From contig JBFESZ010000008.1 of assembly GCA_041548245.1 (NCBI GenBank), forward strand, positions 1 to 39,539: 39,539 nucleotides of DNA. The letters are read 5' to 3'. The translations under genes were made by a program, and so were the position numbers. Position 1 is the stretch's first letter, and the number at the start of each line of letters is the position of its first letter. Source of the DNA: Sulfurimonadaceae bacterium. GTDB taxonomy: Bacteria > Campylobacterota > Campylobacteria > Campylobacterales > Sulfurimonadaceae. This document shows positions 1 through 39,539 of this stretch, piece by piece. Below the pieces are notes generated by a model. The model worked only from the letters and a program-made list of their open reading frames with translations. It made no database searches and was not told the DNA's origin.

Positions 1-2
1 AT

Positions 3-1337
3 GTACATATAGCTATTTTTTCTTTGATGGCAGTTTTATTCTCAGCCTGTGTTGAGCCAGAAGTAAATGAGTTTACTCAATTGCGGATCGATATGGAAAA
101 ACACAGGGAAAGAATGTTTGCCCAAAGCATTAAGGATATGGAAAAACAAAAGGTTACTTCATATACAAAACGTAAGCAACCAAGTATCATAGATCCGGAG
201 ATAGAACTAAAAAAACAGCAAGAAGAAGAGCGCAAACGATGGATGGCTGTTGGAATAGACGAGGATGAGGCTGAAGATTGGAAAGCACTTAATCTAAGTC
301 CTAAAAGTGCAGCACGCTGGAAAAAAACAGACTTGAGTTATACAACGATCAGTGTTATGCTCAAGAAAGATGTTTCTCCGGCAGAGGCAGTTGCCTTTAT
401 TAATCAGAAGTTTGACAAAAGACCGAAAGCTTTTGGTTCTTTTGCTGAACCTTTATACGATTTTTCGGACAATTGTAAAGAGATACTAAAAGCAGATTAT
501 GAGGAGTTTTCTCTTGTCAACAAACAATGTAAGGAATATGTCCACAGGGCTGACGTGACTGCAGTCTCGGGATATCTGGCAGACGAGTATGAAGATACGG
601 ACCTTTCATTAGAATATATCTCCAAACTGCGACAGATGGATAGTGAAAAAGAGTACCTTTCGAAACTTATCAACAAGCAGAGTGAAAAATCGATGATCAA
701 TGCGAACGTAGAACAGTTTGCTCTTCTTTTTCCTATGGTAAATAAAGCACCCACAAAAGAAGAGATGTATTTTGTTGCGAAGCACAAGATATCAGTGCAA
801 GATTCAAGTCGATACAAGTCCAATAAGTATTATGCTTTCTGGATTGAGAAAGAGAAACAGGAAAAAGAGGCGCGTGTAAAAGCCATCAGACAGCAGCAGG
901 CATTGAAAGAAGCGAAAGAAGCACGGCTTAAAGCGGAAGCCTATCGTATGAAAGCACTCGCTTATAACAAGATGGTGGCTTCAGAGTGTGGTGATATCGT
1001 CTCTTCTCATCCAACGACAGGAGAGAAGGTCCATGTCGAAGGCAAAGTACTATATTTTGTGGGCAAGAGAGGAAGTAATATTTTTGCTTATGTCGTAAAA
1101 AACAATAAAGATGGAAGAAACTACCTTGTTCGTGAGCCTAATAGTCAAAAGTCGGTCAATATCGGTGATGAGATTTCATGGATAGCCTCAACAGTCGGGC
1201 GTGTTGTGAGTGTAACACTTGAAGAAGATGGGACAGCTACGTATAATCGTTATGATGATGAGAGTCAGGAGTTCTTTCCTCTTTTAAAATATACTTCGGA
1301 ATGTCCGCATCACACCAGAAGTTTGACAGCCTTATAA
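3..1337 (+). CDS. Uncharacterised lipoprotein, probably 5'-truncated by the window edge
   Basis: The frame is open from base 3 (VHIAIFSLMAVLFSAC), giving a hydrophobic signal ending in lipobox FSA-C. A coiled-coil K/E-rich middle and a beta-rich C-terminal domain follow. The true start probably lies upstream of base 1. Confidence 0.7.
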   Translation, partial: VHIAIFSLMAVLFSACVEPEVNEFTQLRIDMEKHRERMFAQSIKDMEKQKVTSYTKRKQPSIIDPEIELKKQQEEERKRWMAVGIDEDEAEDWKALNLSPKSAARWKKTDLSYTTISVMLKKDVSPAEAVAFINQKFDKRPKAFGSFAEPLYDFSDNCKEILKADYEEFSLVNKQCKEYVHRADVTAVSGYLADEYEDTDLSLEYISKLRQMDSEKEYLSKLINKQSEKSMINANVEQFALLFPMVNKAPTKEEMYFVAKHKISVQDSSRYKSNKYYAFWIEKEKQEKEARVKAIRQQQALKEAKEARLKAEAYRMKALAYNKMVASECGDIVSSHPTTGEKVHVEGKVLYFVGKRGSNIFAYVVKNNKDGRNYLVREPNSQKSVNIGDEISWIASTVGRVVSVTLEEDGTATYNRYDDESQEFFPLLKYTSECPHHTRSLTAL

Positions 1338-1895
1338 TTATTTTTTGGTGTGAGCACTAAGGTACCACCATATCAGAGCAATGATGCTCAATAGTGCAAT
1401 AGGTGCTATATAGGGGCGTTGAGCGATGATTTCATAAGCTGATTTTATTGCTTCGCCTGCCATGTAGCTAACCGTTCCTATAATAAGGGCCCAAATCGCG
1501 GAAGCAAACAGGTTTAACAGGGTGAACTTTTTAAAGTCATACTTCGTAAGACCGATGGCCAAGGGAATAAGGGTCTTTATACCATAGATATATTTTTGTA
1601 AAAATATTACCCACGAGCCATGTCTCTTCATAAGCAGATGCGAAAGGGCAAGTTTTCGCTTGTGCCTGTGCAAATACCCCATTACGTCTTTTTTATTGTA
1701 GCGTCCCATGTAAAAAAGCATAGTATCACCAAGAAAGTTTGCGATGAAAGCGACCAAGATGGCAGTCTCTAAATTCATATGACCGGTATAGGACAGTACA
1801 CCGGCTCCCATTAATGCAATAAAACCACCACCAAAGGAGTACAAGAAAAGTACGATATACCCATAGGTCTCTAAATTTGTCAACATATCTTCCAT
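1338..1895 (-). CDS. DedA/SNARE-associated family membrane protein
   Basis: Motifs ANFLGDTMLFYMGR and FLQKYIYGIKTLIPLAIGLTKYDFKKFTLLNLFASAIWA; multiple TM segments. Confidence 0.9.
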   Translation of the reverse strand: MEDMLTNLETYGYIVLFLYSFGGGFIALMGAGVLSYTGHMNLETAILVAFIANFLGDTMLFYMGRYNKKDVMGYLHRHKRKLALSHLLMKRHGSWVIFLQKYIYGIKTLIPLAIGLTKYDFKKFTLLNLFASAIWALIIGTVSYMAGEAIKSAYEIIAQRPYIAPIALLSIIALIWWYLSAHTKK

Positions 1896-1919
1896 AAGGG
1901 TCCTAAAAAGTTTTTTACA

Positions 1920-1949
1920 AGTTTACACACAATTTGATTTCAGTATAAT
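1920..1949. promoter_or_regulatory. Divergent sigma70 -10 elements
   Basis: TAAACT on the minus strand (1920-1925) towards dedA; TATAAT on the plus strand (1944-1949) towards the TPR gene. Confidence 0.5.
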
Positions 1950-1970
1950 AAAGCAATTATATTTTATAGG

Positions 1971-2561
1971 ATGAAGATGACACCTTTTCAGATCATTTTA
2001 ATGCTTGTCGCAGGTTTTTTTGCTTATCAGGTATATGTATATATTCAGGGAATAGATGAGGATGCCGAACCGGAGTCCATGAGAGAGGCAGAAGTAGTCG
2101 AAGCTCCGCTTCCGAGTGTAGATGAACTGATAGCAGAGGCTGATCAAGCCTATATGAACGATGAGATAGAGAGGGCCGGTTCTTTATTAGAAAATATCGT
2201 GCGTAACTATCCTGAAATCGCTGAAGCCAGAAACAAGTTGGCCTTTGTCTTATCCAAACAGGGTGATTATGAAGGAGCTGTAAGAGAATATGAGGCTTCT
2301 TTGGAGATTGAGGCTAATGATGATATGACGCATAACGCTCTTGCAACACTTCTGGCTTCTATAGATGAAAACGAAAGAGCACAAATGCATTATAAGAAAG
2401 CAATCGAGATTGATGACAATTATGAAGTGACATGGTTTAATTATGCGAATTTGATGCTCAAATTAGATAAAAAAGACGAAGCGAGACAGATGTATCAGAG
2501 GGCATTTGATATCGACCCTGATTTTGAACAGGCGCGTGAAGCTTTGGAGAGTCTGAAATGA
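1971..2561 (+). CDS. Membrane-anchored tetratricopeptide repeat protein
   Basis: N-terminal TM helix, acidic linker and about 4 TPR units (ARNKLAFVL...A...YE.SLEI; WFNYANL...A...YQRAFDIDP). The start may be ATG 1977. Confidence 0.85.
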   Translation: MKMTPFQIILMLVAGFFAYQVYVYIQGIDEDAEPESMREAEVVEAPLPSVDELIAEADQAYMNDEIERAGSLLENIVRNYPEIAEARNKLAFVLSKQGDYEGAVREYEASLEIEANDDMTHNALATLLASIDENERAQMHYKKAIEIDDNYEVTWFNYANLMLKLDKKDEARQMYQRAFDIDPDFEQAREALESLK

Positions 2562-3301
2562 CCAATGATCAAAGATCCTTGGCCGTAATCATCGATGCGG
2601 ATAACTCTCAGCCGTCAATCATTGAAGGACTGATGGAAGAGATTGCGAAATATGGTGTTGCCTCCGTCAAACGGATTTACGGGGACTGGACCGATCCTCG
2701 TTTAAAAGGCTGGAAGGCACATCTGTTAGGACATGGCATACAGCCCATGCAGCAGTTCGGATATACGGTAGGTAAGAACGCTACAGATTCGGCTATGATC
2801 ATTGATGCGATGGACCTGCTCTATACCGACAAGTTCGATGGTTTTTGTATCGTCTCCTCAGACAGTGATTTTACCCGTTTGGCCCTTAGAATACGGGAGT
2901 CGGGTTTAAGTGTCTATGGTTTTGGAGAGAAAAAAACGCCCAAGGCTTTTTTGGCTGCTTGTGATAAGTTTATCTATACGGAAAACCTGCGCAAAGAGAA
3001 AAAAGGTGCTCCTGTAAAGAAGCGCTCAGCTAAAAAAGATTTGGTCAATGATGAGAATCTCAGGGAGGTACTGAAGAATGTTGTCGAAGACACGGCAGAT
3101 GACTCCGGTTGGTCATATTTGACCCATGTGCGTCAGACTATTGCCAATAGACATCCGGAATTCGATCCAAGAAACTACGGGTTTTCAAGAATGATTGATC
3201 TGATCAGTTCTCTAGGGATGTTTGAGATTAAAAAGAATGACCCGTTTTCTCATGACAAGGCGATATACATTCGTTGCAAGCGGGAAAAACGTTCATACTG
3301 A
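2558..3301 (+). CDS. NYN-domain (LabA/DUF88, PIN-fold) protein with C-terminal OST-HTH/LOTUS domain
   Basis: Acidic motifs IIDADN, GKNATDSAMIIDAMD and SSDSDF; C-terminal FDPRNYGFSR LOTUS signature. ATGA overlap with the TPR gene. Confidence 0.9.
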   Translation: MTNDQRSLAVIIDADNSQPSIIEGLMEEIAKYGVASVKRIYGDWTDPRLKGWKAHLLGHGIQPMQQFGYTVGKNATDSAMIIDAMDLLYTDKFDGFCIVSSDSDFTRLALRIRESGLSVYGFGEKKTPKAFLAACDKFIYTENLRKEKKGAPVKKRSAKKDLVNDENLREVLKNVVEDTADDSGWSYLTHVRQTIANRHPEFDPRNYGFSRMIDLISSLGMFEIKKNDPFSHDKAIYIRCKREKRSY

Positions 3302-3361
3302 TTCAAGGTTTGTCATACTGAGGTTCAGTTTGAACAAGTATAGGTTAGAATAGGAGAAACG

Positions 3362-4084
3362 ATGAGTGTTGAAGATATATACAGAATTTTAGACGAGATA
3401 TCGCCGTTTGAACTTCAGGAGTCTTGGGACAACTCAGGACTTTTGGTCGGGGATTGGAAACAGGATGTTGATCAGGTCGTATTGAGTATCGATCTGGATG
3501 AAGAGCTGCTTGAGAGTCTAAGTGAAAACACGCTTGTCATAACGCACCATCCAATCATCTTTGGCGGATTGAAGCAGCTGCAGTTCAATCAATACCCTGC
3601 AAGACTTTTGCAGACCATGCTGAAAAAAAACATCTCCAATATAGCAATGCATACTAATTTTGATCAGACCCATTTGAATGCCTATGTCGCTACGCAGGTC
3701 TTGGGATATGAGATCAATGAAAAAGAGGGCTTTGTCGCTTATATAGACCTGGACGAGGAGTTTGACGTATTTGCCAGAAATATTGCACGCAAGCTTGGAC
3801 TTGAGCACATTAAATGCATCAAGAACCATGAAAGAGTCAGACGTATTGCATTGACAACCGGTTCAGGAGCTTCACTGATGAAGATGATCAAGGCAGATTG
3901 CTTTTTGACGGGTGATATCAAGTATCATGATGCGATGGAAGCGAAAACAATAGGATTATCGATGATCGACATCGGACATTTTGAAAGTGAACGCTATTTT
4001 GGTGAAGTTTTGGCAAAAGATTTGGAAAATTTAGGATTAAGCGTTATAATTTCATCATCAAATAACCCCTTTACATATTTGTAA
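3362..4084 (+). CDS. Nif3-like dinuclear metal centre protein (DUF34)
   Basis: WDNSGLLVG, ITHHP, MHTNFD, TGDIKYH and GHFESE motifs; AGGAG RBS. Confidence 0.95.
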   Translation: MSVEDIYRILDEISPFELQESWDNSGLLVGDWKQDVDQVVLSIDLDEELLESLSENTLVITHHPIIFGGLKQLQFNQYPARLLQTMLKKNISNIAMHTNFDQTHLNAYVATQVLGYEINEKEGFVAYIDLDEEFDVFARNIARKLGLEHIKCIKNHERVRRIALTTGSGASLMKMIKADCFLTGDIKYHDAMEAKTIGLSMIDIGHFESERYFGEVLAKDLENLGLSVIISSSNNPFTYL

Positions 4085-4096
4085 CCAAGGAAAACA

Positions 4097-4819
4097 ATGA
4101 ATAAGCACCTACAACAACTGGTTGATTTGTCAAAAATCGATAAAGAGATCGATTCTTTTGAGCCAAAAATCGAAGAAGCAAATCACAAATACGAGACTGT
4201 GCTTGCAACAAAAGAGAGTATTGAAAAACAAATCTCCACATTAGAAGAAGAGATTAAACAAGAACAACTTAAAAAACAGAAAAATGAGCTTCATCTTGCA
4301 GAGTTGACAGATAAGTTGACTGAAAACGCAAAGAAAAGCGCCGAGATCAAGACAGAACGTGAGATGAAGTCGCTTCAACTGGAAGAAGAGATCGCCAAAG
4401 AACAAGTTGACTTTGCTAATGAAGAGATTGCACGTCTTGAAAAAGTGATCGATACGAAACAAGACCTGATTGAGACTCAAAAAGCTTTGATCTCTGAAGC
4501 TGAAGAAAAAACAGTGGCCGTCAAAGCAGAAGTCGATGCTGTTCTGGAAGAGATTAATGCTGAACGTCAAAAAGTATTTGTCAAAAAAGACAAACTTGTC
4601 TCAGAGATGAACCAAAAAGGGCTTTCGTTTTATCAGAAGATCCGTCGTTGGGCAAAAAACACGACAGCTGTTCCAGTTAGAAATCAAGCATGTTATGGTT
4701 GTTTTATGACGATCAATGACAAGACCTATGCCGATGTTATCAAGGGTGAAGAGATCACTACATGTCCTCACTGTGGACGTATCCTATACATCGATAATGA
4801 CGAAGAGCAGACTGCATAA
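4097..4819 (+). CDS. Coiled-coil plus C4 zinc-ribbon protein (HP0958/CT398-like)
   Basis: Long coiled coil followed by CYGC...CPHCGRILY; follows nif3 as usual. Confidence 0.9.
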   Translation: MNKHLQQLVDLSKIDKEIDSFEPKIEEANHKYETVLATKESIEKQISTLEEEIKQEQLKKQKNELHLAELTDKLTENAKKSAEIKTEREMKSLQLEEEIAKEQVDFANEEIARLEKVIDTKQDLIETQKALISEAEEKTVAVKAEVDAVLEEINAERQKVFVKKDKLVSEMNQKGLSFYQKIRRWAKNTTAVPVRNQACYGCFMTINDKTYADVIKGEEITTCPHCGRILYIDNDEEQTA

Positions 4820-4865
4820 ATAAAAAGACCCCTTGGCGGGTCGTTAATTCAGCGAGGGAGTACCC

Positions 4866-6047
4866 TTGAGACACATTTTTACCTACATCTACTATCTATT
4901 GGCGTTGTCGCTTTATATCATAGCTATTCCTCTGATTCTTTATTTGTCATTTAAGTCGAAGTACAAGCAATCCTTGCCAGCACGGTTTTTCTTGCAGAAA
5001 ACCCCACGCTTTTGCAAAGAGGGGATATGGTTTCATGCCTGCAGTCTGGGTGAAGCAAAAGCACTTGCTCCGCTTATTAACAATATAAGCAAGGCACAGG
5101 TGAACATCTCGGTCATTACACATACGGGTTTTTCGGCTGCATCGGCTTATCAAAAGGCTGATGTACGTTACCTCCCTTATGAGATATTTTTACCGTTTTG
5201 GCAGAAGAGACAAAGGCTGTTGATTGTACTTGAGGCTGAACTCTGGTATTTGCTCTTTCTAGTAGCGGCACAAAAAGGTACAAAGACTATTCTTTTAAAC
5301 GCACGTATTTCAGATAGAAGTTATCCTAAATATCTAAAGATGAGATGGTTTTATAGTCGATTGTTTCAGTACGTTGATAGGATATATGTTCAAAGTGATG
5401 TGGACAAACAGCGATTTGAGTCTCTAGGTGCAAAGCATATCAAAGTTATCGGAAATATCAAGTTAGCTCAAAAGGTAATGGCAACAGAGCACTATAGCAA
5501 GCCAGAAGGATTGACTATTGTTGGTGGCAGTACGCATGAAGGTGAAGAAAAGATCATCGTAGATGCGTTTATGACCTTTAAGAAAGTACACAAAGGCAGG
5601 CTTCGTCTTGTCATCGTGCCTCGTCATCCTGAACGTTTTGAAGCCGTGGCAAAGATGATGCAGACCTATGCGAAAGAGCATAAGCTTGGTTTCTCTCGTT
5701 TTTCACAAGACACGAGCCTGGATAGAGACTTGATTCTTGTGGACAAGATGGGGGAACTCAATAATATTTATGCAATCAGTGACATTGCTGTCCTAGGGGG
5801 TGCTTTCGCGCCGATAGGTGGGCATAACCCGCTTGAACCTGTGGCTTTTAGATGTAAGATTATCTCCGGAAAGCAGATATTCAACCAGCAAGAGCTGTTT
5901 AAATATGTCAAGCATGCCCAGTTGGTAGAAGAGAATGAACTTGCGGAGGCTTTTGCCAAAGCCTTAGATATGCCAGTATCCAGCGTCGATGAGAAAGTCG
6001 ACCTGTATGAGATCAATAAGTTAATCAAGGAATACGATTATGAATAA
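4866..6047 (+). CDS. waaA: Kdo transferase (3-deoxy-D-manno-octulosonic acid transferase)
   Basis: WFHACSLGE, EAELW, NARISDRS, GSTHEGEE, VPRHPERF and GGHNPLEP motifs; TTG start. Confidence 0.95.
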   Translation: MRHIFTYIYYLLALSLYIIAIPLILYLSFKSKYKQSLPARFFLQKTPRFCKEGIWFHACSLGEAKALAPLINNISKAQVNISVITHTGFSAASAYQKADVRYLPYEIFLPFWQKRQRLLIVLEAELWYLLFLVAAQKGTKTILLNARISDRSYPKYLKMRWFYSRLFQYVDRIYVQSDVDKQRFESLGAKHIKVIGNIKLAQKVMATEHYSKPEGLTIVGGSTHEGEEKIIVDAFMTFKKVHKGRLRLVIVPRHPERFEAVAKMMQTYAKEHKLGFSRFSQDTSLDRDLILVDKMGELNNIYAISDIAVLGGAFAPIGGHNPLEPVAFRCKIISGKQIFNQQELFKYVKHAQLVEENELAEAFAKALDMPVSSVDEKVDLYEINKLIKEYDYE

Positions 6048-6795
6048 AACAACACAAGATAAAGCCTATAAAGTACTGGCTGAACAAGAAGGAATCTCAA
6101 ATTCCAAGGCCAAAGAACTGATTGACAAAGGGTTGGTCTATGTGGGCAACCGAAAGGTCGTTATTGCCCGAGGAAATGTTCCGTTGAAGACAAAGTTTCG
6201 TATTGAAAAGATAGAGAAGGTCAAAGTGATCTATGAGAACAATGAGATGGTCGTTGTCGACAAGCCGGCATTCTTAAGTTCTGAAGAGATTGAACAACAG
6301 TTTAATGGTACACGACTTTTGCACCGACTTGATAGAGAGACCTCAGGTGTTCTGGTATTGTGCAAAGATGAGGAGTTCAGACTCAAGGCGATTGAAGAGT
6401 TTAAACATGACAGAGTCTATAAAGAGTATATTGCCTGGGTGGATGGCGATGTTATCGAAGAGTTTGAGATCGATAAGCCTATCTTGACGGAAAAGCATAA
6501 CAACAAGGCCAAGTCTAAAATATCCGCTTCAAAAGGTAAGCCTGCACGTACAGAGGTCTTTCCTTTGATGGTAGTCAATCATAAATCTAAGATTAAATTA
6601 GTGATTCATGAAGGCCGAACACACCAGATTAGGGTACATCTAAGGAGCGAAAACCTACCGATCATAGGGGATGAGCTTTATGGCGGACGCCGTGCAAAAC
6701 GGATGATGTTGCATGCACATAAGATGAAGATATTTGATAAAGAGTTCGTCTCACCTGAACCTAAAGAGTACAAGCATATCGGTGGCGGTGAGTAG
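6040..6795 (+). CDS. RluA/RluD-family RNA pseudouridine synthase with S4-like N-terminus
   Basis: HRLDRETSG catalytic motif, GRTHQIRVH, PIIGDELYG, MLHA. Confidence 0.92.
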   Translation: MNKTTQDKAYKVLAEQEGISNSKAKELIDKGLVYVGNRKVVIARGNVPLKTKFRIEKIEKVKVIYENNEMVVVDKPAFLSSEEIEQQFNGTRLLHRLDRETSGVLVLCKDEEFRLKAIEEFKHDRVYKEYIAWVDGDVIEEFEIDKPILTEKHNNKAKSKISASKGKPARTEVFPLMVVNHKSKIKLVIHEGRTHQIRVHLRSENLPIIGDELYGGRRAKRMMLHAHKMKIFDKEFVSPEPKEYKHIGGGE

Positions 6796-6832
6796 GCCTC
6801 TTGTATAAAGTAGCTCTAAAGTAAGAATAAAC

Positions 6833-6838
6833 TATAAT
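6833..6838 (+). promoter_or_regulatory. Putative -10 element of ffh
   Basis: TATAAT 36 nt upstream of the ATG, with an AGGA RBS downstream. Confidence 0.45.
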
Positions 6839-6874
6839 CCCAAAATCAATTAGCAAGAAGAAATAGGAAAAAAT

Positions 6875-8227
6875 ATGTTCGATACCCTCACCAGTTCATT
6901 TACATCAGCGATTAAAAAGATTCGTTTTCATGATGATGAGAAGGCCCTTAAGAAAGCACTGGACGAGCTTAAGAAGAACCTCTTAAAAGCAGATGTCAAT
7001 CATAAAGTTGTAAAACAGCTTTTGACTGATGTGGAGTTGGATGTCAAAGCAGCAGGAATCGGTAAAGACCAGTTTCTCAATGCTATGCAGACACGTCTTC
7101 ATGAACTCCTCCTTGTTCCTGGTCACCAGGGTTTTGTTTTTGCCTCCAAACCACCGACCACGATATTGATGATGGGTCTTCAAGGTTCAGGTAAGACAAC
7201 GACAACGGGAAAACTTGCCTATTACCTAAAATCTAAACAGAAAAAAGTGCTTGTAACTGCGGCCGATCTTCAGCGTATGGCCGCGGTTGAACAACTTAAA
7301 CAGGTGGCCTCTTCAGTTGAAGTCGACGTGTATGCAGATGAGAATGAAAAAGACCCGGTTAAGATCGCAAAAGCAGCGATGAAAAAAGCAGAAGATGGGC
7401 TGTATGATGTTCTCTTGATCGATACGGCAGGCCGTTTGGCCATTGATGAAGAGTTGATGGCTGAACTTAAGGCTGTAAAGGATGCTGTGAATCCGGATGA
7501 GGTCTTTTATGTGGCCGATTCATTGACAGGACAGGACTCTGTACGTACGGCGTCAAGCTTCAATGAACAGATCGGAATTGACGGTGTTATCTTATCGAAA
7601 TATGATGGTGACTCTAAAGGCGGTGTCGCTTTGGGTATCGCTTCTCAAGTACAGGTCCCGCTTCGTTTTATTGGTAACGGGGAGAAGATGACAGACCTTG
7701 AGGTCTTCTTGCCTGATCGTATTGTCAACCGTTTGATGGGATATGGTGATATTGAAGGTCTTGCAGAGAAGACGGCTAATGTCATTGATGAGAAAAAAGC
7801 CAAAGAGATGACCAAGAAGATCAAGAAGGGTCAGTTTAATTTCAATGACTTCCTTGAGCAGATGGAAAGTATGAAGAAGATGGGTAGTATGAAGTCTATC
7901 ATCGGAATGATCCCAGGAATGGGAGCTATGGGCGATGCACTGAAAAACTTCGATCTTGAAAATTCTGGCGAACTTAAGAGTATTAAAGCAATGGTCTCTT
8001 CGATGACCCCGAAAGAGCGTGAAAATCCTGATCTGTTAAACAATTCAAGAAAACAGCGTATTGCAAAAGGATGTGGTATGGACGCTATGGATGTCAACCG
8101 CGTTTTAAAACAGTTTAAAAATGCTTCGAAGATGGCTAAAAAGTTCTCAGGTAAAAAGGGAATGCAAGACCTTCAAAATATGATGAGTCAAATGCAAGGC
8201 GGCAAGTTGGGTGGATTGCCTAGATAG
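6875..8227 (+). CDS. ffh: Signal recognition particle protein
   Basis: GLQGSGKTTT, DTAGR, SKYDGDSKGG and a Met-rich M domain (SMTPKER). Confidence 0.98.
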   Translation: MFDTLTSSFTSAIKKIRFHDDEKALKKALDELKKNLLKADVNHKVVKQLLTDVELDVKAAGIGKDQFLNAMQTRLHELLLVPGHQGFVFASKPPTTILMMGLQGSGKTTTTGKLAYYLKSKQKKVLVTAADLQRMAAVEQLKQVASSVEVDVYADENEKDPVKIAKAAMKKAEDGLYDVLLIDTAGRLAIDEELMAELKAVKDAVNPDEVFYVADSLTGQDSVRTASSFNEQIGIDGVILSKYDGDSKGGVALGIASQVQVPLRFIGNGEKMTDLEVFLPDRIVNRLMGYGDIEGLAEKTANVIDEKKAKEMTKKIKKGQFNFNDFLEQMESMKKMGSMKSIIGMIPGMGAMGDALKNFDLENSGELKSIKAMVSSMTPKERENPDLLNNSRKQRIAKGCGMDAMDVNRVLKQFKNASKMAKKFSGKKGMQDLQNMMSQMQGGKLGGLPR

Positions 8228-8250
8228 AAGACAAAGGGTGATAGTTCAAG

Positions 8251-8919
8251 ATGAATGATGCACTACAGAACAATGCTTTAATCTTGAAAGAGCTTGAAAA
8301 GTCAAGCAAACTTCCCAAAATCGATGAACAACATCATCTTGTCTTTGAAAAAGGCGAGAATGGTTTTGATACCGGTCATTATTTTTATTTTATTATTTCG
8401 GGAAAGATAAAGGTTTCTGAAGTAAATTTTGAAAATGGTCATGAACAGACACTCTATCTTTTAAGCAGCGGCGATATGCTTGAAGTCACAACCCTATTGG
8501 ATGGGAAACCTCATGATTATTTAATCAATGTGCTTGAACGCAGCGAAGTCATTGCTGTCCCCCTTGAATCTGTACGTAAACTCCTGCATGAGGATCCAAG
8601 TTTTCAAAGTTTCTTTTTCCCCTATGTTGCTGAACAGTTGCGCGCGATGGAGAATCTCGCAGTTGATCTCTCCTTGTATAGTGTCTATCAGCGTATTATT
8701 CGTCTCTTTGCTCGTTTTGTCGACAGTAGTGAGTCAAAACCAAACCTGAAAATACTGGAAGGTTTTTCCCACGAAGAAATTGCTTCAATGGTGGGTTCAG
8801 TGCGCAAGGTGGTCAATCGAGCACTGCAAAAACTTAAAAAAGAGGGCGTGATTGATCTTTCCAGAAAACAGTTAAAACTTACAAGCCTTCAAAAACTTTT
8901 GGATAAATTGGACTTTTAG
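8251..8919 (+). CDS. Crp/Fnr-family transcriptional regulator
   Basis: cNMP-type beta-barrel (FYFIISGKIKVS...EQTLYLLSSGD) and C-terminal HTH (SHEEIASMVGSVRKVVNRALQKLKKEGVI). No cysteines. Confidence 0.92.
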   Translation: MNDALQNNALILKELEKSSKLPKIDEQHHLVFEKGENGFDTGHYFYFIISGKIKVSEVNFENGHEQTLYLLSSGDMLEVTTLLDGKPHDYLINVLERSEVIAVPLESVRKLLHEDPSFQSFFFPYVAEQLRAMENLAVDLSLYSVYQRIIRLFARFVDSSESKPNLKILEGFSHEEIASMVGSVRKVVNRALQKLKKEGVIDLSRKQLKLTSLQKLLDKLDF

Positions 8920-8960
8920 CCACTTAAGTGGCAGAAGATATTTTTTTTCTTTTTTATAAT
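8919..8960 (+). promoter_or_regulatory. hsp20 promoter with a perfect 14-bp palindrome (putative Crp/Fnr site)
   Basis: GCCACTTAAGTGGC at 8919-8932; TATAAT at 8955-8960. Confidence 0.65.
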
Positions 8961-9012
8961 ACTTCTTGAAATTTAAACAACATACTTTAAAAGGTATGCA
9001 AAGGAGTATACG

Positions 9013-9441
9013 ATGTTAATTACACGTTTTGATCCATTTAAAGAGTTAAGAGACTTGGAAAACCGTTTTCTTACTAATTATTCCAAAGCAGGTGTGCAAG
9101 AGGACAGTATTAGCACATTTTCTCCAAAGGTGAACACACGTGAAGGGGAGTTTGCCTATCATCTGGATGTTGATCTGCCGGGAGTGAAAAAAGAAGACAT
9201 CAAAGTAGATGTGAAAGATGGTAGATTGACGATATCTGGTGAACGTAATTTCAAAGAAGAGGTGAAAGAAGAGGACTATTATAAGGTCGAGACAAGCTTT
9301 GGAAAGTTTACACGAAGTTTTGAACTTCCGGAAAATGTTGATGTGGAGAATATTGAGGCAAGTAGCGAGAATGGTGTCTTGGAAGTGATCATTCCTAAGC
9401 TTGAAAAAGTCGATAATGTGAAGACAATTACAGTAAAATAA
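9013..9441 (+). CDS. Small heat-shock protein, Hsp20/alpha-crystallin family
   Basis: DLPGVKKEDIKV, LTISGER, FGKFTRSFELPENVD, ENGVLEVIIPK; AAGGAG RBS. Confidence 0.97.
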   Translation: MLITRFDPFKELRDLENRFLTNYSKAGVQEDSISTFSPKVNTREGEFAYHLDVDLPGVKKEDIKVDVKDGRLTISGERNFKEEVKEEDYYKVETSFGKFTRSFELPENVDVENIEASSENGVLEVIIPKLEKVDNVKTITVK

Positions 9442-9479
9442 AAACATTTATAATATACATATACGAATACTTTTTATAT

Positions 9480-9545
9480 GGATACAGTTTAAACAGGTAT
9501 GATCAAATCATTTAGTCGGTTTTAAAAACCTGTTTAACTGTATCC
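9480..9545. repeat. Long near-perfect inverted repeat (hsp20 3' hairpin or terminator)
   Basis: GGATACAGTTTAAACAGGT (9480-9498) pairs with ACCTGTTTAACTGTATCC (9528-9545), with a one-base bulge. A pyrimidine/T-rich tract follows. Confidence 0.8.
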
Positions 9546-9592
9546 GTTCTTCTATCCTTTGTTTTTCTGATAAATTTCGCTATACTTCCATC

Positions 9593-9825
9593 TCAATTAG
9601 ACATTTTCTTATAAAGTACCTCTATGCTAAGAAAATGAAGTGATTGGGCACGAAGCTTAAAGTGAAGATCTTTTTGGTCTTGATTTTAACCTTTTGTGCC
9701 GGTTACGTGTGTACGTCCACATTGAAGACGGTCAGAGGAAAGTGTTAAAAAGTTCATCTTTTTTCTTCCGCATTTATGCGACTCTTTCCCTTTCCTTATT
9801 TGATTTGACTACAGATGTAACCAGC
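9593..9825 (+). ncRNA. Candidate structured RNA (rpsP leader or independent ncRNA), family unassigned
   Basis: gcTATACT -10 at 9581-9586. Three abutting helical domains at 9594-9646, 9647-9700 and 9701-9822, with many G-U pairs on the + strand. Confidence 0.6.
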
Positions 9826-9856
9826 AATGGGTAAAATATTATATTTAAGGAAGAAT

Positions 9857-10084
9857 ATGACAGTAATTCGTTTAACTCGTATGGGTCGTAAAAAACAACC
9901 TTTCTACCGTATCGTAGTAACAGACTCTCGTAAACGTCGTGATGGTGGTTGGATTGAGAAAATTGGACACTATAATCCAATGGTTTCTCCAGCTGCAGTG
10001 AGCTTCGATGAAGAGCGTCTTAACTACTGGATCAGCACTGGTGCTCAAATGAGTGACCGTGTTAAAAAGATCACTGGTAAATAA
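9857..10084 (+). CDS. rpsP: 30S ribosomal protein S16
   Basis: [30 protein letters not shown]. Start moved to ATG 9857, which follows an AAGGA RBS. Confidence 0.98.
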
Positions 10085-10086
10085 GA

Positions 10087-10326
10087 ATGGTCGCTGAGTT
10101 TGTCGCAGAATATGCGAGAATGATTGTCTCAAGCCCTGATGATATCTCTGTTGAAATTCAACAGAGTGATGATTTTGCGGAGATTACCGTATATGCGAAC
10201 CAGGCAGATGTTGGTAAGCTTATTGGTAAAGAAGGTAAAATGATTGGTGCGATTAAGACAGTTATATCTGGTTGCAAGGCAAAAGACGGCCTGAGCTATC
10301 GTATTAATGTCGAACCAAAATCGTAG
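10087..10326 (+). CDS. khpA: KH-domain RNA-binding protein (KhpA/YlqC family)
   Basis: DVGKLIGKEGKMIGAIKT GxxG motif; located between rpsP and rimM. Confidence 0.9.
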   Translation: MVAEFVAEYARMIVSSPDDISVEIQQSDDFAEITVYANQADVGKLIGKEGKMIGAIKTVISGCKAKDGLSYRINVEPKS

Positions 10327-10332
10327 GTTTTT

Positions 10333-10872
10333 TTGTTGAAAACTGATAAGTCTGCGAAATTTCAAGTTGCTAAGCTTGGCAAAGCTGTAGGGTTGCACGG
10401 AGAGATGAAACTTCATCTTAAATGTGATTTTCCTGAACAGTTTAAGTCAGGTGCATGTTTTGATACAAAACGTGGTGAATTAGAGATCGAAAGCTATAAC
10501 CCTGAACGAGACCTGGTCAAGTTCAAGGGGTACAACTCGATTGAAGAAGCAAAAAGACTAACGAACTTAGATCTTTTTACGACTGAAGAGAAAACACGTC
10601 AAGATATTCAACTTGAAAAAGGTCAATACTTTTGGTTTGACATTGTCGGTGCTAGCGTTTATGAAGCTGATTTGCTTTTGGGCAAGGTGGCAGAAATTGA
10701 ACGCTTAGGTGCGACGGATTATCTTAAACTGGATACAGATGAAGATCTGGTCTCAAAAAAGATGCCAAACTCATTTTTAATACCGTATCTGGATCACTTC
10801 ATCTTAGAAGTGGATACGGAAGCTAAAATCATCAAGGTGCAGGGAGGATTAGATATCCTCGAAGCGAGCTGA
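10333..10872 (+). CDS. rimM: Ribosome maturation factor RimM
   Basis: [24 protein letters not shown] motifs and operon position. Confidence 0.95.
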
Positions 10873-11570
10873 TGAAGTTTAGCTTTATCACACTGTTTCC
10901 TGAGTTGATCTCAGGTTACTTTACAGATTCTATCTTGTCGCGTGCGATAGAGAAAGATCTTTTAGAGATTGCCTATGTCAATCCTAGAGATAAAAGTACG
11001 GATAAGTGGAAAAAGGTCGATGACACAGCTGTTGGTGGGGGAGCCGGAATGGTAATGACCCCTCAGCCTTTGTTTGATACCCTAAATGGACTAAAAGAAG
11101 ATGATGTGCATATCATCTTTGCTACACCGGTTGGCAAACCGTTTAATCAAAACGATGCCAAACGTTTAGCGAAGAAAGAGCATATTGCCTTTGTAAGCGG
11201 TCGTTATGAAGGGATTGATGAGCGTGTTATTGAAACGTTTGCCGATGAAGTGTTTTCTATCGGTGATTATATATTGACGGGTGGAGAACTGCCATCATTG
11301 GTGATGGCAGATGCTATAAGCAGGAATGTAGAAGGTGTTCTTGGAAATCAAGAATCCTTAGATGAAGAGAGCTTTGAAGGCTTACTTCTGGAAGCACCTG
11401 CTTTCGCTCGACCGCCTAAATACGAAAATATGGATGCACCATCAGAATATATGAAGGGAAATCGTGCTAGAATTTCAGCACTAAAAATTCTCTTGTCTGA
11501 GTGCAAGACGAAATATTTTCGACCTGATCAGCTAAAAAAGCATCAAAGAAGGAAAAAATATGAGAAATAA
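10872..11570 (+). CDS. trmD: tRNA (guanine37-N1)-methyltransferase
   Basis: [33 protein letters not shown]. Confidence 0.98.
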
Positions 11571-11916
11571 GTACATCGAAAACTTCGAAAACGCACAAAT
11601 CTCTGAGAAAAATGTTCCAGATTTTCGCGCTGGTGACACTGTACGTCTTGCCGTAACTATTAAAGAAGGCGACAAAACACGTGTTCAAAACTATGAAGGT
11701 GTTTGTATCGCAATGAGCGGTACAGGTACTGGTAGAACAATTACAGTTCGTAAAATCGGCGCTAACAGTGTTGGTATCGAACGTATTTTCCCTATCTATT
11801 CAGATAGCATTAATGAGATTACAGTAATCCGTCGCGGTCGTGTTCGTCGTGCGAAGCTTTACTATCTTCGTGATCTTACAGGTAAGAAAGCACGTATCAA
11901 AGAGATTCGTCGCTAA
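11560..11916 (+). CDS. rplS: 50S ribosomal protein L19
   Basis: [28 protein letters not shown]. Confidence 0.98.
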
Positions 11917-11928
11917 TCTTCCTTTTAG

Positions 11929-11959
11929 ATATAGAGCATTCTGCTCTATATTTTTATTT
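11929..11959 (+). terminator. Intrinsic terminator of the rpsP-rplS operon
   Basis: ATATAGAGCA-TTC-TGCTCTATAT 10-bp stem followed by TTTTATTT. Confidence 0.8.
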
Positions 11960-12060
11960 CACTCTCTCTTGATATACCATCATCTGATTTCTATGAAACT
12001 CTATTAAACCTTTTACTGATTAAACTTTACGCATGGATATATACATATTGTATTGACAAG

Positions 12061-12077
12061 TGGTTATACTATAACCA
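12061..12077. promoter_or_regulatory. Perfect 8-1-8 palindrome overlapping a -10 element (putative operator)
   Basis: TGGTTATA-C-TATAACCA contains gtTATACT (TATACT at 12065-12070) and lies directly before the AAGGA RBS. Confidence 0.5.
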
Positions 12078-12087
12078 AAGGAATGCG

Positions 12088-12963
12088 ATGCAAAATTTAG
12101 TACATATTTATGAGGCAAACAGCCCACTAATCAAAAAATTTATTATCTCTACTCTGCATAGACTTCATTTCAAAGACGTCTCGCCGAAAAGTTATAGACA
12201 ACTGCATAATACTTTACCCAGCTTGGAGCTGATGTATGCCTGTGATGAAGAACTGGTACAGACTTCAGCCAATATCAGTGATGCGATAGAAGATATAGAT
12301 CATATTGGACAGGATCGTAGCTATCTAGTAGAATCATGTGATTTTAAAACACGTTATTGTGTCAGTGAACCCTATATTTCCGGTGCATCCGGTTATCTAT
12401 GCATTACAGTGATATATAAGAGTGATGATGGTTATATATTTTTAGACTTTAGATTGCGTACCCTATTGGAGCGTTTTCATTTGATTGAAGCCAACACCAG
12501 GTTCCGACAGCTGAGCCGTTTTTCCTATTCACTGATCGGCGGTGGCCTGCTTATGTTTGGGCTCTTTGTGGCCCTGTATGGCCTGGGCTCTTTCGGATTT
12601 TACCTTTTTTCAGACGAAGCTATGAGTCTGGAAGTAGTGTTTAAGCCTGTTATTGCTTTGACACTTGGTCTGGCTGTCTTTGATCTGGGTAAGACGATAT
12701 ATGAGCAGGAAGTCTTGCCAAAAACGCAAAATATTTCGGAATCGTTTAATCCAAAGAGCTTGATAACCTTCATCGCATCCATTGTAATCGCCCTGTTGAT
12801 TGAAGCCCTCTTAATCGTCTTTAAAATTGCTATCAATAATTATCAAGATCTTCATTATGCGGCAGTCCTGATTGTTTCGATCTCCTTGTTACTCTTTGTC
12901 TTTGGACGCTTTATCCCGGTTAAAAAAGAGCAAAGTAGTTCTGCAAAAAGTCATGCTGAGTGA
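12088..12963 (+). CDS. PDC/Cache-like sensor domain plus 4-TM membrane protein (resembles Campylobacter PglG-like proteins)
   Basis: Cache-type DRSY...VSEPYISGASGYLCITV motif; C-terminal TMs LTLGLAVFDLGKTIYEQEVL and IVIALLIEALLIVFK. Family recalled from memory. Confidence 0.65.
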   Translation: MQNLVHIYEANSPLIKKFIISTLHRLHFKDVSPKSYRQLHNTLPSLELMYACDEELVQTSANISDAIEDIDHIGQDRSYLVESCDFKTRYCVSEPYISGASGYLCITVIYKSDDGYIFLDFRLRTLLERFHLIEANTRFRQLSRFSYSLIGGGLLMFGLFVALYGLGSFGFYLFSDEAMSLEVVFKPVIALTLGLAVFDLGKTIYEQEVLPKTQNISESFNPKSLITFIASIVIALLIEALLIVFKIAINNYQDLHYAAVLIVSISLLLFVFGRFIPVKKEQSSSAKSHAE

Positions 12964-13096
12964 CTTGATGCCCTTAAACGACTAATAAAAATCAAATTTA
13001 ATTATAGATACAATTAACAAACTAATTCTATTTAGTTAATCTTTCAAAAATGAAATGTTTATTAAATAGTTATTGTGTTTATGATTAGGAAAATAT

Positions 13097-14062
13097 ATGT
13101 TAGTTGATAGTTATGGCCGAACGGTAGATTATTTACGTGTTTCTGTAACAGAGAGATGTAACTTCAGATGCCAATACTGTATGCCCGAAAAGCCTTTTTC
13201 ATGGGTTCCGAAAGAGAACCTTCTTAAATTTGAAGAGCTCTTCTTGTTTATAAAAGTAGCCATTGATGAAGGTATCAGGAAGATACGTATCACAGGTGGT
13301 GAACCACTTTTACGAGAAGATCTGGACAAGTTTATTAAGATGATCTACGATTACTGTCCCGAGATAGACTTGGCAATGACAACCAATGCATATCTATTGG
13401 AGGGTTCTGCACAGAAGTTGAAAGATGCCGGCTTGAAACGAATCAATATCTCTGTTGACAGTCTTATTCCCGACGTGGCAGAGAAGATCGCAAAGAAAGA
13501 TGTCTTGGCCAAGGTCCTATCAGGCCTTGAAGAGGCGCTAAGAGTCGGCCTGAAGGTCAAGGTCAACATGGTCCCTATGATCGGGATGAACGAAAATGAG
13601 ATCCTTGATGTGATGGAGTTCTGTAAAGAGCGTGACATTACCGTACGATATATCGAGTATATGGAGAATATTCATGCAGATGTCGATATCAAGGGGATGA
13701 AAAGCGAATCCCTTTTAAAGCTTATAGGCGAAAAATACATGTTTACGGATGAAGGGTTTGATGCGACATCCCCTTCACATTATTACCGATGTGAAGATGG
13801 ATACCGTTTCGGGATCATTGAGCCATATAAAGATGATTTCTGTACGAAATGTAATCGTATTCGCTTGACGGCCGAAGGGCATCTGATTCCTTGTCTCTAT
13901 TTTGATGAGGCGATGAGTATTCATGATGCCGTCAAACGAGGGGACATTAAAGAGGCTGCTCTTGTGCTTAAAGAGGTCATTCGGACCAAACCGGAAAAGA
14001 ACCGTTGGAGTGAGGAAGATGGAGAAGCCTCTACACGTGCTTTTTACGAGACGGGTGGCTGA
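13097..14062 (+). CDS. moaA: GTP 3',8-cyclase (molybdenum cofactor biosynthesis)
   Basis: [36 protein letters not shown]...C, C-terminal GG. Confidence 0.98.
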
Positions 14063-14820
14063 TGATTTATCTGGTTGAGCATTTTTATTCTATTCAGGGT
14101 GAAGGAAAATACCTGGGCACACCTTCGTTGTTTTTTCGTTTTGGCGGATGTAATATGAAATGTGAGGGGTTTGGGTGTTCAGAGACCTCACCGGAAGGTG
14201 TTGAAGTCCTTGGTTGTGATACAGTCTATGCCGTGGACAGAAAACACTTTGGTTCGACATGGATAGAAGTGGACTCTCTAGAAAAACTGGCTTTTATCTA
14301 TAACTCCTATACCCTTCCTATCAAGGCAGATATTGTATTGACGGGTGGAGAACCGCTTATATATGCGAATGACGAGCTTTTTGTAGCCTTTATTGAGTTT
14401 CTTTTGGGCAAAGGCCATCGTGTTACTTTCGAGACAAATGGAGCGATAAATGTCGATTTTGAGAAGTTCCGTGTCTATCAGCGCTGTACCTTTGCTCTTT
14501 CTGTGAAACTCAGCAACAGTGGTGAGAATGAAAGCAAGCGTGTCAATGCCGAAGCGATTCAAAACATTGCAACCTATTCGCAGGATGCTTTTTTTAAGTT
14601 CACCGTGGATAAGGAGTCGCTGGAAAAAGGGGTTGATGAAGAGATCGGCGGGATCATCAAGTTTGCCCCATCCATTTCGGTATACTGTATGCCTAAAGGT
14701 GGCAGTAGGAAAGAGCTGGAATCGCACAGTGAATATGTTATTGATTATTGCAAAAGCAAAGGGTATGTGTACAGTGATAGGCTTCATATACGTCTTTGGG
14801 ATCAGAATAAAGGGGTGTAG
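14062..14820 (+). CDS. queE: 7-carboxy-7-deazaguanine synthase
   Basis: FYSIQGEG, FRFGGCN, CDT, TGGEP, FETNG, RLHIRLW; adjacent to queD. Confidence 0.93.
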   Translation: MIYLVEHFYSIQGEGKYLGTPSLFFRFGGCNMKCEGFGCSETSPEGVEVLGCDTVYAVDRKHFGSTWIEVDSLEKLAFIYNSYTLPIKADIVLTGGEPLIYANDELFVAFIEFLLGKGHRVTFETNGAINVDFEKFRVYQRCTFALSVKLSNSGENESKRVNAEAIQNIATYSQDAFFKFTVDKESLEKGVDEEIGGIIKFAPSISVYCMPKGGSRKELESHSEYVIDYCKSKGYVYSDRLHIRLWDQNKGV

Positions 14821-15402
14821 ATGTTAATTCGAAAGCTTTTTAGATTTGAAAATGCCCATATCGTCCGTGGTTGTTCAAGCGAGCGTTGCAGAGCATCCAT
14901 TCACGGGCACTCATATGAGATAGAAGTACTGTTTGAGTCCAATTTTTTAGATCATGGTCAGATGGTATTTGATTTCGGTTTGATGAAACAGTCAATAAAA
15001 GACCTCATTGACTCGTTTGACCATTCTATCACATTATGGTCAGGTGATGATGCACAATACATAGATGATATGAAAAAGCACTCATCCAGATGGGTTGAGC
15101 TTCCGGTCTCTCCATCAGCTGAACAGTTCTCTCGTGTGATTTTCATTATGATAGACAAGATGCTGGCATGCACGAAGATGATGAACGGAGAAAAAGAGGT
15201 AAGACTCAACTCTGTGATCGTGCATGAGACAAAAACAGGATATGCACAAGGTTTTGAAGAGGATGCCTATAGTGAGAAGATGGGACACATCAAACCTGAA
15301 GAGATCATCTTCTCAGATGCTGTCAGAGAAGATTGGCATGACAGAGACCTGTGGCAAAAAGTTCTCACAGGTGAGGTTTTTGTCAATCCTGATACCGTCT
15401 AG
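14821..15402 (+). CDS. queD: 6-carboxytetrahydropterin synthase
   Basis: FENAH, C...HGHSY, DFG, FDH, PSAE, VHET motifs. Confidence 0.9.
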   Translation: MLIRKLFRFENAHIVRGCSSERCRASIHGHSYEIEVLFESNFLDHGQMVFDFGLMKQSIKDLIDSFDHSITLWSGDDAQYIDDMKKHSSRWVELPVSPSAEQFSRVIFIMIDKMLACTKMMNGEKEVRLNSVIVHETKTGYAQGFEEDAYSEKMGHIKPEEIIFSDAVREDWHDRDLWQKVLTGEVFVNPDTV

Positions 15403-16625
15403 GCGCGGGTAATAATTTCGCTTTTCTCTTTTGTACACATCTGCCATCGTGTCGGGATGAGTAAAATCTCCTGACCGCTTTTTATCTCTGCAATCTTATT
15501 ATCGGTGATCATAAAGGCATTGGACTGTGCTAAGGGTGAGATCATGCCCGGGCTTCTTTTTTCGATGGGATTGAAAAACTCTCCGTCATAATATCCCGGA
15601 ATAACAGTAAATTTACCCGGACGCTGTACGAAGTCATCTTTCATCTTCGCTTTAAAACTTCCGATATAAGGCAGCCTTGCATTATGGAGTTTTAAGATGA
15701 TACTTTGTGCAAAGATCTCAAAATTAACGGCAGCCGCCAAAGGATTCCCGGGCAGGTTTAACACATAGGTTCTTCCAATACGTCCAAAAGTGGTCGGTTT
15801 TCCGGGTTTTATATCGATTTTTGAGAAATAGGCTTCGTAATCAAATGATGCAAAGGCCTCTTTCGTGAAATCTGCATCCCCAACACTAACGCCACCGGAT
15901 GTGATGATAAGGTCAGAGTCTTCAAGGGCTGAAGATATATGTGCTTTTATGTCCACAAGGGTGTCTTCGGAGGTTCCTATAAAGATCACCTCACAGCCAA
16001 GTTCCTTGGCCCTGGCAAGAAAAGTCGGTGTGTTGGTATTGTAGATCTGGTGCTCTTCGACTTTTTCAAAATGCATCTTAAGCTCTTTTCCTGAAGCAAA
16101 AACAGCAACACGCGGACGTTTGGTAACATAGACATGAGAGATCCCTTGAGAAGCCAACATGGTGATGTGATGGGCATGCAGTTTATGTCCGGCTTCTAGA
16201 AGTTGATCACCAGCTCTTATGTCCTCGCCGGCATAACGGATATGTTGAGCTTCTTTGATATTTTCTGGGAGGGCAATGATATTATCGGACACCTGTTCGA
16301 TATCTTCTATCGGTACTATAGCATCGGCACCAAGAGGGACGCGTGCTCCTGTCATTATCTTCAAGGCACATCCCTGTGAAACGATTGCATCAGAATCATC
16401 ACCGGCAAAGATCGTCTCGCCTACGATCACCTCTTTGCCGGCATCGGTATGCTTGATGGCATAACCGTCCATTGCAGAGTTATTAAAGGCTGGAAGGTTA
16501 TAAACGGCGACAACATCGTTTGATAAAATACGACCTAAAGAAGCTTCGAGAGAAACAATCTCAGAGTGAAGAGGTTCAACCCATTCATCAATCTGTTTAA
16601 GCGCGTCTTCTATTAATATTGCCAT
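15399..16625 (-). CDS. moeA: Molybdopterin molybdotransferase
   Basis: SAMDGYA, IMTGA, SGGVSVGDAD, KPGKP, LPGNP. 4-bp convergent overlap with queD. Confidence 0.97.
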   Translation of the reverse strand: MAILIEDALKQIDEWVEPLHSEIVSLEASLGRILSNDVVAVYNLPAFNNSAMDGYAIKHTDAGKEVIVGETIFAGDDSDAIVSQGCALKIMTGARVPLGADAIVPIEDIEQVSDNIIALPENIKEAQHIRYAGEDIRAGDQLLEAGHKLHAHHITMLASQGISHVYVTKRPRVAVFASGKELKMHFEKVEEHQIYNTNTPTFLARAKELGCEVIFIGTSEDTLVDIKAHISSALEDSDLIITSGGVSVGDADFTKEAFASFDYEAYFSKIDIKPGKPTTFGRIGRTYVLNLPGNPLAAAVNFEIFAQSIILKLHNARLPYIGSFKAKMKDDFVQRPGKFTVIPGYYDGEFFNPIEKRSPGMISPLAQSNAFMITDNKIAEIKSGQEILLIPTRWQMCTKEKSEIITRA

Positions 16626-16653
16626 ATTCTATACCTTTGTGAAATATCGCTTA

Positions 16654-16677
16654 ATTATAGGTAACTTAGGGTAAAAT
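16654..16677. promoter_or_regulatory. Back-to-back -10 elements
   Basis: TATAAT on the minus strand (16654-16659, moeA) and ggTAAAAT on the plus strand (16672-16677). Confidence 0.5.
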
Positions 16678-16689
16678 CTAACTTTTAGG

Positions 16690-17166
16690 ATGGTTTTTAT
16701 GAATGAAATGTATGCAATGAGTCAAGCTGTTCACATATACTCTGTCATTGGATTGGTTGTAATCCTTTTGTTTATGATAGCGATGCACAAGGTGAAGGGC
16801 GATTTTAAAAAATTTGTAAAAATCATAAAAGTATTGATGCTTTTTCATCTGAGCCTGTTAGGTTTTATTGCCCTTACCGGAGCGATTATGCTTGCCGTAC
16901 AAGAAGCAATGATCTCAGGAGGAGTTGATATGAGTCAAGTCAATCAGCTTAGCTTTACACCTGCGAACCTTTTGATGACTGTGACGTTTTTTATTATTTC
17001 TTTTCTTGAGATTAAAAGAAACAAGGCCCTTTCCAAGGTCATAAAATTCAAACTTATGCAAGAGGACAGGTATAAAAGACTGGGTTTCAGGTATCAGTTG
17101 ATAGAACTTTTTTTACTTATTGGAGTCAGTGTTTTTTCGGAGATGAGCAGTGCAGTTTCTTTTTAA
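16690..17166 (+). CDS. Uncharacterised 4-TM membrane protein
   Basis: Four hydrophobic segments; overlaps the rsmE start. The real start may be ATG 16699, after AGGA. Confidence 0.75.
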   Translation: MVFMNEMYAMSQAVHIYSVIGLVVILLFMIAMHKVKGDFKKFVKIIKVLMLFHLSLLGFIALTGAIMLAVQEAMISGGVDMSQVNQLSFTPANLLMTVTFFIISFLEIKRNKALSKVIKFKLMQEDRYKRLGFRYQLIELFLLIGVSVFSEMSSAVSF

Positions 17167-17821
17167 CGATGAGGCGGGAAAAGCCATATTGAAACTAAAA
17201 GGGGAAGAGTATAAATACCTTTTTAAAGTTCGTCGGCACAGTGTTGGCGATCTTCTCTATTTTAGGACACGTACAAATAGTGAGGAGCTTCACAGCTATA
17301 AAGTTCTCTCTGTTGATGGTCGCTCGGCCGAACTAGAGCATCTAAAGAGTGAGCTTAAAGCGGTAGGAGCAGAGAAGGAACTTCATATTGCCTGGTGTGT
17401 GATTGACCCCAAGTCGGTTGAAAAAGTGTTGCCGAGTCTTAACGAAATAGGGGTAAGCACGATCAGTTTCATCTACTGTGAGCGGAGTCAAAAGAACTTT
17501 AAGACTGATATTGCGAGATATGAGCGTATTTTGGAGACATCATCACAGCAATGTGGACGCAGTAGGAAAATGGAGTTTAAAACCTATAAGAACTTGGAGT
17601 TGTTCTTGGAGCAGAACCCTGATGTAGTCGTTTTGGATTTTTGTGATAACGTGCTCTCGTGTGATGATGGGATCAAAACTGTATTGATAGGTTGCGAGGG
17701 TGGATTTTCAGAGAGTGAACGTCAAAAGTTGGAAGGACTGAAAAGTTTCCGTCTTGATACACCGATGATCTTGCGTTCCGAATCGGCAGCTATGGCGATT
17801 GCGTCAAAGGTGTTGATTTGA
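17150..17821 (+). CDS. rsmE: 16S rRNA m3U1498 methyltransferase
   Basis: EIGV, SSQQCGR, IGCEGGFS, ILRSESAA. Confidence 0.95.
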   Translation: MQFLFNDEAGKAILKLKGEEYKYLFKVRRHSVGDLLYFRTRTNSEELHSYKVLSVDGRSAELEHLKSELKAVGAEKELHIAWCVIDPKSVEKVLPSLNEIGVSTISFIYCERSQKNFKTDIARYERILETSSQQCGRSRKMEFKTYKNLELFLEQNPDVVVLDFCDNVLSCDDGIKTVLIGCEGGFSESERQKLEGLKSFRLDTPMILRSESAAMAIASKVLI

Positions 17822-17921
17822 CAGGAGCGTTTTGTCTGTAAATAGATATGAGTCACTTTCTTGAAGAAGAAGTTTTGGATTAGTGCTATTAAGACTAATT
17901 GAAAAATAAGATAAACTCCGC

Positions 17922-18014
17922 TATAATCCCGTTTACAATAAATCCGCCCCCGTACGGATTTTAAAAAAAATATACCGTGATTACGTACATAGCGTGACAC
18001 ATAAGGAAATAGTG
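17922..18014 (+). promoter_or_regulatory. rpmE promoter and two-hairpin 5' leader
   Basis: gcTATAAT at 17922-17927; hairpins at 17940-17961 and 17977-18000; AAGGA RBS. Confidence 0.55.
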
Positions 18015-18215
18015 ATGAAAAAAGATCTTCACCCAGACGTTGTTGATTGTAAAGTAACGTGTGCATGTGGTAACACATTTGACACAAGAAGCGTAAAAAA
18101 CGAGATCCGTGTAGAGATCTGTAATGAATGTCACCCGTTCTTCACAGGTTCTGAGCGTATGGTAGATACTGCTGGACGTATTGATAAATTCAAAAAACGT
18201 TACAACCTCGACTAG
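18015..18215 (+). CDS. rpmE: 50S ribosomal protein L31 (Zn-binding, C+ type)
   Basis: MKKDLHP...CACG...[10 protein letters not shown]...GRIDKF. Start moved to ATG 18015. Confidence 0.98.
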
Positions 18216-18224
18216 TCAAACCTT

Positions 18225-18251
18225 TGATGGCCTTTGGCTATCATGTTTTTT
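18225..18251 (+). terminator. Intrinsic terminator after rpmE
   Basis: TGATGGCC-TTT-GGCTATCA stem followed by TGTTTTTT. Confidence 0.7.
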
Positions 18252-18299
18252 AAGCCTTTTCTTCACCAAAACAATTTTAAGACTTGAAAGAAGTCTATC

Positions 18300-19112
18300 A
18301 TGCTAACACTTGTCCCAACACCTATCGGAAATATTGCTGATATATCCCTAAGAGCCATGGAAGCTTTAAGTCAGGCTGAAGTTTTACTCTGTGAAGATAC
18401 CCGTGTAACTAAAAAACTTCTGCATATTTTAGAAGAGCGTTACAGTATTGAACGCAAAGAGCAGGAGTTTGTCTCCCTTCACTCACACAATGAAGCGGCT
18501 TTTATTGAAAAACTTTCACCATCATTCTTTGATGCCAATGTGGTCTATGTCTCTGATGCCGGTATGCCGGGAATCAGTGACCCGGGACAGCTTCTGGTTA
18601 AATACTGTCAGGAAAATCAAATTGAATATGATGTACTGCCAGGGGCCAATGCATTGCTTACAGCATTTGTCGCAAGCGGTTTTGTCAATACACAAATGCT
18701 TTTTTTCGGGTTCTTGCCACATAAGGGAAAAGAGAGAGCACAAGCACTTCAGAACGCACTATATAACGGTTTTACAACGATACTTTATGAGGCACCACAC
18801 CGTCTTGAAAAGCTTTTAAAGGAGCTACATGAAGAGGTACCTGATCGTCGGGTTTTTTGTGCAAAAGAGTTGAGTAAAAAGTATCAGAGTTATTTTCACG
18901 GTCAAGCTTCTGATATGTCAAAACAGATTACGAAAGATTCAATTAAAGGCGAATGGGTTATTGTCATCGAGGCGGGTGAGGCAAGACAAAGTGCTTTGAG
19001 CGAAAAAGATGTTCTGGAACTTGATATTCCCAAAAAATCCGCTGCGAAACTTATTTCCAAGATAACTGGTGAAAATACCAAGGCTTGTTATCAACGTCTT
19101 CTTGAGATGTGA
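18300..19112 (+). CDS. rsmI: 16S rRNA C1402 2'-O-methyltransferase
   Basis: PTPIGN, CEDTR, VSDAGMPGISDPG, YEAPHR, KGEWV. Confidence 0.97.
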   Translation: MLTLVPTPIGNIADISLRAMEALSQAEVLLCEDTRVTKKLLHILEERYSIERKEQEFVSLHSHNEAAFIEKLSPSFFDANVVYVSDAGMPGISDPGQLLVKYCQENQIEYDVLPGANALLTAFVASGFVNTQMLFFGFLPHKGKERAQALQNALYNGFTTILYEAPHRLEKLLKELHEEVPDRRVFCAKELSKKYQSYFHGQASDMSKQITKDSIKGEWVIVIEAGEARQSALSEKDVLELDIPKKSAAKLISKITGENTKACYQRLLEM

Positions 19113-19247
19113 TTCTTCTTAATATCTTGGAACCAGATTATTCCAAGCGTAACAGATAGCGATAAATCTCACTCTCTTTTATTCTCGTTTACTTTATTTT
19201 TATCATATTGTCATATACTTAAGAGATTTTTGGATAAACTCCTCACC

Positions 19248-19925
19248 ATGATAATATATGGAAAACAACCGGTTTACTACCTAATTGAAAAACATCCGAA
19301 AAGTATTAAGACCCTTTTTCTTTCAAAAGAGCTTGATAAAAAAGAGTATTCACGCCTGATGCGCATGGATTTTGAACTTAAGAGAATCCCGGCAAATGCG
19401 GCTCAGTCGATGAGTAAGACAGGGAACCATCAAGGATTTCTGGCTGAAGTGGATGAACTTAACCTGTACGATCTTAAAGACCTGCCAAAGGCAGAGTTCA
19501 TTGTCGTATTGGCAGGTATTACAGATATGGGGAATATGGGTGCGATCATTCGTACAGCCTATGCCCTTGGTGTCGATGCTGTCGTTGTGAGTGGGATTAA
19601 GCAGTTTTCTGCGGAAAATGTAGTGCGAAGCAGTGCGGGTGCAGCTTATGATATGCCGATCGTGCATGTCCATAATCTTTATGATGTTATGAATGAACTT
19701 AAACTTGAAGGATTTACGCTTTATGGCGCGGCTATGGATGGTGAGGATATCCGTAAAATAGAGTGCAAGGGTAAGCGTGCCTTGATCATGGGAAATGAAG
19801 CCGAAGGGATTCCTTCTCGTGCACAGAAGAAACTTGATAAAAAGGTCTCGATAGAGATGGCAAATGATTTTGATTCTTTAAACGTGAGTGTAGCAGGTGC
19901 GATTATCATGGATAGGATGAGATAA
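19248..19925 (+). CDS. rlmB: 23S rRNA G2251 2'-O-methyltransferase (TrmH/SpoU family)
   Basis: IYGKQPV, NHQG, GNMGAIIRTA, GNEAEGI, SLNVSVA. Start moved to ATG 19248. Confidence 0.9.
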   Translation: MIIYGKQPVYYLIEKHPKSIKTLFLSKELDKKEYSRLMRMDFELKRIPANAAQSMSKTGNHQGFLAEVDELNLYDLKDLPKAEFIVVLAGITDMGNMGAIIRTAYALGVDAVVVSGIKQFSAENVVRSSAGAAYDMPIVHVHNLYDVMNELKLEGFTLYGAAMDGEDIRKIECKGKRALIMGNEAEGIPSRAQKKLDKKVSIEMANDFDSLNVSVAGAIIMDRMR

Positions 19926-19938
19926 TAAGGAGGTGTAA

Positions 19939-20742
19939 ATGACGGGTCTGGAAAAACTTCGTGAAATTGGGGCGCACAAGATTTATGAGAAGACACATAT
20001 TGCAAAAAAATTTGTAGAAGATATTTTAAACGAGAACTACTCTTCGATGAACAAGATACAGTTTACGGGATTTATTTCAATTCTCGAACGTGAGTTCGGT
20101 GTCGATCTTCATGAAGTACGTGAGGCCTACAACAACAGGTTCAATCAAGGTGCATCAATAAAAGAAGAACCCTTTGTCATCAGTGCACAAGAGGGTGGGA
20201 AAAAACCTGCAAATAAAAGCGTCTACATTGCGGGTACTCTGATTTTTGCCGGTATTTTACTTGGTATATTAAACTTTTCCAATGCATCAGATAAAGAAGA
20301 GTCCCTTGATAAGTCGGTCATTGAGACCGAAACAGAGGGAGTGGAAAAAGAACTTGATACCATTGCAATTCAAGAAGCGAAAGCAAACCTCAATCATCTT
20401 GGAAATACCACAGTGGCTCAACTCTCTGTACCGGAAGAGATTCCAATAGAACCGATACATTCGAGCAAGTTTAAGATCATCCCACGCAGCAACCTCTGGA
20501 TTGGGATCATAGATATGGAGACTTTCCAGCGTACACAAAAACTCGGTTCGGAGCCTGTCGAGCTTGCTCCGGATAAGAATTGGCTTTTAGTGATGGGACA
20601 CGGTTTTGTCAACTTTGAGCTTAATGATGAAGAGAAGAGGTTCCAGGATGAGCAGAAGGTGTGGTTTGCTTATGAGGACGGTGTTTTGAACAAGCTGACA
20701 CGGAGTGAGTTTAAAGAAAAAAACAGAGGTAGGGCTTGGTAA
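19939..20742 (+). CDS. Bitopic membrane protein with N-terminal HTH-like domain (RodZ-like architecture)
   Basis: N-terminal IYEKTHI...GFISILEREF, a single TM at about aa 95-113 and a beta-rich C-terminal domain. Confidence 0.65.
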   Translation: MTGLEKLREIGAHKIYEKTHIAKKFVEDILNENYSSMNKIQFTGFISILEREFGVDLHEVREAYNNRFNQGASIKEEPFVISAQEGGKKPANKSVYIAGTLIFAGILLGILNFSNASDKEESLDKSVIETETEGVEKELDTIAIQEAKANLNHLGNTTVAQLSVPEEIPIEPIHSSKFKIIPRSNLWIGIIDMETFQRTQKLGSEPVELAPDKNWLLVMGHGFVNFELNDEEKRFQDEQKVWFAYEDGVLNKLTRSEFKEKNRGRAW

Positions 20743-21605
20743 AAAGACTCTTATTTATACTTTTTCTTGGCTTTAGTGTCCTGCATGGTGAAGAGTCTAT
20801 CTTGGAGCCAGGAGTTCAGGAGAGTGCTCAGCAAAAAGATCTTTTACAGGAAAAGATAAAAAAACTCATAGGCGATAAAGCATATGCACGGCATGTGAAG
20901 TTTATCAAGATCATTTTCGCAAACGAAGATAATTTTTACATGAAGGATCGTGTAGATGTCGCTAATGTCATCCAGACTCTAAAAGACAATGGCTTATTAG
21001 ACCTTTTCTTTAAAAAACCTCAAGAGATGCATCTGACATTCCAATCAAGCGGACACCCTCTTTTTTTTGTAAAGATTATGAGTGACACCTTACAGTCAAT
21101 GGGTTATTATCGATTTATAACAGACCACTCAAAACAGGATGAAAGCGGCTTCTTTTGGACGATACGTTTGACGGGAGAATATGCTATCGACCCCGTATTA
21201 TTAAAGTCTGCTCTTCAGAAAAGGGGTTGTGACATCGTTGATATCGATCGTCATAGCAAAACTGACTGGTCCTATCATATTGATATGAAAAATGCCTATT
21301 TAATGCTTGAAGAGTTACCTCCGTATAAGGAAAGAGAACTTAAGAAGTCGCTTTATGAGCATTGGCTGAATGTAAAATCATCAAAATCATTAACACTATG
21401 GAGTTTAAAAGGAAATAATTGGTATCCTTACGTTTCAATTTATGACAAAGAGCTTCATCTATTAAAAGTATATAAACGCGATAAGAGAACTAAAAAGATC
21501 AAGTTGGAGCTTCCTCAAGATGCGGCCTACGTAAAGATAGCCGATCTATACAGTTTGAAAAATATCAAAGATGGATTACGTGTACAGACCCAGGGGGTCA
21601 AGTAG
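20736..21605 (+). CDS. Uncharacterised exported (periplasmic) protein
   Basis: Sec-type signal MVKRLLFILFLGFSVLHG; TTG start overlapping the upstream gene. Confidence 0.75.
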   Translation: MVKRLLFILFLGFSVLHGEESILEPGVQESAQQKDLLQEKIKKLIGDKAYARHVKFIKIIFANEDNFYMKDRVDVANVIQTLKDNGLLDLFFKKPQEMHLTFQSSGHPLFFVKIMSDTLQSMGYYRFITDHSKQDESGFFWTIRLTGEYAIDPVLLKSALQKRGCDIVDIDRHSKTDWSYHIDMKNAYLMLEELPPYKERELKKSLYEHWLNVKSSKSLTLWSLKGNNWYPYVSIYDKELHLLKVYKRDKRTKKIKLELPQDAAYVKIADLYSLKNIKDGLRVQTQGVK

Positions 21606-21627
21606 TTCCTTCAAATAAGGTGAAAAA

Positions 21628-22863
21628 ATGTTCGATGAGATACAGTTTGGTCGTATAGATCGACTGCCAAAATATGTGTTTGCAGAAGTAAACGAGCTTA
21701 AGATGCAAGAGCGCCGTGCCGGTGCAGATGTGATTGATTTTTCAATGGGAAATCCTGATGGGGATACACCAGAACATATAAGAGCAAAGCTTGTCGAGTC
21801 TGCCCAAAAGACGAAAACTCATGGGTATGCTGCATCCAAAGGTATCCCAAAACTGTTGGTTGCGATTTCGGATTGGTACAAGCGCCGTTTTGATGCTGAT
21901 TTGGATCCAAATACCGAATGTGTTACCGTAATAGGTTCAAAAGAGGGGTATGCCCACCTGGCGTATGCCGTTACAAATCCGGGCGATGTCGCTGTTGTCC
22001 CTGATCCGACTTACCCGATCCATGAATACTCTTTTATCCTTGCGGGTGGTTCTGTCGTCAAGTTCGGTATTGTGTATGACGAAGATTACAACCTAGATGA
22101 AGACCAATTCTTTATGGATCTTGAGAGAGTTTTCAGAGAGACTTCTCCTAAGCCAAAATATGTCTTGGTAAACTTTCCGCATAATCCGACAACGGTAACG
22201 GTTACACAGGAGTTTTACGTCAGACTTGTTGCCATGGCAAAAGAGAAAAGATTTTATATCATCTCTGATATTGCGTATGGCGATATTACTTTTGATGGTT
22301 ATAAGACACCTTCCATTATGTCCGTTCCGGGAGCTAAAGATGTGGCGGTCGAATCGTTTACGCTTTCGAAGTCATATAACATGGCGGGATGGCGCGTTGG
22401 TTTCTTCGTAGGAAACAAAAAATTGATTGGTGCACTTCAGAAGATAAAATCATGGCTGGATTATGGGATGTTTACACCGATCCAAGTGGCAGCTACGGTC
22501 GCACTTAACGGTGATCAGACTTGTGTGCAGGAGATCACGGATAAATATAATCACAGACAAGAGGTCTTGATCGACGCATTTACAAAAGCCGGCTGGCCTA
22601 TGCGTAAGAATCAGGCATCAATGTTCGTATGGGCAAAAATACCCGAGTGCGTGGCGCATCTTGGTTCCTTGGAGTTCTCAAAACGCCTTTTGGTTGAAGC
22701 CGGCGTAGCGGTTGCTCCAGGTATCGGTTTCGGGCCTGACGGTGAAGGCTATGTGCGTATCGCTTTGATTGAAAATGACAATCGTATCCGTCAAGCAGCA
22801 AGAAATATCAAAGAGTTCCTAAAGCAGTTTAATTGTGAAATACCAAAGGACGATGATGCTTAA
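21628..22863 (+). CDS. PLP-dependent class I/II aminotransferase (AlaC/DapL-like)
   Basis: MGNPD, GSKEG, NFPHNPT, SDIAY, SKSYNMAGWRVG (PLP lysine). Substrate not determinable from the sequence. Confidence 0.92.
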   Translation: MFDEIQFGRIDRLPKYVFAEVNELKMQERRAGADVIDFSMGNPDGDTPEHIRAKLVESAQKTKTHGYAASKGIPKLLVAISDWYKRRFDADLDPNTECVTVIGSKEGYAHLAYAVTNPGDVAVVPDPTYPIHEYSFILAGGSVVKFGIVYDEDYNLDEDQFFMDLERVFRETSPKPKYVLVNFPHNPTTVTVTQEFYVRLVAMAKEKRFYIISDIAYGDITFDGYKTPSIMSVPGAKDVAVESFTLSKSYNMAGWRVGFFVGNKKLIGALQKIKSWLDYGMFTPIQVAATVALNGDQTCVQEITDKYNHRQEVLIDAFTKAGWPMRKNQASMFVWAKIPECVAHLGSLEFSKRLLVEAGVAVAPGIGFGPDGEGYVRIALIENDNRIRQAARNIKEFLKQFNCEIPKDDDA

Positions 22864-24118
22864 AGTCGGTGTAATCGGTGTCGGGACAGTAGGTACTTCT
22901 GTAGTCAATATCTTAAAGAAGAATGCAGACATCATTACAGCACGTGCTGGCCAGGAGATCCGTGTTATCAGTGGTGTTGTCAACAATCTTGAAAAAGACC
23001 GTGGTGTTGATATCAAGCTCTCTAAAGACCCGATGGACATCATTAACGACCCTGAAATCGACATAGTTGTTGAGTTGATGGGTGGCGTTGAAGAAGCTTT
23101 TGAAGTGGTGAAGGCGGCTCTTAAGAAAGGCAAAGCTGTTGTTACAGCCAATAAAGCACTTTTGGCCTATCACCGGTATGAACTTCAAGAACTTGCAGGT
23201 GATATTCCATTTGAATATGAGGCATCTGTAGCGGGTGGTATTCCTATTATCAATGCACTTCGCGATGGTCTTTCGGCTAATCATATAAAGTCAATCAGAG
23301 GTATCATGAATGGTACTTGTAACTATATGCTGACGAAAATGATGAATGAGGGTGTCGATTTCCAAGCGATTTTAGATGAAGCTCAGGCCCTGGGGTATGC
23401 AGAAGCAGATCCGACCTTTGATATAGGCGGATTTGATGCGGCACACAAACTTCTTATTCTAGCCTCTATCGCTTATGGGATTGATGCGAAACCGGAGGAT
23501 ATTCTTATTGAGGGTATTGAGAAGATCACACAAGAGGATATCTCTTTTGCCAAAGAATTCGGGTATGCCATCAAACTGTTGACCATTGCAAAAAAGACAG
23601 GCAACGAGGTCGAACTTCGTACACATGCTGCGCTTGTGAAGAAAGATGAGATGATTGCAAAGATCGATGGTGTGATGAATGGGGTCTCTGTGATTGGTGA
23701 TATGGTGGGTGAGACGTTGTACTATGGACCTGGTGCAGGAGGTGATGCAACAGCTTCTGCCGTTGTCGCTAATATTATTGATATTGCGCGTTCGGGTAAA
23801 CGTTCTCCAATGCTGGGCTTTCAAACACCGCTTGATAAGGGCTTGAAATTAAAGTCGAAAGATGAAATTGTCTCTAAATATTATATCCGTATGGGTGTAG
23901 AAGATAAACCAGGTGTATTGTCCGCTGTGACGAAAATGTTCGCTGATCATAATATCTCTATTGAAACTTTACTGCAGCGCCCCTGTATCGATGGGAGTGC
24001 GAACCTTCTCTTTGCTACACATGAAGCGGTTGAAAAAAATATACAAAGTATACTATCAGAACTTGATGCCGTCTCTTTTGTAAAATCAACTCCAACGATG
24101 ATTCGTATCGAAGCTTAA
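22856..24118 (+). CDS. hom: Homoserine dehydrogenase with C-terminal ACT domain
   Basis: GVGTVG, VVTANK, EASVAGGIP, NGTCNY, GYAEADP, GPGAGG, DKPGVL. Start moved to the ATG after AAGGA. Confidence 0.97.
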   Translation: MLKVGVIGVGTVGTSVVNILKKNADIITARAGQEIRVISGVVNNLEKDRGVDIKLSKDPMDIINDPEIDIVVELMGGVEEAFEVVKAALKKGKAVVTANKALLAYHRYELQELAGDIPFEYEASVAGGIPIINALRDGLSANHIKSIRGIMNGTCNYMLTKMMNEGVDFQAILDEAQALGYAEADPTFDIGGFDAAHKLLILASIAYGIDAKPEDILIEGIEKITQEDISFAKEFGYAIKLLTIAKKTGNEVELRTHAALVKKDEMIAKIDGVMNGVSVIGDMVGETLYYGPGAGGDATASAVVANIIDIARSGKRSPMLGFQTPLDKGLKLKSKDEIVSKYYIRMGVEDKPGVLSAVTKMFADHNISIETLLQRPCIDGSANLLFATHEAVEKNIQSILSELDAVSFVKSTPTMIRIEA

Positions 24119-24154
24119 CCTTAAAAGAAATTTTTTAAGGTTAAAGTTAACCTT
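24115..24154. repeat. Overlapping inverted repeats of TTAACCTT (hom terminator and/or operator)
   Basis: TTAACCTTAAAA (24115-24126) pairs with TTTTAAGGTTAA (24133-24144); AAGGTTAA-AG-TTAACCTT spans 24137-24154. Confidence 0.7.
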
Positions 24155-24212
24155 TCTGTTTAATTTTAGTTTTTTTCTTTTGTATCTATAATATCTGAAA
24201 AGGGAGTATTTT

Positions 24213-24572
24213 ATGGATTTGGCGGAGAATATTGATGCACTGTTCTTACGAAATAAAGATGCTCTGCTTGTAATTGAGAATGAATATTTTGTTAAAGCAA
24301 ATAAAAGGGCATTAGAACTTTTAGATATCAGCTCAGTGGATGTCATGAAGGCACTTCATCCGGCAAAGATATCTCCTGAATATCAACCTGATGGTGAATC
24401 ATCCAAGCTGAAGGCTAATCATATGTTTTCGCGTTTAGCTAAAGAAGGTTATATCCAATTTGATTGGCAACATATTACTATCCATGGGAATCCTTTTGAT
24501 GTTCAGGTTTCTCTACGTTTGAGAGAGGAAAATAATCGCATTTTCATTGATGTACATTGGTACGAATACTAA
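24213..24572 (+). CDS. Stand-alone PAS-domain protein
   Basis: DALLVI...FVKANKRALELL...ISPEYQPDG...FDWQH...G.PFDVQVSL PAS pattern; own TATAAT (24187-24192) and GGGAG RBS. Confidence 0.85.
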   Translation: MDLAENIDALFLRNKDALLVIENEYFVKANKRALELLDISSVDVMKALHPAKISPEYQPDGESSKLKANHMFSRLAKEGYIQFDWQHITIHGNPFDVQVSLRLREENNRIFIDVHWYEY

Positions 24573-24728
24573 AAGCTCTTCTTAGCTAAAAATCACTCTA
24601 TAGCATTCTCTTAGAACTACTTTAATGATTTTGATTCTCGTTTGATTTGTTCTCTTTTTAAGAGAGACAAAGCTACTATGTCACAATTATTTTTTCAAGG
24701 GCATATGCCATGCTCGTAAGGTATTTTC

Positions 24729-26795
24729 GTGGAAGTTATTGATAGTGTATGTGCATATTGTGGTGTAGGCTGTGATATTGCTGCTCATGTAGATGTCAAA
24801 GAAAACAAAATCAAAAAGATCTTTGCACACCCTGATGGGGCAACCTCTGAAGGTCAGCTTTGTGTTAAGGGAAAATATGGATTTGATTTTGTTGACTCAA
24901 AAGAAAGAATCAGAGTACCTAGAATTCGTAAAAGTTTCTTAGAAAAGAATCCACATATTAAAGAAAAAATAGCGGATACCTTAGTTGATTTAGATGATAC
25001 ATGGTATGAGTCTAATTTAGAAGCAGCTACGACTGCTGGAGCGATGAAGCTTAAAGACATCCAAGAAAAATATGGTCGTAAATCGGTATGTTCACTTGGC
25101 GGAGCTAGAACCTCGTGTGAGTCTGCTTATTACTTTCAAAAATTTACACGTTACACACTGGATTCTCCGCATGTAGATAACTGTGCTAGAGTGTGTCACT
25201 CTCCATCATTAAAGGGAATGAGACTTACCATTGGTGAAGGTGCAGCCTCCAATCCATTTGACGATATCTATAAAACAGAGTTTATGATCGTTATGGGTTC
25301 TAACACAACCGAAGCACACCCGATTGTGGGTAACCGTATGATTAAAGCAGCACAAAACGGAACGCCGATCGCGTGTTTTGATGTACGCGAAATCAAACTT
25401 CATAAATTCTCAAAATATAAAGCAATCACGCCACATGAGTCAAACCTGCTTGTATTAAACATGATGGCCTATACTATCATTACTGAAGAGTTATACAACA
25501 AAGACTTTATTAAAAGCCGAACAAAAAACTGGGAACATTATAAAGAAAGTATTCTAAATGACCCCTATGCAAACCCTGAATTTTTCAGAGAGGTTGAAGG
25601 TTATGAATATTTAGCAGATATGCTTCCTGAGATTGCCCGTGAATATGCAACAAAAAAATCATTAATTCTTTGGGGACTTGGGATTACAGAACATACAGAT
25701 GGTTCATATGCAGTAATGGCCATTGTTCACCTTGCATTGATGACAGGAAACATCGGTAAAGATGGCGCGGGTGTCATGCCGCTTCGTGGACAGACAAATG
25801 TTCAGGGAGCCTGCGATATGGGGATGCTTCCTTACTATGCTCCAGATTATCAAGCACCAAAAGAAGTGGGTCTTATGACACCGCAACTTGTAGATGGTAT
25901 GTTAGAGGGTACAATCAAAGGTGTTTTAAACATCGGGGAAGATCTAACGCATATCCATCCCAACCTTAATAAACTGATTCAAGCATTTGAAAACCTGGAG
26001 CTTATCTTTGTTCAAGAGCTGTTTATGACGGATATTGCACGACGTGCAGATATTGTCGTGGGTGTTAAATCTGCTTATGAAAAAACAGGTATCTATATCA
26101 ATGCGATGAGAAAGGTGCACCTCTCAACACCATTGGTACAATCGGACCTGCCAGATGATTGGGAAGTTATCAAGCTTCTTGATGACAAGATGGGTGGTAA
26201 TTACGGTTTTGAGTCTTCTGAAGATATTTGGGAAGATGTTCGTAAAACAGCAACAAACCGTTTTGTGGGTGCTTCTTATAAAGTACTAAGAGACAATGAA
26301 AAAGCAGGTATTTCATGGCCTATCAATGACGATGGTACAGGAACGCCTGTTCTACACCGAGAAGACTTTAGGACAAAAGACGGTATCGGTGCATTTAGAT
26401 ACCATGGCTACAAACTCTCAGGGATGGTAGAAGAGATTAGAAAGAAAGAGCTAAAAGGGTATTACCTGACAACGGGTAGAATTATGGCGCATTACAATAA
26501 CTCTGCGCAGACTAAGTACACAGATAAACTCATGAAGAGGCATACTGAAGATATACTTCTTGTACATGAAGACGATGCAGCAGACTTCACAAGTGAAAAA
26601 GTTATTTTAAAGACTCAATATGGACAAACCAATCCATTAACTGTCAAGTTCACAGATAAGGTTCAGCCAAAAACATTGTATACCACTTTTCATCATGCTG
26701 ATTCAAAACTCAACCATATCTTTGGTGACAAAAGTGATGAGCTCATCATGACAGCTGCATTCAAATCTATTCAAGTTGAGATTATCTGTGCGTAA
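24729..26795 (+). CDS. Molybdo/tungsto-bisPGD oxidoreductase, formate dehydrogenase H alpha-like (Cys type)
   Basis: CAYCGVGC...LCVKG [4Fe-4S] motif, DNCARVCHSPS, RGQTNVQGACDMG, LTTGR. No Tat signal; GTG start. Confidence 0.9.
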   Translation: MEVIDSVCAYCGVGCDIAAHVDVKENKIKKIFAHPDGATSEGQLCVKGKYGFDFVDSKERIRVPRIRKSFLEKNPHIKEKIADTLVDLDDTWYESNLEAATTAGAMKLKDIQEKYGRKSVCSLGGARTSCESAYYFQKFTRYTLDSPHVDNCARVCHSPSLKGMRLTIGEGAASNPFDDIYKTEFMIVMGSNTTEAHPIVGNRMIKAAQNGTPIACFDVREIKLHKFSKYKAITPHESNLLVLNMMAYTIITEELYNKDFIKSRTKNWEHYKESILNDPYANPEFFREVEGYEYLADMLPEIAREYATKKSLILWGLGITEHTDGSYAVMAIVHLALMTGNIGKDGAGVMPLRGQTNVQGACDMGMLPYYAPDYQAPKEVGLMTPQLVDGMLEGTIKGVLNIGEDLTHIHPNLNKLIQAFENLELIFVQELFMTDIARRADIVVGVKSAYEKTGIYINAMRKVHLSTPLVQSDLPDDWEVIKLLDDKMGGNYGFESSEDIWEDVRKTATNRFVGASYKVLRDNEKAGISWPINDDGTGTPVLHREDFRTKDGIGAFRYHGYKLSGMVEEIRKKELKGYYLTTGRIMAHYNNSAQTKYTDKLMKRHTEDILLVHEDDAADFTSEKVILKTQYGQTNPLTVKFTDKVQPKTLYTTFHHADSKLNHIFGDKSDELIMTAAFKSIQVEIICA

Positions 26796-26849
26796 ATAAA
26801 TTTTTTCCCTTTGTTGATAATTATAATGAACTGAGCAATGGAGCTTTAA

Positions 26850-27176
26850 ATGAGTAGAACTCTTGGAAATATTGCAGAGGAAAAAGCTTGTAAATATATC
26901 CAAGAACACGGTTTTCAGATCATTGAGCGAAATTTCACTCTTAGAGGGGGAGAAATTGATATCATCGCAATTAAAGATGGGATCCTGCATTTTATTGAAG
27001 TGAAAAGCGGAAGTTCTTATGATCCGCTTTATAACATCACCCCAAAAAAACTTCGACATGTTATCAATACAGCCCAGCGTTTTATGCAGAAGAGAAATCT
27101 GGACCTGGCTTTTCAAATCGATGCGATTTCTATTCAAAATGATAGCTGTAAACTAGTGGAAAACATCACACTGTAA
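26850..27176 (+). CDS. yraN: YraN family (UPF0102) PD-(D/E)xK nuclease-like protein
   Basis: G..AE, IERN, GEIDIIA, FIEVK. Confidence 0.93.
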   Translation: MSRTLGNIAEEKACKYIQEHGFQIIERNFTLRGGEIDIIAIKDGILHFIEVKSGSSYDPLYNITPKKLRHVINTAQRFMQKRNLDLAFQIDAISIQNDSCKLVENITL

Positions 27177-27248
27177 GGGCTTTCTTTAAACAGGATAAAA
27201 TTACTCCTAATTTGAATTCCTACTAAGAGGTTTTAAAGAATTTGAAGG

Positions 27249-27254
27249 TATAAT
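27249..27254 (+). promoter_or_regulatory. Putative -10 element of trxA
   Basis: ggTATAAT with periodic upstream T-tracts; AAGGA RBS downstream. Confidence 0.55.
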
Positions 27255-27286
27255 ACTTCTAATTAAACTTAAACAAGGAACTACAG

Positions 27287-27607
27287 ATGGGAAAATACAT
27301 CGAACTTACGGCTTCTAGCATTGATGAAACAATTAAAGATGGTGTTGCATTAGTTGACTTTTGGGCACCATGGTGTGGGCCGTGTCGTATGATTGCTCCG
27401 GTTATTGAAGAACTAGCAGAAGATTATGATGGAAAAGCAAAAATTTGTAAAGTAAATACAGATGAAGAACAAGATATCGCAATCAAATATGGTATCCGTT
27501 CAATCCCAACTATCATCCTTTTCAAAGACGGTGAAGTTGTTGAGCAGATGGTTGGTGCTGCTTCTAAACAAGCTTTTGAAGAAAAACTAAACGCATTATT
27601 AGCATAA
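27287..27607 (+). CDS. trxA: Thioredoxin
   Basis: WCGPC active site, SIPT. Confidence 0.98.
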   Translation: MGKYIELTASSIDETIKDGVALVDFWAPWCGPCRMIAPVIEELAEDYDGKAKICKVNTDEEQDIAIKYGIRSIPTIILFKDGEVVEQMVGAASKQAFEEKLNALLA

Positions 27608-27610
27608 TCT

Positions 27611-28087
27611 ATGGCACGACGCGGTAGCGGACTTTTTTCAGTCGGCACCCTTCTCGCCTCTTTTTTTGGCGCAGGCATGATAGCGATTGCCTTCGCTTAC
27701 TTCAACTATAAATTCCAAGAATATAAGTTTATTGATTTTAACCAATGGCTCGTCTATGAGAAGGGTAAGATATTTATACCGGATGAAGAGCGCTATCTTG
27801 TCATATTTTACAGTTCTAAACAGGCGCAGACGGTAGAAAGTATCAATAAACTCAGGCCTCGATATAAAATATTGGCAATCGATTATTATCAGCAAGATTT
27901 CCCATCTAATGAACATGTGACTTATGTACGTTCAGGAACAAATACAATCCTCAGTATCATTCAGCGGTTCAACATATATAAAACGCCCTCTGTCTTTATT
28001 ATTAAGAAAGTTAAAGAGGGTCTTTATAAACAAGATAGTATCATTGCAGAACTAGATACGATTAATGAAATTCCTGATGAACTATAG
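27611..28087 (+). CDS. Membrane-anchored uncharacterised protein, probably thioredoxin-fold without CxxC
   Basis: N-terminal TM. YLVIFYSS and RFNIYKTPSVFII resemble thioredoxin strands; no Cys. Confidence 0.6.
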   Translation: MARRGSGLFSVGTLLASFFGAGMIAIAFAYFNYKFQEYKFIDFNQWLVYEKGKIFIPDEERYLVIFYSSKQAQTVESINKLRPRYKILAIDYYQQDFPSNEHVTYVRSGTNTILSIIQRFNIYKTPSVFIIKKVKEGLYKQDSIIAELDTINEIPDEL

Positions 28088-28108
28088 AACGATTATAAAG
28101 GGTTTGAC

Positions 28109-29050
28109 ATGTTAGATTTGGCAATTATTGGTGGCGGACCTGCAGGTCTTACGGCTGGTCTTTATGCGACTCGTGGTGGTTTGGAAAATGTAACAATGTT
28201 TGAAAAAGGGATGCCTGGTGGGCAGATTACAGGCAGCTCTGAAATCGAAAACTACCCTGGTGTCACTGGTGAAATCTCCGGGATGGACTTGATGATGCCG
28301 TGGCCTGAACAGTGTCAGCGGTTTGGTCTGAAACACGCAATGGTCGAAGTACTCAGAGTAGAGCAAAAGTCTGATGGGAATTTTGTGATTCATAAGGGTG
28401 ACGGTAGCAGTGAAGAGGCGATGAGTGTCATCGTATGTACAGGTTCTACGCCAAGACGTGCAGGATTTAAAGGTGAAGACGAACTTTTTGGCAGAGGTGT
28501 CTCTACGTGTGCAACATGCGATGGATTCTTCTATAAGGGGAAAGAGGTCGCTGTAATAGGGGGTGGTGATACGGCTATGGAAGAGGCTCTTTATCTTGCC
28601 AAGATCTGTACGAAAGTCTATCTGGTGCATAGAAGAGACAAGTTCCGTGCAGCACCGAATACGATTCAGCGTGTTAAGGATACACAGAATATTGAGTTGA
28701 TATTAAACACGACGATCAATGAGGCATTTGGTGACGCGATGGGCGTGACAGGTTTGAGTGTCAAGACACCCGAAGGAGATCGTCAGATAGATGTTCCGGG
28801 GATATTTACCTTTGTTGGTAATGATGTAAATAATCAGGTGCTTAAAGATGAGAATGGCATGGCGATTTGCGATTTGAATGAGCAGGGACAGGTGTTGGTT
28901 GATCTTAAAATGAGAACATCAACACCGGGCCTTTTCGCTGCAGGCGATCTGAGGGTGGATGCTCCGAAGCAGGTGGTATGTGCCGCTGGTGATGGTGCAA
29001 TCGCGGCATTAAGTGCTATAGCGTATGTCGATGAAAAAGTTAACGGATAA
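28109..29050 (+). CDS. trxB: Thioredoxin reductase
   Basis: GGGPAG, IENYPG, CATCDG, GGGDTA, FAAGD. Confidence 0.97.
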
Positions 29051-29059
29051 AGAGAGAGA

Positions 29060-29830
29060 ATGATTAAAGTTGGAGTATACGGCGGGACAGGACGTGTAGG
29101 CAAGCTTCTATTAGAAGATATCAAAAGTGATGAGAACCTTGTTCTAGGTTCAGTATTTGTAAGAAACAGTCTGGATTTTGCAATCGATCCTTCGGCTCTG
29201 GTTACGAATGATCTGGATGCTTTTTTAAAAGCCTGTGATGTCGTGGTGGATTTTTCGTTGCCGGAAGCGACACAGTCGCTTCTGGAAAAGACATTAAAGA
29301 CTCCCAAACCGCTTGTGATTGCTACGACAGGGTTGGATATTCATCAGTTTAACCTGATCAAACAGGCAAGTGAGTCAATGCCGATTCTTTATGCGACAAA
29401 CATGTCCTTGGGTGTGGCTGTTTTATCTAAATTGGTAGAACAGGCTTCACGCGTATTGGAAGGTTTTGATATAGAGATCGTAGAGATGCATCATAAGCAT
29501 AAAAAAGATGCGCCAAGCGGGACAGCATTGACATTGGCTGAGTCAGCAGCTGCAGGTCGTGGGCTTGATCTGGACAAGGTACGTGTGAGCGGGCGTAATG
29601 GAAATATAGGAGAGAGAACGAAGGACGAGATTGCAGTCATGGCACTACGTGGCGGTGATATTGTCGGTCGACATACTGTGGGCTTTTATAATGAGGGTGA
29701 GTTTATCGAGATGAACCATACGGCGACATCAAGACATACTTTCTCGAAAGGCGCTTTACGTGCTTCAAAATGGCTGGTTTCTCAAGAAGCCGGACTATAT
29801 AACATATCAGACTGTTTAGGATTAGATTAA
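29060..29830 (+). CDS. dapB: 4-hydroxy-tetrahydrodipicolinate reductase
   Basis: VDFS, ATTG, NMSLG, EMHHKHKKDAPSGTA. Confidence 0.97.
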   Translation: MIKVGVYGGTGRVGKLLLEDIKSDENLVLGSVFVRNSLDFAIDPSALVTNDLDAFLKACDVVVDFSLPEATQSLLEKTLKTPKPLVIATTGLDIHQFNLIKQASESMPILYATNMSLGVAVLSKLVEQASRVLEGFDIEIVEMHHKHKKDAPSGTALTLAESAAAGRGLDLDKVRVSGRNGNIGERTKDEIAVMALRGGDIVGRHTVGFYNEGEFIEMNHTATSRHTFSKGALRASKWLVSQEAGLYNISDCLGLD

Positions 29831-29831
29831 A

Positions 29832-31184
29832 ATGGATAGACAATTAAATGAAAAATGTGCGGTAGTCGGGATTTTTAATCATCCTGAAGCCTCAAAACTT
29901 GCTTACTTTTCACTTCACTCTTTACAGCATCGTGGTCAAGAAGCTTGCGGAATCTCTTCTGCTGATGGTAAGAAAGTACATACGATCAAGGATAGAGGAC
30001 TTGTCTCGCAGGTTTTTAATGACCAGAAACTGAAAACACTTCAAGGATCTTCTGCGATTGGGCATAACCGTTATTCAACGGCCGGTGATGACTCTATTTT
30101 AGATGCTCAACCTGTCTTCGCACGTTATGACCTAGGTGAGATGGCAATCGTGCATAATGGAAACCTTACCAACGCTCAAGAGGTTCGTGACGGTCTTATC
30201 AAAAGAGGCGCAATATTTCAGACCTTTATGGATACGGAAAATCTAATCCACCTGATTGCGAAAAGTGAGGAGAGAAAACTTTTAGACCGCATTATTGATG
30301 CGGTGAAGAAGATTCAGGGGGCTTACTCCTTGGTCTTTCTTTCCCGTACGAAGATGTTTGCAATGCGTGATCCTCATGGTTTACGTCCTTTAAGTATCGG
30401 AAAAGTCGGTGATGGTTTTATTGTGGCTTCAGAGACATGTGCCTTTGACCTGGTCGGTGCTGAGTATATCCGTGATGTCAAACCGGGCGAACTGCTTGTT
30501 TTTGAAAAGGGAAAAGAGCCTCAGTCTATTCAAGTGTTTGAGCCGACACCTAAGCACTGTATCTTTGAATATGTTTATTTCGCGCGTCCGGATTCAGAAG
30601 TGTTTGGAAAGAATGTTTACCAGATGCGTAAGAATATGGGAGCTGAACTTGCAAAGATTGCTCCGGTAGATGCGGATATGGTCGTTCCTGTACCGGACGG
30701 AGGTGTGCCCGCTGCACTTGGATACTCTCAAGAGAGCGGCATTCCGTATGAGATGGGGATTATGCGTAATCATTATATTGGTCGTACTTTCATCGAACCG
30801 ACGCAGCAAATGCGCGATCTTAAGGTCAAGATGAAACTCTCTCCGATCACCTCTCTTATCAAAGGCAAGAAGCTTATTGTTATTGATGACTCGATTGTGC
30901 GCGGTACAACGTCGAAGCGAATTGTCAAAATGCTTAAAGAAGCAGGCGCAGCAGAAGTGCATATGCGTATCTCTTCACCGCCGACAACGGATCCATGTTA
31001 TTATGGTATTGATACGCCGGATAAAGAGAACCTGCTTGCTGCAAATATGAGTAATCAAGAGATGTGTGAATTCATGGGGGCAGACTCTTTGGCTTATCTT
31101 AGCCATGAGGCACTTCTTAAAAGTGTTGACTCACAGGACAATGAATATTGTACGGCGTGTTTTACAGGTGAGTATCTGTACTAA
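29832..31184 (+). CDS. purF: Amidophosphoribosyltransferase
   Basis: Propeptide then Cys (EK-CAVVG), LQHRGQE, GHNRYST, HNGN, DDSIVRGTT, C-terminal Fe-S cysteines (CTAC). Confidence 0.98.
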   Translation: MDRQLNEKCAVVGIFNHPEASKLAYFSLHSLQHRGQEACGISSADGKKVHTIKDRGLVSQVFNDQKLKTLQGSSAIGHNRYSTAGDDSILDAQPVFARYDLGEMAIVHNGNLTNAQEVRDGLIKRGAIFQTFMDTENLIHLIAKSEERKLLDRIIDAVKKIQGAYSLVFLSRTKMFAMRDPHGLRPLSIGKVGDGFIVASETCAFDLVGAEYIRDVKPGELLVFEKGKEPQSIQVFEPTPKHCIFEYVYFARPDSEVFGKNVYQMRKNMGAELAKIAPVDADMVVPVPDGGVPAALGYSQESGIPYEMGIMRNHYIGRTFIEPTQQMRDLKVKMKLSPITSLIKGKKLIVIDDSIVRGTTSKRIVKMLKEAGAAEVHMRISSPPTTDPCYYGIDTPDKENLLAANMSNQEMCEFMGADSLAYLSHEALLKSVDSQDNEYCTACFTGEYLY

Positions 31185-32149
31185 TGCCTCTTCAACAAGT
31201 CTATACGTTTGGGGGATACCTCAAAAACAAGTTTCATGAAAAAGTCTATAAGGCCCCTATCTCTATTTCAGGTTTCACCTGTCCAAATATAGATGGAACT
31301 GTTGCAAGGGGAGGATGTACTTTTTGTGAAAACGATTCTTTTTCACCGAGCCTGGGTAAAGTACAAGAACTCAAAGGGTTCCATCTTAATCTTGACTCTA
31401 CAGAAAACCCTCATCTTGAGAAGCAACTCTTACAACTTGAAAAACAGTTCGAAGTCATTGTTTCAAAAGCAAAGCGCGAGTATGGAGCAAAGAAGTTTCT
31501 TGTCTATTTTCAATCCTTTACAAACACCTATGCACCTTTTGATACGTTAAAGGCTCTGTATGACAAAGCATTATCTTTTGATGATGTCGTCGGTTTGAGC
31601 ATCGGTACACGTTCAGACTCTGTAACGGATGAGACGCTGGAATATCTTGCTGAGCTTAACAAAACGAAAGAGATCTGGATTGAGTTTGGTATACAGTCGA
31701 TCTATGATGAGACATTAGAACGTATCAATCGTGGACATGACAGTGCCAATGTTAGAGCACTTATTCAGAAATCCAAGCAGCTTGGACTGAATGTCTGTGG
31801 ACATCTTATCTTTGGTCTTCCTGGCGAAGACAAGACAATGATGCTTGAAACGGCAAAGAAGGCATATGAATGGGGTATTGACTCGGTTAAATACCACCCC
31901 TTATATGTTGTAAAAAGAACGGCGCTTGCAAATGAATATGCGCGTGGAGAGTTTGAACCGATCTCGGAAGAACTCTATTTGGAAGTACTTCTAGAAGCGA
32001 TAAAGATAAAACCGGAGCATGTGAGTGTTCAGCGTATCACAGCCGGGGTGGATGATGAAAGTCTTATCGCTCCAGAGTGGTGTAGAGACCGAAATGCACA
32101 GGTCAGACACATTAACAGAGAGCTTAAGCGTATAGGGCTAAAGTATTAA
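31184..32149 (+). CDS. TIGR01212/YhcC-family radical SAM protein
   Basis: GFTCPNIDG...GGCTFC, YFQSFTNTY, INRGH, HLIFGLPGE. Confidence 0.92.
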   Translation: MPLQQVYTFGGYLKNKFHEKVYKAPISISGFTCPNIDGTVARGGCTFCENDSFSPSLGKVQELKGFHLNLDSTENPHLEKQLLQLEKQFEVIVSKAKREYGAKKFLVYFQSFTNTYAPFDTLKALYDKALSFDDVVGLSIGTRSDSVTDETLEYLAELNKTKEIWIEFGIQSIYDETLERINRGHDSANVRALIQKSKQLGLNVCGHLIFGLPGEDKTMMLETAKKAYEWGIDSVKYHPLYVVKRTALANEYARGEFEPISEELYLEVLLEAIKIKPEHVSVQRITAGVDDESLIAPEWCRDRNAQVRHINRELKRIGLKY

Positions 32150-32152
32150 GCT

Positions 32153-32704
32153 CTAATGCGCACTGATGGTTGTGAAGTGCGAGACGTGTTTAAAATAGGG
32201 CGGGTATTTCATCTGAACCCTGAATGACTTCGCCTTCCCCGGTTCAATATTCCTGGCAACAACAAACTCTTCTACAACTTTTTGAGGTTTGTAGGTACTC
32301 TTTTCTCCCAGTGATGCAAAAAAGTCAAAAAAACCGCTGGGTTTGTAGAAACTTCCCCCTTTTACATTACCGGTAACATGTCCTTTGTTAACCAGTTTTA
32401 CTGTTAATACAATCTCACCGATTGTATAGTCGCCTTTATTCTTTACATAACCGGTAAACACTATGCTCTCATTGCGCAGTATTCGGGTGTTCTTAACACC
32501 ATAAAGAGTTGCCACTTTAGTGTATTTGTCGATTGCCAGCAGAGAAAAGAAGGTGGCTGTTGAAAGGACCAGAAAAGAAGAAAATATCATTGCGATAACG
32601 GTCTTTTGATTTTTCTCTCTTAAGGATATGATGACGAGAAAAAAGAATAGTATGATGGCTGAGATGATAGCAGTCCAATGCCATATTGTGAAATAAGTAC
32701 TCAT
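32153..32704 (-). CDS. DUF2393-like membrane protein
   Basis: Two N-terminal TMs and an Ig-like beta domain (ESIVFTGYVKNKG). Family recalled from memory. Confidence 0.7.
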   Translation of the reverse strand: MSTYFTIWHWTAIISAIILFFFLVIISLREKNQKTVIAMIFSSFLVLSTATFFSLLAIDKYTKVATLYGVKNTRILRNESIVFTGYVKNKGDYTIGEIVLTVKLVNKGHVTGNVKGGSFYKPSGFFDFFASLGEKSTYKPQKVVEEFVVARNIEPGKAKSFRVQMKYPPYFKHVSHFTTISAH

Positions 32705-33225
32705 AAACAGTTCGCTTTGATTGAGATGTTGTACTCCTTAGCATAAGTAAAAGGTTCTAGAATTATCTTAAAGTCTATGCTCTCACTGATATTGATCTCT
32801 TCTTGTTCTATTATCGACATTTCGATAAAAGGGTTTAGCGGGTGCACGATCTCTTCAAAAAAGTTGGTAGCTCCTTTATAGGCCTTGGAAGATATTTTAC
32901 ATTTATGATAAGACTGTTTACCAAGATTTGTCAGTGTCCCTTTGATAACAACGGCTTCTGAGAACTCAAGCCGTTTTATCTTAAGGTCGGTGATATCCGT
33001 TTTAAAAAGGGTAGAGTGAATATAGTTGTACCCTGTTATCGGTCCAGCTATTATAACGATAAATGAGAATAGTACAAGCAGAAGGGATAGACCTGTTCTA
33101 TGACGAAGGATGATGGCAAGAAGCAGCATTAAAAAGAAGAGAGCCCCTGAGACAGCAAAGAGGATATAATCATAATCATGCAGCGTTGCAACAAAGTCTT
33201 GAAGTGTCGTTCTTAATTGATTCAT
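32701..33225 (-). CDS. DUF2393-like membrane protein (paralogue)
   Basis: Same architecture (EAVVIKGTLTNLG); ATGA-coupled on both sides. Confidence 0.7.
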   Translation of the reverse strand: MNQLRTTLQDFVATLHDYDYILFAVSGALFFLMLLLAIILRHRTGLSLLLVLFSFIVIIAGPITGYNYIHSTLFKTDITDLKIKRLEFSEAVVIKGTLTNLGKQSYHKCKISSKAYKGATNFFEEIVHPLNPFIEMSIIEQEEINISESIDFKIILEPFTYAKEYNISIKANCL

Positions 33226-33902
33226 TGTTCTCGTGAGTTTTTCTCAGCTATACCGCTCATATTAAAACGGCGTGCCAGTTCTTGTTTGATACGATCGGGT
33301 GAGATGTTTTTAAGCCCAAGAGCGACCATGCAGTGATAGACAAGATCTGCTGCCTCATAGATGATCTCCTCTTCGTTATCATCCTTGACGGCAAAGCAGA
33401 GTTCTCCTGCCTCTTCTACGATCTTTTTGAGGATAGTGTTTTCCCCTTTGGCAAAGAGTTTTGCCGTCCAAGAACTCTCTGGATCAGCATTTTTTCTATT
33501 CAGAATGACATGATAGAGCTCATCGATAACACCGTACATTGCGGTAGAGTCCACTTTGATTTCTGAAATACTTTCTCCCGTTTCGATGTTGGTAAAGAAA
33601 CACGATTTTCGCCCCGTATGACAGGCTACACCCTCTTGAACGACTTTGATAAGAAGCGTGTCATTATCGCAATCAAGTAAAAACTCTTGGATAGCTTGTG
33701 TGTGCCCGCTTGACTCACCTTTCTTCCAGATACGTTGTTTGGAGCGTGAGAAGTAGTGTGCGATCTTTGTACTGAGTGAAAGCTCAAGAGCTGCTTTGTT
33801 CATATAAGCCATCATAAGCACTTCATTGGTACCGATTTCTTGAACAATGACGGGTAGAAGTTCAGACTTTTCCCAATCGACTTTATTGATTGTGTTTTGC
33901 AT
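33222..33902 (-). CDS. hisIE: Bifunctional phosphoribosyl-AMP cyclohydrolase / phosphoribosyl-ATP diphosphatase
   Basis: SRSKQRIWKKGESSGH, DCDNDTLL, ACHTGRKSCF, KKIVEEAGE, EAADLVYH. Confidence 0.97.
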   Translation of the reverse strand: MQNTINKVDWEKSELLPVIVQEIGTNEVLMMAYMNKAALELSLSTKIAHYFSRSKQRIWKKGESSGHTQAIQEFLLDCDNDTLLIKVVQEGVACHTGRKSCFFTNIETGESISEIKVDSTAMYGVIDELYHVILNRKNADPESSWTAKLFAKGENTILKKIVEEAGELCFAVKDDNEEEIIYEAADLVYHCMVALGLKNISPDRIKQELARRFNMSGIAEKNSREQ

Positions 33903-33919
33903 AATTAGATTTCTTTAGA

Positions 33920-33990
33920 TAAAAGTATTGAATTAAATCGACGGAAGGCCAACTTAATTAAACACTTTTACTTGAAGCATCGCTCCAAGC
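33920..33990 (-). other. Intercistronic RNA hairpins (about 22-bp and 8-bp stems)
   Basis: The stems pair well on the minus (mRNA) strand only, through several G-U pairs. Confidence 0.6.
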
Positions 33991-33997
33991 ATTCGTG

Positions 33998-35083
33998 TTA
34001 TTGTGCGGCAATCTGTTTTTGTTTGTCTTTCATATCCACCCAGATATTAGGTGTAGAACCACCAGGTGTCAAGAAGATCTTCGCATCTTTGTTCTCTTTA
34101 AGTGCTTCGTTAAACTGACCCTGCACCTTGATCTGTTCAAGTTGGATAAGTTTGGTTGTGAGTGATTGAGAGATAACTCTGTTCGCTTTTGCTTGCGCTT
34201 CGGCTTCAATTTCAATCGCTTTTGCTCTACCTTCTGCAGCTATCTTGATAGCATTGGCCTTACCACGTTCAGTCTCTTCTCGTTTGAAAGCTTCTTGTTT
34301 CGCTCTCTCGACTTCTTGCTGTGCCTGTTCAACTTGTTGTTTAGCTAGTTGAACACGCTCGATTTGGTCTTTAACCTTCTGAGGAAGGATGATCTCACGA
34401 AGCTGTACTGATTCAAGTGTTGCCGGTGCATTTTCCTGTTTGTCAACGCTGTCACGGATACCTTGCTCAATAGCACGAGCGATTTCATTACGTTTTTTTG
34501 GTAGAGACTCGGCATCATAAAGCCCGATAACATTTCTTACGATATCGCGAACAACAGGGTTAATGATTTTCTCTTCCCAGGTAAAGCCCCAGTTAGAGAT
34601 TGTCTGTGCTGCATTTTGTGCATTAAGTCGGTATTGAACGGTCAGTTCTATACCAACCGGAAGACCACGTTTATCCAGTACTGTAATTGCCGGCTTAACG
34701 CTTAATCCCTCGCCTGTAGCAGATGAACGGTCAATTCTATCAGCATAATTGATAATACGTACTTTGGTATCGACCAAATAGACCTTTTGAATCACAGGAA
34801 TAATGAAATGAAGGCCCGGGAGTAGTGCATTGGGTTCATACTTACCGTTGGTCGAAAGGATACCGCGTTGGCCCTCTTCAACGATTGTGAAGGGTTTTGC
34901 CAACATTAAAAGAACCACAAGTCCTATGATGAAGTATAAGAAGCCAGAGCCTTTGAAGTTAAAGTCGATATTCGGTGCTTTTGGACTTCTTGGAGGAAAG
35001 TTTCCTCCTCCGCCATCACCACCCGTTTTTTTCTTTTTGTTGAAGTAGTCGTTCATGTCTGTTGCCATTTTATACATTCCCAT
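33998..35083 (-). CDS. SPFH/prohibitin (Band 7) domain membrane protein
   Basis: Gly/Pro N-terminus, single TM, PGLHFIIP, ELTVQYR, VQLREI and an AE-rich coiled coil. Start is 35083 or 35068. Confidence 0.93.
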   Translation of the reverse strand: MGMYKMATDMNDYFNKKKKTGGDGGGGNFPPRSPKAPNIDFNFKGSGFLYFIIGLVVLLMLAKPFTIVEEGQRGILSTNGKYEPNALLPGLHFIIPVIQKVYLVDTKVRIINYADRIDRSSATGEGLSVKPAITVLDKRGLPVGIELTVQYRLNAQNAAQTISNWGFTWEEKIINPVVRDIVRNVIGLYDAESLPKKRNEIARAIEQGIRDSVDKQENAPATLESVQLREIILPQKVKDQIERVQLAKQQVEQAQQEVERAKQEAFKREETERGKANAIKIAAEGRAKAIEIEAEAQAKANRVISQSLTTKLIQLEQIKVQGQFNEALKENKDAKIFLTPGGSTPNIWVDMKDKQKQIAAQ

Positions 35084-35190
35084 TATGGTTTTCCTTACTC
35101 TTTAATCTAAAACGCAAAGGCGTTTGGGCTCACTTCTTAAGTGAACTTGGTGTTAACGCAGCCCTAAGAGAGGCTTTGCTCCTTGGTGTG

Positions 35191-36111
35191 TTAGTCAATA
35201 TAGGTAAGATAGTGCTCATATTTTGCATTGCGTCCGAAAACGATGTCAAAATAGGTACTTTGGATCCTTTCAGTGATTGGTCCGCGCGAACCTTCTCCGA
35301 TAATACGTGCATCGATGTCACGAATAGGTGTGATCTCTGCAGCTGTTCCTGTCAGGAAAGCCTCTTCTGCAATATAGAGCTCCTCACGGGAAATACGACG
35401 TCTTACAACTTCATATCCCATATCTTTGGCAATCTCTATTACCGTTTTTTGTGTGATTGATTCCAATGAGTTGTCATTTGGAGGAGAGATAAGCTGCCCT
35501 TTATAGACCATAAAGAAGGCAGCACCGCTTGCTTCGGCGACATACCCCTGATCATCAAGAAGAAGGGCTTCATCATAACCACATTCGATCGCTTCAAATT
35601 TTGCCATCTGAGAGTTAAGATAGTTTGCCGTTGCTTTCGCTTTACCCATATTAGAAGTGTTTGACGGACGGTTCATTGAAGCAATTTTCAAACGGATACC
35701 ACTCTTAAGACCTTCTTCACCAAGATATGCACCCCATTCCCAGGCGGCAAGAACCGTCTCAACAGGAGCATCTTTATGGTAGACACCCATGACACCATAA
35801 CCCAAGAATGAAAAAGGACGAAGGTAAACGTTATCACCTGTGAATTCATTCTTTTTCAGTAGTTCGACCTGTGCCTTGTTCAACTCATCAACCGTATAGG
35901 GAATGTTAATAAGTGTCATCTTGGCAGATTCTAGAAGACGAGTTGTATGATCATTCAGACGAAAGATAGCATAGCCTTTAGCTGTCTTATATGCTTTTGT
36001 ACCTTCAATTACGCCGTTTCCATAGTGTATTGTATGTGACAGTACATGAGTCTGAGCCTCTTTCCAAGGTTTAAACTCTCCATTCATCCAAATATATTTG
36101 GCTTCGTTCAT
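35191..36111 (-). CDS. ilvE: Branched-chain amino acid aminotransferase
   Basis: HYGNGVIEG, YLRP, KAKATANYLNS, GYDEALLLD, TGTAAEITP. Start moved to ATG 36111, after GGAG. Confidence 0.96.
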   Translation of the reverse strand: MNEAKYIWMNGEFKPWKEAQTHVLSHTIHYGNGVIEGTKAYKTAKGYAIFRLNDHTTRLLESAKMTLINIPYTVDELNKAQVELLKKNEFTGDNVYLRPFSFLGYGVMGVYHKDAPVETVLAAWEWGAYLGEEGLKSGIRLKIASMNRPSNTSNMGKAKATANYLNSQMAKFEAIECGYDEALLLDDQGYVAEASGAAFFMVYKGQLISPPNDNSLESITQKTVIEIAKDMGYEVVRRRISREELYIAEEAFLTGTAAEITPIRDIDARIIGEGSRGPITERIQSTYFDIVFGRNAKYEHYLTYID

Positions 36112-36235
36112 TGGTTTCTCCAAAAATGTGTTCAATAAAAATTAGGTGATTCTATCTAAAAACTGATAAAAATAATGTAAAGATAAGCCTTGAATGTTCA
36201 AGAAAAAGGAACTTCAGGCGGAGCTGTCTGAGAGC

Positions 36236-36691
36236 TTACGCCTGTGTATTGACCATCCATTGAGAAAAGACGTTCAGATAGTTCCAAAAAGATTGGATAT
36301 TCTCAGTCGAGACTCTGTCCGCAAGTCCCGGCAACAGTATGGCATAGCATTCAAGCCATCGTAAACGTGCTTTTTCCGTAATCTTGAAAGGTGCATGCCG
36401 ACCAACCATTTGCGGAGCACCTCGGGACTGGTTGAAATAGCTTGGACCACCACATATCTGAATCATAAAGTCTGCTGCATGTTTCTTTGCAGCGGCAAAT
36501 TCTTCAGGATCGTCTACTGGAAAAAGATCAGAGATGTCACTCTCTTTTAGCAGGTCATAATGATCACTCACCAGCTTTCTAAATCCTTCTTCTCCGAGTT
36601 CTTGTAAGAAGCCTGGGTTAGGTTTAGTGACAGGGGGACGTTGCCCAAATTGACCCGGTGTAGGAGTCAGGTTTAAGTTTGAAAAGTTCAT
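36236..36691 (-). CDS. Truncated (2/2) haemoglobin, group II-like
   Basis: GEEGFRKLV..HY, LFP, F..Q..GGP..F, proximal RH.PF.IT, G-helix Trp, MVN end. Confidence 0.88.
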   Translation of the reverse strand: MNFSNLNLTPTPGQFGQRPPVTKPNPGFLQELGEEGFRKLVSDHYDLLKESDISDLFPVDDPEEFAAAKKHAADFMIQICGGPSYFNQSRGAPQMVGRHAPFKITEKARLRWLECYAILLPGLADRVSTENIQSFWNYLNVFSQWMVNTQA

Positions 36692-36719
36692 AGATATCCG
36701 TTCATTGTTTATTGATGCA

Positions 36720-36795
36720 ATTGTAAAGCAATAAGATAAATTTCGTGTTAAATACTTTGACTGGAAAAAAATATTTAAATTACAAAAGGTATAAT
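36720..36795. promoter_or_regulatory. Divergent promoters for the globin and the ALDH operon
   Basis: TACAAT on the minus strand at 36720-36725; ggTATAAT on the plus strand at 36790-36795. Confidence 0.5.
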
Positions 36796-36827
36796 TGCAA
36801 TAAAGATATCTTCAGAGGTGGGTCTAT

Positions 36828-38243
36828 ATGCAAGCAAAAATATTTTTTGGAAGTACGGAAGCGACAAAAGAAAAGATAAGTGAGCGACGTTCTCCATTTG
36901 ATAATACGGTTGTTTCAAGTGCGCCGGTATGTGATGCCGATGATACGATCAAAGCACTTAAAATTGCTCAAACAGCAGCCCCTCTTGCTAAAGCTTCTAC
37001 GGTAGCGCAACGTTGTAATTGGCTCTTGGATGTTGCCTCAAAATTGAAAGCAAACAGAGAAGATATCGCACGAACGATTACGGACGAAGTGGGTAAGCCA
37101 TTAATGTTCTCACGCGTTGAGGTTGATCGTGCGATCGAGACGGTGACACTCTCTGCTGAGACCATGCGTACGATGCATGGTGAGACTATCAACACGGATG
37201 CTATGCCTAGCGGAAAGAAAGCGATATCGTACTTTTTCAGAGAACCAGTCGGCGTTGTCTCAGCGATCACACCTTTTAACTTTCCATTGAACCTGGTCGC
37301 GCATAAACTGGCCCCGGCGCTTGTTTCTGGAAACTGTGTTGTACTGAAACCGACGCCTGAGGCTCCATTGACTGCCTATAAGTTCGCAAAGCTTTTTATT
37401 GAGAGTGAATATGCCATTAAAGATGCTCTTTCAGTCGTCTATGGCGATGTTGAAGTGGGATCGACTCTTGTTGAGAGCGATATACCGCGTGTCATCAGTT
37501 TTACCGGTTCAGTCCCTGTTGGAAATATCATCACCAAATCAGCTGGAATAAAGAAGATATCTTTAGAACTCGGTGGTAATGCGGCGACCTTTATTGACCG
37601 ATCGGCTGATATGGAATTGGCAGCACAACGTTGTGCACTGGGTGCCTTTGTCAATTCAGGTCAAGTCTGTATATCATTGCAGCGTATTTATGTCCATGAA
37701 GATATCTATGATATCTTTGCGCAAAAGATGGCGGAAGAGACAGCTAAACTCAAGGTGGGTTCACCGTATGAGGATGAGACTTTTATGGGGCCGCTTATTA
37801 ATGATGAGGCTGCACAAAGGGCTATGGGCTGGGTGCAGTCTGCTATTGACGAGGGTGCGCGTGCTATTACAGAGGTAAGATGTGAAGGTCGTATGTTTTA
37901 TCCATGTGTTATGGCAGATGTACGTGACGATATGGCAATTGTCTGTGAAGAGGTGTTCGCTCCCATTGTCAGTCTTGTAAAAGTCAAGGACTTTGATGAT
38001 GCTGCTCCGAGAATGAATAACTCGCCTTACGGCTTACAGTACTCTGTTTTTACTAATGACTTAAAATTGACTCAGCGTGCTGTCTCTGAACTGGATGCAG
38101 GCGGAATTGTGATCAATGATATGCCGACATTGCGCTTTGACATTCAGCCTTATGGCGGTGTGAAACTAAGTGGAGTGGGGCGTGAAGGGCCTCGTTTTGC
38201 TATCGAGGAGTTTACGGAGATCAAATCAGTCGTGATCTGTTAG
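36828..38243 (+). CDS. NAD(P)-dependent aldehyde dehydrogenase
   Basis: TPFNFP, FTGS, LELGGN, GQVCIS (catalytic Cys), EEVFAP, PYGGVKLSG.GREG. Substrate unknown. Confidence 0.95.
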   Translation: MQAKIFFGSTEATKEKISERRSPFDNTVVSSAPVCDADDTIKALKIAQTAAPLAKASTVAQRCNWLLDVASKLKANREDIARTITDEVGKPLMFSRVEVDRAIETVTLSAETMRTMHGETINTDAMPSGKKAISYFFREPVGVVSAITPFNFPLNLVAHKLAPALVSGNCVVLKPTPEAPLTAYKFAKLFIESEYAIKDALSVVYGDVEVGSTLVESDIPRVISFTGSVPVGNIITKSAGIKKISLELGGNAATFIDRSADMELAAQRCALGAFVNSGQVCISLQRIYVHEDIYDIFAQKMAEETAKLKVGSPYEDETFMGPLINDEAAQRAMGWVQSAIDEGARAITEVRCEGRMFYPCVMADVRDDMAIVCEEVFAPIVSLVKVKDFDDAAPRMNNSPYGLQYSVFTNDLKLTQRAVSELDAGGIVINDMPTLRFDIQPYGGVKLSGVGREGPRFAIEEFTEIKSVVIC

Positions 38244-38689
38244 TGCAAAAGGTCGCTATTTCAGCCTGCCTACTTGGCGAATATTGCCGCTACGACGGCC
38301 AAAGCAAAGAGGACAATGCGGTAATTGACAGGTTCAAAGAAGCTTTGATCATTCCTTTTTGTCCTGAGGCTCCTGTACTTGGAACGCCAAGAGAACGTAT
38401 CTCCGTCATTAAAGATAAAGACGTTTATTCTCTCATCGGTGATGAGAGCGGTATGGATGTTACAGAAGCCATTGTCGCTCAGGTTGACCTCTTGGCTCAA
38501 GAACATCCCAATTTGGATATGATCGTCTTGAAATCTAAGTCACCTTCATGCGGTCTTGGTACAACACCTATCCTGGATGGGAGTAGAAATACGATAGCGT
38601 TTGAAGATGGTATCGCAGCGCGACGTTTACAAGAGAAATACCCCGATATAGTTATCGTGGATGAACATAATATCAACAAAGGAGAATAG
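38243..38689 (+). CDS. DUF523 / 2-thiouracil desulfurase (TudS)-family Fe-S protein
   Basis: SACLLG..CRYDG, CPE, LKSKSPSCG motifs; GTG overlaps the ALDH stop. Confidence 0.88.
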   Translation: MQKVAISACLLGEYCRYDGQSKEDNAVIDRFKEALIIPFCPEAPVLGTPRERISVIKDKDVYSLIGDESGMDVTEAIVAQVDLLAQEHPNLDMIVLKSKSPSCGLGTTPILDGSRNTIAFEDGIAARRLQEKYPDIVIVDEHNINKGE

Positions 38690-39157
38690 ATGTTAGAAGT
38701 AGGGAGTAAGGCACCAGAGTTTTGTCTGCCAAATCAGGATGATGTGGAGATCTGTTCACGTGATCTGAAGGGAAAATGGATCGTTTTGTATTTTTATCCG
38801 AAAGATAATACACCGGGTTGTACGACAGAGGCGTGTGAGTTTACAGAAGCGGAACCGGAGTTCGACAAACTCAATGCGATCATTCTTGGAGTCAGTGCGG
38901 ACAGTACTAAAAAACACCGCAGCTTTATTGAGAAGAAAGCGCTCGGTATCACACTGCTTTCAGATGAGAGTACAGAGATGATGCAGGAGTATGGTGTCTG
39001 GCAGCTTAAGAAGAACTATGGAAAAGAGTATATGGGAATCGTTCGTACGACACTGATCATAGACCCCAAAGGTGTTATCCAGGCGGTATGGAACAATGTC
39101 CGTGTTAAAGAGCATGTGGCCAAAGTTCAAGAGAAACTGGCTGAACTACAAGCGTAA
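38690..39157 (+). CDS. bcp: Thioredoxin-dependent thiol peroxidase (BCP/PrxQ)
   Basis: LYFYPKDNTPGCTTEAC, GVSAD, RTTLIID. Confidence 0.96.
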   Translation: MLEVGSKAPEFCLPNQDDVEICSRDLKGKWIVLYFYPKDNTPGCTTEACEFTEAEPEFDKLNAIILGVSADSTKKHRSFIEKKALGITLLSDESTEMMQEYGVWQLKKNYGKEYMGIVRTTLIIDPKGVIQAVWNNVRVKEHVAKVQEKLAELQA

Positions 39158-39168
39158 ACCTCGTTACA

Positions 39169-39188
39169 CATCTTGCTCAGGCAAGGTG
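39169..39188 (+). terminator. Hairpin after bcp (possible terminator)
   Basis: CATCTTGC-TCAG-GCAAGGTG between convergent genes; weak U tail. Confidence 0.45.
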
Positions 39189-39279
39189 CCTTCATTTGTA
39201 GATATCATTACTTTAAAGTCGTTGTTGAAAAAAATGTTAAGAAGAAGTGACAAACCCGCGTAAAGCGAGAAAGTCGTTT

Positions 39280-39537
39280 TTAGTAGCGGTAGCGTAGATA
39301 GACACGAAGGTCTTGTGCTTTGTCTACAACCATGCCACCCGCACCACCAAGTACAGCCTGTTCCATTGTGAATGGCGTACCTGTTCCAGAAGAGCCATCT
39401 GCTGCACCACCAAAGAAACCGTTAGAACCAGAATAGTCATAATCGATATAGGTATAACGGATCTGAAGGCTTAGTACATCATCTACTAAAGGCTCAGTGA
39501 AATAAGCTTCATAGGCATCACCACGTGCAGCTACTTT
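39280..39537 (-). CDS. 3' end of a DUF3373-like outer-membrane beta-barrel protein (truncated by window; absent from the ORF track)
   Basis: My translation of the minus strand gives KVAARGDAYEAYFTEPLVDDVLSLQIRYTYIDYDYSGSNGFFG...DKAQDLRVYLRYRY* (TAA at 39282-39280). It has alternating amphipathic strands and an aromatic C-terminal residue. Confidence 0.75.
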   Translation of the reverse strand, partial: KVAARGDAYEAYFTEPLVDDVLSLQIRYTYIDYDYSGSNGFFGGAADGSSGTGTPFTMEQAVLGGAGGMVVDKAQDLRVYLRYRY

Positions 39538-39539
39538 AG

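Follow-up and report, generated by a model that had tools for sequence, protein, structure and literature searches.

The window analysed here, a stretch of 39,539 nucleotides from a Sulfurimonadaceae bacterium, contains a 416-nt gap between an hsp20-like gene (9013-9441) and rpsP (9857-10084), raising the question of what this gap encodes. An earlier note on this DNA placed a multi-domain structured RNA in the gap and suggested that it is either a new ribosomal leader or an undescribed non-coding RNA (ncRNA). Leaders that respond to r-proteins are a known kind of regulator in which each family is narrow, and they often, but not always, resemble the rRNA site of their ligand. To our knowledge, many lineages are without any described r-protein leader. 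In E. coli, the trmD operon is reportedly not autogenously controlled by S16 or L19.

Results

Genomic context and promoter

The ORF list and its translations place rpsP on the + strand with an ATG at 9857, a stop codon that ends at 10084 and the SD sequence AAGGAAG at 9847-9853; the product has the S16 N-terminus common to relatives. Four genes named from their translations follow on the same strand, i.e. a KH-domain gene (10087-10326), rimM (10333-10872), trmD (10872-11570) and rplS (11560-11916). Using tblastn, the order rpsP-KH-rimM-trmD-rplS was also found 3' of the leader region in 7/7 other loci.

Further upstream in the window lie ffh and a crp/fnr-like gene. Because the end of ffh is located directly upstream of the leader promoter in 5/15 same-family extracts, the crp/fnr-like and hsp20-like pair, which occupies 8251-9441 between ffh and this promoter, looks like an insertion in the lineage of the window. 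Just 3' of hsp20, we observed a near-perfect inverted repeat of ~18 bp (9480-9498/9528-9545; loop ~29 nt) with one extra T in the left arm and followed by a T-rich stretch. This repeat is present in a single copy in the genome; it probably terminates hsp20 transcription or serves as a palindrome for protein binding.

The gap contains a candidate promoter, promoter P1 (9549-9586, + strand), which consists of a T-rich upstream stretch and the -10 hexamer TATACT at 9581-9586, with a predicted transcript start at about 9593-9596. This hexamer had been pointed out previously, and it is conserved: in 15/15 aligned relatives, neither TATA.TT nor the T columns upstream of it vary, and the similarity to relatives starts ~35 nt before the -10 regardless of whether the upstream gene is ffh or another gene. 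A sigma-70 consensus scan of the window flagged neither promoter P1 nor the second -10-like site described below; promoter P1 was left unflagged because it has no -35 hexamer.

In the alignments, we also identified the conserved sequence AATGGGTAAAAT at 9826-9837 (+ strand), in which GGTA is invariant and which contains the -10-like TAAAAT at 9832-9837 that the earlier note had listed as a second -10-like site. In genera g1, g7 and g2 of the family, the distance from the motif to the SD stays at 12-16 nt, also where inserted hairpins or a 117-nt repeat separate the motif from stem B (see below). The -10 hexamer positions within the motif are not strictly kept, and the motif is absent from short-form leaders. 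AATGGGTAAAAT may be either a -10-like sequence, belonging to a second promoter, or an RNA motif; as a -10-like sequence directly before the SD, it could give rise to a leaderless rpsP transcript. An ATG at 9827, which is inside the conserved AATGGG and in frame with rpsP, would add 10 residues to S16; it is probably not used because relatives have this frame closed or lack the ATG.

Fold, novelty and copy number

The earlier note had held that a match to a known Rfam family, a multicopy repeat, missing covariation or a folding energy no better than that of shuffled controls would speak against its proposal; on all of these points the results described here and in the next section went the other way. 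On the + strand, the region 9593-9860 has an MFE of -77.7 kcal/mol compared to -53.55 +/- 4.04 kcal/mol for 200 dinucleotide shuffles (z -5.98), and 0/200 shuffles were as good. The reverse complement reached an MFE of -53.7 and a z of only -2.21, with 3/200 shuffles as good; thus, the fold signal is strand-specific, in agreement with the previous argument that many of the G-U pairs are valid on the + strand only.

A search against Rfam 15 gave 0 matches at the gathering score across all 39,539 nt of the window. In E-value mode, the interval 9400-9900 gave nine sub-threshold matches, mostly to eukaryotic microRNA and snoRNA families, and the best of these (23.4 bits vs a gathering score of 79) was to a microRNA family and fell on the neighbouring inverted repeat. 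Similarly, at E<=1 none of eight loci with the short form of the element matched an Rfam model. The window's 2.16-Mb assembly contains a single copy of the element.

The structured RNA spans ~9593-9826 (+ strand) and ends ~30 nt before the rpsP start codon. Neither in the window nor in two insert-bearing relatives did we detect a terminator-like site separating the element from rpsP. ORFs of >=10 codons in 58 leaders vary in start, frame and length, i.e. there is no conserved leader ORF, and a 46-codon ORF at 9694-9834 is found in the window only. On this ground, we ruled out that the gap encodes a leader peptide, also a proline-rich one spanning the C-run described below, and, judged from these sequences, the element is not coding.

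The RNA runs contained 5-7% of the sampled words. For 4/15, contigs were placed at 80% likeness; these derive from relatives and are uninformative on transcript ends. The KH gene, rpsP and hsp20 were covered, and one low-depth X9 contig covered 9707-9854. The stretch 9448-9706 was left uncovered, which is neutral as to transcription of the leader.

Covariation and conserved helices

RNAalifold applied to 14 sequences returned 59 pairs, 11 of which were compensatory. We then scored 53 pairs of a hand-refined structure on 35 sequences aligned by a covariance model. Standard pairs made up 95.8% of 1699 pair cells compared to 89.8% in column shuffles and 40-50% when the partners were slid by 1-3 columns. 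Moreover, 18/53 pairs had compensatory changes, with 103 cells changed on both sides, which was reached in 0/500 shuffles. Because the 35-sequence alignment was fitted to the model, hairpin P1 was rechecked on a structure-independent alignment of 53 distinct 42-nt segments that was loop-anchored and gapless. In this alignment, 11/11 pairs were compensatory, with 110 double-change cells (0/500 shuffles reached this) and a covariation score of 0.613 vs 0.218. In total, covariation is clear.

The helices listed in the earlier note are all present in the window at the coordinates it gave; however, some of them are not conserved in relatives. Hairpin P1 (+ strand) consists of the stem CATTTTCTTA (9602-9611)/TAAGAAAATG (9628-9637), previously described as the inner stem of domain 1, and a 16-nt loop (9612-9627) with CCUCU at 9619-9623; ten columns of this loop are invariant, and the stem covaries in relatives as detailed above. 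By contrast, the outer helix CAATTA (9594-9599)/TGATTG (9641-9646) is present and not conserved. P2 (9640-9706, + strand) has stem A as its base and the domain 2 (D2) insertion as its interior. D2 comprises the helices 9652-9655/9691-9694, 9657-9663/9683-9689 (TTAAAGT/ATTTTAA) and 9665-9670/9676-9681 (AAGATC/GGTCTT), all of which had been recognised before and show covariation in relatives; among its 17 pairs, six are compensatory and 96.6% of cells are paired (35 sequences). The D2 helix GGCACGAAG/TTTTGTGCC is present, and the GGCAC/GTGCC part of D2 is not conserved. D2 as a whole is missing in genus g2 and in one genome of g1 (G003).

In domain 3, the closing helix GGTTACGT (9701-9708)/ATGTAACC (9815-9822) and TGTA/TACA are present as described previously, and the closing helix as well as CGTC/GACG and GGAAAG/CTTTCC covary in relatives. 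Hairpin P4 is formed by CGTC (9714-9717) and GACG (9727-9730; + strand); 100% of its cells are paired in the 35 sequences, with one pair being G-C in 27 and A-U in eight. In most of 64 leaders, a P4 hairpin is predicted immediately 5' of AGAGG, and its stem is CGTC/GACG or, in other types, CGCC/GGCG, CACC/GGTG or CATC/GATG. The P5 region follows (9731-9799, + strand) and includes AGAGG at 9734-9738, which is invariant and present in 64/64 leaders listed. Helix P5 pairs GGAAAG (9737-9742) with CTTTCC at 9784-9789 or, alternatively, at 9790-9795; it encloses the variable P6 hairpins (9743-9783) and is followed by a pyrimidine-rich 3' strand. GGAAAG/CTTTCC is 98.6% paired with 2/6 pairs compensatory, and the lower part of P5 is 80.5% paired with 4/5 pairs compensatory (35 sequences). 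Of the remaining helices proposed for this domain, GTCAGA/TTTGAC is not conserved in relatives, and AAAAAG/CTTTTT and CGCA/TGCG belong to the variable region, where relatives carry other hairpins of different sequence. CAATTA/TGATTG, GGCAC/GTGCC and GTCAGA/TTTGAC are, therefore, window-specific or chance pairings.

Two single-stranded C-rich patches are conserved, i.e. CCUCU in the P1 loop and the C-run after P5. AGAGG could pair with either of two conserved strands, CCUCU of the P1 loop or the 3' C-rich strand, and both are free of variation. Both sides of a possible CCUCU/AGAGG pseudoknot are invariant, and in the long form such a pseudoknot would overlap and compete with helix P5. Two further pairings, GGGTAAAAT with ATTTTAACC of D2 and GGTA with TACC of the P1 loop, were rejected, as neither showed covariation in the alignments. 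Finally, P5 together with the U-run that follows it in genus g1 was considered as an intrinsic terminator and dismissed, since the U-run is not found in all types and the scan did not flag it.

Two competing stems

The alignments revealed a conserved helix that the earlier note had missed. This helix, stem A, pairs GTGATTGG (9640-9647) with CCGGTTAC (9699-9706; + strand). Stem B, which closes domain 3, pairs 9697-9713 with 9810-9826 (+ strand). The two stems are mutually exclusive because both use GGTTAC (9701-9706), which has GTGATTGG as its partner in stem A and a downstream GTAACC in stem B. In the 35 sequences, 94% of stem A cells are paired, and the variation is almost entirely G-C to G-U or A-U to G-U and vice versa: there are 30 wobble-compatible single changes opposite an invariant partner and few breaks in the six inner pairs. 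Stem B is paired in 99.2% of cells; at pair 125:309, 27 sequences have G-C and eight have A-U, at pair 133:301, 24 have C-G, seven A-U and three G-C, and a further pair in the stem B extension switches between G-C and A-U in 5/14. Based on these pairing levels together with the wobble-compatible and double changes, respectively, both stems look selected.

Upon constrained folding of 35 leaders, stem B was part of the unconstrained MFE structure for 33/35, and the mean energy was -77.5 kcal/mol with stem B vs -71.6 kcal/mol with stem A. Averaged over the 35, the SD had an unpaired probability of 0.74 in the stem B state compared to 0.64 in the stem A state, a small difference whose sign was mixed in genus g7. 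As the predicted SD access was not consistent across the 35 sequences, sequestration of the SD by a switch between the two stems was rejected. Short forms of the element, i.e. those in two other families and in Sulfurimonas-labelled loci, have no stem B and, therefore, a switch between stems A and B is not part of the core.

Distribution and forms

Using BLASTN, we detected the region in 13/16 other same-genus genomes and in one further genus of the family, and a 30-nt promoter piece in another genus of the family; 16 genomes taken singly from other families gave no match. With 14 sequences, we built a covariance model, which matched 43/151 sampled genomes of the family, including 13/16 in g1, 13/16 in g7 and 8/29 in g2, and matched weakly in five more genera; there were no matches in g33 (0/29) and g37 (0/12). 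The labels of the matched genomes include Sulfurimonas sp., Sulfurimonadaceae bacterium and uncultured Campylobacterales. In 43/43 genomes, the best plus-strand match was located 5-147 nt before the S16 start and on the same strand, with the start located by a pattern in 42/43 and by eye in the remaining locus (L054). The RNA is well conserved (225-233 bits) also in relatives with 53-147 nt to the start codon.

Among the collected rpsP upstream regions, there are 59 distinct leaders with the P1-loop motif, and the element occurs in several forms. The long form of ~235 nt, which is that of the window, is found in genera g1 and g7; a form without domain 2 is found in genus g2 and in G003 of g1; and a short form with ~110-150 nt of structured RNA is found in Sulfurimonas-labelled records. 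The short form contains P1, a simple P2 hairpin, P4, GGUAAGAGG, P5 and the C-rich strand and is without stem B; it has ~130-170 nt between the -10 and the SD and no second -10-like motif. The common core, accordingly, is P1 with its near-invariant 16-nt loop (CCUCU), P4, the invariant AGAGG, and P5 with a C-rich 3' strand.

This core was also found upstream of rpsP in two further families of the order, i.e. in three families in all. A 17-letter P1-loop pattern matched 48/401 sampled genomes of the order, compared to six matches, among those listed, for a reversed control pattern, and there was never more than one match per genome. Of these 48 matches, 36 were verified to lie upstream of rpsP (8/19 and 20/20 fetched loci plus eight already matched by the model), 11 were chance matches elsewhere and carry loop variants, and one, in G121, is unverified. 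By family, the element was present in 15 verified genomes (plus one unverified) of 38 in f1, 7/11 in f11 and 14/38 in f23; these counts are lower bounds because the pattern misses variants, the window's own included. In total, we consider the structure and the distribution of the element solid.

The 117-nt insert mentioned above lies in G002 (L010:1760-1876) between the leader and the rpsP SD and has inverted ends. It is a dispersed repeat found in seven places in that genome and probably represents a small REP-like or mobile element. A comparable core recurs in the inserts of two Sulfurimonas-labelled loci (similar pieces in L095 and L132).

Several rpsP upstream regions are without the P1-loop motif. 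These include Sulfuricurvum-labelled loci (L069, L073-L078, L083 etc.), a set in which some are Sulfurovum-labelled (L085, L108, L110, L114, L122, L136, L140) and a set in which two are Nitratifractor-labelled (L071, L079, L093, L126, L133). Such regions contain at least three other conserved sequences, one per group, which may be further unrelated leaders of the rpsP operon.

Comparison with rRNA

In local alignments to 16S rRNA of G006, the leader of G006 scored 20 and that of the window 18, compared to shuffle means of 20.3 and 20.2, respectively. Shared 8-mers numbered seven for the 16S rRNA of G017 (4.0 expected) and nine for its 23S rRNA (8.9 expected). The comparison was made on primary sequence; the window's own MAG has no 16S. 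At this level, mimicry of rRNA was not supported, since the similarity to 16S and 23S rRNA is at chance level; for the same reason, a short stretch shared with the helix-17 region of 16S rRNA is only a lead.

Discussion

Here, we describe a structured RNA upstream of rpsP in Sulfurimonadaceae and related families of sulfur-oxidising Campylobacterales. The earlier proposal of a new ribosomal leader or an undescribed ncRNA is supported, and of the two the leader is favoured because the element is always directly 5' of rpsP, there is no terminator between them, and the short forms leave no room for a second promoter. Moreover, a cis-acting leader agrees with the position and strand of the element, its conserved promoter, its single copy per genome, its strict linkage to rpsP, its highly conserved loops and the lack of a terminator. 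Our best reading of the sequences is that the element represents a new, previously undescribed leader family of Campylobacterales of which the window would be an expanded member. We estimate at about 0.6 the probability that it acts as the 5' leader of rpsP-KH-rimM-trmD-rplS by binding a protein made from this operon, with S16 or L19 being likeliest, and thereby mediates feedback repression. Several points weigh against this reading: sequestration of the SD is not predicted, the similarity to rRNA is at chance level, AATGGGTAAAAT could yield a leaderless transcript, neither promoter was flagged by the sigma-70 scan, and autogenous control by S16 or L19 is reportedly absent from the E. coli trmD operon.

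From this arrangement we infer how the leader may function. Transcription would start from promoter P1 (-10 at 9581-9586), and the RNA would fold at ~9593-9826 to form a binding site for an operon-encoded protein, most likely L19 or the first gene's product, S16. Whenever this ligand exceeds the available rRNA, it would bind the leader and lower operon expression. Given that only ~30 nt separate the structured domain from the start codon, repression would probably act on the initiation of translation; the hairpins and the 117-nt repeat that relatives carry between the structured domain and the SD are awkward for a purely steric mechanism. Relative to the core, the window's form adds the P2 insertion (domain 2) and the 3' strand that makes stem B in competition with stem A.

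An unlikely elaboration is that the RNA is a bistable sensor in which stems A and B switch folds on a ribosome-assembly signal and the SD-like AGAGG is contested by two CCUC-containing strands, the P1 loop and the C-rich 3' strand; free S16, the KH protein, RimM or unassembled 16S rRNA could provide the signal. The same cis-acting leader might also respond to a non-ribosomal ligand, i.e. the KH protein (KhpA-like), RimM or TrmD, and in this way link operon expression to tRNA modification or the maturation of ribosomes. In the window and in 7/7 other leader loci, rpsP is followed by the KH gene, rimM and trmD, the single-stranded C-rich patches in the P1 loop and after P5 are conserved, and rRNA mimicry that would indicate an r-protein was not found. 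Nevertheless, we consider this ligand rather improbable: no feature links the RNA to the KH protein, RimM or TrmD singly, there is no hairpin like a tRNA anticodon arm and no conserved proline-rich ORF over the C-run, and, in the available parts of PMC7247131, every autoregulatory leader of an r-protein operon is assigned to an r-protein. Even less credence is given to a structural 5' element without feedback, e.g. a stabiliser, a processing site or an aid to co-transcriptional folding. While no repression mechanism can be derived from the sequence and insertions before the SD are tolerated, a mere stabiliser would need neither a near-invariant 16-nt loop across three families nor an invariant AGAGG and two competing conserved helices.

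The last two explanations appear highly improbable. A riboswitch responding to an ion or small molecule, or an RNA that senses another cellular signal, with stems A and B as the expression platform, would account for the many highly conserved nucleotides in loops and junctions of a multi-helix fold and for two mutually exclusive helices that are both conserved. Riboswitches, however, usually control metabolic or transport genes, and this element is found before one ribosome-related operon only, once per genome; furthermore, the short forms without stem B would place the switch outside of the core, and neither stem state shifts the predicted SD access consistently. Similarly, the element could be an independent ncRNA of ~235 nt made from promoter P1, with rpsP transcribed from the second -10-like TAAAAT (9832-9837). 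Its own conserved -10, the -10-like motif kept directly before the SD in g1, g7 and g2, and the conservation of the RNA (225-233 bits) where it is 53-147 nt from the start codon are consistent with this idea. Against it, no terminator-like site follows the element in the window or the two relatives, the short forms run into the SD region without a second -10-like motif, GGTA rather than the key -10 positions is invariant, and the element was never found away from rpsP.

How does an operon leader for S16 or L19 in Campylobacterales compare to known systems? A candidate S16 leader, for which the available text mentions no experimental test, has been described upstream of rpsP in Flavobacteria (Eckert & Weinberg 2020, PMC7247131). 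As far as that text goes, both RNAs are structured, lie directly 5' of rpsP, usually with rimM next, and have S16 as the proposed autoregulatory ligand (PMC7247131); however, the Flavobacteria candidate is from another phylum, and neither the window nor the eight short-form loci match an Rfam 15 model. The L19 leader of Firmicutes (Rfam L19_leader) is, according to the same partial text, also present in Flavobacteria (PMC7247131). L19_leader is likewise an autoregulatory 5' leader, and L19 is encoded in the same neighbourhood as the Campylobacterales leader. L19_leader lies directly before rplS, whereas the Campylobacterales leader precedes rpsP, has rplS as the fifth gene and has no Rfam match. 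The operators of E. coli S15 and of the S4/alpha operon are pseudoknotted. With an operator of this type, an r-protein could trap or exclude the 30S subunit without simple sequestration of the SD. They share with the Campylobacterales leader a structured 5' UTR that ends near the SD and, possibly, a pseudoknot, here CCUCU/AGAGG; by contrast, there is no homology in sequence or structure.

Supplementary motif lists aside, we found no report of an rpsP or S16 leader for Campylobacterota or Epsilonproteobacteria in the literature. The available portions of PMC7247131, PMC11109978, PMC8632094 and 10.64898/2026.10.21.760802 do not mention Campylobacter or Epsilonproteobacteria, and rpsP/S16 is mentioned, in these portions, in PMC7247131 only and there only for Flavobacteria. 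Thus, as far as these portions go, the Flavobacteria RNA is the only leader candidate for an rpsP operon that we found in print (PMC7247131).

With the element described here, Campylobacterales gain a well-supported leader candidate, which is backed by strong covariation, by its presence in three families and by a graded series from minimal to expanded forms. The covariance model provides a means to annotate an "empty" intergenic region of ~130-280 nt, or up to ~390 nt where inserts are present, which recurs in MAGs and genomes of the Sulfurimonas-like kind. The graded series opens the questions of which of the proteins S16, KH, RimM, TrmD and L19 feeds back and of how an RNA operator gains domains. 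If the bistable sensor were true, the S16/RimM/TrmD/L19 assembly operon of Campylobacterota would have its first described feedback RNA, one whose modular expansion from a core of ~110 nt into a switch of ~235 nt can be traced.
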